This document shows positions 1 through 56,569 of a stretch of DNA of 56,569 nt, piece by piece (within the stretch, counting starts at the first letter, position 1; every line of letters begins with the position of its first letter). Source of the DNA: Synechococcus sp. (GTDB lineage: Bacteria; Cyanobacteriota; Cyanobacteriia; PCC-6307; Cyanobiaceae); NCBI GenBank assembly GCA_012270465.1, contig JAAXIH010000103.1, forward strand, positions 1 through 56,569, in the 5' to 3' direction. A program made the position numbers and the translations under genes. Under the pieces are notes generated by a model. It saw only the letters and a list, made by a program, of their open reading frames with translations. It was not told the DNA's origin and ran no database searches.

Positions 1-2
1 CC

Positions 3-878
3 GAAACCGGCGCTGGTCAGCACGGCGTGGCCACCGCCACCGTGTGCGCGCGCTTTGGCCTGGAGTGCGTGGTCTACATGGGCGCTGAAGACATGCGCCG
101 TCAGGCCCTCAACGTCTTCCGCATGCGTCTGTTGGGCGCCACGGTTCAACCGGTAACCGCTGGCACCGCCACCTTGAAAGACGCCACCAGCGAAGCGATC
201 CGCGACTGGGTGACCAACGTCGAGAACACCCACTACATCCTGGGCTCGGTGGCTGGTCCGCATCCCTACCCGATGCTGGTGCGCGACTTCCACGCCTGCA
301 TCGGCCGGGAAACCCGCCAGCAATGCCACGACGCCTTTGGCCGGCTCCCCGATGTGTTGTTGGCCTGCGTGGGCGGCGGTTCCAACGCCATGGGCCTCTT
401 CCACCCCTTTGTGGGCGACACCAGCGTTCGCCTCATTGGCGTCGAAGCCGCCGGTGAAGGCGTCGCCAGTGGTCGCCATGCCGCCACCATCACCGAAGGA
501 CGCACCGGCGTGCTGCATGGGGCCATGAGCCTGCTGCTGCAAGACGGCGATGGCCAGGTCATCGAGGCCCACTCCATCAGCGCTGGCCTCGACTACCCCG
601 GCGTTGGGCCTGAGCACAGCTACCTGCAGGAGATCGGCCGCGCCGAATACGCCGCGGTGACCGACGAGCATGCCCTCGATGCCCTGCAGCTCCTCAGCCA
701 ATTGGAAGGGATCATCCCGGCTCTGGAGACCGCCCACGCCTTCGCTTGGCTCGACAGCCTCTGCCCAACCCTGGCGCCGGGCACCGAAGTGGTGATCAAC
801 CTCTCGGGCCGCGGCGACAAAGACGTGAACACCGTGGCCGAACGCCTCGGCGATCAACTCAAGCCAGCAGACGGCTGA
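3..878 (+). CDS. trpB: Tryptophan synthase beta chain (5' end lies outside the window)
   Basis: Frame is open from the window edge ([11 protein letters not shown]); TrpB motifs [22 protein letters not shown] and NLSGRGDKD. Confidence 0.97.
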
Positions 879-1857
879 GGGTTCCAGCCACCGCCTCAAC
901 GGCAGCCAAGGCCGTGGCGTAGGCCATGCGCATCGGCCCCACCAAGGCCACGCTGCCCTCTCCACCAGAAGCGGTGGCGTAGGGGGCTTGCACCACAGCG
1001 CAGCCGCTTAGGGCCGGATGGGGGTGTTCCTGGCCAATCCACACACCTCCGCTGGCGGTGGCCATGGCGGTTGCAGGGTTGAGCAATTCATGGGGCTGCT
1101 GCTCCACCAGTTGCAGCAGGGGCCTCAAGCTGGTGGTGAGCTGAAATTCGGGCTGACACAGCAAGCCCGCCAGGCCAGTGGTTAACGCTCCCTCGGCTTG
1201 ACGATTGCGGCCGCGGTTGTGGCTGGCCAAGGCTTGTTTGAGCGGAGCACCCACGCTCTGCAAGTGCGGCGGCAGGCCACTCCAGTTGATGGCGCTGTTG
1301 GACAACTGCTCATTGAGCCAATGCTCCAGGGCCTGCAATTGGGCCCCGCTATCTGGCGGCAGGCGCAAATTGAGGCTGCTGCTGGCCGCCGAACTCTCAA
1401 CCAAAAACACCAGCAAACGATCGCCACTGCGCACCAACCGCAGGGCTTTGAGCTGGGGTTCTTGCCGCTGCGGGCGCGTGATGATGCTCATCAGCCCGGT
1501 GAGATCGGCCAAGCGGCGGGCCAGGTGGTGGAGCAAATCATCGAGAGCCGCCCACTGCAGGCTCAGTTCGGCCAGCTCCCGTTGCAGCTGCATCACCGCC
1601 CCTCCGGGTTCAGGCAGCAACGCGTCCACAAATTGGCGGTAGCCCTTCGGGCTCGGCACACGCCCGGCCGAGGTGTGCGGCTGGGTCAACAGTCCCTTCT
1701 GCTCCAGCGCTCCCATGGCCGAGCGCACGGTTGCCGGGGAGGCATCCAAACCAAACCGCCGCACCAAGGTGCGACTCCCCACCGGTTCCACCGTGTCGAC
1801 GTAGTGCTGCACCGTGGCCTGCAACACCTGCTGCTGGCGGCGGGGCAGAGGAAGCAC
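859..1857 (-). CDS. hrcA: Heat-inducible transcription repressor HrcA
   Basis: N-terminal [31 protein letters not shown] and C-terminal VGPMRMAY. Confidence 0.93.
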
Positions 1858-1890
1858 GGGCGAAGGCGAAGGACCTGATCGTACGCAAGC

Positions 1891-2235
1891 TCAATAGCGG
1901 GGCACGGCCGGATCCACCAACACGCTCCAAGCGTCAATGCCACCCTCCAGGTTCCAGACCTGAGGCACCTCCTGGGTTTCCATCAGCCAACTGGCGAACT
2001 GCCAACTGCGGATGCCCGCATGGCAGAGCACCACCAGATCGCGGCCTCGGTCCAGGCGCTCCCAAAGCTGCGGCAGCCACTGCTGTGAACCGCTCAGCGG
2101 CAGGTGAACCACACCAGGCAGAGCAGCCATCTCCAGCTCCTGCTGCTCGCGCACATCCACCACCTGCGGCGGCTGCGTGGAGGACAACCAGCGCTGCAAC
2201 TCGGGCGCAGAGATCGACGTTGGTGCGTTTGCCAT
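1891..2235 (-). CDS. Rhodanese-like domain protein
   Basis: VDVRE, LCHAGIRS and NLEGGIDAWS motifs; start placed at ATG 2235. Confidence 0.88.
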   Translation of the reverse strand: MANAPTSISAPELQRWLSSTQPPQVVDVREQQELEMAALPGVVHLPLSGSQQWLPQLWERLDRGRDLVVLCHAGIRSWQFASWLMETQEVPQVWNLEGGIDAWSVLVDPAVPRY

Positions 2236-2268
2236 GGATGATTTGTAAATCACGGCAGGGAGTGCTGG

Positions 2269-3825
2269 GTGCAGAAGCTTCTGCAGCAATCGATGGCGGC
2301 TGTGGTGGCGATCGCCATCAGCCTGGTGGGGCTGGGTGCTGCTGGCTGGTGGTGGCTGCAGAGCCAAAGCCCACTGAAGCTGCAACACCAGAACCTCACA
2401 ACACCGCTCACCACACGCTTTTTGCCGGCAGAAGCCAACTTGACGCTGATCCTGGAAGCCGACCCAGGGCGTCTACCGGATTACGGGCGAGCCGTCGCCC
2501 CCATGCGTCAGCGGCGCCAGGCCGCCGAGCAGCTGGAGCATTTGCGTGATGCCCTGTTTGCGGCTGCCGGGCTCGACTACGCCACCGAATTGGCCGACTG
2601 GCTGGGTGATGAAAGTGCTTTGGCGCTCAGCAGCGGCGATACCCCGGGCTGGGTGCTGGCGCTCTCCAGCCGCGATGACGACGGCGGCCGGCAGTTCCTG
2701 CAGCGCTTCTGGCAATCCCGCAGCCTGGCGGGCGGCGACCTCGACATCACCCGCTACCGCGGCCTTGGTGTGATTAGTAGCCGCGGTCAACAAAGCCAGG
2801 GCCGGCCCTCCACCACGAGCCCACAAGCGGAACATCCGCCGCTGGCTTCGGCGCTGATCAACGATCAGCTGGTGCTGCTGGCCTCCAGCCGCGGCCAGCT
2901 CGAAGATGCCCTCGATGCCTCCCAGGAAGAGGCCCGCAACCTGGAGGGCGATCCGCTGCTGGAGCAGTGGATCGACTCCGGCCGCCAGGGCATTGCCCTC
3001 CTGCGCGGGGATCGCCAGGGCATCGAAAGCCTGTTGGGATTGCCAGCCAGCTGGAGCGCTGATCAACCGATCGAGCAATTTGTCGGCAGCCTGCAACTCG
3101 ATGGCGCTGGAGTTCGCCTGGCTGCGCAGCTCACAACGAACGCCGGGGAGACCAGCGCCCCCCTGAGTCGGCGGGATCAGCAATTGCTCGGCAACCTCAA
3201 CCAGCCAGTCCAGCGGCTCAGCCTCAGCCGCCCCAGCGGCCCCTTGGCTTCGCTGTTCAACCTGACAGCCGCAAGCGACGACATCCTGCTGCCCGCCCTG
3301 CTGGGGGGCGATGACCCCCTTTTGGAGGCGCAACTACAGGACAACAAGGCCTGGCTGATCGGCAGCAGCGACAGCGCTCCGCCGGCCGCAAGCCTCAATG
3401 AAGCGCTGGCCAAGCAAGGCTTTGATGCCAACAACCTCGATGGCTTGCAGGTCTGGAGCCACCTCACAGGCCAGAGCGATCGCCAGGGCCAACTGCAGGC
3501 CACCGTGGCCGGTGCCACCGGCGTGGCGCAGTCCAATCGCTGGTGGAGCAACAGCCTCGATGGCTTGCGCGCCCAATTGCAGGGCCATAGCTCAGGCGGA
3601 GTACCCAGCGAGCTGTTGGAGCGCCTCAATCCCCCCAGTGGGGCCATTGCCCTGTTGGCTGCCGATGGCCGCAGCACCGCTGAGGTGCTCAAACCCTGGC
3701 CCCTCTGGCGCGGCCTGCAACTGCTCGCCGGCCAACGCCTCGGTCCCTCCCTCCACGGGGCGGCCCTGGCGCTATCACAGGATCAAAGCAGCGCTGAGCT
3801 CGATGCGCTGCTGACGTTCCGCTGA
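2269..3825 (+). CDS. Membrane-anchored DUF3352-like protein
   Basis: 518-aa ORF with an N-terminal TM segment and WLGDE and YRG motifs; usual position upstream of sixA-gltA. Confidence 0.65.
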   Translation: MQKLLQQSMAAVVAIAISLVGLGAAGWWWLQSQSPLKLQHQNLTTPLTTRFLPAEANLTLILEADPGRLPDYGRAVAPMRQRRQAAEQLEHLRDALFAAAGLDYATELADWLGDESALALSSGDTPGWVLALSSRDDDGGRQFLQRFWQSRSLAGGDLDITRYRGLGVISSRGQQSQGRPSTTSPQAEHPPLASALINDQLVLLASSRGQLEDALDASQEEARNLEGDPLLEQWIDSGRQGIALLRGDRQGIESLLGLPASWSADQPIEQFVGSLQLDGAGVRLAAQLTTNAGETSAPLSRRDQQLLGNLNQPVQRLSLSRPSGPLASLFNLTAASDDILLPALLGGDDPLLEAQLQDNKAWLIGSSDSAPPAASLNEALAKQGFDANNLDGLQVWSHLTGQSDRQGQLQATVAGATGVAQSNRWWSNSLDGLRAQLQGHSSGGVPSELLERLNPPSGAIALLAADGRSTAEVLKPWPLWRGLQLLAGQRLGPSLHGAALALSQDQSSAELDALLTFR

Positions 3826-3835
3826 CGCTGGCCCC

Positions 3836-4339
3836 ATGGCTCGAGAACTGCTGCTGATCCGCCATGGCATCGCCGTGGAGCGCGGCAGCACCGCCACCGA
3901 TGACGAACGCGCCTTGACCACCGAAGGGCGCGCGCGCACGCGGCAAGTGTTGAAGCGGCTGCTGCGCCTGGAGTTGACCTGCGACAGCCTGATCAGCAGC
4001 CCGTTGATCCGCGCCCGCCAAACCGCTGAATTGGCCCTTCAACTGGGCCTGGGCGACACCCTCAACGTGCGCGATGAGCTCGCCCCGGGCCAAGACCCCC
4101 TGCCCTTGCTGCAGGAACTGCTGGCTGAGGAGTGGAAACGGGTGGCGATTTTTGGCCATGAGCCCGATCTCAGCCAACTGGCCAGTCATCTGCTGGGGTG
4201 CAGCACCAACAGCCTGCAGCTCAAGAAAGCTGGGGTTGCGCTGCTGGAACTGGAGCCCGGGGTGCCGCAGTTGGAGCCAGGCAGCGGCCAGCTCAAGCTG
4301 CTGCTGAGCCCCAAAGTGCTGCTGGAGGGCAAAAAGTGA
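3836..4339 (+). CDS. sixA: Phosphohistidine phosphatase SixA
   Basis: LIRHGIA, SSPLIRARQTA and GHEPDL motifs. Confidence 0.88.
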   Translation: MARELLLIRHGIAVERGSTATDDERALTTEGRARTRQVLKRLLRLELTCDSLISSPLIRARQTAELALQLGLGDTLNVRDELAPGQDPLPLLQELLAEEWKRVAIFGHEPDLSQLASHLLGCSTNSLQLKKAGVALLELEPGVPQLEPGSGQLKLLLSPKVLLEGKK

Positions 4340-4388
4340 CTGAAGCTCGCCGCGTAGCCTCGATCTGGTGTGCACTGCCGGCAAAGCG

Positions 4389-5558
4389 ATGAGCGAGGCT
4401 CCCACCGGTTTTCGCCCTGGACTGGAGGGGGTGCCTGCCACCCAGTCGGCAATCAGCAACATCGATGGCCAGCAGGGAATCCTCAGTTACCGCGGCTATC
4501 GCATTGAGGATCTGGCCGCCCACAGCACCTTCCTGGAAACGGCCTATCTGCTGATTTGGGGTGAATTGCCCAGTGCGGAGGGACTGCGCGAGTTCCAGCA
4601 CGACGTGCAGATGCACCGCCGGGTGAGTTTTCGCATCCGCGACATGCTCAAGTGCTTCCCCTCGGGGGGGCACCCGATGGATGCCCTGCAGTCGAGCGCT
4701 GCATCGCTGGGGCTCTTTTATTCCAACCGCGCGCTGGATGACGAGAACTACATCCGCGGCGCCGTGATGCGCGTGCTGGCCAAGATCCCAACGATGTTGG
4801 CCGCGTTCCACATGATCCGCCGGGGTCAGGACCCCATCCAGCCACGGGATGACCTGCCCTACGCCTCCAATTTCCTCTACATGCTCACCGAGCGGGAGCC
4901 CGACCCACTGGCGGCCCGCATCTTTGATGCCTGCCTGGTGCTCCACGCCGAGCACACCCTCAACGCCAGCACCTTCAGCGCCCGGGTGACCGCCAGCACC
5001 CTCACCGACCCCTATGCCGTAGTGGCCTCAGCCGTGGGCACCTTGGCTGGTCCCCTGCATGGCGGGGCCAATGAGGATGTGCTGCTGATGCTCGAAGAGA
5101 TCGGCAGCGAAGACCGCGTCGAGGGCTATCTCGATGAAGCCATCGCTTCGAAGCGCAAGATCATGGGCTTCGGCCACCGGGAATACAAGGTCAAAGACCC
5201 CCGCGCCACGATCCTGCAGGGATTGGCGGAAACCCTCTTCAGCCGCTTTGGGCACGACCGCATGTACGACGTGGCTCGCCGACTGGAGAGCCTGGCCGCC
5301 GAGAAGCTGGGCCCCAAGGGCATCTACCCGAATGTGGATTTCTATTCCGGGCTGGTGTATCGCAAGCTCGGCATCCCCACCGATCTGTTCACGCCGGTCT
5401 TTGCGCTCTCACGCGCTGCCGGCTGGCTCGCCCACTGGAAAGAACAGCTGGGCGCCAACCGGATTTACAGGCCGACTCAGATTTATACGGGCCTCGAAAC
5501 CCGTAGCTGGCTTCCTACTGAGCAGAGAAGCGGGCACAATGGCGAGCCGACTGGGTAG
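4389..5558 (+). CDS. gltA: Citrate synthase
   Basis: [28 protein letters not shown] and YPNVDFYSG motifs. Confidence 0.97.
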
Positions 5559-5581
5559 GTTGCCTCCAACGGTCTGCGCTG

Positions 5582-6706
5582 ATGAGCACCGCGTTCACCC
5601 TCGATTTAGAAACCGGCTTCCGGGGCCTGCTGGAAGCTGGTGGCGTCAGCCCGGGGCTGAGCCGGCTGATCTGGCTGCCCCTGCCGATGTTGCTGGTGCT
5701 GGTGGCCGCCGTGGTCGGCGTGCTGGTAACGGTGTGGCTGGAGCGCAAGATTTCCGCTGCTGTGCAGCAGCGCATCGGCCCTGAATACGCCGGTGCCCTG
5801 GGCATCCTGCAGCCCCTGGCCGATGGCTTGAAGCTGCTGGTCAAAGAGGACATCGTCCCGGCACGGGCCGATGGCTTGCTGTTCACCCTGGGACCGGTGC
5901 TGGTGGTCGTGCCAGTGATCCTGTCCTGGCTGATCGTGCCCTTCGGCCAGAACCTGCTGATCAGCAATGTTGGGGTGGGAATTTTCCTCTGGGTGGCCCT
6001 CAGCAGCATTCAGCCGATCGGCCTGCTGATGAGCGGCTACTCGAGCAACAACAAATATTCGCTGCTGGGCGGCCTGCGGGCTGCAGCCCAATCGATTAGC
6101 TACGAAATCCCCCTGGCCCTGGCTGTGCTGGCGGTGGTGATGATGACCAACTCGCTGAGCACGGTCGACATCGTGGATCAGCAAAACGGTGCCGGAATTC
6201 TGAGTTGGAACATCTGGCGCCAACCGGTGGGCTTTTTGATCTTCTGGATCTGCGCCCTGGCCGAATGCGAGCGACTGCCGTTCGACTTGCCTGAGGCCGA
6301 AGAAGAGCTCGTCGCTGGATACCAGACCGAGTACGCGGGCATGAAATTCGCCCTCTTCTATCTCGGCAGCTACATCAACTTGGTGCTCTCGGCCCTGCTG
6401 GTGGCCGTGCTCTACCTCGGCGGCTGGGGCTTCCCCCTGCCGGTGGAAACCCTGGCCGGCTGGCTGGGTCAGCCGATTGATGCCCCCTTGGTGCAAGTCA
6501 TCACTGGATCGGTTGGCATCGTGATGACAGTGCTCAAGGCCTATGCCCTGGTCTTCACAGCGATCCTGCTGCGTTGGACCGTGCCCCGCGTGCGCATCGA
6601 CCAACTGCTGGATTTCGGCTGGAAGTTCCTGCTGCCGATTGCCCTGGTCAACCTGCTGGTGACCGCCGCCTTGAAACTTGCTTTCCCTGCCGTCTTTGGC
6701 GGCTAA
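5582..6706 (+). CDS. ndhA: NAD(P)H-quinone oxidoreductase subunit 1
   Basis: [14 protein letters not shown] and [22 protein letters not shown] motifs. Confidence 0.97.
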
Positions 6707-6773
6707 GCGCCCTCAAGCCCAAAGCGGGTCATGATTGACCCATCGCCTTTCCGCTCCGCCCCTTCTCGCCTCC

Positions 6774-7373
6774 ATGTTCGGCTTTCTCAAGCAGGTCGGT
6801 GACTACACCAAAGACGCGGTCAGCGCGAGTCAGAACATCGCGCGCGGTCTTTCGGTCACCTTCGATCACCTGCGGCGCCGACCGGTCACGGTTCAGTACC
6901 CCTACGAGAAGCTGATTCCCTCGGAGCGCTACCGCGGCCGGATCCACTACGAATTCGATAAGTGCATCGCCTGCGAGGTTTGCGTTCGGGTCTGCCCCAT
7001 CAACCTGCCCGTGGTGGATTGGGTGATGAACAAGGCCACCAAGAAAAAAGAGCTTCGCAACTACTCGATTGACTTCGGGGTCTGCATCTTCTGCGGCAAC
7101 TGCGTGGAGTACTGCCCCACCAACTGCCTCTCGATGACTGAGGAATACGAGCTGGCGGCCTTTGATCGCCACAGCCTCAACTTCGACAACGTGGCCCTGG
7201 GCCGCCTACCCACCAACGTCACCACCGACCCGGCCGTGGTGGCCCTGCGGGAGCTGGCTTACCTGCCCAAAGGCGAGATGGACCCCCATGGCGTCGACCC
7301 CAATCGCCCACGGGCCGGCAAACTGCCTGAGCAAGTTGCGGCGGAGCTGCCCAAAAAGGAGGAGACCAACTGA
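6774..7373 (+). CDS. ndhI: NAD(P)H-quinone oxidoreductase subunit I
   Basis: Two CxxCxxCxxxCP motifs; start placed at ATG 6774 (MFGFLKQV). Confidence 0.96.
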
Positions 7374-7972
7374 TGCCCCCCCTTGCTGAAATCACCCAGC
7401 TGATCGTTTTCGGGGTGCTGGCCACCGCGGTTGTGGTGGGCGCCCTGGGTGTGGTGATGCTGCCCAACATCGTGTATTCCGCCTTCCTCTTGGGCGGGGT
7501 GTTCCTCTCAGTGGCGGGGCTCTACTTGATGCTCAACGCCAGCTTCATCGCGGCGGCCCAAATCCTGATCTACGTGGGAGCGGTCAACGTTTTGATCCTC
7601 TTCGCGATCATGTTGGTCAACAAGAAAGAAGCCATGGGGGCCTCCCCTGGCATCGGGCTGCGGCGGGTGCTGTCCACCGGGGTCTGCCTTGGATTGTTTG
7701 CTCTGCTGCTGCGCGTGGCCTTCAGCACCCCCTGGGCCACCCCTGGCCCTGCCGCCATTGGCGAAGACGCGGTGATTCGCCTCGGCGAGCACTTCTTCAG
7801 CGATTACCTGCTGCCCTTTGAGCTGGCGTCGGTGCTGCTGTTGATGGCCATGATCGGCGCCATTGTGTTGGCTCGCCGCGATGTTCTGGCCACCGACATC
7901 GGCACCGGTGAAAGCGTGGATCAAGGTCTGATCGAAAAAGCCCGCACGCCCCTTTTGATGGAGAAGCCCTAA
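7373..7972 (+). CDS. ndhG: NAD(P)H-quinone oxidoreductase subunit 6
   Basis: QILIYVGAVNVLILFAIMLV and LPFELASVLLL; operon position. Confidence 0.95.
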   Translation: MPPLAEITQLIVFGVLATAVVVGALGVVMLPNIVYSAFLLGGVFLSVAGLYLMLNASFIAAAQILIYVGAVNVLILFAIMLVNKKEAMGASPGIGLRRVLSTGVCLGLFALLLRVAFSTPWATPGPAAIGEDAVIRLGEHFFSDYLLPFELASVLLLMAMIGAIVLARRDVLATDIGTGESVDQGLIEKARTPLLMEKP

Positions 7973-7975
7973 GCC

Positions 7976-8296
7976 ATGTCGTCGATTGATATCCCCCTCG
8001 AGGCCTACCTCACCATCGCCGCCGCCCTGTTTTGCATCGGGGTTTGGGGCCTGATCAACAGCCGCAACGCGGTGCGGGTGCTGATGAGCATCGAGCTGAT
8101 GCTCAATGGCGTGAACATCAACCTGATGGCCTTCTCCAGCTACCTCGATGGCACCGAGATTCGCGGCCAGGTGTACGCCATTTTTGTGATCACCGTGGCC
8201 GCAGCGGAAGCGGCCGTTGGCCTGGCGATTTTGTTGTCGCTCTACCGCAACCGCGACACAGTGGATATGGAGCGTTTCAACCTGCTGCGCTGGTAG
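7976..8296 (+). CDS. ndhE: NAD(P)H-quinone oxidoreductase subunit 4L
   Basis: LMSIELMLN and [11 protein letters not shown] motifs. Confidence 0.96.
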
Positions 8297-8306
8297 CAAG
8301 CAACCC

Positions 8307-9254
8307 ATGGACTTGCGGCGGGTATGGGTGATCGTCCGCAGCGGCAGCCAAACCGCCGAGCGGATTGCCAACCGCTGCCGCGACCAGCTTGAAGCCCGCG
8401 GATGCGCGGTGATCTGCGCCACCAGTGGCCTAACGACCAACCCCTATCCAGGCCTGCTCGCCGATGACCGGCTGCCAGATCTGGTGCTGGTGCTGGGAGG
8501 CGATGGCACGGTTTTGAGCGCCGCCCGGTATTTGGCGGCACTGGATGTGCCGATCTTGAGCTTCAACGTGGGGGGCCACCTGGGCTTTTTGACCCACGAA
8601 TTCGTGCTGCTGGAATCGCTGTTGAGTGGGGATGGTTCCGGGCTATGGCAGCGCCTGGAGGATCACCATTACGCCCTCACCCAACGGCTGATGCTGCAGG
8701 CCAGCATTGACCGCGGCGATGGCATCCCCGATAGCGGCGATCACCACGACAAGCAGGGCCAGCTCTGCCATTTGGCGCTGAACGACTTCTATCTGCGGCC
8801 CGCCCAAGAAGAAGCCACGCCCACCTGCCGCTTGGAGGTGGAGATCGATGGCGAAGTGGTGGGGCAGTACCAAGGCGACGGCTTGATCGTGGCCTCGCCA
8901 ACGGGCTCCACCGGCTACGCCATGGCCGCTGGAGGGCCGATCCTGCACCCAGCCATTGATGCCATCGTCGTCAATCCGATCTGCCCGATGAGCCTCTCCA
9001 GCCGGCCGGTGGTGGTGCCGCCCCGGTCGATCCTGGCGATTTGGCCGGTGGGCGACAGCGCCCGGCGGGTGAAGCTGTGGAAAGACGGAGCCCTGGCCGG
9101 CGAACTGGAACCGGGCGATCGCTGCATCGTGCAACAGGCCGACCACCATGCGCGGCTGGTGGCCTTGGAGCAGCAACCCTCCTACTTCAGCAATTTGAGC
9201 CGCAAGCTGCACTGGGCCGGCAGCCTCACCGATGCCATGCCATCGCAGAACTAG
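8307..9254 (+). CDS. nadK: NAD(+) kinase
   Basis: GGDGT, LND and [14 protein letters not shown] motifs; start placed at ATG 8307. Confidence 0.93.
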
Positions 9255-9257
9255 CCC

Positions 9258-9755
9258 ATGGCCCTTGAGATCGAACGGCGCTTTTTCGTGGCCTCAGAGG
9301 CCTGGCAGGAGCTGAGCATCAAGCAGGAGCAGCTCGACCAGGGCTATCTCAGCGAAGGCCAAGAGGCGGTGGTGGTGCGGGTGCGCCGCAGCCAAGAGCA
9401 AGCCTGGCTGACCTTGAAAGCACCCACCAGCAACCCGGAAATTCGCCAGGAGTTCGAGTACCCGATCCCGCCAACCGATGCCGATGCCTTGCTCGCCCTT
9501 ACCCCCAGGCGGGTGGAGAAAACCCGGCACCATCTGAACTGCCCTGGGGGCGATTGGGTTGTGGATGTCTTTGCCGGAGCCAATGCGCCACTGGTGATCG
9601 CCGAGGTGGAGCGCTCAGACCCCGAGGCCCCCCTCACGATTCCGCCCTGGTGCGGCGAGGAGATCACCGGTCGCGGCGAGCTCAGCAATGCCGCCTTGGC
9701 CATGCGGCCTTGGAGCGAGCTGAAGGCCTATTCAAGGGGCAACAGATTCTCTTAA
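9258..9755 (+). CDS. CYTH domain protein (triphosphate tunnel fold)
   Basis: N-terminal EIERRF, QGYL, EFEYPIP and AEVE motifs. Confidence 0.9.
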   Translation: MALEIERRFFVASEAWQELSIKQEQLDQGYLSEGQEAVVVRVRRSQEQAWLTLKAPTSNPEIRQEFEYPIPPTDADALLALTPRRVEKTRHHLNCPGGDWVVDVFAGANAPLVIAEVERSDPEAPLTIPPWCGEEITGRGELSNAALAMRPWSELKAYSRGNRFS

Positions 9756-9758
9756 GAT
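9731..9758 (+). promoter_or_regulatory. Putative sigma70-type promoter of the small ORF at 9793
   Basis: TTCAAG (9731)-N16-TAAGAT (9753). Confidence 0.4.
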
Positions 9759-9792
9759 TGTGTGGTTCCTTTGAACTGGCTGATCAACAGCT

Positions 9793-9963
9793 GTGACCAC
9801 CGGTCTCTACGACAACCAGGGGGTCCTGCGCTACGCCGGCAGCGATGCTTCCGCATGCCTGGCCTACGCCGAGCTGTTTGGCCTTGAAGAAAACGACTTC
9901 ACCCTGGTCACCCTGGTGGATGAGGCCGATGGCAACGGCAGTGGAACGGCTCAGGCCGCTTGA
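9793..9963 (+). CDS. Small hypothetical protein (56 aa), absent from the ORF track
   Basis: GTG...TGA translated by hand: MTTGLYDNQGVLRYAGSDASACLAYAELFGLEENDFTLVTLVDEADGNGSGTAQAA; GC-rich third positions; fills the intergenic gap. Confidence 0.72.
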   Translation: MTTGLYDNQGVLRYAGSDASACLAYAELFGLEENDFTLVTLVDEADGNGSGTAQAA

Positions 9964-11177
9964 GCTGCCTCTTCCGTTGAGCCCAGTGGAATCACGCGGC
10001 TCACGCCACCGAGGGCTTGGATCACTTGCTCCTGCTGGGCGGCGGTGATTTCCGGGAAGATCGGCAAACTCAGCACCTCAGCGGCCAGTTGCTCGGTGAT
10101 CGGGAGGCTGCCGGGCGCATAACCCAACTCCGCGTAGGCGGGCTGGCGGTGGATGGGAATGGGGTAGTAAATGATCGTGTTGACGCCACGCTCGCGCAGA
10201 TCGCTCTGCAGCCAGTTGCGGCAACGGCCTTCCGGCAAGCCATGCTCAGCGCTGGCTGGGCATGGGGTGCAGCTGCCTCCACAGGCAGCCGATCCGGCAT
10301 CGCACGCTGGCACCCGAACCACGAACTGATTCCAGCTGTGGCCTGCTGGGCCAGCCTCAGGCAACTGAACGCCAGCACGGGATGCCAGGGCGTCTTGATA
10401 ACGGGCCGCCACGGCGCGGCGACGCTCAAGCCAACCCGCCAAGCGGGGCAATTTCACGGTCAACACCGCCGCCTGCATGGCATCGAGGCGGCTGTTGTAG
10501 CCGAGGTTGGTGTGCAGATAGCGGCGGGGCATGCCGTGGACGGCCAGCTCACGGATGCGCTGGGCCAACTCAGCGTCCTGGCAGGTCACAGCACCGCCAT
10601 CACCAGCCGCACCCAGGTTTTTGGTGGGGAAGAAGCTGAAGCACCCGGCATCACCCCAGCTGCCGACGGGGCGGCCGGCCCAGCTGGCGCCTGTGGCTTG
10701 GGCGCAGTCCTCAATCACCAGCAGCTGATGGCGCCGGGCGATGGCGGTGAGCGCCTCCATGTCCACCGGACGGCCAAACAGATGCACCGGCAGCAGCGCC
10801 TTGGTGGCCGGGGTGATGGCCGCCTCCATCTGCTCAAGGTTGATCAGATAGGTGTTGGGATCAACATCCACAAACACCGGCTTGGCACCAACGGCGCTGA
10901 TGGCCTCCGCCGTAGCGAAAAAACTGAAGGAGGCGGTGATGACCTCATCACCAGAACCAACGCCAAGGCCCCTGAGGGCCAAGATCAGCGCATCGGTGCC
11001 GCTATTGCAGCCAACAGCGTGCTCGCTGCTGCAAAAACTGGCGAAGGCCTTCTCAAAGCCTTGGATGACAGGCCCACCGATGTACTGACCGCTGCGCAGA
11101 ACATCGAGTACGGCTTGTTCGAGGTCGTCCCCCAGATCTGACAGCTGGACGCTGAGGTCAAAGGGGGGGACAGTCAT
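9951..11177 (-). CDS. DegT/DnrJ/EryC1/StrS family PLP-dependent aminotransferase
   Basis: NSGTDAL, IEDCAQA, FSFFPTKNLG..GDGG and NSRLD motifs. Confidence 0.93.
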   Translation of the reverse strand: MTVPPFDLSVQLSDLGDDLEQAVLDVLRSGQYIGGPVIQGFEKAFASFCSSEHAVGCNSGTDALILALRGLGVGSGDEVITASFSFFATAEAISAVGAKPVFVDVDPNTYLINLEQMEAAITPATKALLPVHLFGRPVDMEALTAIARRHQLLVIEDCAQATGASWAGRPVGSWGDAGCFSFFPTKNLGAAGDGGAVTCQDAELAQRIRELAVHGMPRRYLHTNLGYNSRLDAMQAAVLTVKLPRLAGWLERRRAVAARYQDALASRAGVQLPEAGPAGHSWNQFVVRVPACDAGSAACGGSCTPCPASAEHGLPEGRCRNWLQSDLRERGVNTIIYYPIPIHRQPAYAELGYAPGSLPITEQLAAEVLSLPIFPEITAAQQEQVIQALGGVSRVIPLGSTEEAAQAA

Positions 11178-11197
11178 GCAGGAAAGCTTAAGCGGCT

Positions 11198-11752
11198 TCA
11201 GGGCTGCCACTTGATGTTGCAGCCCATGGCTGGATGCTGCTGCAGCAACGGCGGCTGTCCAGCCTTCCAGGCCGCCAAAGCGGTCCGCAGATCCGCACAA
11301 TCGCTGGGCTGGTCCGAACTGGGGCGGCTGGAGTCCAGCTGCCCGCGATAAATCAAGCGCTGGTCGCCATCAAACAGATAGGGATCAGGCGTGCAGGCGG
11401 CTTGGAACAACCGGGCCACCTGCTGATCCACATCGTGCAAGTAGGGGAAATCCCAGCCGCAGCGCTGCTTTTGAGCCAGCAAGTGCTCCGGAGCATCCTG
11501 CGGATGGGTGATCACGCTGTTGCTGCTGATGGCCAGCACCTGCAACTCGGCGCTGAAGTCATCAGCCAAGGCGCTGAGGCTGGGCTCCACGTGTTTGACG
11601 TAGGGGCAGTGGGCGCAAATGAACAGCACCAGCAGCGGCCGGCGATCGAGCTGCTGCGTTGACCAGGTGCCTCCCTCCACGGTGGGAAGCGTGAACGACG
11701 GCAATGGCGTTCCCAGCGGCAGCATCGTCGAAGCGGTGAGTGCCACAAGCAA
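11198..11752 (-). CDS. Thioredoxin-fold / AhpC-TSA family protein
   Basis: FICAHCPYV, ACTPD and GCNIKW motifs. Confidence 0.88.
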   Translation of the reverse strand: MLVALTASTMLPLGTPLPSFTLPTVEGGTWSTQQLDRRPLLVLFICAHCPYVKHVEPSLSALADDFSAELQVLAISSNSVITHPQDAPEHLLAQKQRCGWDFPYLHDVDQQVARLFQAACTPDPYLFDGDQRLIYRGQLDSSRPSSDQPSDCADLRTALAAWKAGQPPLLQQHPAMGCNIKWQP

Positions 11753-11807
11753 AATCGCCAGATCTCGGCAAGCTAGAGGAACCCTCCAGCCGCTTGGTTA
11801 CTCCCGC

Positions 11808-12341
11808 ATGGTTCCCCTGCGGCTGCTCCGCCCCCTCACCACCGCTGGCCTGACCCTGGCGCTGGTGAGCTGCCAAACCAACATCAGCCAAGGGATGAAG
11901 GTGTATCCCCTCAGCCGCACGCAGCCCCATGACGGGCTGGCGGTTGTGAACCAACCCGATGGCTATGGGGTGCACATCTGGCTCGATACCGACACCCGCC
12001 AAGCCGGGGTCTGCCAGCCGCTCTGGAATGCCGACCCGGCGCGCCTGTTCAACGGCAATGGCAGCGCCCCCTTCAGCTCAGGACTGGCCAGCCGCGAAGA
12101 ATTCTTTGAGGTGGTGCGCAACGGCGAGGTGGCGCGCCAACTGCGCCGCGAAACAGAAGCCCTCTGCAAAACGCGGGCTCCCAAAGCCAACTTCCAGTGG
12201 CGCGAGCCGCCCAAACAAGCCGATCAAGTGGTGATCGAAGAGCTCCCAGCGCTCGGGGCCAGAGATCTCTGGCCAGACCCCAGCCAGCTGCGCAGCGATG
12301 AACAGCAGATGCTGCAAAACGCCCCGCCAGCTACCCCCTGA
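11808..12341 (+). CDS. Hypothetical protein, probable lipoprotein
   Basis: Signal peptide ending in lipobox LVSC; LWNADPARLFNGNG segment. Confidence 0.65.
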   Translation: MVPLRLLRPLTTAGLTLALVSCQTNISQGMKVYPLSRTQPHDGLAVVNQPDGYGVHIWLDTDTRQAGVCQPLWNADPARLFNGNGSAPFSSGLASREEFFEVVRNGEVARQLRRETEALCKTRAPKANFQWREPPKQADQVVIEELPALGARDLWPDPSQLRSDEQQMLQNAPPATP

Positions 12342-12765
12342 AGCCCTCCCAAACCAGAGGCTCGGCCTCACGCCAGTAGCGGCTAAAGCGGCCCAGCCGC
12401 GGCGGGCGAGGCAGCTCCACAAACGGATCCCCATCGAGGATCCACAGCGGCAGTTCGCGATTAATCCGGGTGGCGTAGCGGTTCAAGCGCGGGTCCACAG
12501 GGCCGCTGGTGACCACGCCATCGGCCCCATGGCGCTTGGCAAACGCCAACACCTCCTGCACCACATCCCCTTTGCGCAAGGTCAGTGGCAGCTCGAGCGC
12601 GCATTCATAGAGAAAGCCAAGGCGTTTGCGGCTGATGTTCTGGGCCTCAATCCAGGCCTGATCAAACACAAACAGGGCCGGGGCTTTGGGGTGGTCTTGC
12701 AGGGCGGGGTTGGCCGGGCCAAGGGCCTCCTCGTGAACCCAAACCACCGGATTGGTGAGATCCAT
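12331..12765 (-). CDS. Photolyase N-terminal alpha/beta-like stand-alone protein
   Basis: VVWVHEEAL, ALFVFD, KRLGFLYE and RFSRYW resemble the photolyase antenna domain; TGATG-coupled to the upstream gene. Confidence 0.7.
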   Translation of the reverse strand: MDLTNPVVWVHEEALGPANPALQDHPKAPALFVFDQAWIEAQNISRKRLGFLYECALELPLTLRKGDVVQEVLAFAKRHGADGVVTSGPVDPRLNRYATRINRELPLWILDGDPFVELPRPPRLGRFSRYWREAEPLVWEGFRG

Positions 12766-13673
12766 CAGCGTTTCCTCTTGCTTTTGCCCTTGCTGCGGGC
12801 GGGCACCGCTCGCACCGGTTGGCTCACGGCGAACAACTGCGATTCGAGTGCGTCGTAGCTGCCCTCTAGGGGGCAGCGGTCGGCACAACTGCAGCTGCGG
12901 CAATAGCGGCCATTGCTGTAGCGCTCGAGGTTGTCGCGGTTGAAGAAGTAGGGCTTGTGGCTGAAACAGCTGGCCACCCACTGCCAACTCAAGTGGTTGC
13001 TGGCGGGATCACCATCGAGCAAATGCTCGAGGAACCAATCCGCCCCGGCCCGCCAATGCACCCGGCGCCAGTGCACCACGTAGGCGGCCAGCCACATGCG
13101 GGCGTGGTTGTGCAGCCAACCGGTCGTAACCAACTGCTCGCGAAAGCCATCCATGCAGGCCAGCCCGGTGCAGCCATCGCGCACGTCCTGCGGCAATGCG
13201 TTGCTGTAGCTCGAGGCCGGATGGCCGGTTTTGTACTCCTCTTGGTCCTCAGCGATGGCATCGCCGAGCTCGAGCCACATGCGCTGCCAAAAATCGCGCC
13301 AGCCCAATTCATTGATGAGCTTGCCGCCCTCATCGCGGTGACGAATCCGCCGAAACACGGCATCCCGCACCTCCGCCAAGCTCAACACCCCATGGCGGAT
13401 GTAGGGCGATAAACCGGTGACCAACCCATCCAGGTGGTTGCGGCTGCGGGCATAGCGGGCCGGGTCCACCTTGCTCAGCCGCATCTCCGCGGCTTTGCGG
13501 CCACCGCGAATCGGGCTGAGCTCGCCTGGAGCCCCAGGAAATTCCTGCTGCAGCAGGCTGTTGAGCGCCTCCCGACTGGGCAATTGGCGCGGCAGATCAC
13601 CAGGATCCGGAGGAGAAGGAGCGGCGGGCACCGGAGCGAGCTGGTCGACTGAACGCCGATCTTGGCGGGGCAT
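12765..13673 (-). CDS. Short photolyase-like protein (FAD-binding domain only)
   Basis: TGLSPYIRHG, ELGWRDF, GWLHNHARM and LLDGDPASNHLSWQW; C-terminal Cys cluster. Confidence 0.88.
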   Translation of the reverse strand: MPRQDRRSVDQLAPVPAAPSPPDPGDLPRQLPSREALNSLLQQEFPGAPGELSPIRGGRKAAEMRLSKVDPARYARSRNHLDGLVTGLSPYIRHGVLSLAEVRDAVFRRIRHRDEGGKLINELGWRDFWQRMWLELGDAIAEDQEEYKTGHPASSYSNALPQDVRDGCTGLACMDGFREQLVTTGWLHNHARMWLAAYVVHWRRVHWRAGADWFLEHLLDGDPASNHLSWQWVASCFSHKPYFFNRDNLERYSNGRYCRSCSCADRCPLEGSYDALESQLFAVSQPVRAVPARSKGKSKRKR

Positions 13674-13713
13674 GGGGGAGAATCGCGCGATTCCGCCCTG
13701 CAGGACCGCCCCG

Positions 13714-14496
13714 ATGCTGCTCGATCTCACCGGCAAGAAGATCCTCGTTACCGGCATCGCCAATAACCGCTCCATCGCCTGGGGCATTGCCCAACAGCTC
13801 AAGGCCGCTGGCGCTGAGCTGGGCATCACCTATCTCCCCGATGACAAGGGCCGCTTTGAGGCCAAGGTGCGTGAACTCACCGAACCCCTCGAGCCCAGCC
13901 TGTTTCTGCCGCTCAACGTGCAGGACCCCGCCCAGATGGAGGCGGTGTTCAACGAGATCAAAGAGAAGTGGGGCGTGCTCGATGGCCTGGTGCACTGCCT
14001 CGCCTTTGCTGGCAAAGAGGAATTGATCGGCGATTACAGCGCCACCACCGCCGCCGGCTTTGCCAGGGCCCTGGAGATCAGCGCCTATTCCCTCGCACCG
14101 CTGTGCGCCTACGCCAAGCCGCTGTTCAGCGAGAAGGCCGGCGTGATCACGCTCTCCTACCTGGGCGCTGAACGGGCCATCCCCAACTACAACGTCATGG
14201 GCGTGGCCAAGGCCGCCCTGGAAGCCTCCGTCCGCTACTTGGCCGCTGAACTGGGCCCTGAGAAGCAGGTGCGCGTCAACGCCATTAGCGCCGGCCCGAT
14301 CCGCACCCTGGCGAGCTCCGCCATCGGCGGCATCCTCGACATGATCCACAACGTGGAAGAGAAGGCTCCGCTGCGCCGCACCGTGACCCAGATGGAAGTG
14401 GGTGGCACCGCCGCCTTCCTGCTGAGCGATCTGGCCAGCGGCATCTCCGGCCAAACCATCTATGTGGATGCCGGCTACTGCGTCAACGGCATGTGA
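13714..14496 (+). CDS. fabI: Enoyl-[ACP] reductase FabI
   Basis: GIANNRSIAWGIA, YNVMGVAKAALE and NAISAGPIRTLA motifs. Confidence 0.97.
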   Translation: MLLDLTGKKILVTGIANNRSIAWGIAQQLKAAGAELGITYLPDDKGRFEAKVRELTEPLEPSLFLPLNVQDPAQMEAVFNEIKEKWGVLDGLVHCLAFAGKEELIGDYSATTAAGFARALEISAYSLAPLCAYAKPLFSEKAGVITLSYLGAERAIPNYNVMGVAKAALEASVRYLAAELGPEKQVRVNAISAGPIRTLASSAIGGILDMIHNVEEKAPLRRTVTQMEVGGTAAFLLSDLASGISGQTIYVDAGYCVNGM

Positions 14497-14547
14497 GCCT
14501 GGACCGATCGCCCAGGCCTGTCAGCATGGGGTGAATGGCGATCGGAC

Positions 14548-15159
14548 ATGGGCCGGCAAGGAAACATCCATCGCGTCACCGGGGAAACCGAGGTCCGCGT
14601 GGCCATCGGCCTCGATGGCAGTGGCCAATGCGAGGTGAGCACCGGTGTGCCCTTCCTCGATCACATGCTCCATCAGCTGGCTAGCCATGGGCTGTTTGAT
14701 CTGACGATCAGCGCCACTGGTGACACCCATATCGACGACCACCACACCAATGAGGATGTGGGCATCGCCTTGGGCCAAGCGCTCGGTCAAGCCCTCGCCG
14801 ATCGCCGCGGCATCCACCGCTTTGGCCACTTTGTGGCGCCCCTCGATGAAGCCCTCGTGCAGGTGGCGCTCGACTGCTCCGGGCGGCCCCACGTGAGTTA
14901 TTCCCTGGCGATCCCAGCGCAAAAAATTGGCAGCTACGACACCGAGCTGGTCAAAGAGTTCTTTGTGGCCGTTGCCAACAACGCCGGGCTGACCCTGCAC
15001 ATCCGCCAGCTCGATGGGGTGAATTCCCACCACATCGTGGAGGCCTGCTTCAAGGCCTTCGCCCGCGCCCTGCGCATGGCCACCGAAATCGATCCGCGCC
15101 GGGCCAGCGCGATCCCCAGCAGCAAAGGAGTGCTTGAGCAGGCCGGCACCACAGGTTGA
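14548..15159 (+). CDS. hisB: Imidazoleglycerol-phosphate dehydratase
   Basis: DDHHTNED and [11 protein letters not shown] motifs. Confidence 0.97.
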
Positions 15160-15162
15160 GGC

Positions 15163-15483
15163 GTGCGCTGGTTCATCAAGCGTGAAACCTTTCGGCGGCC
15201 AGCCGCTGAGCTGAAGCAGGCGATCGCAGCCCATCGCCAGTGGGTGGCCAGCTGCCGCGAGCAGGGCGTGGTGATCAGCAGCGGCTTTTTGGTCGATGGC
15301 GAAGGGAAGCCCGGCGGTGGGGGCTTGCTGCTGCTGCAAGCCAGCGACTACGCCGCCGCCCTGGCCTTGATCCAGCAGGACCCGATGCTGCTCAGCGGCG
15401 GGGTGGAGTGGGAGCTGCAGGAATGGATCAGCAGCGTGGGGGACTTGGCCACCGACGCACCTTCACAGTCCTTCACGAGATGA
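15163..15483 (+). CDS. YciI family protein
   Basis: H..W, GGGGLLL and DPM motifs; 106 aa. Confidence 0.75.
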   Translation: MRWFIKRETFRRPAAELKQAIAAHRQWVASCREQGVVISSGFLVDGEGKPGGGGLLLLQASDYAAALALIQQDPMLLSGGVEWELQEWISSVGDLATDAPSQSFTR

Positions 15484-15505
15484 TGGGGGCCACCGCCGGC
15501 CTCCC

Positions 15506-16966
15506 ATGACCGCTGCCCCTGCAGCACCGAGCTACACCCGCAGCGACTGGTCCAGCGCATTTCGCAATGTGGGGCAGGAGCTCAGCGATGTGGTGCTGGA
15601 GCCCTCGCGCGGCCAGATCCCCGATGAGCTGGCTGGGGTGCTCTACCGCAATGGCCCTGGCCGCCTGGAGCGCGGCGGCCAATGGCTGCATCACCCCTTT
15701 GATGGCGACGGCATGATCACCGCGCTGCAACTGGCCGGTGGCCAGCTGCAGCTCAGCAATCGCTTTGTGCGCACCGAGGGCTGGCTAGCTGAAGAAGCCG
15801 CCGGCAAGGTGCTCTACCGCGGCGTGTTTGGCAGCCAAAAGCCCGGCGGGGTGATGGCCAATGCGTTTGATCTGCGCCTGAAAAACATCGCCAACACCGG
15901 TGTGGTGCGCCTGGGCGATGACCTGTTGGCCCTCTGGGAAGCCGCCGAACCCCATGCCCTTGATCCAGACAGCCTCGAGACCCGCGGCCTAAGCCGGCTC
16001 AACGGGGTGCTGAAACCCGGTGAAGCCTTCAGTGCCCACCCCCGTTTTGATCCCGGCCACCACGGCGACCCGCGCATGGTGACCTTTGGGGTCAAAACCG
16101 GGCCGCGCAGCACGGTGCGGCTGATGGAATTCGCCGCCGACGGCAGCCTGCTGCATGACCGCCGCGACAGCTTCAACGGCTTTGCCTTTTTGCATGACTT
16201 CGCCATCACGCCCAACTGGGCGGTGTTCTGGCAAAACGCGATCAACTTCAACCCGCTGCCCTTTGTCCTGGGGCAAAAGGGTGCCGCCCAGTGCCTGGAA
16301 TCCAACCCCAAAGGGCAGGCCAAGTTCTGGTTGATCCCCCGCGATAGCGGTGCCTTCGCGGGCCAAAGCGCCAAGGTGATCGACGCACCGGAGGGCTTTG
16401 TCTTCCATCACCTCAACGCCTGGGAAGAGGGCGATGCGGTGGTGCTCGAGAGCATCGTCTACGACGATTTCCCCTCGATTGGCCCGGGCGTCGACTTCCG
16501 CGAGGTCGACTTTGAGCAGATCCCCGAAGGCCTGCTGGAGCGTTGCCGCATCGACACCAAAACAGCAACAGCCCAGCGGGAACGGCTCAGCGAGCGCTGC
16601 TGCGAATTTGCGATGGTGAATCCCAACCGGGTGGGCCTCAAGGCCCGCTACAGCTGGATGGCGGTAGCCGAGCGGGAGCAGGGCAATGATCCGCTGCAAG
16701 CCATTCGCAAGCTGGATTTGAACAGCGGCGAGAGCCGGGTGTGGAGCGCCGCTCCGCGGGGCTTTGTCAGCGAGCCGGTGATGGTGGCCAAACCTGGCGC
16801 CTCAGCAGAAGACGATGGCTGGGTGCTGTGCCTGGTTTGGAACGGGGCGCGCTGCGCCAGCGATCTGGTGATCCTTGATGCCAGCACCCTGAACGAGCAG
16901 GCCGTCTTTGAGCTGCCCCTGGCGATTCCCCACGGCCTGCACGGCAGCTGGGTGCAGGCCAGCTGA
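15506..16966 (+). CDS. Carotenoid oxygenase (apocarotenoid cleavage dioxygenase family)
   Basis: RNGPG, HPFDGDG, FLHDF, FHHLNA, SEPV and HGLHG (four Fe-ligating His). Confidence 0.92.
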   Translation: MTAAPAAPSYTRSDWSSAFRNVGQELSDVVLEPSRGQIPDELAGVLYRNGPGRLERGGQWLHHPFDGDGMITALQLAGGQLQLSNRFVRTEGWLAEEAAGKVLYRGVFGSQKPGGVMANAFDLRLKNIANTGVVRLGDDLLALWEAAEPHALDPDSLETRGLSRLNGVLKPGEAFSAHPRFDPGHHGDPRMVTFGVKTGPRSTVRLMEFAADGSLLHDRRDSFNGFAFLHDFAITPNWAVFWQNAINFNPLPFVLGQKGAAQCLESNPKGQAKFWLIPRDSGAFAGQSAKVIDAPEGFVFHHLNAWEEGDAVVLESIVYDDFPSIGPGVDFREVDFEQIPEGLLERCRIDTKTATAQRERLSERCCEFAMVNPNRVGLKARYSWMAVAEREQGNDPLQAIRKLDLNSGESRVWSAAPRGFVSEPVMVAKPGASAEDDGWVLCLVWNGARCASDLVILDASTLNEQAVFELPLAIPHGLHGSWVQAS

Positions 16967-18508
16967 TCAGCCCTGCTGCCGCTGCCATTCGCGCCAGGCC
17001 AAGCGCGGGGCAGTCCACAGCGTGGTGAGCACCAGCGGGGTTACAGGAACCGCCGCAATCACGATGAAGGCCTGCAGCGCATTGATGCTGGTGCTGTCGC
17101 CCAGGCTGGTGCCAATGCGCAGCAACACCAAGGTGAGGCTGCCGATCATCAGCGCCCAGAACAAGCGCAACACAGCAGGCGGCTGACTCTGGCCGCTGAC
17201 CACCATCGCGGCGGCATAACTCATCGAATCGGCGCTGGTGGCCATGAACAGCACCACCAGCAGCAGCCCCACCGGAATCAGCAGCCAGGCCAGGGGCAAC
17301 TGGGTGAGGATCGCCAGCAACGCTGCGGCAGCACCGCTCTCAGCCAAGGGACCGGTCACCGAGCCTTGATTGGCCAGCTCCAAATAGAGGCCGCTCCCCC
17401 CCAACAGGGTGAACCAAATGTTGGTGACCAGCGGGCACAAAATCGCCACCGCCAGCACCAGCTCGCGCACACTGCGCCCGCGGCTGACCCCAGCGGTGAA
17501 CAGGCCCATCAGCGGGGCATAGCCCAAAAACCAACCCCAATAGAAAACGGTCCAACCATTGACCCAATTGCCGCTGCCGGCATTGGAGGCCAGCGCCATC
17601 TGGGGCAAACGGCTGAGGTACAGGCCAAAGGAACTGATGAAGTGCTGAGCCAGCCACAACCCAGGTCCGAGCACCAGCAGGGCCGCCCCCAAACCGAGCG
17701 TGAGCCAAACGTTGAGCTCCGAGAGCCATTTGATGCCCTTTTGGATGCCGCTCACCGTTGAGGTGGCAAACACAGCGGTGAGCAGCACCACCACCAGCGA
17801 CTGCAAGCCAGCGCTATCGGCCAAACCAGGCAACTGCCCCGCAGCATTGCTGAGCTGCAGCGACAGGAACCCCAAGGGGCCCACCGTGCCTGCAATGGCG
17901 GCCACCACCGAGAGGCCGTCGCAGAGATGGCCAAGGATCCCGTCGACCCAGCGGCGCGGCACCAAAGGCACCAGCAAACTGCGGGGCCGCAGGGGTTCAC
18001 CGCGGCGCTCCAGCACCGAAAAGGTGATCGTGACCGTGGTGGCCACCAGCGCCCAGGCCAAAAAGCCCCAGTGCAAAAAGCTCACCGCCAAAGCTGGATC
18101 AACGGCGGCTTCGGTGCTGCCGCTCACCCCGTCGAAATAGGGAGCCGGCGACTGGAAATGAAACAGCGGTTCAGCGGCCGACCAAAACACGCCGCCACCT
18201 GCCAGCAGCGTGCAGATCAGCACGGCGCACCAATCGAACAATTTGAGGCTTGGCTTGGCCTCGGCTCCGCCGAGCTTGAGCCGCCCCACCGGGCTGATGG
18301 CCAGAGCCGCTGCAATCAGGAACAGCAGCGCCACCATCCATTGCCAGGTGCTGCCGAGCCAATCGCTGACGATGGCCTTGCCGCCTTCGGTGAAGGCCGT
18401 GGCCACCTTGAGATCCACCGCGGCCATCACCAGAAACACCAGCAGGGGGCCGGCGCCCACCCACAGCGGCGGCTGCTTCAGCCAGTGACGATCAGATTCG
18501 GACGGCAT
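16967..18508 (-). CDS. BCCT family transporter (betaine/carnitine/choline type)
   Basis: AEP..H, HWGFLAWA, WTVFYWGWF..SRGRSVRE and TSADS motifs; multiple TM helices. Confidence 0.92.
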   Translation of the reverse strand: MPSESDRHWLKQPPLWVGAGPLLVFLVMAAVDLKVATAFTEGGKAIVSDWLGSTWQWMVALLFLIAAALAISPVGRLKLGGAEAKPSLKLFDWCAVLICTLLAGGGVFWSAAEPLFHFQSPAPYFDGVSGSTEAAVDPALAVSFLHWGFLAWALVATTVTITFSVLERRGEPLRPRSLLVPLVPRRWVDGILGHLCDGLSVVAAIAGTVGPLGFLSLQLSNAAGQLPGLADSAGLQSLVVVLLTAVFATSTVSGIQKGIKWLSELNVWLTLGLGAALLVLGPGLWLAQHFISSFGLYLSRLPQMALASNAGSGNWVNGWTVFYWGWFLGYAPLMGLFTAGVSRGRSVRELVLAVAILCPLVTNIWFTLLGGSGLYLELANQGSVTGPLAESGAAAALLAILTQLPLAWLLIPVGLLLVVLFMATSADSMSYAAAMVVSGQSQPPAVLRLFWALMIGSLTLVLLRIGTSLGDSTSINALQAFIVIAAVPVTPLVLTTLWTAPRLAWREWQRQQG

Positions 18509-19679
18509 CACGCTCTCGGCTCCAGCAGGACAGATCAACGGTGGGGACTAGGCCCATGGCCAGACGGGCCAGGGAGGTGCCAATCAGGGGAGCGAACTTG
18601 AACGCCTGACCGGATCCGCCACTGAACAAACTCAGCCGCGGCCCCAAACGATCAAGGACGAAGTTCACATCCGACGCCATCGAATAGGGGCTGATGACCG
18701 TTTCAACGCGCTCCTGCACACCGCTGAGGTTGTTGAACAGGAAGTCGTCGAGCAGCTGCACCAACCGCTCCGGCGGGTCCTTGCGCATGGCATTGGGTTC
18801 GGCGACCCGCAGCTCTTCGGGGGCCCAATCGATGCCGGCCTTGATCTTGGGGCGGCCGTCCTCAGTGCGGCTCAATGCTGGGAAGCCGTAATACAGGCCT
18901 CCGTCATCCCCTTGGGCCTGCTGGAAGCAGAACCACTGGGGATAGCGATCGGCCAGGGCAGGATCCACGGTGTAGTGGGCCCACAACATGGGCCACACCT
19001 CCAGCTTGGGAGCCAAGCCATGGGGAGCGAGCAGCAGCTGGCTCCAAATGCCGCAGGCCACCACCACCTGATCAGCCTCGATCTGCTCACCGCTCTGCAG
19101 GCTGACCCGCCCTGAGCTGGGATCCACCGCTTGAACGGGGCAGTGCTCAATCAGCTGGTGTCCAGCGGCGCGCGCTGTGCGCGTCCAGTGGGCAATCACC
19201 CGATCACTGCGAACGGCCCCGGCCGTGGGCTCAAACAAACCGCTGAAATCAGCCCTGGGCTTGAGCGGGAAGCGCTCCGCAATCTGCTGAGAGGTGAGGG
19301 CTTCATAGGGAATGCCCTGGTCATCCATCACCCGGCGAGCACCCGGAATGGAGCCCTCAATCGTCTCCTCATCCCAGCTTTCGCCGTAGAAAAGCAGGCC
19401 ATGGGTTTGGCGCAGGATCTCACCTGAGCGCTGCTCCTCCTCGCGCCAAAGGCGATTGGCCTCTTGGGCGAGCCGGCAGAGCACCGGATCGGAATACATC
19501 TCCCGGAACATGCGGGATTCGCCGTAGCTGCTGGCCCCGGCGTGAGCCAGGGTTTTGGCCTCCAGCAGCACCACATCGCTGACACCCTGCTGGGCCAGCG
19601 ATGAGGCGCAGCTCAGGCCAGCCATGCCGCCGCCAACGATCACCACCGCAGCGCGGCTGGGAAGGGATTGGGTGCTCAT
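18492..19679 (-). CDS. FAD-dependent oxidoreductase, monomeric sarcosine/pipecolate oxidase-like
   Basis: GGGMAG Rossmann motif, SSYGESRMFREMY, YYGFP and SGQAFKFAP. Confidence 0.85.
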   Translation of the reverse strand: MSTQSLPSRAAVVIVGGGMAGLSCASSLAQQGVSDVVLLEAKTLAHAGASSYGESRMFREMYSDPVLCRLAQEANRLWREEEQRSGEILRQTHGLLFYGESWDEETIEGSIPGARRVMDDQGIPYEALTSQQIAERFPLKPRADFSGLFEPTAGAVRSDRVIAHWTRTARAAGHQLIEHCPVQAVDPSSGRVSLQSGEQIEADQVVVACGIWSQLLLAPHGLAPKLEVWPMLWAHYTVDPALADRYPQWFCFQQAQGDDGGLYYGFPALSRTEDGRPKIKAGIDWAPEELRVAEPNAMRKDPPERLVQLLDDFLFNNLSGVQERVETVISPYSMASDVNFVLDRLGPRLSLFSGGSGQAFKFAPLIGTSLARLAMGLVPTVDLSCWSRERDAVRI

Positions 19680-20731
19680 GTGGGCAACACAAAACTGAGG
19701 CCAATGGGGTCCTGGCTACGACCAGCAGCCACATGCATCAGAGCCTCACCAACGCTGAGGCCGCGATCCCGTTGGGCCAGGAAATCGCTGGCGCGCTGGC
19801 GAACGGCCTGACGCACAAAGCCGTACACCTGCTCCGGGCTGGCCTGTTTCCAGGCCTCTGGAGCAAAGCGCTCGATCGAATCAGCAATCACCGCTCCGGC
19901 ATTGACCAAGGGATCGGGCAACACCCGCACGCCCCGCTGCCGCATCTGATCAGCCAGGGCCGGGTCGGCAAAGGGGGCATTGGCGGCGGGAACCACCGAC
20001 TTCACCTGCAGGGCAGCACTGATCTCAGCGCTGAGCAGACCAGAAATCGAGCAAGGCAGCAGCAAGTCGAGCTCCTCGGTCCACCACGGCGACGCTGGAT
20101 CCAAGGGCGTCGCCCCCTTGATCTGGGCCCGAGCCGGGTCCATGTCCACCGTGAAGACCTGCCAGCCGCTAGCGATGAGGGCCTGGGCCACCGGTCCGCC
20201 CACGGCGCCGCAACCATGCACCAAGGCCCGACCCGCGGGCGCCTGATCCAAGCTGGCCTGCAGCACGGCTTCCACCGCGCCGATCGTGCCGAACGCCGTG
20301 GCGCTGCTGGCATCCACCGGGCTGCCCACAGCAGCCAACACATGGGGCGTCAGAGCGGTCAGCCGCTCCATGTCCTCAAGGCTGGTGTTGAGATCGCAGC
20401 CGGTGATCATGGCCCCGCCGAGCGACTCGAGCAGCTCAGCGGTGACATTGATCAGCTCATCTTTCACCGCTGCGGGATTGGCAGCGCGAGCCACCACCTT
20501 GCCGCCGGCAAAACCGGTGCCATACAAGGAATGCTTGTTGGTCATCAAGCTGGCCAGGCGGTGGCCATCGGCTTTGCAGGTGGCGTCGCTGTCGTAGGAG
20601 AGCAGCCGCAGCCCGCCATTGGCCGGCCGCTCAGCATCGGTGTTCTCGGCCACCACGAAAACCGAGAGGTGATCAGAGATGTGCTCCGCCAGCACGCGCA
20701 CCTGTGGACTGCTGGAATCGGCACTCCTCAT
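19676..20731 (-). CDS. Glu/Leu/Phe/Val dehydrogenase family protein (LeuDH-like)
   Basis: GGLR, MTNK..GGK, GCGAVG, AANAP and PDPLVNAGAVI; start placed at ATG 20731. Confidence 0.85.
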   Translation of the reverse strand: MRSADSSSPQVRVLAEHISDHLSVFVVAENTDAERPANGGLRLLSYDSDATCKADGHRLASLMTNKHSLYGTGFAGGKVVARAANPAAVKDELINVTAELLESLGGAMITGCDLNTSLEDMERLTALTPHVLAAVGSPVDASSATAFGTIGAVEAVLQASLDQAPAGRALVHGCGAVGGPVAQALIASGWQVFTVDMDPARAQIKGATPLDPASPWWTEELDLLLPCSISGLLSAEISAALQVKSVVPAANAPFADPALADQMRQRGVRVLPDPLVNAGAVIADSIERFAPEAWKQASPEQVYGFVRQAVRQRASDFLAQRDRGLSVGEALMHVAAGRSQDPIGLSFVLPT

Positions 20732-21768
20732 GCGGCCACCTTGCCCATCATTTGGTGGTGCTCGACGTAGTCGAGGCTCCATTCATCGGGAGCTGCAGCA
20801 ATGCGCTGTTCCAGACGGGCATACAGCTCATCGGCGGCGGCATCGCCAGCGGTTGAGGCAAAGCTGTGGCGACTCCAGCTGCGGATGGTGGCCATCAAGC
20901 CAGCGGCGAAGGCAGCCGTATCACCGTTCTCCTTCCAGCGGCGGCGGTAGGGGCACTCCACATACACCGTGCGCTGATCAATCAGGCGCAGGCCGTTGCG
21001 GTAGGCCGCTGAAGTGGTGTCCTTCAGCGGTGCCATGAACTCATCGGGTGACTTGTAGAAGTTCATCACCGTGGCCGCGCGGTAGTGATCGGCGCTGATG
21101 CGACCTTCATCGGCCATCTCTCGCCAGATCTGGTGCAGCTGATCGTGCACATTGCGGGTGCGGCCGCCGTTATGTCCCAAGTAGAGACCGGCCTCATCGC
21201 GGGAGAGGTTCACCGTCAACAAACGGCCTCCCACCTGCAGTTCCCTAGAGCGCAGCTCCAGCAGGGCATTCCAGTCGCGCATGGCCTGCGCGGTGAAACG
21301 GCCCAGGGCCTCAGCATCACCGGAGGCCTGAACGTGGGTGTGGCCATCGAGGGCACCCGCCGACTGACTGAGCCAGTGCATGGCGGTGGCGGTAAAGCCA
21401 AAGCTGACCGACCCCGGCGCCATCACCTGCTCGTAGAAGCTGCGGCAGCTCACCAGCACCGTTGGGCTGGGAGGGCGCGACAACTGCAGCGCCACATTGG
21501 CGGCCAAGGCCACGTTGTCGTTGCTGGGCAGGTCATTGCCCACCAGCGTGTAGTGGGCCTGGGGCTGGCGCTCGTGGAGGCGATCCAACACGGAGTTCCA
21601 CAGCCCAACGGCTGTGCCGCCATCGGCAGCCCCGTAGTCGATCAGGGTGTATGCGCTCTGCTGTGGCAGAGCGTCAACGCAAGCTAAGGCCCAGTCCGAA
21701 GCGGCTTCGATGCAGCGCAATGCGCCTTCGGTCTGCGCGCTGTAACCCGTCGTCATGGCGATGGCCAT
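20728..21768 (-). CDS. SAM-dependent methyltransferase, SABATH (carboxyl/N-methyltransferase)-like
   Basis: DYGAADG, NDLPSND, SFYEQV and AMHWLS match SABATH consensus motifs DLGCxxG, NDLPxNDF, GSFY and LHWLS. Confidence 0.85.
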   Translation of the reverse strand: MAIAMTTGYSAQTEGALRCIEAASDWALACVDALPQQSAYTLIDYGAADGGTAVGLWNSVLDRLHERQPQAHYTLVGNDLPSNDNVALAANVALQLSRPPSPTVLVSCRSFYEQVMAPGSVSFGFTATAMHWLSQSAGALDGHTHVQASGDAEALGRFTAQAMRDWNALLELRSRELQVGGRLLTVNLSRDEAGLYLGHNGGRTRNVHDQLHQIWREMADEGRISADHYRAATVMNFYKSPDEFMAPLKDTTSAAYRNGLRLIDQRTVYVECPYRRRWKENGDTAAFAAGLMATIRSWSRHSFASTAGDAAADELYARLEQRIAAAPDEWSLDYVEHHQMMGKVAA

Positions 21769-21845
21769 GATGTCGTCAGCGGCAATGGCCAACCTAAAGA
21801 TTGGCCCTCAATCCCGCCGCCGACTGTCTTGTTTTGTGATCAGCG

Positions 21846-22448
21846 CTACTGATCGTTGAGGAGTTTGCCCAACTCGGGCTCGAGCAGGGCAAAGGCGCGG
21901 CCGCGATGGCCCACAGCTCGCTTCTGCTCAGGCGCCATTTCAGCAAAGGTCAACGCGGTGCCCTCAACCTCAAAAATCGGGTCGTAACCAAAGCCTGAAT
22001 CACCCCGAGGCTCGCTGGTGATCACACCAGCGCAGCAGCCCTCAACTTCAAGCAGCACCTGCCCCGATGCATCCGCCAGGCAAAGCGCAGCGCGAAATTC
22101 AGCGCGCCGATCGTCCTGGCCGCCCAGCTCGCTCAAGAGCCGCGCAATCCGTTCTGGATCAGTCGCGGCATAGCGGGCGGAATGCACCCCTGGAGCCCCC
22201 CCGAGAGCCATCACGCTGAGGCCGGAATCATCCGCCAACGCCCACGCCCCGCTCGCCTTGGCGACTGCCAGCGCTTTGAGCCGGGCATTCTCAGCAAAGG
22301 TGAGTCCTGTTTCCTCCACCTCCATGCCCTCGGGCTGGGGCTGCAGCTCCAATGGCAGCTGTTGCAGGAGCTCCCGAAACTCACGCACCTTGCCGGCATT
22401 GCCGCTGGCAATCACCAGGGTCCGTTTGAGGCCATGAGGAATGCTCAT
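21846..22448 (-). CDS. rdgB: Non-canonical purine NTP pyrophosphatase (Ham1/RdgB)
   Basis: ASGNAGK, ADDSGL, FGYDPIF and HRGRA motifs. Confidence 0.93.
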   Translation of the reverse strand: MSIPHGLKRTLVIASGNAGKVREFRELLQQLPLELQPQPEGMEVEETGLTFAENARLKALAVAKASGAWALADDSGLSVMALGGAPGVHSARYAATDPERIARLLSELGGQDDRRAEFRAALCLADASGQVLLEVEGCCAGVITSEPRGDSGFGYDPIFEVEGTALTFAEMAPEQKRAVGHRGRAFALLEPELGKLLNDQ

Positions 22449-23896
22449 GCGGCTTCGGCCAACTCGCGGGCCCAGGCCAACACTTCGGCCACACGCCCGG
22501 CATTGGGCGCTTCGCAGTAGAGGCGCAGCAGCGGTTCGGTACCTGAAAAACGCAGCATCAGCCAATGGCTGGGGCCCAAGCGCAGCTTGACGCCATCGGT
22601 GCGAATCACCTCCTGCACCGGCATGCCAGCAACGCTGTCAGGCGGCGCGTCGGCCAACTGCTGCTCGAGGCGCTGGCGGCTGTCCATGCCGGCCAAGCGC
22701 AAATCCAAGCGGTCGTAATGACTGCCGCCGCCGCAACGCTCCTGCAAAGCCTCAAGGCGGGCACCCAAGGGCTGGCCGCCTTCCACCAAGGCCTCCAGCA
22801 GCAGCAGCGCAGCGAAAGCGGCATCGCGCTCGGGCAAGTGCATGCCAAAGCCCACACCCCCTGATTCCTCACCACCCACCAGCACCTGGCCGCTGAGCAT
22901 TTCGCTGGCGATGTACTTAAAGCCAACGGGCTTTTCGACCACCTCACGGCCCAGGTCTTCGGCAACGCGCCGCATCAAATCCGAACCGCTCACGGTCTTG
23001 ATCACCTTGCCGGGCAGATTCCTGGCCCGGGCCAGATGGTCGATGAGCAGCGGCATCAACAGCTGCGTACTGCAGTAGCGCCCCTGCTCATCAATGGCCG
23101 CAATGCGATCACCATCGCCGTCAAAAACAATGCCCACCGCGGGCTGACCAGCGGCTGTGCTGGCTTTGACCTGGGCAATCAACTCCCCGAGGTAGGGGGC
23201 CAGCGGCTCGGGTGGATGGCCACCAAACAGGGGATCGCGCTGCGAGCGGATTTCACTCACCGCCTCCCCCAACAGCGCCGGCAGACCACCAGCGGCCGAG
23301 CCATGCATGGGATCAACGATCACCTTGAGGCCCAAGCTCTGCAGCCCATGGCGCAGCGCGTTGGTGTCCATGGCGCCGCGCAGGCCCTGGAGGTATTCCG
23401 CCCAACCGTCAAAGCATTCGGTTTCTCCTGGCTGCGGCACCGTGATGCCGCCGGCCTGCAGGCGCCGCTCAACGCGCTTGGTGAAATCACCTTCCACCGA
23501 GCCGCCGAAGTGGCCCTTGATCTTGAGGCCAAGCCATTCGGGAGGGTTGTGGCTGGCGGTGATCACCAGCGCGCCCAGGGCACGGCGCTCCACCACCACC
23601 CAACTGCAGGCGGGCGTGGGCAAGGGTTCTTGCGCCAGCAGCGGCTCCAACCCCACCCCGCGCACAGCAGCAGCGATGGCGGCTGCCAATTCCGGGGCCA
23701 GAAAGCGGCGGTCGTAGCCGATCACCACCGTGCGGCTCTCGAGCTCTGGCGGTGCGGAATGGGCGAGCTCCGCGGCCGCAGCCGCCGCTACCGGCAACAG
23801 GCGCTCGATGGTGATGTCCACCCCGAGAACACCACGCCAGCCATCGGTGCCAAAGGCGATGGCTGCAGGCTCCAGGTGCAGGGGTGCGGAAGACAT
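22445..23896 (-). CDS. Phosphoglucomutase/phosphomannomutase family protein
   Basis: FGTDGWRG, TASHNP, FDGDGDR and GGEESGG motifs. Confidence 0.93.
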   Translation of the reverse strand: MSSAPLHLEPAAIAFGTDGWRGVLGVDITIERLLPVAAAAAAELAHSAPPELESRTVVIGYDRRFLAPELAAAIAAAVRGVGLEPLLAQEPLPTPACSWVVVERRALGALVITASHNPPEWLGLKIKGHFGGSVEGDFTKRVERRLQAGGITVPQPGETECFDGWAEYLQGLRGAMDTNALRHGLQSLGLKVIVDPMHGSAAGGLPALLGEAVSEIRSQRDPLFGGHPPEPLAPYLGELIAQVKASTAAGQPAVGIVFDGDGDRIAAIDEQGRYCSTQLLMPLLIDHLARARNLPGKVIKTVSGSDLMRRVAEDLGREVVEKPVGFKYIASEMLSGQVLVGGEESGGVGFGMHLPERDAAFAALLLLEALVEGGQPLGARLEALQERCGGGSHYDRLDLRLAGMDSRQRLEQQLADAPPDSVAGMPVQEVIRTDGVKLRLGPSHWLMLRFSGTEPLLRLYCEAPNAGRVAEVLAWARELAEAA

Positions 23897-24639
23897 CAGT
23901 CAGCGCTGAGTTGATAGCAGTGTCCTGGATCGGGATCAATGAAGCGGGTGTGCGGGTGCCGGCCGGCCAGCTGCGCTTGCTCTTCATCGCTGTTGGCCTG
24001 GGCCTGCAGCACCTGCTGCAGCAATCCGCTGTAAGCCACATCGCCGCCGGCCGTGCTGGCCAGCAGGTGAGCCGGTGTAAACCGCTCCAACAGCTGCGGC
24101 ACCACGGATCGACCCTTCACAAACGCCCCTGCCACAGGCAGGCCTAAATCCATCACCGGTGTGATCACCGCGGTGAGCGCTTCAGCGGGCACAGCCGGAT
24201 CCAAGAAGCCATGGGGCTCCACATACAGGCTTTCCCCTGAGCCGCGCAGCAGATACCCGTTTTCCACCTGGGGCACCGGTGCACCAGCGGTGGCTTGGAT
24301 CTCGAGCAAACCGCGCTGCAGGCGTTCACCAGGTCGCAGGGTGTCGGTTTGGGTGAAGCCGAACCGGCGCGCTTGTTGCACCGCCGCCGCGGAGCCAATC
24401 ACCGGCAGCTCCTTGGGCAAGCGCTCCAAGGTGGCGGGATGGGCATGATCCGGCAGGCCCTGAGTCAACAACACGCCATCGAGATCGCCGGGGATCGGCC
24501 ACTCGCGGGGCAGCGTGCCTTCAAACAACCAACCCGCTCCACCGAAGCGCAGGGGACCCACCAACCAGGGATCCAGCAACAGGCGCTGACCAGCGAGCTC
24601 CAGCAACCAGCCATTGGCGCCGAAATAGGTGAGCTGCAT
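23896..24639 (-). CDS. Metallo-beta-lactamase fold hydrolase
   Basis: LLDPWLVG and LTQGLPDHAH (degenerate HxHxDH) motifs. Confidence 0.8.
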   Translation of the reverse strand: MQLTYFGANGWLLELAGQRLLLDPWLVGPLRFGGAGWLFEGTLPREWPIPGDLDGVLLTQGLPDHAHPATLERLPKELPVIGSAAAVQQARRFGFTQTDTLRPGERLQRGLLEIQATAGAPVPQVENGYLLRGSGESLYVEPHGFLDPAVPAEALTAVITPVMDLGLPVAGAFVKGRSVVPQLLERFTPAHLLASTAGGDVAYSGLLQQVLQAQANSDEEQAQLAGRHPHTRFIDPDPGHCYQLSAD

Positions 24640-24679
24640 GGCGAGAGGCCCGGGCGGAGCACCCTTCTAGCTTGAATCG

Positions 24680-26119
24680 ATGGTGCATCCGCTCAGTGAC
24701 CGCTTGCTGCGCAGCTGGCTGCGTTGCCGGCGCAAAGCCTGGCTGGATCGCCATGGGGATCCAGCCGAGCGGCTCTGGAACCCGCACCGCGCCCTGCAGC
24801 TGGCTGATCGTGAACGGCGGTTGCAGCAATGCATCAACCAGCCGCTCGAGCGCTGCACAGGCTTGGGAGCCCTGCAACGGGGCGAACCAGCCGTGCGGTT
24901 GTTGCTGCTGCGGCGCGATGGCATTTGCGGCCGGCCCACCTTGTTGCTGCGCAAACCGCAGCCCAGCCAGCTGGGCAACTTCAGCTACCAACCCGCGCTA
25001 CTGCAGCCGGGGCGCCACGGCACCCGGGAGCATCGCCTCACCTTGGCCCTCTGGGGCTGGCTGCTGGAGCCGGTGCAGGGCACCGCGGCCAGCCAGGGCT
25101 GGCTGCTCAATCCCCGCGGACAGCGCGAACGGCTGAGCCTGCACAGCGGGCTGAACCGCCAAATGCAAACGGCCCTCACGCGGCTGCAGCAGGACCTCAA
25201 ACGCCGCAACCCGCCACCACTGACCCACGACCGGCGCAAATGCACCCTCTGCAGCTGGCGGCGCAGCTGTGATGCGGTGGCGGAAGCCCAAGGCGAACTG
25301 AGCACCGTGAGCGGCATTGGCGGCAAACGCCAGGAATTGCTGCAAGAGCTGGGCATCGCGGATCGCCAGGCCCTCGCCGATGCCCCCAGCGACTGGTTGA
25401 TGCAGCAGCTAGACGAGCGCGGCATCCAACAACCGGAGCTGGCCATCGAGTTGATCGCCCAAGCCAAAGTTCAGCAGTGCGGCATCGCCGAGCCGCTGCA
25501 GGCCGGCAATCCCGACCCCTTGCCCGAGCTCAGCGATGCCCCTGGGGTGTTGCTCTACGACATCGAATCGGATCCCGATGCCCGAGACGATTTTTTGCAT
25601 GGCTTTCTGCCGTTGAGCCGCGGGGCCGATGGCCGCTTTGAAGCGGCAGGCAGCGCCCCCTACCGGCCGATCCTGGCCTTGCGGGAGCACGGCGAAGATC
25701 GCCTCTGGCTGCGGCTGCAACGCCTGCTGGCAGCCCACCCCGGCTGGCCGGTGCTGCACTACGGCGAAACCGAAGCCATCGCCCTCAAGCGAATGGCCGA
25801 ACGCCAAAACAGCGAGCCGCCCCAAGGCTTGGTGGATTTGCACCAGCGCGTCCGGCAGCACTGGCGGCTACCCGTCGACAGCTACGGGCTCAAAGCAGTG
25901 GCCAGCTGGCGAGGCTTCCGCTGGAGCCAGCCCACCGCCGAAGGGGCCCGCTGTGTGCTCTGGTGGCGCCAATGGCGGGCACGCCGCCAGCGCCACCAAC
26001 TCGATCAGATCCTTCGCTACAACCGCGACGACTGCCTCGCGACCTGGGCGGTGGCTCAGTGGCTATCGAATGCGGCGGCATCGGGCAGCGACAACTCCAG
26101 CCCAGCGAGCTCCGATTGA
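24680..26119 (+). CDS. TM0106 family RecB/Cas4-like putative nuclease
   Basis: WLRCRRKAWLD, CTLCSWRRSC, HhH (SGIGGKR), and an RNase H-like C-terminus (YDIESDP, SYGLKAVA, YNRDDC). Confidence 0.82.
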   Translation: MVHPLSDRLLRSWLRCRRKAWLDRHGDPAERLWNPHRALQLADRERRLQQCINQPLERCTGLGALQRGEPAVRLLLLRRDGICGRPTLLLRKPQPSQLGNFSYQPALLQPGRHGTREHRLTLALWGWLLEPVQGTAASQGWLLNPRGQRERLSLHSGLNRQMQTALTRLQQDLKRRNPPPLTHDRRKCTLCSWRRSCDAVAEAQGELSTVSGIGGKRQELLQELGIADRQALADAPSDWLMQQLDERGIQQPELAIELIAQAKVQQCGIAEPLQAGNPDPLPELSDAPGVLLYDIESDPDARDDFLHGFLPLSRGADGRFEAAGSAPYRPILALREHGEDRLWLRLQRLLAAHPGWPVLHYGETEAIALKRMAERQNSEPPQGLVDLHQRVRQHWRLPVDSYGLKAVASWRGFRWSQPTAEGARCVLWWRQWRARRQRHQLDQILRYNRDDCLATWAVAQWLSNAAASGSDNSSPASSD

Positions 26120-26895
26120 TCCCAGCAGCGGCGATGCAGCAGCAACAGGCCGCGGTCCCCTTGGAGCGATGTCACCACCGCGGCGCGCTCACCTGTGGCG
26201 GTGCGCAGCTGCTGGCCGGGCTCCGGTGCAGCCGATCCAGCCGCCACCACAAAACGCCTGAGTTGCTGCTTGAGGCCATCGCGTGAATGGAGCTTGGCCA
26301 GGGTTTCCTGGCCCAGATAGCAGCCCTTCTCCAAGCTCACCCGCTGGCGCAATCCCAGCTCAAACGGGTTGAACTCCTCGCTGAGCTCAGCGCCTGGGGC
26401 GGGGATGCCCTGATGGATCCGCAGCTGCTCCTGCTGCTCGGGGCTCAAGGCCGCCGCTGCCACCAGCGGTTCCGGCAAAGCCTCCCCTTCAGCGAGCAGC
26501 CAGTGCCGGCCAGGAAGCGACCAACCAGCACCACCGGGCTCCCCATCGGGCTGCACCAGCCCATGCCAAAGCAAGGTTTGCGGCTCACCCAGGGCCACAC
26601 GATCAGCGGGGAACAAGACCCGATCGAGGGATTGGTGCACCTGAGCCGCCGAACCAGCGGTGACGAGCAAATCGGCGCCATCGGCCACCACCGCCACGGC
26701 AGCCAAGGCCACCAAACGGGCCGTTGGCGTGACGCAGCAGGTTTCGATCAGGCTGCCTGTGGCGGCTCCCTCAATGGCCTGGGTGGTTTGGCCGTGCAGC
26801 ACCCGCAAACTGCCCTCACCGCGCAAGGGAATCCGGGCAACCGGAAGCGTGAAACGGAAGGGGGACGCTGGCAGCGACCACGCGCTCGCAGTCAT
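26056..26895 (-). CDS. Folate-binding protein YgfZ family
   Basis: KGCYLGQE signature. Confidence 0.88.
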
Positions 26896-27461
26896 GACTG
26901 AGCCGCCTGGCTGAGCTGATGTTGCGCCGACACGGCGCTGAGCTGATAGAGGGCTTTGAGCTCCAATCCTTCAGCCGCCAAGGCGGCCGCGCCCCCTTCC
27001 TCGCGATCAACAATCGCCACCACCCGCTCCAGTTGGTAGCCCGCAGCGCGCAGTTGCTTGACGGCCTTGAGCGCCGAGCCGCCGCTGGTGACCACGTCTT
27101 CCAACAGGGTGATTCGCGCACCAGATTCAGGCAGCGGTCCTTCCAACCAAGCGCCGGTGCCATGGCCTTTGGCTTCCTTGCGCACGATCAGGGCATCCAA
27201 CTCGCGGCCACCCAGGGCTGCGGCATGGGCCACCCAGCTGACCATCGGATCAGCGCCGAGGGTGAGGCCCGCGACGGCCACCGCATCGGGCTCGACCAAG
27301 GCCAACAATTTCGGTGCCAGCAACTGGGCGCCGCGGCCGCTGAGGGTGACCGGCTTGCAATTGACGTAGTGCTCGCTGCTGCGGCCTGAGGCCAGGGTGA
27401 ATTGCCCGCGCCGGTAAGCCCGCGAGGCCAGCAGCTCGAGAAGGGGATCGGCAGCGGTCAT
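26892..27461 (-). CDS. pyrE: Orotate phosphoribosyltransferase
   Basis: [14 protein letters not shown] and [10 protein letters not shown] motifs. Confidence 0.95.
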
Positions 27462-27520
27462 GAACTCTGGCGCGGAGGCTTCATCGTTTTTACCTTGAGC
27501 CGGGACTCCGTTACGCCTCC

Positions 27521-28003
27521 ATGGTCCGCCAAGCCCTCTTCAGCGCCTGCGTTGCCCTGCTGGCCACGCCGGCTGCCGCTGGCCCCATGGTCTGCACCAC
27601 CACCTTCGAGGCCCCGCTCGGCAGCTACCCCGATGAGCAACCGCGGCAACCGGTGGAGGTGACCCGTTGCGGCGCGATCGAAACCACGGCCGAGCTGATC
27701 GACCAACGGGCTTTCTCCTACACAGCGCCTTTCGCCCGCGGCATCGACATCACCCACCAGATCACCGACCTGCTGGGGATCTCGATGGGTGGCGGCGATG
27801 GCACCAAGGTGATGGGCTTTGGCTTCCCCGACCAAACCATCGTTTGGGATGGCTCAGCGATCGAGAACACCTATCGCTCGCTGCTCGATGAGCAGAGCAG
27901 CCCGCTGCCGCGCCGGGTGGCCGACCTGGAAACGCCTTACACAGGCAGCATGCGCAAGATCGAACCACTGATCGAGATTGAGCCCGTTCGCGGCCTGTGG
28001 TGA
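27521..28003 (+). CDS. Secreted hypothetical protein
   Basis: Signal peptide (..PAAA-G); [13 protein letters not shown]; typical codon usage. Confidence 0.65.
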
Positions 28004-28031
28004 CAGCTGGTTCACAATGGCTGTGCTGGCC

Positions 28032-28104
28032 GGGGGTCTAGCAATCTGGTGAATGCAGCGAACTCATAATTCGCCTTAGGCGAGTTCGATCCTCGCGACC
28101 CCCA
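28032..28104 (+). tRNA. tRNA with CAT anticodon, probably tRNA-Ile2 (lysidine-modified)
   Basis: Acceptor stem GGGGGTC/GACCCCC, anticodon arm GCGAA-CTCATAA-TTCGC, T loop TTCGATC; AACTCATAATT resembles cyanobacterial/plastid trnI-CAU; CCA not encoded. Confidence 0.9.
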
Positions 28105-28109
28105 TCCCA

Positions 28110-28688
28110 ATGGCTCTCACCCTCTACGGCGGTGCCCGCACCCGCGCCTCCATGCCCCGCTGGTACATGGAGGAAAAAGGCATCGCTTACGACTGGCGCA
28201 TGCTCGACATGCGCGCTGGCGAGCACAGCCGCGAGCCGTTTTTAAGCATCAACCCCTTCGGCAAATTGCCGGCCCTGGTGCACGAAGCCCCAGAAGTGCC
28301 GGGGGGCCGCCTGCAGCTGTTCGAGAGCGGCGCGATCTTGCTCTACCTGGCCGAGCTCAGCGGTGAATGCAGCAGCAGCGCGCAGCGCAGCCAGGCGGCC
28401 CAATGGGTGCTGTTTGCCAACGCCACCTTGGCGACGGCGTTGTTTGTTCCCAGCAATCGGGAGAAGGAGTTTCCGCGGCTAATGGGTGTGCTCAACGGCC
28501 TGCTCGATGGCGGCAAGCCCCTGATGGGCAGCAGCTGGGGGGTGGCTGATTGCGCCGTGAATGCGTATTTGGCCTACCTGCCAATGTTTTTTCCCGATCT
28601 AGACCTGAGCCCCTATCCAGCGGTTCAGGCCAACATCGCCGCCACCCAGGGGCGGCCGGCCTACCGCAAGGTGATGGGATTGGCCTAA
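28110..28688 (+). CDS. Glutathione S-transferase family protein
   Basis: INPFGKLPAL, FESGAILLYL and VAD motifs. Confidence 0.92.
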   Translation: MALTLYGGARTRASMPRWYMEEKGIAYDWRMLDMRAGEHSREPFLSINPFGKLPALVHEAPEVPGGRLQLFESGAILLYLAELSGECSSSAQRSQAAQWVLFANATLATALFVPSNREKEFPRLMGVLNGLLDGGKPLMGSSWGVADCAVNAYLAYLPMFFPDLDLSPYPAVQANIAATQGRPAYRKVMGLA

Positions 28689-28981
28689 AGCGGGGCCCGC
28701 AAATTGTTTGGTGAGGAAAGGAAAATAAGGCGTTGCAGAATGGCGTCCCAAGCCCGCATGGATGCCCTCCCCGTCTGCCGATCGACGCCTTCAGCAGCTT
28801 TGGCGCCGCATGAAAGCAGGGGAACGCATTCGCCGGCGTTGGCCTGATCCGGCTGCCGCGGCGCCCGATTCGATGACGGCCGACCCCTTGGCACCGCTGC
28901 TGCAACATCTGCACCGCAGCTGGCATAGCGCCACCGGCGACTCATAATTCAGCCATTCGCCAGCTGGCATCCACAGAGTTC

Positions 28982-30283
28982 ATGGGGCTTTCCCTGCGGT
29001 TGCTGACTCTGGTGTTGCTGCTGGCCCTGGTGGCCTTCTTTGCTGCCAGCGAATTTGCCTTGATGCGGCTGCGGCCCACCCGGGTGCAGGAACTGGCCGA
29101 GCGCGGCAATGCGGCGGCGTTAGCGATTGCACGCCTGCAGCGGCATCTGCGCCGGGCCTTGCTGGCCACCCAATTGGGGTTAAGCCTGGCCCTGTTGGCC
29201 CTCGGCTGGGGCAGCCACAGCCTGCTCACCCTGCTGCATGGCTCCACGCCTCCGGCCTGGCTGCAGCTGGTGGTGTTTGGCCTGCTCGCCCTGCTGGCCA
29301 CCCTGCTGGGGGGATTGCTGCCCAAGGCCTGGGTGCTCGATGACCCGGAAAACGCGGCACTGCGGCTCGGCCCCCTGCTCGAATCGGTCAACCAAGCCTT
29401 GGCCCCGCTGCTGAGCGCCATCGAGGCCCTGGCCAACGTGCTGCTGCGCGCCTCAGGGCTGCCGCTGCAATGGGACCGGCTGGTGCCATCGCTCTCAGCC
29501 GGCGAGCTCGAAAGCTTGATCGAGAACGATGCCGTGATCGGCCTGGAGCCCGACGAGCGCAACATCCTTGAGGGGGTGTTCTCCCTGCGCGACACCCAGG
29601 TGCGCGAGGTGATGGTGCCCCGCTCCGGGATGGTGACCTTGCCGCTGGAGGCCTGCCTTAGCGATCTGATGGAGGCGGTGGTCTCCACGCGCCATGCCCG
29701 CTTCCCGGTGATTGGCGAATCCCTGGATGATGTGCGCGGCCTGCTGGATCTCCGCCTGCTGGCCGCTCCACTGGCGCGGGGGGAGCTGACGCTCGACTCC
29801 CCCTTGACCCCCTACATCTGCCCGGTGGCCCGGATTCAAGAAAGCGCCTCCCTCGCTGATCTGTTGCCCCAAATCCGCAGCGGAGAACCCTTGCTGGTGG
29901 TGGTGGATGAACACGGCGGCACCGAAGGCCTGGTGACCATCGCCGATCTCACCAGCGAAATCGTGGGCGAAGAGTTGGAAGACGACGGCGACGACGACGA
30001 TCTGATTCCGCTGGGCGGCAACTGCTGGCGCGTAGCCGGTGATCTGGAGATTTTTGAGCTCAATCGCCAGCTGGGGCTCAAGCTGCCGGAATCCGATGAA
30101 CACCACACCCTGGCTGGGTTTCTGCTGGAGCGGCTGCAGCACATCCCCGCTGCTGGTGAGGCCCTGAACTGGGAAGGCGACCAGTTCACGGTGCTGACGA
30201 TGGACGGGCCCCGCATCGAGGACGTGAAGATCTGCCTCGGAGAACGCAGCAATGCGTTGATAATGAGCCCCCAGCAGGACTAG
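28982..30283 (+). CDS. HlyC/CorC (CNNM-CBS) family protein
   Basis: FFAASEFAL (DUF21), VREVMVPR, VVDEHGGTEGLVT and a C-terminal CorC domain (TLAGF). Confidence 0.9.
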   Translation: MGLSLRLLTLVLLLALVAFFAASEFALMRLRPTRVQELAERGNAAALAIARLQRHLRRALLATQLGLSLALLALGWGSHSLLTLLHGSTPPAWLQLVVFGLLALLATLLGGLLPKAWVLDDPENAALRLGPLLESVNQALAPLLSAIEALANVLLRASGLPLQWDRLVPSLSAGELESLIENDAVIGLEPDERNILEGVFSLRDTQVREVMVPRSGMVTLPLEACLSDLMEAVVSTRHARFPVIGESLDDVRGLLDLRLLAAPLARGELTLDSPLTPYICPVARIQESASLADLLPQIRSGEPLLVVVDEHGGTEGLVTIADLTSEIVGEELEDDGDDDDLIPLGGNCWRVAGDLEIFELNRQLGLKLPESDEHHTLAGFLLERLQHIPAAGEALNWEGDQFTVLTMDGPRIEDVKICLGERSNALIMSPQQD

Positions 30284-30316
30284 TCCCCTGCCTGCAACAC
30301 CGCCCAGCTCACCAGG

Positions 30317-31312
30317 ATGAAACCAGTCAAGGTGGGCGTGATCGGCATCGGCAACATGGGCTGGAACCACGCCCGTGTGCTGAGCCTGCTGCGCGATGCC
30401 GAGCTGGTGGGCGTTGCCGACCCCGATGCCGCCCGCGGCGCCTTAGCCACCGAACAGTTCGGTTGCCGCTGGTTTGCTGACTACAACGACCTGATCGCGG
30501 AGGTGGAAGCGGTTTGCATTGCCGTGCCAACCCTGCTGCACCACCCCGTGGGCATGGCCTGCCTCAAGGCCGGCGTGCATGTGCTGATTGAAAAGCCCAT
30601 TGCGGCCAATGAACAGGAAGCCGGTGAGCTAATCGCCGCAGCAGAACAGGCTGGCCGCTTGCTGCAAGTGGGCCACATCGAGCGCTTCAACCCAGCCTTT
30701 CGCGAGCTGCTCAACGTGGTGGCCAATGAAGAAGTGGTGGTGCTCGAAGGCCGGCGCCACAGCCCCCATGCCGATCGCGCCAACGATGTCTCGGTGGTGC
30801 TGGATCTGATGATCCACGACATCGACTTGGCCCTGGAGCTGGCTGGAGCCCCCGTGGTGGGATTTGCCGCGGCCGGCGGCCGCAGCAGCGACGGCCCCAT
30901 CGACTACGTCACCGCCACCTTGAATTTCGCCAATGGCGTGGCGGCCAGCCTCACCGCCAGCAAGATGAGCCACCGCAAGGAGCGCTGCCTCACGGCCCAT
31001 TGCCGCGACAGCCTGGTGGAGGCGGACTTCCTCAACCGCAACTTGCGCATCCACCGGCGCGCCCATGAGTCCTATTCCGCCACTCGGGGCGAACTGCTCT
31101 ATCGCCACGACGGCTTCATCGAAGAGGTGAGCATCTCCCCCACCGAGCCGCTCTACGCCGAGCTCGAGCACTTCCTGCAATGCGTGCGTGGTGCAGCCAA
31201 ACCAGCCGTCGATGGCCTGCAGGCCTCCAGGGCGTTGCGGCTGGCCGACCTGATTGAGCAGGCCGTTGAGCAGCCGCAGCAGAGCTTGCTGCAACTCGAC
31301 ACGCCGCTTTAA
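30317..31312 (+). CDS. Gfo/Idh/MocA family oxidoreductase
   Basis: GIGNMG, IEKP, GHIERFNPA and DLMIHDID motifs. Confidence 0.92.
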   Translation: MKPVKVGVIGIGNMGWNHARVLSLLRDAELVGVADPDAARGALATEQFGCRWFADYNDLIAEVEAVCIAVPTLLHHPVGMACLKAGVHVLIEKPIAANEQEAGELIAAAEQAGRLLQVGHIERFNPAFRELLNVVANEEVVVLEGRRHSPHADRANDVSVVLDLMIHDIDLALELAGAPVVGFAAAGGRSSDGPIDYVTATLNFANGVAASLTASKMSHRKERCLTAHCRDSLVEADFLNRNLRIHRRAHESYSATRGELLYRHDGFIEEVSISPTEPLYAELEHFLQCVRGAAKPAVDGLQASRALRLADLIEQAVEQPQQSLLQLDTPL

Positions 31313-34300
31313 GCCGCGATTTCGCTGTCGACCAATTGATGCAACGCCTCAACGCAAAGCTCGCGGCAGCGGGTTGGTGAGGCCCGGTAGAAGCCGTCCC
31401 AAGCGGCGGCCTTGTGGGAGCCGTAGTCGCTGAGGCGGTGGCTGGGGTCCTGCTCCAGCCAACCCAGCCGCACGGCATGGCCAATCACCACATCCAAGGC
31501 GATGTGGTCGTCAAAGCAGACATCGGGGTTCGCCTCAAAGAAGGCCATCAACGACAACAGCGCTTCGATGGAGAGTTGGCGGTACTCCGGCGCTTCGATC
31601 TTGCTGAGCAGGTGCTCCACCAACACCGCGAAGTTCTGCTCATCAGGCGTTTTCTCCGCGAGCAACGCGCTGTCGAGGCGGTTGCGGCGCTCCAACTTGT
31701 CGCCAATCAACAGCCCGCGGCAGTGCTGCAGCAGCCCCCACACACCGGGATAAAAATTGCGCGGCACCCACTGCAACGCCCCGCGGCGCACCCGGTGCTG
31801 CAGCCAGCAGCCACCGGTGGGTTTCTCGGCCACCGGCGCAGGGGCTTGCCACAGCGCTTGGCCGCGTAGATGCAGCTGCTCGCAGCGCTGCAAGGCCGCC
31901 CGAGCCCGGGTGAGATCAGCGAGCACCACCCCCAAACGCCGGAAAATGCCATGGGGGGGCAAAGCGCACAGGGCTTCAAAGGCTTCGGCTGAGCCGAGCT
32001 TGCGCTCGGACGCCAATTCGCTGGTGAGCAGCAGCAGCAACTGCCCCAGCTGGAAGGTCAAGGTGCCCTGAAGCAAGGCTGGGCGTTGGCGGGCCAAACC
32101 CTCGAGCGCCAGCAACAACTCCTGCTGCAGGATCGTCTCGCGGCTGTCTTCCCCGCTGAACTGGCGCATCCGCTGGGCGATGGCGGCGCTGTCGAGGGGC
32201 TCACTGATGCGCGAACGGCTGGTGTAGTTGCGGCCCACCACCAATTGGCGGTTGCGGGCGAGCAAATCATCGAGGGCATCCTCGAGGTGGGGGTGCACCA
32301 ACCCCAGCAGCCCAGCGCAGCGGCGCACCGGCTCCCAATCACCAGCCTCCAGGCTGCGGCGATAGACCGCCTCCACCATCTGGGCCACGGGCACCGGCAA
32401 GGCCTGATCAGGCGCCTGCACCTGAGCGGCAGCACCCAGGCGCAACTGCAACTGCTCCAGCAATTCCGCCTGCTCCCGCAGGGAGGTGCTGCCCCAGAGC
32501 TGGGCCGCCAAATCGAGGGGCGTGGTGGATTCCAGCTCCAGTTCTTGCTCCCGGTCGACCGTGAGCGAGCGGTAGCCGCTGGCCTGGGCCAATTGCAGTG
32601 GAATCGCCGGCAACGGCACAGCTGGCGGCAGCGCCGGCAACACCACCGGTTCGCAGGCGGCCGCCGCCCTGTGATCGGCCAGGGTGCCCAACTGCACCTC
32701 CACACCCCCCAGCGATCCCGAGGCCAAGCTGCGGGCCAGCTCCAACACCTGCTCACGGCGGCGGGCAAAAGGTGCCGCAGCAATCGGCACCAACAGCAGC
32801 GGCTCGCCATCGGCCAGCCAATGGCGTTGCAGCAACCGCAGCTCCCCCAGCAGGGCATCGGCCAGCTGCTCAGGGTCATCGGCCAGATAAAAGGTGCTCT
32901 CCTCGAGCACGGGGGGCAAAAACGCCGTCAGCTGCTCGCCGCAGCGGTAGAGCCTGGCCACCGCCAAGGTGGCGGTGGTGCCCTCCGGCGGCCCGCTCAG
33001 CCCCAAGCTCTCGCAGCGCCCCAATGGGGCCAGCGCCTGGGCCAGCCGATGGGACGACTCAATGGCCACATCGCCATCACCTGGGGTGACGATCGGCAGG
33101 CCTTCACGGCTCAAACCGGCGGCCACCGCAGCATCGCCGGGCACCAACGCCAGCCGCACCCGCTGACAGCCAGGACGACGCGGCAACCGCCGGCCGCAGG
33201 GATCCAAGTCCTCGGGCGTAATCCAGCGGGCTAACAGCAACTGACCCAGCAACCAGAGGCTCTGACTCCACAGCAAGGGCACGTTGTCGTTGGCCTCGCG
33301 CCGCTGGCTGCCAGGGGATTGGCGCTCAGCCTCCACCGCCTCAGCCGGGACCCGATACAGCTCAGGCAGCAACGCGTCCTCGCCGCGCTGAACCGCAAGC
33401 TGCTGCAGCTGCTGATCCAAGTCTGCGGCCTGCTGCCAACGCTCCTCCATGCAGGCGCTGACCAACTCAAAGGCCAAAAACAGGGGCCATTGGCATTCGA
33501 TGCCTTCAAAGCAAGCCAGCTCCTCGGGCTCGTAGTGCAGGCGTGTGCTGTCCTCCACCACGGTCTGATGGCCATCGCGGCGGAAGCGGCTGTAGCCATA
33601 GCGGCCCCCCAGCTCCCGGTGGATGGCGGCTTGGGTGCGGGCGCGCAGCTCATCGCCCTCAACGCCCCAGGAGGGGTAGCCAATTACCGCCAGGCACCCG
33701 CTATCGACCTCCTTGCTGGCCGATTCCCGCGGCAGCAGAGCCTCCAAGGCGCGCCTGAGGCGCAGCACCGCATCGGGCGGCACCCAAAGGATGTGGCGGC
33801 CATCGCCATGGGGCCCAAAGGGATCCAAGCCAGCACTGGCCTCCAAGGCCGCTTTCACCAAGCCAATCGAGCTGGCATTGCGCTCGGGGGCGCCGTTGTT
33901 GCCCTTGTCGCCGCGCTCCCAAATGCCGTAATCCGCCACCCGGTAGGCGCGGCAGAGGTAATAGATCAGGTTTTGCACAAAGGCGGCCTGGGCCGCATTG
34001 GCCACCACCACCAGGCCTGAGCGCGTGAGCTGCGCCAGCTGCAACACAAACAGGGATGTGGCATCGAGCTGCAAATGCCCCCAGGCGTTGTCCGCCACCA
34101 CCGGCTGGCCGGTCGCGGTGTCGTATTTGGCATGCAAGGCATCGAGCAGCTCCTGGCTCGCCTTGAAGCGTTCCACCTTGGCCGCCTGGGCCATCATCGA
34201 GCGCATCAAGCCGCGCATCAGCGCCAGCACGCTCTGCTCCAGCGCATACACGCGCGCAGGCCGTTGCCCTTGACGCCGCCAGGCCAGCGCCAGACCCCAG

Positions 34301-34500
34301 ATGGCCTGAACGGTGTAGACGTTGTCGCGCACCCAGGCGTCGCCGTAATTGCCGTGCACCGTGTTGGCGGTGCTAGCCGGCATCAGGCCCGTGATCGGGT
34401 GCTGCCTAGCCAGGAACACACGGTCCACCTGGGCATCGAGGCGTTCCAGTTGCTCCAGTGCCGGGCCAGCACTGGTCTGCGTTGTCAGGCTGGTCATCAT
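31309..34500 (-). CDS. Glycoside hydrolase family 15-like protein, phosphorylase kinase alpha/beta homolog
   Basis: DAWVRDNVY, LHAKY, WGHLQLDA, DYGIWERGDK, RFRRDG and ECQWPLF; 1063 aa. Confidence 0.87.
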   Translation of the reverse strand: MMTSLTTQTSAGPALEQLERLDAQVDRVFLARQHPITGLMPASTANTVHGNYGDAWVRDNVYTVQAIWGLALAWRRQGQRPARVYALEQSVLALMRGLMRSMMAQAAKVERFKASQELLDALHAKYDTATGQPVVADNAWGHLQLDATSLFVLQLAQLTRSGLVVVANAAQAAFVQNLIYYLCRAYRVADYGIWERGDKGNNGAPERNASSIGLVKAALEASAGLDPFGPHGDGRHILWVPPDAVLRLRRALEALLPRESASKEVDSGCLAVIGYPSWGVEGDELRARTQAAIHRELGGRYGYSRFRRDGHQTVVEDSTRLHYEPEELACFEGIECQWPLFLAFELVSACMEERWQQAADLDQQLQQLAVQRGEDALLPELYRVPAEAVEAERQSPGSQRREANDNVPLLWSQSLWLLGQLLLARWITPEDLDPCGRRLPRRPGCQRVRLALVPGDAAVAAGLSREGLPIVTPGDGDVAIESSHRLAQALAPLGRCESLGLSGPPEGTTATLAVARLYRCGEQLTAFLPPVLEESTFYLADDPEQLADALLGELRLLQRHWLADGEPLLLVPIAAAPFARRREQVLELARSLASGSLGGVEVQLGTLADHRAAAACEPVVLPALPPAVPLPAIPLQLAQASGYRSLTVDREQELELESTTPLDLAAQLWGSTSLREQAELLEQLQLRLGAAAQVQAPDQALPVPVAQMVEAVYRRSLEAGDWEPVRRCAGLLGLVHPHLEDALDDLLARNRQLVVGRNYTSRSRISEPLDSAAIAQRMRQFSGEDSRETILQQELLLALEGLARQRPALLQGTLTFQLGQLLLLLTSELASERKLGSAEAFEALCALPPHGIFRRLGVVLADLTRARAALQRCEQLHLRGQALWQAPAPVAEKPTGGCWLQHRVRRGALQWVPRNFYPGVWGLLQHCRGLLIGDKLERRNRLDSALLAEKTPDEQNFAVLVEHLLSKIEAPEYRQLSIEALLSLMAFFEANPDVCFDDHIALDVVIGHAVRLGWLEQDPSHRLSDYGSHKAAAWDGFYRASPTRCRELCVEALHQLVDSEIAA

Positions 34501-34533
34501 CGATCAGATTCTCTCGCGTCAGCGGCTCTGCCC

Positions 34534-35307
34534 ATGTCCTCAGCCCCCAGCCCCTGTGACCGCCAGCAGGTGCTCGGGATGCCGGTCGACGTTTGCCCGG
34601 ATGTGCTCGCGGCCGCGGTGGAACTGCACCGCAATGGCGGCGGGCAGCTGGTCACCCTCAATGCCGAGATGACGATGACGGCGCTCGCCCAGCCAGAGCT
34701 GGGGCAAGCGATTCGAGCCGCGGACCTGGTGATTCCCGATGGTGCGGGGGTGGTGTGGGCCTTGCGGCGCCAAGGCATTCGGGTGCGCCGCAGCCCTGGC
34801 ATTGAGCTCGCCCATGACCTGCTGGCCCATGCCGCCCAACATCACTGGCGCGTGGCCCTGGTGGGGGCGAGCCCGGCGGTGATGGGCCAGCTCAGCGAGC
34901 AGCTCCCCCTCGATCACCCGGGCCTGCAGCTGGTGATGGCCGTGCATGGCTTTCAAGCGCCCGAAGCCTGGCCGGGGCTGGAACATCAGCTGCTCACGCT
35001 GAAGCCTGATCTGGTGCTAGCGGCCTTGGGCGTGCCGCGGCAGGAAACCTGGATCGAGCGCCTGCACCCGAACCAAGGGGGGCTGTGGATGGGCGTTGGC
35101 GGCAGTTTTGATGTGTGGTCAGGGCAAAAGAAAAGGGCCCCCCAATGGATGGGAGCCCTTCAAATCGAGTGGCTGTACCGATTGCTTCAGGAACCCAGCC
35201 GCTGGCGCCGCATGCTGTCGCTGCCGCAGTTCGCCTGGGCTGTGATCAGCGGAAACCCACCGAGGCCTGCCACACAAAGGCCAGAAGCAGGAAAAAGACC
35301 GGGATAA
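34534..35307 (+). CDS. WecB/TagA/CpsF family glycosyltransferase
   Basis: TLNAE, PDGAG, LGVPRQE, GVGGSFD and EWLYRL motifs. Confidence 0.92.
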
Positions 35308-35389
35308 GCGGAAGGATGTCCACGAGCGGGCCAAAGGCGCGGTAAGCCTCGGGAAGCTGGGCCAACAGAGGCAGTGCAGCGTTCACCAT
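35246..35389 (-). CDS. psbK: Photosystem II reaction center protein K (47 aa), absent from the ORF track
   Basis: Hand translation [47 protein letters not shown]; directly downstream of tgt. Confidence 0.97.
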
Positions 35390-35419
35390 CGTGGTCGCAA
35401 ACCAAGCAGTCGCTGGACG

Positions 35420-36553
35420 CTACCACGTGTGGGCCGCCGGTGAGTTCGGCTCCCAAGGAGCGAAATGCTCTGAAAAACAACCCTGCTCAATGGCCTGGGC
35501 CATCGCTTTGGTGTAGCGGATCAACTGCGTGAGGTTGTGCAGGCTCAGCAGCGTCAACCCGAGGATTTCATCGCTCTTGATCAGGTGATGCAGGTAAGCC
35601 CGGCTGTGCTGTTGGCAGCAGGCACAGGGGCAACTGGGATCCAGGGGGGTGTGATCCTCCCGGAAGCGGGCATTTTTGAGATTCCAGCGCTCACCGTTCA
35701 CCAGCGCCGCTCCATGGCGGCCCAAACGTGTTGGAAGCACACAATCAAATAGATCCACCCCATGGGCCACGGCTTGCGCCATCTCCGGCAGGGTGCCCAC
35801 CCCCATCAGGTAGCGGGGCTTGTGCTCCGGCAGCAGCGGCGTGCACCAGCGCACCACCTCATGCATGGCCGCTGCAGGCTCGCCCACGCTGACCCCGCCA
35901 ATGGCACAGCCGGGCAAATCAAAGCTGGCGATCACCCGGGCTGATTCTTCGCGCAGGTCTTGGAAAACGCCCCCTTGCACGATTCCAAACAGCGCCTGAT
36001 CCGGTCGCTGATGGGCCGTGACACAGCGCTCTAACCAGCGGTGCGTGCGGCCGCAGGCCTCGCGCACATCCTCATGACTGGCGGGGTAAGGAGGGCACTG
36101 ATCGAAGGCCATGGCCACATCAGCCCCCAGCTGCTCTTGGATCGCCATCGAGCGCTCGGGGGTGAGCTCAACCACCGAGCCATCTCGGGGGGATTGGAAG
36201 GTGACGCCGCGCTCTTTGATCGCATTGAGGCTCGCCAGGCTGAACACCTGGAACCCGCCCGAGTCGGTGAGCATCGGCCCAGACCAACCCATGAAGCGGT
36301 GCAGACCGCCGGCGGCCGCCACGATCGATTCGCCCGGTTGCAGATGCAGATGGAAGGTGTTGGAGAGCACCATCTGCGCATCCGTGCTGCGCAGTTGCTC
36401 GGCGCTGATGCCCTTGACCGTGGCAGCGGTGCCCACCGGCATGAAACGTGGGGTCTCCACCACGCCATGGGGGGTGTGGAAGCGCCCCGTGCGGGCCTGG
36501 GTATGGGGGCAGCGATGCAGCAGCTCGAATTGGAACGGAGCAGCAGTGCTCAA
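35420..36553 (-). CDS. tgt: Queuine tRNA-ribosyltransferase
   Basis: [24 protein letters not shown] and Zn motif CPCACC; start codon approximate. Confidence 0.96.
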
Positions 36554-36619
36554 CACCCAACAGCAGCGCAACTCTCACCCTATGGCGAGGCGCAGGATGG
36601 AGGCAGCACCCAACCGCTG

Positions 36620-37375
36620 ATGCTCAGGTGGTGGCCCGATCTAGCCGGAAGCTGGATCTTCTACACAACGCTCCCGCTCTGGCCTGGGGTGACGCCGCGC
36701 TTTGAGCGGATCGCCCGGTTTGCGCCGGTGATTGGTGTGTTCATCGGCGGCGCGCAAGCCGCCCTCTGGCTGCTGGGCCGCGAACTGGGGGTGCCCAGCG
36801 CCAGCTGCGCCCTGCTGGTGCTGGCCCTGGGGCTGTGGCTCACCGGCGGTTTGCACCTCGACGGGGCGATGGACACCGGCGATGGCTTGGCCGCCGGCCC
36901 CCGCTGCCTGGCCGCCATGGCCGACAGCCGCATCGGTGCCAGCGGCTTGGTGGCTGGATTGATGGTGCTGCTGCTCAAACTCGGCGCCCTGCTGGGCCTC
37001 GCTGCTTTGGCCCCCACCCTGTTGATCTGGAGTGCGGTCTGGGGCCGCATCGCCCCGCTGCTGGCCATCGCCTGGTTCCCCTATCTCAGGGCCGAAGGCA
37101 GTGGTGGCTTTCACCGGTTGAACCGTCAGCCCCTGCTGAAAGAACTGCTGCCAGCAGCCGCTGTGCTGGGACTGCTGATTGGCCTCAGCCTCAGCCCTCC
37201 CGGCACGCGCACGGTGCTCGCTGGGCTCTGCGGTGTGATTCCAACGCTGCTGGTGCCGCGTCTGCTGGGCCAGCGCTTGGGAGGCCACACCGGCGATAGC
37301 TATGGCGCCTGTGTGGAGTGGACCGAAGCCTTCACGCTGTGGAGCGGCTGGCTGATGCTGCGGCTGCTGAGCTGA
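36620..37375 (+). CDS. cobS: Adenosylcobinamide-GDP ribazoletransferase (cobalamin synthase)
   Basis: TGGLHLDG..DTGDG, MADSRIG and GGHTGDSYGA motifs. Confidence 0.92.
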   Translation: MLRWWPDLAGSWIFYTTLPLWPGVTPRFERIARFAPVIGVFIGGAQAALWLLGRELGVPSASCALLVLALGLWLTGGLHLDGAMDTGDGLAAGPRCLAAMADSRIGASGLVAGLMVLLLKLGALLGLAALAPTLLIWSAVWGRIAPLLAIAWFPYLRAEGSGGFHRLNRQPLLKELLPAAAVLGLLIGLSLSPPGTRTVLAGLCGVIPTLLVPRLLGQRLGGHTGDSYGACVEWTEAFTLWSGWLMLRLLS

Positions 37376-38474
37376 GCGGCAGCGTTAAGACAAAGGCATT
37401 CCCCGCCGCTGGCAAACCTGGCGCCAAGGCACTGGCAGGGATTTGCAGCTGCAAGCTGCCGCCGCTGGCCTCAGCTTGATCGCGGGCCAAGGCCAAGCCC
37501 AAGCCCGTGCCGCTGAGCTTGGCTCCATGGCGGCCGCGCTCGCCGCGCCGAAAGATGCGTTCGCGTTCCTCAACGTCGATGAGTGGGCCGCTGTCCCAAA
37601 CCGCCAGCTGCAGCTGATCGGACTCCAAAGCGATCCAAAGCCCCAAATCGCCGCCTGGATCGCTGTAGCGAAAAGCGTTTTCCAGCAGGTTGGCCACAAT
37701 TTCACCCACCGTGGCCGCCGGCACGGGGACCGCCGGCACAGATCCAGGGGGATGCCAGAGCCGGCCTTGAAGCTTGGCCGTTGCTGCAGCGCGGGCCAGC
37801 AGCGGCTCCAAACACTGGCTGAGCGAACGGGGCTGCTCAGGCGCCAACACCGGTGGCAGCAGCAGCGGCGCCTCAGTGCCGCTGGCCTGGGGCAACACCA
37901 AGCCGGCCTCCGAGCTGCTCAGGGCGTCCAGGTAGCCCGCCAACGACTGCTGCTCATCGAGCAGATGCTCCACCAGTTCGCGGCGCTCATCACCGGCTTC
38001 AACCCGGCGCAGCAACAGCTGCGTAAAGGTGCGCAAAGCAGCTAAGGGGTTGCGCATCTGATGCACCAACAGATCGCGCTGACGCCGCTCCCGTTGCAGC
38101 TCGCCTTGCCAGCGCTGCTGCTCCAGGTCCAGCAGCAGGGCCTGAGCCAACACCTGGGCCGCGCTCTGCAAGCGCTGATTGAGGAGCTCTGGCCACTGCC
38201 CCTGGGCGCTATCGACCCGCAGAGCACCAATCACAGCGGACTCCTGCCGCAAGGGCAGCCACCGGCGCGATTGCTGGGGAGTGAGTAGGGGCGCCGCCTC
38301 AGCGGCCGGCTCCAACCGGGTTTCCGTGAGCGGCCAGGCCTGCACCAATTGGAGCTGCAACTCGCCATCGGCCGCGGGCATGGCCACATAGACACCGAGG
38401 CCCACCAGCTCTTGACAATCACAGAACTGGTCAAGCTGCTGAGCGACCAGTTGGCGGAACCGCTCAGAGATCAT
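37332..38474 (-). CDS. Sensor histidine kinase, probable Hik2/CSK ortholog
   Basis: H-box HQMRNPLAALRTF, N-box NLLENAFRY, DSGP and GTGLGL; no TM segment; GAF-like N-terminus. Confidence 0.85.
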   Translation of the reverse strand: MISERFRQLVAQQLDQFCDCQELVGLGVYVAMPAADGELQLQLVQAWPLTETRLEPAAEAAPLLTPQQSRRWLPLRQESAVIGALRVDSAQGQWPELLNQRLQSAAQVLAQALLLDLEQQRWQGELQRERRQRDLLVHQMRNPLAALRTFTQLLLRRVEAGDERRELVEHLLDEQQSLAGYLDALSSSEAGLVLPQASGTEAPLLLPPVLAPEQPRSLSQCLEPLLARAAATAKLQGRLWHPPGSVPAVPVPAATVGEIVANLLENAFRYSDPGGDLGLWIALESDQLQLAVWDSGPLIDVEERERIFRRGERGRHGAKLSGTGLGLALARDQAEASGGSLQLQIPASALAPGLPAAGNAFVLTLPLSSAAAASASRSTA

Positions 38475-38520
38475 GGCGTCGCCTGGTCGCTAGCGCCTCG
38501 ACAGGGCAACCACAAGGGGC

Positions 38521-38548
38521 TTGCCAAATTCGGAGAAAGTCTTAAGAT
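38521..38548 (+). promoter_or_regulatory. Putative sigma70-type promoter upstream of the DUF3155 leader
   Basis: TTGCCA (38521)-N16-TAAGAT (38543). Confidence 0.5.
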
Positions 38549-38872
38549 TGTATCTACGACCACTACTTCCCAGTCCCGGATCACTGGTGCTGAGGAACAG
38601 GTCCCATCACACACCGGAACTTTTCTGGCGATTCCCTGCCGGAAAGGTTACAGCAGAGGTTGTTATCACCCCTGCGCCCTTCCCATAGCCGAATGGTGAA
38701 GACCGGTGGGGCCATCTCAGCCATGGATCTTTCCCGATCCCAGTTCCGGTCGACAGACGTATGGGCGCTGCAGGTTTACCTGCGCCTTTAAGAGCCGGCT
38801 CCGGTGTCGTTTTGCGGCCCCGGTCGACTTGTTTTGTCCGATCCACAGCCCACCCCGTAAGGGGTTCTTCCC

Positions 38873-39241
38873 ATGTCGAAAAAGCGCAAGCGCGTCAGCC
38901 GCCGCCGCCTGGCTGGCCAACGGGTTCTGGCCCACGTTCCGACCCACAACCTCGATACCGGCGAGCACAAGCCTGTGACCGCCGCCCGTCGCTACATCGC
39001 CAAATCCAATTTGGTGCCGCCGGCTCTGGTGAACGTGCGCCGCAACGAGCACACCACCGACCGCTTCTTCTGGGGTGAGAAAGGTCTGTTCAGCGCCCAG
39101 TACGCCGAAGAGAACCACTTCCTCTTCCCTTCGCTGCGCACGATTGTTGATTCCGTGGGCGAAGACACCATCTTTGCTGGCCTCGAAGCCACCTCCGACG
39201 ACTGGGAGGAGATGGAGGAGTACGAGTACGCCTTCGTTTAA
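38873..39241 (+). CDS. DUF3155 family cyanobacterial protein
   Basis: Basic N-terminus (KKRKRVSRRR), KPVTAARRYI, RNEHTTDRFFWGEKGLFSAQYAEENHFLFPSL, acidic tail. Confidence 0.85.
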   Translation: MSKKRKRVSRRRLAGQRVLAHVPTHNLDTGEHKPVTAARRYIAKSNLVPPALVNVRRNEHTTDRFFWGEKGLFSAQYAEENHFLFPSLRTIVDSVGEDTIFAGLEATSDDWEEMEEYEYAFV

Positions 39242-39250
39242 GCCACTGGC

Positions 39251-39823
39251 TTACAGGGCCGCCAAAAACTCGGCGGCCCGCTCAATGGCTTCGATCGGAA
39301 TCGTGTGACCGCCCGCAAAGGTGAACACCTCCACTTGGCCGCCCACACGAGAAATTTCAGCGGCGAGTGCGGCTTGAGCGGCCACGGGCACCACGGCATC
39401 GTCTGCGCCGTGCATCAAGAGCGTTGGAGCCTGGGGCGCTTGCGTCAGGCTCCAATCGGGATGGGGATAGCCACTGCAACCAATCACCCCGGCCAAGGGC
39501 CTGCTGAGGCCCACCTCAATGGCCATGGCGGCTCCCTGAGAGAACCCAAACAGCACCACGGGTTCGGAGCCAGCCGCCTGTAATTCGGTATCCAGCTTGA
39601 TCGCCAATTTGCTGACAGCCTGCGGCTTCTGAGGCCAACCAGGGGTGTTGAGGTCGTACCACTGCCTCGCGCCACCACCTGCAGGGTGCAGATCAGGCGC
39701 ATCCCACGACTGCACCTGCAACGCCGCCGCTTCAGGAGGCAGCTGGGCCTGCAAGGCCGCGCCCAAGGGCAAGAGATCAGCGGCATTGGCCCCCCAGCCA
39801 TGCAGAAAGATCAGGCGCATCAA
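39251..39823 (-). CDS. Alpha/beta hydrolase (phospholipase/carboxylesterase)
   Basis: LHGWG, GFSQG, HGADD and GGH motifs. Confidence 0.9.
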   Translation of the reverse strand: MMRLIFLHGWGANAADLLPLGAALQAQLPPEAAALQVQSWDAPDLHPAGGGARQWYDLNTPGWPQKPQAVSKLAIKLDTELQAAGSEPVVLFGFSQGAAMAIEVGLSRPLAGVIGCSGYPHPDWSLTQAPQAPTLLMHGADDAVVPVAAQAALAAEISRVGGQVEVFTFAGGHTIPIEAIERAAEFLAAL

Positions 39824-39882
39824 CCAACAGCAGCGTCAGGACCACCCCATACCATCAGAGATTGGCTGTCCCTGCGATCTCC

Positions 39883-41424
39883 ATGGCCCGTCTGGCTCTG
39901 CTGAGTGTGTCGAACAAAGAGGGGATTGAACCTCTGGCCCGCGCCCTGGTGGAACGCCATGGCTTCCAGCTGCTCTCCAGCGGCGGCACCGCGAAATGCC
40001 TGGCCGATGCAGGGCTCCCCGTCACCAAGGTGGCGGAACACACCGGAGCCCCCGAAATCCTGGGGGGCCGGGTCAAGACCCTGCACCCACGCATCCACGG
40101 CGGCATCTTGGGCCGCCCCAGCGAGCCGGCCGACCAGGCCGACATGGAGACCCAGAACATCCCTGCCATCGAGCTGGTGGTGGTGAATCTCTACCCGTTT
40201 GAAGCCACCATCGCCAAAGCCGGTGTGAGCTGGGATGAGGCCATCGAAAAAATCGACATCGGCGGACCGGCGATGGTGCGGGCTGCCGCCAAAAACCATG
40301 CCCACGTCAGCGTTTTAACCAGCCCTAACCAATACGAGCGAATTCTGAGCGCCCTTGATGCCGGGCCAGTCCCTGCCGAGCTGCGGCGCCAGCTCGCGCT
40401 CGAAGCCTTCCAGCACACCGCCGCCTACGACAGCGCCATCAGCACCTGGCTGGGCACCCAGTTGGAAGCCAATGCCGCAAGCCCCCAAACCCTGGCGGTG
40501 ACGCTGCCGCAACGGCAAACCTTGCGCTACGGAGAAAACCCCCATCAAGCGGCGGCTTGGTACAGCAGCACCGCGGGATGGGGCGGTGCCCAGCAGCTGC
40601 AGGGCAAAGAGCTCAGCTACAACAACCTGCTCGATCTCGATGCAGCCCAAGCCACGGTGGAGCGCTTCCCAGCCAGCGAAGGCGCAGCCGCTGTGGTGAT
40701 CAAACACACCAACCCCTGCGGCGTCGCCACGGGCCGTGATGCCAGCGATGCCCTGGCCCGGGCCATTGCCGCTGATCCCGTCTCGGCCTTTGGCGGCATC
40801 GTGGCCCTCAATCAGCCGCTGGATGGAGCTGCCTGCGCCAGCCTGCAAGGGCTGTTCCTCGAATGCATCGTGGCGCCGGAAATCACCGCCGAAGCACGCG
40901 AGATCCTCGCCAGCAAAAGCAATCTGCGGCTGCTGGAGCTGCCACCAGCCGCCTCAGCTGCCGCCACGCGGCAGCAACTGCGCTCGGTCTTAGGCGGCGT
41001 GCTGCTGCAGGAGCGGGATCAAATCAGCGACGACCACAACGCCTGGCAGGTGGTGAGCCAACGCCAACCCGATGCCGAGGAGATGGCTGATCTGCGCTTT
41101 GCTTGGCGTGTGGTGCGCCATGTGCGCTCCAACGCGATCGTGGTGGCCAAAGCCGGGCAAAGCCTGGGGGTTGGCGCCGGTCAGATGAATCGTGTGGGCT
41201 CAGCAGGCATTGCCCTTGATGCCGCGGGCGATCAAGCCAAAGGCGCCGTGCTCGCGAGCGATGGCTTCTTCCCCTTCGATGACACCGTCAAGCTGGCTGC
41301 TGAGCGGGGCATCCGCGCGGTGATCCAACCGGGAGGCAGCAAGCGCGACAGCGACTCCATTGCCGCCTGCGATGCCGCCGGGCTGGTGATGGTGACCACG
41401 GGCCGTCGCCATTTCCTGCACTGA
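39883..41424 (+). CDS. purH: Bifunctional AICAR formyltransferase/IMP cyclohydrolase
   Basis: GRVKTLHP, LRYGENPHQ, KHTNPCG and ASDGFFPF motifs. Confidence 0.97.
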   Translation: MARLALLSVSNKEGIEPLARALVERHGFQLLSSGGTAKCLADAGLPVTKVAEHTGAPEILGGRVKTLHPRIHGGILGRPSEPADQADMETQNIPAIELVVVNLYPFEATIAKAGVSWDEAIEKIDIGGPAMVRAAAKNHAHVSVLTSPNQYERILSALDAGPVPAELRRQLALEAFQHTAAYDSAISTWLGTQLEANAASPQTLAVTLPQRQTLRYGENPHQAAAWYSSTAGWGGAQQLQGKELSYNNLLDLDAAQATVERFPASEGAAAVVIKHTNPCGVATGRDASDALARAIAADPVSAFGGIVALNQPLDGAACASLQGLFLECIVAPEITAEAREILASKSNLRLLELPPAASAAATRQQLRSVLGGVLLQERDQISDDHNAWQVVSQRQPDAEEMADLRFAWRVVRHVRSNAIVVAKAGQSLGVGAGQMNRVGSAGIALDAAGDQAKGAVLASDGFFPFDDTVKLAAERGIRAVIQPGGSKRDSDSIAACDAAGLVMVTTGRRHFLH

Positions 41425-41473
41425 AGCGGAATCAGGCGACCCAGTAGCGTCGCTCCCATCGCACGCTGAGCCG

Positions 41474-41932
41474 ATGCCCGAGGCCCTGCTTTTCAATCTG
41501 AACTTCCTGCATCCCTTGCTGATGTGGGGCCTGCTGGCCGGTTCTGGCTATGCCCTCTTCCTTGGCATCAAGGCCAAGAAAACCCGCACTGCCTCCGCGG
41601 AAGACCGCAAGGAGCTGATCAAAGGCAAGTTTGCCCAACGCCATTACCTGATCGGCAGCGGTGTTCTGGCGGTGATGGTGCTGGGAACCCTGGGCGGCAT
41701 GGCCGTCACCTACCTGAACAACGGCAAGCTGTTTGTCAGTCCGCACCTGCTGGTGGGCTTGGGCATGACCGGGCTGATTGCCTTGGCAGCAGCCCTATCT
41801 CCTTTGATGCAGCGGGGCAACTTGATCGCCCGCAAAGCCCACGTGGGGCTGAACATGCTGGTGATGACCCTGTTCCTGTGGCAGGCCGTCAGCGGCATGC
41901 AGATCCTCAACAAGATCTGGACAAGCCAATAA
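41474..41932 (+). CDS. DUF4079 family membrane protein
   Basis: Four TM helices each carrying a His (HP, RH, PH, AH). Confidence 0.75.
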   Translation: MPEALLFNLNFLHPLLMWGLLAGSGYALFLGIKAKKTRTASAEDRKELIKGKFAQRHYLIGSGVLAVMVLGTLGGMAVTYLNNGKLFVSPHLLVGLGMTGLIALAAALSPLMQRGNLIARKAHVGLNMLVMTLFLWQAVSGMQILNKIWTSQ

Positions 41933-41935
41933 GAC

Positions 41936-42541
41936 TCAAAACAAAGCGCGCCGCCGCGGCGGGCAAGCCAGCCCGGCATGGGCGTGGAAGTCTTCCTGCA
42001 CCTTCCAGGTCAAACGGCGGGAGATCTGGCGAACGATCTGCCGCAAGAGGTGATCGCCACTGGACTGCACCAGGGCCTCGGGAAGCACGCCAATAAAAGC
42101 GGGCAAGCGAATCGCCACCGATAGATCCAGCTCCCACTGCACCAGGGTGTGCTGCTCTTGGGGGCAGAGCTCGAGGCTGGCCTGGAAATCAACGCTGTAG
42201 CCCTCATCGAGTGGCTGGGATGGCGGCAGCGTTTCGATGCGGTACACCCCTTGCTGCTGGGGCAGGAGTACCAAATCGATCTTGGGCTCTACCTCAAAAC
42301 CAAAGTTGCCGAATTTGCCGAGCTGGAGCCGGTAGGCGTTCACATCGAGGGGCTGCACCGTCATCGGTGCGGCGCAACGGGTGAACCACTCCTGATGCGC
42401 ATCGAGGTAGTCCGACACCGACGCCACAGGCGCCAGCATCTCCATCACATCGGAGAAATGGCTGCTGTAAGTCCGCAGGCAGGCCTCATCCACGCGGGGC
42501 TGTGACCTCTTGCTTTGGCGCCAAGCGAACGTGGCCGTCAT
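41936..42541 (-). CDS. DUF1997 family protein
   Basis: WFTRCAAPM, FGFEVEP and LTWKVQEDFH segments. Confidence 0.75.
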   Translation of the reverse strand: MTATFAWRQSKRSQPRVDEACLRTYSSHFSDVMEMLAPVASVSDYLDAHQEWFTRCAAPMTVQPLDVNAYRLQLGKFGNFGFEVEPKIDLVLLPQQQGVYRIETLPPSQPLDEGYSVDFQASLELCPQEQHTLVQWELDLSVAIRLPAFIGVLPEALVQSSGDHLLRQIVRQISRRLTWKVQEDFHAHAGLACPPRRRALF

Positions 42542-42582
42542 CCAGCTGCATAGGACCCATCACCGGCCAATGTAACGGAGCA

Positions 42583-43803
42583 TTAAGCAATCTCAGCGGC
42601 AATTTGGCCCGCTTCTGCCAACTGCAGCAGGCGGTCGATCACCCCCTCCACCACGCGGTCTGGCGTGGAGGCTCCAGAGGTAATGCCAATGCGCAAATCA
42701 CCCTCGGGCAAGAACGGCTCAAGGCGCTCGAGGTCCTGGCCGAGGGGCTTGTGCTCCACCACGTTGCCGGGGCCAATGCGCTCGGGGGCATCGATGTGCA
42801 CCGAGGGAATGCCGCGGCTCACGGCGATCTCCTGCAAGTGGGTGGTGTTGGAGGAGTTGTAACCACCAATCACCACCATCAAATCGAGTGGCTCATCCAC
42901 CAGGGAGAACATCGCGTCCTGACGCTCCTGGGTGGCATCACAGATGGTGTTGAAGGCCAGGAAGTGGTCATTGAGCTCAGCTGGCCCATAGCGCCGCAGC
43001 AAGGTGCGCTCAAACAGGCGACCGATGTCTTCGGTTTCGCGTTTCAACATCGTGGTCTGGTTGGCAACACCAATGCGCACCAGATCCCGGTCGGGATCAA
43101 AACCCGGTGAGGTGGCCCCAGCGAATCGCTTTAAGAAGTCCTCGCGATTGCCATTGCCAAGGATGTAGTCACACACCAACTGGGCCTCCTCAAGGTCCAG
43201 CACCACCAGATAGGTGCCGGCAAAGGAGCTGGTGGCCAAGGTCTCCTCGTGCTTCACCTTGCCGTGAATCACCGAGGTGAACGAATTTTTCTTGTGCCGC
43301 TCCACGCTGTTCCACACCTTGGACACCCAAGGGCAGGTGGTATCAACGATGTGGCAGCCACGCTCATTGAGCAGCTGCATCTCCTGCACCGTGGCGCCAA
43401 AGGCCGGCAGGATCACCACATCGCCGCTCTCCACAGCGGAGAAATCCTTGACCCCCTCTTCCACGGGGATGAACAAGACGTTCATCTCAACCAAGTGGGC
43501 GTTCACCGAGGGGTTGTGGATGATCTCGTTGGTGATCCAGATGCGCTCGGTGGGGTAGTGGCGGCGGGTCTCATAGGCAATGGCCACCGCGCGCTCGACC
43601 CCCCAGCAGAAACCAAAGGCTTCCGCCAAGCGAATCGTGACGCGCCCCTCGCGCAGCTCATAGCCGTTCTCACGGATGTTTTGGATCAGCTCGCTCTGGT
43701 AAGCCTGCTCAAGGCTTCCGGCCACCTCCTCGGCACGGCCAAAACCGCGGCGGTTGTAACGCTCGGAATGATGCAGCGATCGCTTGAAGGCGCGGGTGTC
43801 CAT
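42583..43803 (-). CDS. ispH: 4-hydroxy-3-methylbut-2-enyl diphosphate reductase
   Basis: [30 protein letters not shown] and SGASTP motifs. Confidence 0.97.
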
Positions 43804-43854
43804 GGCAGGGCGAAAACAGCACCGAGACGCCCAATCTATGGGCTGATCCCGGAC

Positions 43855-43883
43855 AAAAAAAAAGCACCCGCCTCAGCGGGTGC
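43855..43883 (-). terminator. Rho-independent terminator of amt1
   Basis: GCACCCGC-loop-GCGGGTGC hairpin followed on the minus strand by T9. Confidence 0.88.
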
Positions 43884-43905
43884 CGTGCGATGAGAGCTCA
43901 GGAGC

Positions 43906-45360
43906 TCACTTGGCCGAGGCGAAATCGGGATAGGCCTCCATGCCGTGCTCACCGATGTCGAGACCTTCGATCTCTTCGGATTCGGTCACACGGATGCCAC
44001 CAAAGATGGCGCCGATGATCTTCCAAACGATCCAGCAGGTGATGATCGTCCAGATGGCGTAAGCAGCACAACCGACGGCTTGGATGCCGAGTTGGCTGAT
44101 GCCACCGCCGTTGAACAGGCCCAGGCCGGCAGCGCCGGGATCCATGCCATCAACGCCCCACAGACCGATCACCAGGGTGCCCCACACGCCGCACACACCG
44201 TGCACGGAGAAGGCGCCAACGGGATCGTCGATACCAGAGGCATCGAGAGCGGACACAGCGAAGACGACGATGATGCCGCCGACGGCACCAGCAACCCAGG
44301 AACCCACCAGGGTCATGTTTCCGCAACCTGCGGTGATGCTCACCAGACCGGCCAGGATGCCGTTGATGATCATCGTCAGGTCGGGCTTACCGGAGGTCAG
44401 GGTGGAGACGATGGTGGCAGCGATGGCGCCACCAGCAGCAGCCAAGGTGGTGGTCACAGCCACGTAAGGCACGTACTGGTCCATGGCCAGCTCGGAACCG
44501 GGGTTGAAGCCGTACCAGCCGATCCACAGGATCAGAGCGCCGAGGGTGGCGATGGCCATGTTGTGGCCAGGGATGGCCTGAGGGCGGCCATCAACGAACT
44601 TGCCGATGCGGGGGCCAAGCAGCATGGCTCCAACCAGGCCAGCCCAGGCACCAACGGAGTGAACGATGGAGGAACCAGCGAAGTCGATGAAACCGAGCTC
44701 GCTCAGCCAACCACCGTTCCACTGCCAGGAACCGGAAATGGGGTAGATGACAGCGGTGAGCACCAGGGCGAACACCACGAATTCGCCGAACTTGACGCGC
44801 TCAGCCACCAGACCGGAAACGATGGTGGCGGCGGTGCCGGCGAAAGCAGCCTGGAAGAGGAAATCAACAGTCGGGACGAGAGACGCCTCGGTGATCATTT
44901 CCGGGGTGACCGCTGGATCAAAGAAGAGACCAGCGAAATAGAACCAGCCGTTGTCGCCGTTGCCGTACATCAGCGAATAGCCGATGAACCAGTAGGCCGT
45001 CACGGCCAGGGCGAACACAAACAGGTTCTTGGCGAGAATGTTGACCGCGTTTTTCTGACGGCACATCCCTGCTTCGACCATGGCGAAGCCGGCGTTCATG
45101 AAGATCACCAGGATCGTTGCGATGAACAGCCAAAGGTTGTTGGCCAGAAATGCAGCGTTGAGCTCAGGCATCTCGGCAGCTTTGGCCGAGAGGTTGAACA
45201 AGCCCAGACCGAACAGCGCCACGGGGACGCAAGCCAGCCAGGTCAAAGAACGGTTGGAGGACAGGCCACGGAACTGATTGAGCATCACCTGGGGTGCTTC
45301 AAGCAGGGTTGCCTCCCTCAAAGTCCGCGGCACAGACCGCGGCAGAGGAGATGCAGTCAT
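43906..45360 (-). CDS. amt1: Ammonium transporter
   Basis: GFAMVEAG, DFAGSSIVH, GWYGFNPGS and DDPVGAFSVH motifs. Confidence 0.96.
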   Translation of the reverse strand: MTASPLPRSVPRTLREATLLEAPQVMLNQFRGLSSNRSLTWLACVPVALFGLGLFNLSAKAAEMPELNAAFLANNLWLFIATILVIFMNAGFAMVEAGMCRQKNAVNILAKNLFVFALAVTAYWFIGYSLMYGNGDNGWFYFAGLFFDPAVTPEMITEASLVPTVDFLFQAAFAGTAATIVSGLVAERVKFGEFVVFALVLTAVIYPISGSWQWNGGWLSELGFIDFAGSSIVHSVGAWAGLVGAMLLGPRIGKFVDGRPQAIPGHNMAIATLGALILWIGWYGFNPGSELAMDQYVPYVAVTTTLAAAGGAIAATIVSTLTSGKPDLTMIINGILAGLVSITAGCGNMTLVGSWVAGAVGGIIVVFAVSALDASGIDDPVGAFSVHGVCGVWGTLVIGLWGVDGMDPGAAGLGLFNGGGISQLGIQAVGCAAYAIWTIITCWIVWKIIGAIFGGIRVTESEEIEGLDIGEHGMEAYPDFASAK

Positions 45361-45432
45361 AAAGAACGCAAGCAGTCAGAAGGGCGGGAATCCGCCATAC
45401 GCCAAATGTTGCGTCGCGAACAGTCCACTCAC

Positions 45433-45448
45433 TGTTCGCATTGATACA
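45433..45448 (-). promoter_or_regulatory. NtcA-like binding site upstream of amt1
   Basis: Minus strand TGTATCAATGCGAACA = GTA-N8-AAC, one mismatch to GTA-N8-TAC, about 75 nt above the amt1 start. Confidence 0.65.
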
Positions 45449-45604
45449 AAACAAGAATTTAAGGTTTTCCTTAGGTCAGTCCAGACCTGGTTTGTCGCCG
45501 GCGAAAGTTTACGGAGATACATATTTATGAGCACACGAAGAACAATCGAGTGAAATGTTCACTATGAACATCACTTTTACGATATACATGTAGCGGAAAG
45601 ACAA

Positions 45605-45670
45605 AACGTTGGAAGTGCCGGCTCGGGCCGCAGCACTTGGAAGTAGCCCCCCGCATGGCGAAGCAACGCT
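45605..45670 (+). ncRNA. Glutamine riboswitch (glnA RNA motif, class I)
   Basis: P1 CGTTG/CAACG, P2 AAGTGC/GCACTT, then GGAAGTA and the E-loop stem closed by GAAGCAACG; directly upstream of DUF4278. Confidence 0.88.
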
Positions 45671-45711
45671 CTTTCCCCTGAAGCGGATACCCCCACTTCG
45701 AGGCCCGATCC

Positions 45712-45924
45712 ATGACCAAACTCCAATTCCACGGCGTCGCTTACGACTCCGCCAGCCACGAGCAACCCTCCGGCAACCCGGTTCAGCACACCTACCGCGG
45801 CCAGCGCTTTGATGCGCCTCTGCGCCATGACGCTGCCCCCGTGCAGCCCACCAAGCTCTCCTATCGCGGCCAGGTGTATCAGCGCCGCAGCGCCGCAGCT
45901 GCCGCCCAGGCGAACGCCAACTGA
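45712..45924 (+). CDS. DUF4278 family small protein
   Basis: Repeated FHGVAY / TYRGQRF / SYRGQVY motifs; downstream of the glutamine riboswitch. Confidence 0.87.
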   Translation: MTKLQFHGVAYDSASHEQPSGNPVQHTYRGQRFDAPLRHDAAPVQPTKLSYRGQVYQRRSAAAAAQANAN

Positions 45925-45969
45925 GACAGCCAATTCGGCCGTTTGTGCCGGTTGCTACTTCGGATGTCT

Positions 45970-46004
45970 GCTCCTGAGACCTGAATGGGTCCAGGAGCTT
46001 TTTT
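45970..46004 (+). terminator. Rho-independent terminator downstream of DUF4278
   Basis: GCTCCTG-AGACC...GGTC-CAGGAGC hairpin followed by T6. Confidence 0.75.
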
Positions 46005-46029
46005 GTGCGTGGACCTTCTCCTGGCCCCC

Positions 46030-46263
46030 ATGGAATCCACCAATCGCCTGGTTCCGGCATCGGCGATGGGCATGCTTTGGTTGCAGACCCACTTCGAGGA
46101 TGAGCATTGGGATGAGCTCAGCCGCGGTCTGGTCTCACTCTCACCAAGCTGCAGCGAAAGCCTGATTGCCGATGCCCTCGAAGCCGGCTTGAAGGTCAAT
46201 CGGATTCCGTCCTTTGTACAGGCAGCACTCCCTCAAAGCGAACAGCGTCAACCGCAAAGCTGA
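46030..46263 (+). CDS. Small hypothetical protein (77 aa)
   Basis: GMLWLQTHFEDEHW segment resembles a picocyanobacterial hypothetical family (from recall); ATG 46030. Confidence 0.65.
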   Translation: MESTNRLVPASAMGMLWLQTHFEDEHWDELSRGLVSLSPSCSESLIADALEAGLKVNRIPSFVQAALPQSEQRQPQS

Positions 46264-46945
46264 ACTGGCAGGGCAGCACTTCAACGCCTGCATCGATGGC
46301 TTGGCGGAACAGTTCCCCGTAACGCGGATCAGCACTATCGCCGGGTGCAAAACGCTTCACATCAGAGCGGCTCACGCAGGGAATCAACACCGCTCTGGCT
46401 TCCGGCAAAACATGCATCAATTCCTCGAGGTGTTTCTGCCCCCGCTCGGTCACCGTGTCGGGGAAGAGGGCTAGATCCTCCGCACTCCAGGTGGTGTTTT
46501 TGATTTCCACATAAATCGGCCGTTGGTCGTTGGCCTCGGGAGCCGGCTGCAGCAACAGATCGATGCGGCTACGCCGTTCACGGCCATAGGTGACCTCAGC
46601 GCGCACGCTGGCGACAGGCCCCAACCACGGCTCGAGCAGCCCCGCCTCAATGGTGGCGCGCAATAAACGATTGGGCAGGGCTGTGTTGACACCAACCCAG
46701 CCACCATCGGCTGGCATCTCGGCCTGCTCCCAGGTGTAGGCCAACTTGCGCTTGGGCGACGGGTCATGCCGCACCCGCACTCGGCCGCCGGGGTGCAGCA
46801 CCCCGGTCATTGGACCGGTATTGGCGCAATGGGCGGTGACCAGCTCTCCGCTGGCGAGCTCCACCTCCGAGAGGAATCGCTTCCAGCGCCGCTGCAGCAC
46901 CCCCTCCAGCAGGGGCTCAAAGCGCAAGACCTCGATAGACGGCAT
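46196..46945 (-). CDS. sfsA: DNA/RNA nuclease SfsA
   Basis: RWKRFL, HCANTGPM, EIKNTT and FPDTVTERGQKHL motifs. Confidence 0.93.
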   Translation of the reverse strand: MPSIEVLRFEPLLEGVLQRRWKRFLSEVELASGELVTAHCANTGPMTGVLHPGGRVRVRHDPSPKRKLAYTWEQAEMPADGGWVGVNTALPNRLLRATIEAGLLEPWLGPVASVRAEVTYGRERRSRIDLLLQPAPEANDQRPIYVEIKNTTWSAEDLALFPDTVTERGQKHLEELMHVLPEARAVLIPCVSRSDVKRFAPGDSADPRYGELFRQAIDAGVEVLPCQFSFAVDAVRFEGVLPVQRTESD

Positions 46946-47029
46946 CAGGGCAGGCAAGCGACCGGGCCATGGTGACTGATCAACAGCGGCAAGGTCCCCC
47001 ACAATCAGCTCTGCATGGGGCGACCACCA

Positions 47030-48664
47030 ATGGCTGAAGCCTCCCGCGGCAGCGGCGGCAATCTCCGCCGCATCGCCATGTTGGTGGCGGTCGCCACAGC
47101 CCTCAGCAAGCTGGCGGGACTGTTTCGCCAGCAAGCCATCGCAGCGGCCTTTGGTGTGGGCGCCGCCTACGACGCGTTCAACTACGCCTATGTGCTGCCG
47201 GGGTTTTTGCTGATCCTGCTGGGCGGCATCAACGGTCCGTTTCACAGCGCCATGGTCAGCGTCATGGCCAAACGGGAGCGGCAAGACAGCGCCCAGCTGC
47301 TAGCCGCCATCAACACCTTGGTGGGCCTTGGGCTGCTGGTGGTCACGTTGCTGCTGGTGCTGCTGGCCAACCCCTTGATCACCCTGGTGGGACCAGGGCT
47401 CGATCCTGAATTGCATGCCTTGGCGGTGCTGCAGCTGCGGCTGATGGCCCCCATGGCCTTGCTGGCCGGCCTGATTGGCCTGGGCTTCGGCGCTCTCAAC
47501 GCAGCTGATGTGTATTGGCTGCCGGCCATTAGCCCACTGCTCTCCAGCCTGGCGGTGCTGATTGGTTTGGCTCTGCTGTGGCTGCAGGCGGGGGCTGCCA
47601 TCGGCACAGCCACATGGGCCTGGGCCGGAGCCGCCGTGCTGGCGATCAGCACCCTGGCGGGCGCCCTGCTGCAGTGGCTGGTGCAACTGCCAGCGCTGGC
47701 AAAACAGGGCTTAGGGCAACTGCGGCTGAACTTTCACTGGCGGCAGGCTGGCGTTCGCGAGGTGCTGCAGGTGATGTGGCCCGCCACGCTCTCCTCCGGG
47801 ATGCTGCAGATCAATGTCTATACCGATCTGTTTTTCGCCAGTGGCATCGCTGGAGCCGCGGCCGGCTTGGGATATGCCGGGCTGCTGGTGCAAACCCCCC
47901 TGGGCATTCTTTCCAACATGCTCTTGGTGCCGTTGCTGCCGGTCTTCGCGCGGCTGAGTGCACCGGAGCAGCGCACCGAACTGATTGCCCGCATCCGCCA
48001 GGGGGTAATGCTCAGCAACGCCAGCATGCTGCCGCTGGGGGCGCTGATGGTCGCCCTGGCGGCTCCGATCGTGGCGCTGGTTTATGAGCGCGGCAGCTTT
48101 GACGCCGCTGCAGCCCAATTGGTGGTCGGAATCCTGATGGCCTATGGCCTGGGCATGCCGGCCTATCTGGCGCGCGATGTGTTGGTGCGGGTCTTCTACG
48201 CCTTGGGCGATGGGCAAACCCCCTTCCGCATCTCCGTGGCCGGGATTGGCCTGAATGTGGGTTTCGACTGGCTGTTGGTGGGAGGACCCAGCCCCAGCGG
48301 ACTGATGGTGCCGGCCCTCAATGCCGGGGCCCCTGGCCTGGTGCTGGCCACGGTGGCCGTCAATGTGATCACGTGCCTGGTGCTGCTGCTGGCGCTGCAA
48401 CACAAGCTGGGGCGGCTACCCCTGCAGATCTGGGGCCGCGACAGCCTGCTGCTCACCCTCGCAGCGCTGGTTGCCGGCGTAATCGCCTGGGCGATGGCGC
48501 AATGGATTCAGTGGCCGAGCGATCTACTGGGCTTGGCTTTGCAGGTAGCGCTCTGCGGTGGGGTGGGGGCTGGGCTCTACGGACTGCTGGCCAGCAGTTT
48601 TGGGGTTCCAGAAGCCCGCCAACTCAGCCGTCAGCTGTTAGCGAAGCTGCCAGGAGTTAGTTGA
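47030..48664 (+). CDS. murJ: Lipid II flippase MurJ (MviN)
   Basis: AAAFGVG..DAF, LGGINGPFHSA, LVYERGSF and RVFYALGD motifs. Confidence 0.93.
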   Translation: MAEASRGSGGNLRRIAMLVAVATALSKLAGLFRQQAIAAAFGVGAAYDAFNYAYVLPGFLLILLGGINGPFHSAMVSVMAKRERQDSAQLLAAINTLVGLGLLVVTLLLVLLANPLITLVGPGLDPELHALAVLQLRLMAPMALLAGLIGLGFGALNAADVYWLPAISPLLSSLAVLIGLALLWLQAGAAIGTATWAWAGAAVLAISTLAGALLQWLVQLPALAKQGLGQLRLNFHWRQAGVREVLQVMWPATLSSGMLQINVYTDLFFASGIAGAAAGLGYAGLLVQTPLGILSNMLLVPLLPVFARLSAPEQRTELIARIRQGVMLSNASMLPLGALMVALAAPIVALVYERGSFDAAAAQLVVGILMAYGLGMPAYLARDVLVRVFYALGDGQTPFRISVAGIGLNVGFDWLLVGGPSPSGLMVPALNAGAPGLVLATVAVNVITCLVLLLALQHKLGRLPLQIWGRDSLLLTLAALVAGVIAWAMAQWIQWPSDLLGLALQVALCGGVGAGLYGLLASSFGVPEARQLSRQLLAKLPGVS

Positions 48665-48908
48665 CCGTGCGTTGATCGCGCACGTGCACCGGCACTTCCA
48701 TATGGCTGCGGCCCACCATCGCTGGTCCGTCAACAGAGAAGATCCGCGCTTCGATGCCGAATTCGCGGAAGTTTTTTTCCAGCTCTTGCAGCAGAGCCTT
48801 CTCCACTTGGGCCTCGGCATCCACAACGGTGCCAATCAGCCGCTCACCAAGACGACCCACCCGTTGACGCACGACCTCGCGCGAATTGGTGACCTCAATC
48901 ACGATCAT
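48657..48908 (-). CDS. Small hypothetical protein
   Basis: MIVIEVTNSREVVRQR...; 83 aa; co-oriented with its neighbours. Confidence 0.65.
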   Translation of the reverse strand: MIVIEVTNSREVVRQRVGRLGERLIGTVVDAEAQVEKALLQELEKNFREFGIEARIFSVDGPAMVGRSHMEVPVHVRDQRTVN

Positions 48909-48958
48909 CCGAGGCCAGCGCAGCGGGTACCCCAGTATCGCCTGTTCCCGCAACGGGT

Positions 48959-49252
48959 TCAGGAACTGAAAGATTCGAGGATGTCCTCCAGGTCAATGAG
49001 TTGCCCCGGTGGGATCAACCGCGAGAGGGGCAACTTGGTGCTGCCGCCGCCCACAGGCACCTGCAGCCGCTCCAAGCCCTGCCGCGCCGCCACCGCCGGC
49101 CCTTGATCCAGCAAGCCGGCCAGCTCTTCGGCCAAGGGGCGCGCCAACTTGGCATCACCGAGATAGAGATGCCAGCCCGCCACTTGCACATACAGCCGCT
49201 CAGCGAGCGCTTGGCTCAATTCATCCAACTGCGCCGATGACAACGTCATCAC
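48959..49252 (-). CDS. DUF3181 family protein
   Basis: YVQVAGWHLYLGDAKL and VPVGGG..LPL motifs. Confidence 0.8.
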   Translation of the reverse strand: MMTLSSAQLDELSQALAERLYVQVAGWHLYLGDAKLARPLAEELAGLLDQGPAVAARQGLERLQVPVGGGSTKLPLSRLIPPGQLIDLEDILESFSS

Positions 49253-49273
49253 AGAACTCGCTCTGCTGGTGTT

Positions 49274-49504
49274 TTAGCGGCGCCGCGCCAACACCCACAC
49301 CACATGCACTGCTAGTGCCACCGCCCACAGCCCGGTTAACCAGGGGAGCTGGGGGAAAAAGCCCGGCTTGAGCCCATGCCACACCCAGAGGCCGCTATTG
49401 AACGCCGCAAAAGCGGCCGTGTGCACAGCCAAATTGATCAGCTGCTCCAGCTTTTGGTAGTCCGGATCCTCAGGATCCGGCGGCCGCGTAATCACCAGGG
49501 GCAT
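49274..49504 (-). CDS. 2TM domain small membrane protein
   Basis: PDPEDPDY..INLAVH..FNSGLW; two TM segments. Confidence 0.72.
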   Translation of the reverse strand: MPLVITRPPDPEDPDYQKLEQLINLAVHTAAFAAFNSGLWVWHGLKPGFFPQLPWLTGLWAVALAVHVVWVLARRR

Positions 49505-49592
49505 GAGCCCGTCTGCGCAGAACCTTCATTCTGTGGCTCGAGCGGAAGGCTTGACGGATGTCCAGTCGAGCTGGGCAGAATGGATGGCTCAA

Positions 49593-49666
49593 GCGCTTGT
49601 AGCTCAGCGGATTAGAGCATCTGACTACGGATCAGAGGGTCGGGAGTTCGAATCTCTCCAGGCGCG
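49593..49666 (+). tRNA. tRNA-Arg (ACG)
   Basis: GCGCTTG/CAGGCGC acceptor stem, TCTGA-CTACGGA-TCAGA anticodon arm, GTTCGAATC T loop. Confidence 0.96.
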
Positions 49667-49681
49667 CCTTCATCAGAAACC

Positions 49682-49710
49682 AAAAGCCGCCTCCGGGCGG
49701 TTTTTTTTTG
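49682..49710 (+). terminator. Rho-independent terminator after tRNA-Arg
   Basis: AAAAGCCGCC-TCCG-GGCGGTTTTTTTT. Confidence 0.88.
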
Positions 49711-49795
49711 GTTCCATCAACTGAAACCACCGGTTCTTACGATTCAAGGACCGCCCACGTCCCTTTTTCTGCATCGCCAGTGACTGAGCCGACCA

Positions 49796-51066
49796 TGCGA
49801 TCCCCCCAAGAACTTCTGCAGGGCGATCCAGAGATTGCCGGGCTGATCAACAAAGAACTGGAACGGCAACAGAGCCACTTGGAGCTCATTGCCAGTGAGA
49901 ACTTCGCCTCACCAGCGGTGATGGCCGCCCAGGGCTCGGTGCTCACCAATAAGTACGCCGAAGGCCTGCCCAACCGCCGCTACTACGGCGGCTGTGAGCA
50001 CGTCGATGCCATCGAAGAGCTGGCGATTGAGCGCGCCAAGCAACTCTTCGGTGCCGCCTGGGCCAACGTGCAACCCCACAGCGGCGCGCAAGCCAACTTC
50101 GCGGTGTTCCTGGCCCTGCTGAAACCGGGCGACACGATCCTGGGCATGGATCTCTCCCACGGCGGCCACCTGACCCACGGCTCACCGGTGAATGTGAGCG
50201 GCAAGTGGTTCAAGGCGGTCCACTACGGCGTGGATCCCGAAACCCAGCAGCTCAATTTGGAGAGCATTCGCCAGCTGGCTCTCGAGCACAAGCCCAAGCT
50301 GATCGTTTGCGGCTACTCCGCCTATCCGCGCACCATCGATTTCGCTGGCTTCCGGGCGATCGCCGATGAAGTGGGCGCCTACCTGCTGGCCGACATGGCC
50401 CACATCGCCGGCTTGGTGGCCGCTGGGGTGCATCCCAACCCTGTTCCCCACTGCCATGTGGTGACCACCACCACCCACAAGACCCTGCGCGGTCCCCGGG
50501 GCGGCCTGATCCTCTGCAACGACGCCGACTTCGCCAAGCAGTTCGACAAGGCGGTCTTCCCTGGAACCCAGGGCGGGCCCCTCGAACACGTTGTCGCGGC
50601 CAAAGCCGTGGCGTTCGGTGAAGCGCTGCAGCCCAGCTTCAAGCAGTACAGCCAGCAGGTGGTGACCAATGCCCAGGCCCTGGCCAGCCGCCTGCAGGAG
50701 CGCGGCATTGCCGTGGTCAGCGGCGGCACCGACAACCATGTGGTGCTGCTGGATCTGCGCGGCATCGGCATGACCGGCAAGGTGGCTGATCTGCTGGTGA
50801 GCGAGGTGAACATCACCGCCAACAAAAACACCGTTCCCTTTGATCCGGAATCACCGTTTGTGACCAGTGGTCTGCGCCTAGGCACCGCAGCACTCACCAC
50901 CCGAGGCTTCGACGAGGCCGCCTTCACCGAGGTGGCTGATGTGATTGCTGACCGGCTGCTGAACCCCGAAGACTCAGCCATCGAACAGCGCTGCCGTGAT
51001 CGCGTGGCAAGCCTCTGCCAGCGGCACCCGCTTTACGGGCCGGCCTCCCCTGTGCTGGCGGCTTAG
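49796..51066 (+). CDS. glyA: Serine hydroxymethyltransferase
   Basis: LIASENF, NKYAEG, GGHLTHG and [13 protein letters not shown]; start approximate. Confidence 0.97.
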
Positions 51067-51102
51067 CCCAATTAGACTCAGGGGCGAAGGCTTGTTCGCC
51101 CT

Positions 51103-52248
51103 GTGGATTCCAGCCCGCTGATTCCTGCGCTGGCCACCTTGGGTGGGGCCTGTTTCTTGACGGCTGCGATCGTGCCGCAGGTCCGATCGATTGGCTTGAG
51201 GCTGGGCCTCACGGATCAACCCGATCCCCGTAAGCAGCACCTCACGCCGATGGTGCGCCTGGGGGGCATCGGCATTGTGTTGGGCTTCAGCTTGGCCCTG
51301 CTGATCACCTGGCTGGCCGGGGGCTTTGGTGTGCTTCCCGCCAGCCGCGATCAATTGGTGTGGGCCACCTTGATCGGTGCCATTGGCTACTTCCTGATCG
51401 GCCTCAGCGACGACTTGCTGCAGCTGCCCCCCATGCCCCGGCTAGCGCTCCAAATCGGAGTGGCGATGGGCGTCTGGAGCCAAGGGGTGAAGATCGGCAC
51501 CATCACCCTGCCGTTTGACAGCAGCCTCTCGCTGACCTTGCCCGATTGGCTGAGCTTGATCGCCACCGTGATTTGGCTGGTTGGCATCACCAATGCCATC
51601 AACTGGCTCGATGGCCTCGACGGGCTGGCTGCTGGTGTCAGCGCCATTGCAGCGATGGCCTTGCTGTCGGTGAGTTTCAGCCTGCATCAGCCCGGAGCTG
51701 GGTTGCTGGCCGCCGCCCTAGCTGGCTCCTGCATCGGCTTTTTGCGTGACAACTTCAATCCAGCCCGGATCTTCATGGGCGATGGAGGGTCCTATTTCCT
51801 GGGCTTTTCGCTCGCGGCCATCAGCGTGATTGGGCCGGCCAAGGAGCTCACCACCGTCAGCTTGTTGTTGCCGCTGCTGATCTTGTCGCTGCCGCTGGCC
51901 GACATGTCGGCGGTGATCATGGGCCGCGTCAGCGATGGCCGCTCGCCCTTTTATCCCGATCGGCGCCATCTGCACCACCGCCTGCTGCGCGCTGGTTACA
52001 GCCACCGCCGCACGGTGCTGTTGATCTACGCCTTCACCCAGTGGCTGGCGGCGTTGGCCCTGGTGGCTGCCAACGCTGAGATGCGCTTCCTCTGGCTGGG
52101 CCTGGCCACAGCGGTGCTGGTTTGGGTGGTGTTGCGCAGCCGCCGCTATCCCAGCCGGGATGCGCAGCGCTTGGCCGATTCGACTACCCAAGAACAGGGG
52201 CCTGAGAGTGCTCCTCTACTGCAAAACAGTTCCAACGACCGATCTTGA
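51103..52248 (+). CDS. MraY/WecA family polyprenyl-phosphate GlcNAc-1-phosphate transferase
   Basis: DD motif, [19 protein letters not shown] and HLHHRL. Confidence 0.92.
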
Positions 52249-53498
52249 GCTCACCCCGCAGCGGCTGCGAGATCCTCTGCATCGGCACCGAACTGCTGCT
52301 TGGCAACATCCTCAATGGCAATGCCCGCTGGCTCGCTGAGTCGCTGGCCTCGCTCGGCATTCCCCATTTCCGCCAAGGCGTGGTGGGCGATAACCCCGAG
52401 CGCTTGCGCGAGGCCGTAGTGGAGGCAGCTGGCCGCAGCCGGCTGCTGATTTGCACCGGTGGTTTGGGCCCCACGCCCGACGACCTCACCACCGAAACCT
52501 TGGCGGCCTGCTTTGGTGTTCCTTTGGAAGAGCGCCCTGAGGTGCTGGCCGACCTGGAAGCCAAACTGCGGGCGCGGGGCCGCAGTTTGGGGGTCAGCAA
52601 CCGCAAACAGGCACTACTGCCGCAGGGGGCTGAGGTGTTGCCCAACCCCACCGGTACAGCTCCAGGAATCATCTGGACGCCGCAACCGGGCTTCACCGTG
52701 TTGACCTTCCCCGGCGTGCCCAGCGAAATGCGGGCCATGTGGCAGCAGACCGCCGTGCCTTGGCTCAAAGCGCAGCACCTGGTTAGCGGCACATTCCGCA
52801 GCCGGGTGCTGCATTTCTGGGGCGTTTCGGAATCCAGCCTGGCCGAGTCGGTGGCCCCGCTGCTGGAGCTCAGCAACCCCACCGTGGCCCCCTATGCCGG
52901 CCAAGGCGAAGTGAAGCTGAGGATCACGGCCAAAGGAGCAACGGCCAGCGAAGCTGATGCCGTGATCGCCCCGGTTGAGCAAGAGCTGCGGCGCATTGGC
53001 GCTGAGCACTGTTTTGGCGCTGACGACGACAGCCTTGCTTCAGTGGTCTTGGCCGAGCTTCGAGCGCGAGGCGAGACCCTTGCTGTCGCCGAGAGCTGCA
53101 CCGGCGGTGGCGTCGGCAACGCCCTCACGGGCATTCCGGGCAGCTCCGATGTCTTTCTCGGCGGCGTCATCGCCTACGCCAACCGCATCAAACAAGACCT
53201 GCTGCAGGTGCCCAGCGAGCTGCTTGAACGGGAAGGCGCCGTCAGCGCTGCTGTGGCGCAAGCGATGGCGGAAGGCGCCCGTCGCCAACTCGGAACCGAC
53301 TGGGGTGTGGCCGTTACCGGCGTTGCCGGCCCAGGAGGCGGCAGCGACAGCAAACCCGTGGGCCTTGTTCATTTCGCCGTGGCCGGCCCCGATGGCAGCA
53401 GCCATTTGGAGCGCCGCTATGGCGATCGCCGCGGCCGCGATTGGATCCGCGGGCTCAGCGTGGGAGACGCTTTGAATCTGTTGCGGCTGCGGCTTTAG
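52245..53498 (+). CDS. cinA: Competence/damage-inducible protein CinA (MocF domain + NMN deamidase)
   Basis: [23 protein letters not shown] and TGVAGPGG motifs. Confidence 0.93.
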
Positions 53499-53527
53499 GC
53501 TGCCCTGTTTGGCGAAGGTAAAAGCGC

Positions 53528-54937
53528 TTGAGCACAGCCACCCTCTACGACAAGGTCTGGGCCCTGCATCAGGTTGCTGAGCTGCCCAGCGGGGCGACGC
53601 AGCTCTTCATTGGCCTGCACCTGATCCACGAGGTCACCAGCCCACAAGCCTTTGCTGCCCTGAAGGATCTGGGGCTGAGCGTGCGCCACCCCGAACGCAC
53701 GGTGGCCACCGTGGACCACATCGTGCCAACGACGAGCCAAGCGCGGCCCTTCGCCGATGGACTGGCCGAAGAAATGCTCAGCACCCTGGAGCGCAACTGC
53801 CAGGAGTACGGCATCCATCTCAATGGCCTTGGCAGTGGCCGCCAAGGAATCGTGCATGTGATGGCCCCTGAGCTGGGCTTGACCCAGCCGGGCATGACCG
53901 TGGCCTGCGGTGATTCCCACACCTCCACCCACGGAGCCTTTGGTGCCATTGCCTTTGGCATTGGCACCAGCCAAGTGCGCGATGTCTTGGCCAGCCAGAG
54001 CTTGACGATGAACAAGCTCAAGGTGCGGCGCATCTGGGTGGATGGCGCCCTGCAGCCGGGCGTGTTTGCCAAGGATCTGGTGCTGCACATCATCCGCACC
54101 CTGGGCGTCAAAGGCGGCGTGGGCTACGCCTATGAATTCGCCGGGCCTGCCATCGAAGCCCTCTCGATGGAGGAGCGGATGACCCTGTGCAACATGGCCA
54201 TCGAGGGCGGCGCCCGCTGCGGCTACGTCAATCCCGACCAAACCACCTTCGATTACCTCAAAGGCCGCCCCCACGCGCCCAGCGGTGAGGCTTGGGATCG
54301 CGCTGTGAGCTGGTGGAAGAGCTTGGCCAGCGGAGCCGATGCCTGCTTCGACGATGAGGTGAAACTCGATGCCGCCACCATCGCCCCCACCATCACCTGG
54401 GGGATCACCCCAGGCCAGGGCATTGGCGTGGATGAGGCGGTGCCCACCCTGGAGCAGACCCCAGAGGAAGACCGGCCCCTGGCCCAAGAGGCCTACCGCT
54501 ACATGGACTTGCAGCCGGGCCAAGCGATTGCTGGGCTGCCGGTGGATGTGTGTTTCATCGGCAGCTGCACCAATGGCCGCCTCAGCGACCTGCGCGCCGC
54601 GGCCTCCATTGCCGCTGGCCGCCAGGTGGCCTCAGGCATCAAAGCCTTTGTGGTGCCGGGATCTGAGCAGGTGGCGGCTGCCGCTGAAGCCGAAGGGCTC
54701 GATGCTGTGTTCCGCCAAGCGGGCTTCGAATGGCGCGAGCCGGGCTGCTCGATGTGCCTGGCGATGAACCCCGATCGCCTCGAAGGCCGCCAAATCAGCG
54801 CCAGCTCCAGCAACCGCAACTTCAAAGGCCGCCAAGGCTCAGCCAGTGGCCGCACGCTGCTGATGAGCCCGGCGATGGTGGCTGCCGCGGCCATCACCGG
54901 CCATGTCACCGACGTTCGCTCCCTGCCGCCTGCTTAA
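53528..54937 (+). CDS. leuC: 3-isopropylmalate dehydratase large subunit
   Basis: [25 protein letters not shown] and CSMCLAMN motifs. Confidence 0.97.
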
Positions 54938-54941
54938 ACCC

Positions 54942-55565
54942 ATGACATCAACTCCTTTTCCCAGCGGCGCGATCAGCCAAGTGAGCGGACCCGCCGTGGT
55001 GCTGCGCGGCAACGACATCGACACCGACCGGATCATCCCGGCGCGCTTTCTCAAATGCGTGACCTTCGATGGCCTCGGCGCGCAGGTGTTCGCCGATGAC
55101 CGCAGCGAGCAAAACGGCGAGCACCCCTTTGATCGCCCCGAACACCAAGGGGCAGCGATCTTGATCGTGAACCGCAACTTCGGCTGCGGCTCCAGCCGTG
55201 AACACGCCCCCCAAGCGCTGCTGCGCTGGGGGATCCGCGCGGTGGTGGGCGAAAGCTTCGCCGAAATCTTCTATGGCAACTGCCTGGCTTTGGGCATTCC
55301 CTGCCTGCAGGCCAGCAGCGAGGAGATCGATGCGCTGCAAACAGCTGCTGAGGCAGCTCCACAAACCAGCGCCAGCATCAGCCTGGAGCCGGCTGCCATC
55401 GAGATCGAAGGGCGCCGCTGGGATCTCAGCATGGCGGCCGATGCCAAAAATCGACTGCTTGGCGGCCAGTGGGATGCCACCAGCCAGCTGCTGCAACAGG
55501 AGCAGGCCCTCCAAGACACCGCTGCGCGCCTGCCCTACATGCAGGGGTTCGTGGCCAGCCGCTGA
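54942..55565 (+). CDS. leuD: 3-isopropylmalate dehydratase small subunit
   Basis: IDTDRIIPARFL and NFGCGSSREHAP motifs. Confidence 0.96.
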   Translation: MTSTPFPSGAISQVSGPAVVLRGNDIDTDRIIPARFLKCVTFDGLGAQVFADDRSEQNGEHPFDRPEHQGAAILIVNRNFGCGSSREHAPQALLRWGIRAVVGESFAEIFYGNCLALGIPCLQASSEEIDALQTAAEAAPQTSASISLEPAAIEIEGRRWDLSMAADAKNRLLGGQWDATSQLLQQEQALQDTAARLPYMQGFVASR

Positions 55566-55604
55566 TTTTTTGTCTACAAAAGAGATAGCGATGAGACGGA
55601 CGAG

Positions 55605-56090
55605 ATGGACTCAGTGCCTGCCCCCCGCCATCGCTCCCGCTGGAGCTTGTTGAGCCTGCTGGTGTTGGCCGCCCCTTTGGCCATGCTCAATCCCAGCCTG
55701 GCCGATCCGCTCAAGCAACTGGAAACAGGTTTTTGCTCCGGCTGCGCCCTCAGCGGCGCCGATCTGCGCGGCCGTGATTTGCGCGGCTTCTATTTGATTG
55801 GAGCCGATTTACGCGGCGCCGACCTGATCGGCGCCGACCTCAGCGGAGCCAACCTGGAAGGGGCTGATCTCAGCGGCGCCAACTTGGAAGGAGCTCAGCT
55901 GCAGGGCAGCCGCCTCAGCAACGCTGATCTACGCGGCGCCAATCTGCGCTTCGCCGATCTCACCGATGCCATCGCCATCCAAGCGATCACCGAAGGCGCC
56001 CAAGTGGAAGGGCTGGAATTCAGCGGCGCTGAGCTCTACCGCAGCAACCTGATCGTTGGCGGAGAGAACCAATCCAGCAACAGCGATTAA
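55605..56090 (+). CDS. Pentapeptide repeat protein, probably exported
   Basis: Signal peptide, CxxC and tandem A(D/N)Lxx repeats. Confidence 0.9.
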   Translation: MDSVPAPRHRSRWSLLSLLVLAAPLAMLNPSLADPLKQLETGFCSGCALSGADLRGRDLRGFYLIGADLRGADLIGADLSGANLEGADLSGANLEGAQLQGSRLSNADLRGANLRFADLTDAIAIQAITEGAQVEGLEFSGAELYRSNLIVGGENQSSNSD

Positions 56091-56569
56091 TCAACGGGGG
56101 CCTTCCCGCCAGGGATTCGCCCTGGAAGGGGTGAGTAGTCATAGGGAACAAAAGGAATACCCGTTCCTTTGAAGCCAAAGTCGTTCAAGCGAACACGCAA
56201 ACCACCCATACCGGTGTAGGGGCTGAAGTAGGCCTCGACTTGATAGGCGCGGCGCAACCAACGCAAGGCAAACAACGCATTGGTGACTTCACCGTAGTAA
56301 CCGGAATCGCCAGCCACGAAGTATCCGATGGAGCTCTGCAAGACAAACCGACCAACCAATTGCTGCGTCCAGTTCACACCCAATGTGCCCACGTCCACAA
56401 ACTCATCAAATGAGAACGGACTATCACCGGTTTTTGCCGTTGCGCTACCGAAGATCGAGAGGCGAGTGAAGTCCATGAAGGGACGATTGAAATGGCCCAG
56501 AGTCAAACTTGGGCCGCCCGAAATTCAAATCCGCTTCTGATTGTCACCATCGGCATAGCTTGCCCGGCG
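56087..56569 (-). CDS. C-terminus of a DUF3769 / LptD-like outer-membrane protein (continues beyond the window)
   Basis: SPFSFD, QQLVG, RRAY..YFSPY and NDFGFKGTGIPFVPY beta-barrel-like tail. Confidence 0.65.

What the first reader, a model, noticed from the sequence alone, without database searches (positions are those of the whole stretch)
16967..21768. Four-gene operon: SABATH-like methyltransferase, amino-acid dehydrogenase, sarcosine-oxidase-like flavoprotein and BCCT transporter (candidate unknown methylated-osmolyte pathway)
Seen: four minus-strand genes with overlapping junctions (ATGA at 20728-20731 and 19676-19679, 17 nt at 18492-18508), sitting between the carotenoid oxygenase gene and rdgB. 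Known: SABATH enzymes are mainly plant carboxyl- or N-methyltransferases; LeuDH-family enzymes interconvert amino and keto acids; MSOX/PIPOX enzymes oxidise N-methyl or cyclic imino acids; BCCT carriers move betaines and sulfonium compounds. Inference: this is a self-contained module to make or scavenge a methylated zwitterion (a betaine, an N-methyl amino acid or a DMSP-like compound). It matches no pathway I know, and having a methylase beside an apparent demethylase is odd. The genes may already be catalogued, but I know of no assigned function.
Basis: partly seen in the sequence, partly recalled or inferred. Interest (0 to 1): 0.85.

Follow-up and report, generated by a model that had tools for sequence, protein, structure and literature searches.

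The report
Candidate homarine biosynthesis operon
Four tightly packed genes in a marine Synechococcus likely turn lysine into homarine, a common ocean osmolyte whose synthesis genes were not found in the papers searched, and the same three enzymes occur as fused proteins in diatoms and other algae.

Summary
The four genes and three overlaps are exactly as described. The three enzymes travel together: in 401 family genomes, 67 have all three and 330 none. They recur in Prochlorococcus, Myxococcota and filamentous marine cyanobacteria, and as DH-oxidase-MT fusions in algae; the BCCT is optional. The flavoprotein is not a demethylase by default: its closest solved structure is NikD, which aromatises piperideine-2-carboxylate to picolinate. 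The dehydrogenase keeps the catalytic lysines but has Asn/Asp where leucine dehydrogenase has Leu/Val, a pocket suited to a basic side chain. The SABATH enzyme lacks the carboxyl-methyltransferase glutamine. Best reading (0.65): lysine -> P2C -> picolinate -> homarine. Both Synechococcus strains known to make homarine carry the MT gene. Against: no activity tested, NikD's Cys321 and Trp355 are missing, a diatom oxidase domain is closer to MSOX, and some algae use another oxidase. The cluster is catalogued (Dore 2023) but read as ammonium release from leucine. This scan proposed homarine before on three other genomes; I reached it independently first.

The parts
20728..21768 (-). SABATH-fold SAM-dependent methyltransferase, 346 aa; predicted picolinate N-methyltransferase (last step)
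   Evidence: PF03492 E 2e-20; model pLDDT 95, TM 0.86 to mycobacterial fatty-acid O-MT and 0.76-0.85 to plant SABATH O- and N-MTs; SAMT Gln25 position is Ala16 in 63 of 63 bacterial orthologs, Cys in 17 of 17 fused domains
19676..20731 (-). Glu/Leu/Phe/Val-family amino-acid dehydrogenase, 351 aa; predicted lysine 2-dehydrogenase making piperideine-2-carboxylate (first step)
   Evidence: PF00208 and PF02812 above cut-off; K66, K78, D113 kept and pocket N38, G111, D284 in 60 of 60 bacterial orthologs
18492..19679 (-). MSOX/NikD-superfamily flavoprotein, 395 aa; predicted P2C-to-picolinate oxidase (second step)
   Evidence: Best PDB hit NikD by phmmer (E 6.7e-31), profile (208.6 vs 192.4 bits for MSOX) and VIA (Z 49.4 vs 47.3); R59, E108, Y264, D284, K361 in 57 of 57 orthologs
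16967..18508 (-). BCCT-family transporter, 513 aa; predicted to move the product; direction unknown
   Evidence: PF02028 E 2e-129; best PDB hits TmaT and DddT; TM8 box reads W-F-x-x-Y in 39 of 39 orthologs
21846..22445 (-). rdgB, conserved upstream flank (not part of the pathway)
   Evidence: PF01725; upstream in 13 of 15 ortholog regions, absent next to the cluster in Prochlorococcus and Myxococcota loci
15506..16966 (+). carotenoid cleavage oxygenase, convergent downstream flank (not part of the pathway)
   Evidence: PF03055; its stop abuts the BCCT stop

Best explanation
The operon likely makes homarine (N-methylpicolinate) from L-lysine in three predicted steps and likely moves it with the BCCT carrier. 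Step 1 (inferred): the dehydrogenase oxidatively deaminates lysine at C2 with NAD(P)+, releasing ammonium; the keto acid cyclises by itself to piperideine-2-carboxylate (P2C). Step 2 (inferred): the flavoprotein removes four electrons to give picolinate, as NikD does; this pulls the otherwise unfavourable first step. Step 3 (inferred): the SABATH enzyme methylates the ring nitrogen with SAM, as coffee trigonelline synthase does with nicotinate. Shown here: the genes, their coupling, co-occurrence, fusions, folds and pocket residues. Not shown: any substrate, product, electron acceptor, transport direction or co-transcription.
For: (1) Coupling: 67 of 401 family genomes have all three enzymes, 330 none, 4 have one (kin are not independent). 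60 of the 64 GTDB loci with MT at 40% identity or more hold all three, across Synechococcus, Prochlorococcus, Okeania/Dapis/Scytonema and Myxococcota. (2) Fusions: 31 of 31 long oxidase relatives and 13 of 13 long DH relatives carry a partner domain; of 54 long proteins checked, 34 are DH-OX and 10 DH-OX-MT, the proposed reaction order. (3) NikD is the top solved relative by three methods, and R53/E101/Y258/D276/K358 align with invariant R59/E108/Y264/D284/K361. NikC/NikD route: PMC4021061 passages. (4) DH pocket: LeuDH L40/A113/V294 set specificity (PMC2723916) and GluDH uses K92/S380 for the acidic side chain (PMC8784811); here they are N38/G111/D284, with D284 in 60 of 60 bacterial and 46 of 46 fused domains. 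(5) MT lacks the Gln found in all four solved carboxyl O-MTs whose alignments were shown; SABATH N-methylation of a pyridine carboxylate is known (PMC8877179); one 37% homolog sits between nadA and an nadB-like gene. (6) Producers: WH8102 and WH7803 make homarine and both are listed with the MT gene; diatoms make it and diatoms have the fusion. (7) WH8102 SYNW0230, 0232, 0233 rise under salt shock, log2 0.45, 0.40, 0.47, q=0. (8) An ABC betaine-binding gene replaces BCCT in 2 of 4 filamentous loci scanned.
Against: No enzyme was assayed. NikD's lead over MSOX is small (Z 49.4 vs 47.3; 30% vs 24% identity; Foldseek ranks interleave), and the Nitzschia oxidase domain scores higher with MSOX (E 4e-31) than NikD (7e-20). 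The covalent-FAD cysteine is Ser330 and NikD Trp355 is Gln358. A set of fusions including Pavlovales haptophytes uses an oxidase of another subfamily without the NikD-like acids. The D284=V294 match rests on an ungapped alignment anchored on E287; HMMER puts a 2-residue gap there in several LeuDH alignments. A DH-only clade keeps the same pocket with no MT or oxidase nearby (7 of 7 loci). [quoted passage not shown] The WH8102 reference lists the dehydrogenase region as two ORFs; not tested by name. The literature route is from quinolinate, in shrimp. Salt induction is weaker than that of the glycine-betaine genes (0.87).
Confidence: 0.65

Rival explanations
1. The product is still homarine but the entry point or order differs: the dehydrogenase oxidises pipecolate to P2C, or methylation precedes aromatisation.
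For: An acidic pocket could also bind a ring nitrogen; MSOX-type enzymes prefer N-methyl amines, and the oxidase keeps MSOX-like K280 and Y332. Fusion order varies (MT-DH-OX, DH-MT, MT-DH in 4 of 54).
Against: No ornithine/lysine cyclodeaminase (PF02423) found in the own genome, which is only 82% complete; DH-OX-MT is the commonest triple order (10 vs 1).
Confidence: 0.1
2. The product is another methylated cyclic imino acid: a partly oxidised N-methyl-dehydropipecolate, or an ornithine-derived pyrrole-2-carboxylate derivative.
For: NikD homologs can stop at a two-electron product (DmgAA7, PMC11446937 passage); the oxidase lacks Cys321 and Trp355; an Asp pocket does not separate lysine from ornithine.
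Against: Homarine is the abundant orphan N-methyl heterocycle measured in the strains that carry the genes; no such alternative was seen in the passages read.
Confidence: 0.1
3. [quoted passage not shown]
For: Generic annotations leuDH and soxA; enrichment in iron-poor Prochlorococcus; a BCCT is present.
Against: LeuDH hydrophobic pocket replaced by N38/D284; below cut-offs for soxA_mon, solA and AmaA; no role for a SAM methyltransferase that is fused to the others; BCCT missing in 13 of 13 Prochlorococcus loci (10 with over 4 kb of flank).
Confidence: 0.06
4. Picolinate is made but O-methylated to the volatile ester methyl picolinate, the usual SABATH chemistry.
For: Closest solved MT is a carboxyl O-methyltransferase; W132 and H131 of the carboxylate site are kept.
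Against: Gln25 equivalent is lost in all operon and fused members, while 24 of 44 distant stand-alone relatives keep it; a neutral ester would not need a betaine carrier; salt induction fits an osmolyte.
Confidence: 0.05
5. A sulfonium pathway (S-methylmethionine deamination towards a DMSP-like compound).
For: D284 could bind a sulfonium; DddT is among the best BCCT hits.
Against: An amine-oxidising flavoprotein has no clear step; no decarboxylase or aldehyde dehydrogenase travels with the cluster in the loci scanned.
Confidence: 0.04

Closest known systems
NikC/NikD (SanL/SanK) branch of nikkomycin biosynthesis, Streptomyces tendae / S. ansochromogenes
   Same: Predicted lysine -> P2C -> picolinate chemistry; the oxidase has the NikD fold and five aligned active-site residues (route from PMC4021061 passages).
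   Different: An NAD(P)-type dehydrogenase replaces the PLP aminotransferase; no covalent-FAD cysteine, no Trp355; 30% identity; picolinate would be N-methylated, not CoA-activated; includes a transporter.
Coffee trigonelline synthases CTgS1/2 (SABATH nicotinate N-methyltransferases)
   Same: SABATH fold; precedent for N-methylating a pyridine carboxylate (PMC8877179 passage).
   Different: Not compared by sequence here; solved plant SABATH N-MTs are only 13-18% identical; predicted substrate is the 2-isomer; independent origin likely.
Pro-eCAG_009 (leuDH-soxA-CK_00001744), Dore et al. 2023, and WH8102 SYNW0229-0233, PMC2874817
   Same: The same gene cluster by annotation, order and strain distribution.
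   Different: Those papers read it as ammonium release from branched-chain amino acids or as betaine-transport accessories; neither passage mentions homarine, lysine or picolinate.
homABCDER homarine catabolism operon (PMC13236597)
   Same: Same candidate metabolite; has a betaine-type transporter in Cobetia.
   Different: Degradative, in heterotrophs; flavin/oxygenase pair, peptidase-like and aldehyde dehydrogenase, no methyltransferase or amino-acid dehydrogenase as described in section 6. Sequences not compared.
Leucine dehydrogenase and monomeric sarcosine oxidase
   Same: Folds and catalytic cores.
   Different: Specificity pocket and covalent-FAD cysteine differ; below curated cut-offs; the oxidases form their own clade apart from three solA-type outgroups (100/100).

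Membership tests
Glu/Leu/Phe/Val dehydrogenase superfamily | Both Pfam domains and catalytic Lys68/Lys80/Asp115 equivalents | tested here: met
   PF00208 53.9 > 23.4 bits, PF02812 31.2 > 25.3; K66, K78, D113 in 60 of 60
Leucine dehydrogenase (sensu stricto) | Hydrophobic side-chain pocket L40, A113, V291, V294 | tested here: not met
   N38, G111, V281, D284; the D284 match depends on an ungapped alignment; residues defined in PMC2723916
Lysine 2-dehydrogenase (proposed) | NAD(P)-dependent deamination of lysine at C2 | not testable with these tools
   Pocket inference only
MSOX/MTOX/PIPOX/NikD family | Fold and carboxylate-binding Arg/Lys | tested here: met
   TM 0.84-0.87, Z 45-49; R59 and K361 in 57 of 57
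MSOX/MTOX/PIPOX/NikD family | Cysteine for covalent FAD (MSOX C315, NikD C321; role recalled) | tested here: not met
   Ser330 in 56 of 57, Asn in 1
Monomeric sarcosine oxidase / SolA / AmaA pipecolate oxidase | Curated NCBIfam cut-offs | tested here: not met
   TIGR01377 139 < 480; NF008425 178 < 257; NF050086 36 < 600
NikD (P2C oxidase) | Active-site Glu101, Asp276, Tyr258 (numbering read; roles of the acids recalled) | tested here: met
   E108, D284, Y264 in 57 of 57 bacterial and 36 of 48 fused domains
NikD (P2C oxidase) | Mobile Trp355 (role recalled) | tested here: not met
   Gln358 in bacteria, Arg in 36 fused domains
NikD (P2C oxidase) | Four-electron oxidation of P2C to picolinate | not testable with these tools
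   Needs an assay
SABATH methyltransferases | PF03492 and SABATH fold with helical cap | tested here: met
   73.6 > 29.8 bits; top 17 listed Foldseek rows are SABATH-type, TM 0.76-0.86
SABATH carboxyl O-methyltransferases | Carboxylate-orienting Gln25 plus Trp151 (roles recalled) | tested here: not met
   Trp kept (W132); Gln replaced by Ala or Cys
SABATH pyridine N-methyltransferases (CTgS type) | N-methylation of a pyridine carboxylate | not testable with these tools
   No CTgS sequence or structure compared
BCCT family | PF02028 over the full length | tested here: met
   432 > 27 bits
Glycine-betaine uptake BCCT (BetP/OpuD) | NCBIfam cut-off and TM8 tryptophan box | tested here: not met
   NF047988 300 < 650; box is W-F-x-x-Y and the TM3 glycine motif is altered in 39 of 39 (motif meaning recalled)
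homABCDER catabolic operon | HomA/HomB oxygenase pair, HomC, HomD | not tested
   Only the paper's description was read

The most novel reading that the evidence does not exclude
This is the homarine synthase pathway of the ocean, shared from picocyanobacteria and Myxococcota to diatoms, haptophytes, red and green algae (as operons or as single DH-oxidase-MT polypeptides), using a lysine 2-dehydrogenase of the Glu/Leu/Phe/Val family, a non-covalent-FAD NikD-like aromatase and a bacterial SABATH N-methyltransferase. It gives a de novo route to a pyridine ring that bypasses quinolinate, and predicts unrecognised producers such as iron-limited Prochlorococcus.
Probability: 0.55. Interest if true: 0.9.

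Novelty: new variant of a known kind. Interest (0 to 1): 0.78.

Why it matters
Homarine has been known for about 90 years, is ubiquitous in surface seawater, acts as a chemical cue for animals, and reaches up to 18 mM in Synechococcus WH8102 (corrected value). Its breakdown genes were published in 2026, but the passages read say no biosynthetic pathway is characterised and seven searches found none. Naming three genes makes the question directly testable with existing strains, gives marker genes to map producers in metagenomes, would re-annotate 'leuDH' and 'soxA' in most marine Synechococcus, and would add a lysine 2-dehydrogenase activity not found in the papers seen.

Tried and rejected
Viral contigs: no MT relative. 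Plasmids: only generic solA-type oxidases under 33% identity; the top Streptomyces hit sits in a methylamine-type cluster, not a NikC/D cluster, so no NikD sequence could be placed in the tree. Rfam: 0 matches in 15000-24000. Promoter scan: 0 sigma-70 sites; terminators 5 vs 4.2 expected, i.e. chance. Class-wide DH search: 0 of 274 genomes outside the family in that sample, although one search shows rare filamentous carriers. ESM Atlas: only ELFV labels for the DH; no label for the ORF beside DH-only genes. A split DH in G321 was tested as a possible real break and rejected: 4 of 4 runs lack the extra base at depth 260-817 and are otherwise identical; these are contigs, may be one campaign, and do not show transcription. 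The split oxidase in G122 and split MT in G285/G297 were not tested. Heal Table S3 was an unreadable picture and Dryad tables were out of reach, so the non-producer strain list was not seen. Paper searches without a homarine-synthesis hit. No complex prediction was run, as no binding is claimed. Rejected: recent horizontal insertion in this genome (GC/GC3 ordinary, site conserved); canonical LeuDH plus sarcosine oxidase; identity with the hom catabolic operon.
Full report
Observation. The MT start at 21768 matches homologs that begin MAIAMTTGYS. The closest named relatives are Synechococcus RCC307 and MIT S9452 at 96-97%, so the host is a subcluster 5.3-type marine Synechococcus. GC and GC3 of the four genes (0.64-0.65; 0.76-0.81) match the flanks.

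The three enzymes are one unit. In the same 401 family genomes, the MT was found in 67, the oxidase in 68 and the dehydrogenase in 70; all 67 MT genomes have the other two, and 330 have none. Kin are not independent, so distant lineages count for more. Among the best 80 of 434 GTDB loci, 64 have an MT at 40% identity or more, and 60 of these hold all three enzymes: Synechococcus and five Myxococcota in the order MT-DH-OX-BCCT, 13 Prochlorococcus without BCCT, and six filamentous cyanobacteria as DH-MT facing OX; the other 4 are 3 loci cut by contig ends and one MT alone. The 16 loci under 40% have the MT alone. Of 80 metagenome loci found with the DH, 76 have MT or oxidase beside it and 4 do not. 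All 31 long relatives of the oxidase and all 13 long relatives of the DH are fusions with a partner. Of 54 long proteins, 34 are DH-OX, 10 DH-OX-MT, 3 OX-MT, 4 other orders and 3 MT with unrelated domains. Named carriers include Nitzschia, Chaetoceros, Dunaliella, Chloropicon, Pyramimonas, Tribonema, Porphyridium, Diacronema and Pavlovales. The transporter is optional and is replaced by an ABC betaine-binding gene in 2 of 4 filamentous loci scanned. This pattern fits synthesis of a betaine better than import and breakdown.

The oxidase. NikD is the best solved relative by phmmer (110.9 bits; T. roseum sarcosine oxidase 109.6, MSOX 97.7), by family profile (208.6 vs 192.4) and by structure (VIA Z 49.4, rmsd 2.0, 373 aligned, vs 47.3 for MSOX); Foldseek ranks NikD first but interleaves it with MSOX. 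Reading NikD numbering from the printed alignment, R53, E101, Y258, D276 and K358 align with R59, E108, Y264, D284 and K361, each present in 57 of 57 bacterial orthologs. That E101 and D276 line NikD's site and that MSOX has His at the D276 position is recalled, not read. Differences: the covalent-FAD cysteine is Ser330 and Trp355 is Gln358. The protein is below the cut-offs for sarcosine, N-methyltryptophan and pipecolate oxidases. Nineteen operon and fusion oxidases form one clade (100/100) apart from three solA-type outgroups, while five fusions including the Pavlovales use another subfamily (long branches flagged, no NikD in the tree). The Nitzschia domain scores better with MSOX than NikD. 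So it works most like NikD but is not filed as NikD.

The dehydrogenase. Catalytic K66, K78 and D113 are kept. LeuDH specificity is set by L40, A113, V291 and V294 (PMC2723916, passages), and GluDH binds the acidic side chain with K92 and S380 (PMC8784811, passages). Here the positions read N38, G111, V281 and D284: D284 in 60 of 60 bacterial and 46 of 46 fused domains, N38 in 60 of 60 and 42 of 46 with 4 gaps. The D284 assignment uses the ungapped alignment seen with 7vid and anchored on E287; HMMER opens a two-residue gap in other LeuDH alignments. A larger, acidic pocket is the charge mirror of GluDH and suits lysine (inference). Lysine deaminated at C2 gives P2C, the NikD substrate, in nikkomycin and virginiamycin pathways (PMC4021061 and PMC9854754, passages). 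No cyclodeaminase was found in the 82%-complete own genome.

The methyltransferase. The model (pLDDT 95) has the SABATH fold. In the four carboxyl O-MTs whose alignments were printed, the SAMT Gln25 position is Gln; here it is Ala in 63 of 63 bacterial orthologs and Cys in 17 of 17 fused domains, whereas 24 of 44 distant stand-alone relatives keep Gln. That this Gln orients the carboxylate is recalled. Coffee SABATH enzymes N-methylate nicotinate to trigonelline (PMC8877179, passage); some plant SABATHs O-methylate it instead (PMC8890502, passages). A homolog between nadA and an nadB-like gene points to a pyridine acid as substrate.

The transporter. A full BCCT, below the cut-offs for glycine-betaine and choline carriers, with a changed TM8 aromatic box and TM3 motif in 39 of 39 orthologs (TM8 role from PMC7876524 passages). 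Direction is unknown.

Link to homarine. Heal 2021 (PMC8269262, section 8 and passages) found homarine in WH8102, WH7803, 4 of 6 diatoms and one Emiliania strain and says the biosynthetic pathway is uncharacterised, citing a quinolinate route from shrimp. The correction (PMC10134881, whole text) lowers values to 18 mM and about 0.2 mM. Thalassiosira pseudonana holds it too (PMC12817926, passages; also PMC12324868). The WH8102 cluster is listed as SYNW0229-0233, and the oxidase, DH and MT-position genes rise under salt shock (PMC2874817, passages and supplement rows), less than the glycine-betaine genes. That list has two ORFs in the DH region; I could not test WH8102 by name, but a split of the same kind in G321 is an assembly error. 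Dore 2023 (PMC10119275, passages and supplement rows) catalogues leuDH-soxA-CK_00001744 as Pro-eCAG_009, enriched in iron-poor Prochlorococcus, and reads it as ammonium release from branched-chain amino acids. Its tables list the MT for 95 of 113 Synechococcus columns, including WH7803 and WH8102, and 13 of 118 Prochlorococcus columns (values copied by hand, 'n.a.' taken as not listed). The 2026 catabolism paper (PMC13236597, passages, sections 6 and 13) describes a different gene set and says prasinophytes were not seen to produce homarine, which sits uneasily with the Pyramimonas fusion; the strain tables that would settle this were not readable.

Mechanism and odds. Lysine + NAD(P)+ -> P2C + ammonium; P2C -> picolinate (four electrons, acceptor unknown); picolinate + SAM -> homarine. 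All three steps are inferred. I give 0.65 to this route, 0.10 to homarine by another entry or order, 0.10 to another cyclic imino-acid product, 0.06 to the catabolic reading, 0.05 to the methyl ester and 0.04 to a sulfonium route.

Novelty. The cluster is catalogued; the function is not, in seven searches of an open-access library that lacks most subscription papers. The chemistry has a precedent in NikC/NikD, so I class it as a new variant of a known kind. I noted the homarine reading, before seeing that three earlier notes of this scan say the same for other genomes; those notes are not counted as support. Interest is high because it makes a long-open question testable with strains already in culture.

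Noticed in passing
L096:6865-12968 (Ca. Electrothrix gigas): A 37% MT homolog without DH or oxidase lies between nadA and an nadB-like flavoprotein gene, hinting at a pyridine-carboxylate (quinolinate or nicotinate) methyltransferase in a cable bacterium.
   Followed up: partly
L116:6567-7568, L117, L118, L186-L189: A DH-only clade (58-62% identity) keeps the N38/D284 pocket with no MT or oxidase nearby; in L116 it is followed by an unknown 353-aa ORF and a spermidine-synthase-domain gene.
   Followed up: partly
P0543, P0544, P0301, P0539, P0542: Fusions including Diacronema and Pavlovales pair the same DH with an oxidase of a different subfamily: apparent non-orthologous replacement.
   Followed up: partly
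L121:6360 (G321): One extra base splits the dehydrogenase gene in the assembly; 4 of 4 runs lack it, so it is an assembly error.
   Followed up: yes
L023:5988-5993 (G122); G285 and G297 MT: Oxidase or MT gene in two frames or truncated in otherwise complete genomes; real break or assembly error not tested.
   Followed up: no
L087:2460-3404, L093:299-1357: OpuAC betaine-binding gene directly upstream of DH-MT in Dapis and Okeania, where BCCT is absent.
   Followed up: partly
L044: A contig labelled Salipiger bermudensis carries the Synechococcus-type cluster with rdgB and carotenoid oxygenase flanks at 71-82% identity, probably a binning error.
   Followed up: no
L097:7450-8457: A second MT copy (38%) follows the BCCT in a Myxococcales locus.
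   Followed up: no
P0271, P0304: SABATH-like MT domains fused to other methyltransferase domains (sarcosine/dimethylglycine-like, cyclopropane-synthase-like).
   Followed up: no
window 16966/16967: Stops of the carotenoid oxygenase and the BCCT abut with no gap; many relatives have 0.8-3 kb inserted here.
   Followed up: no
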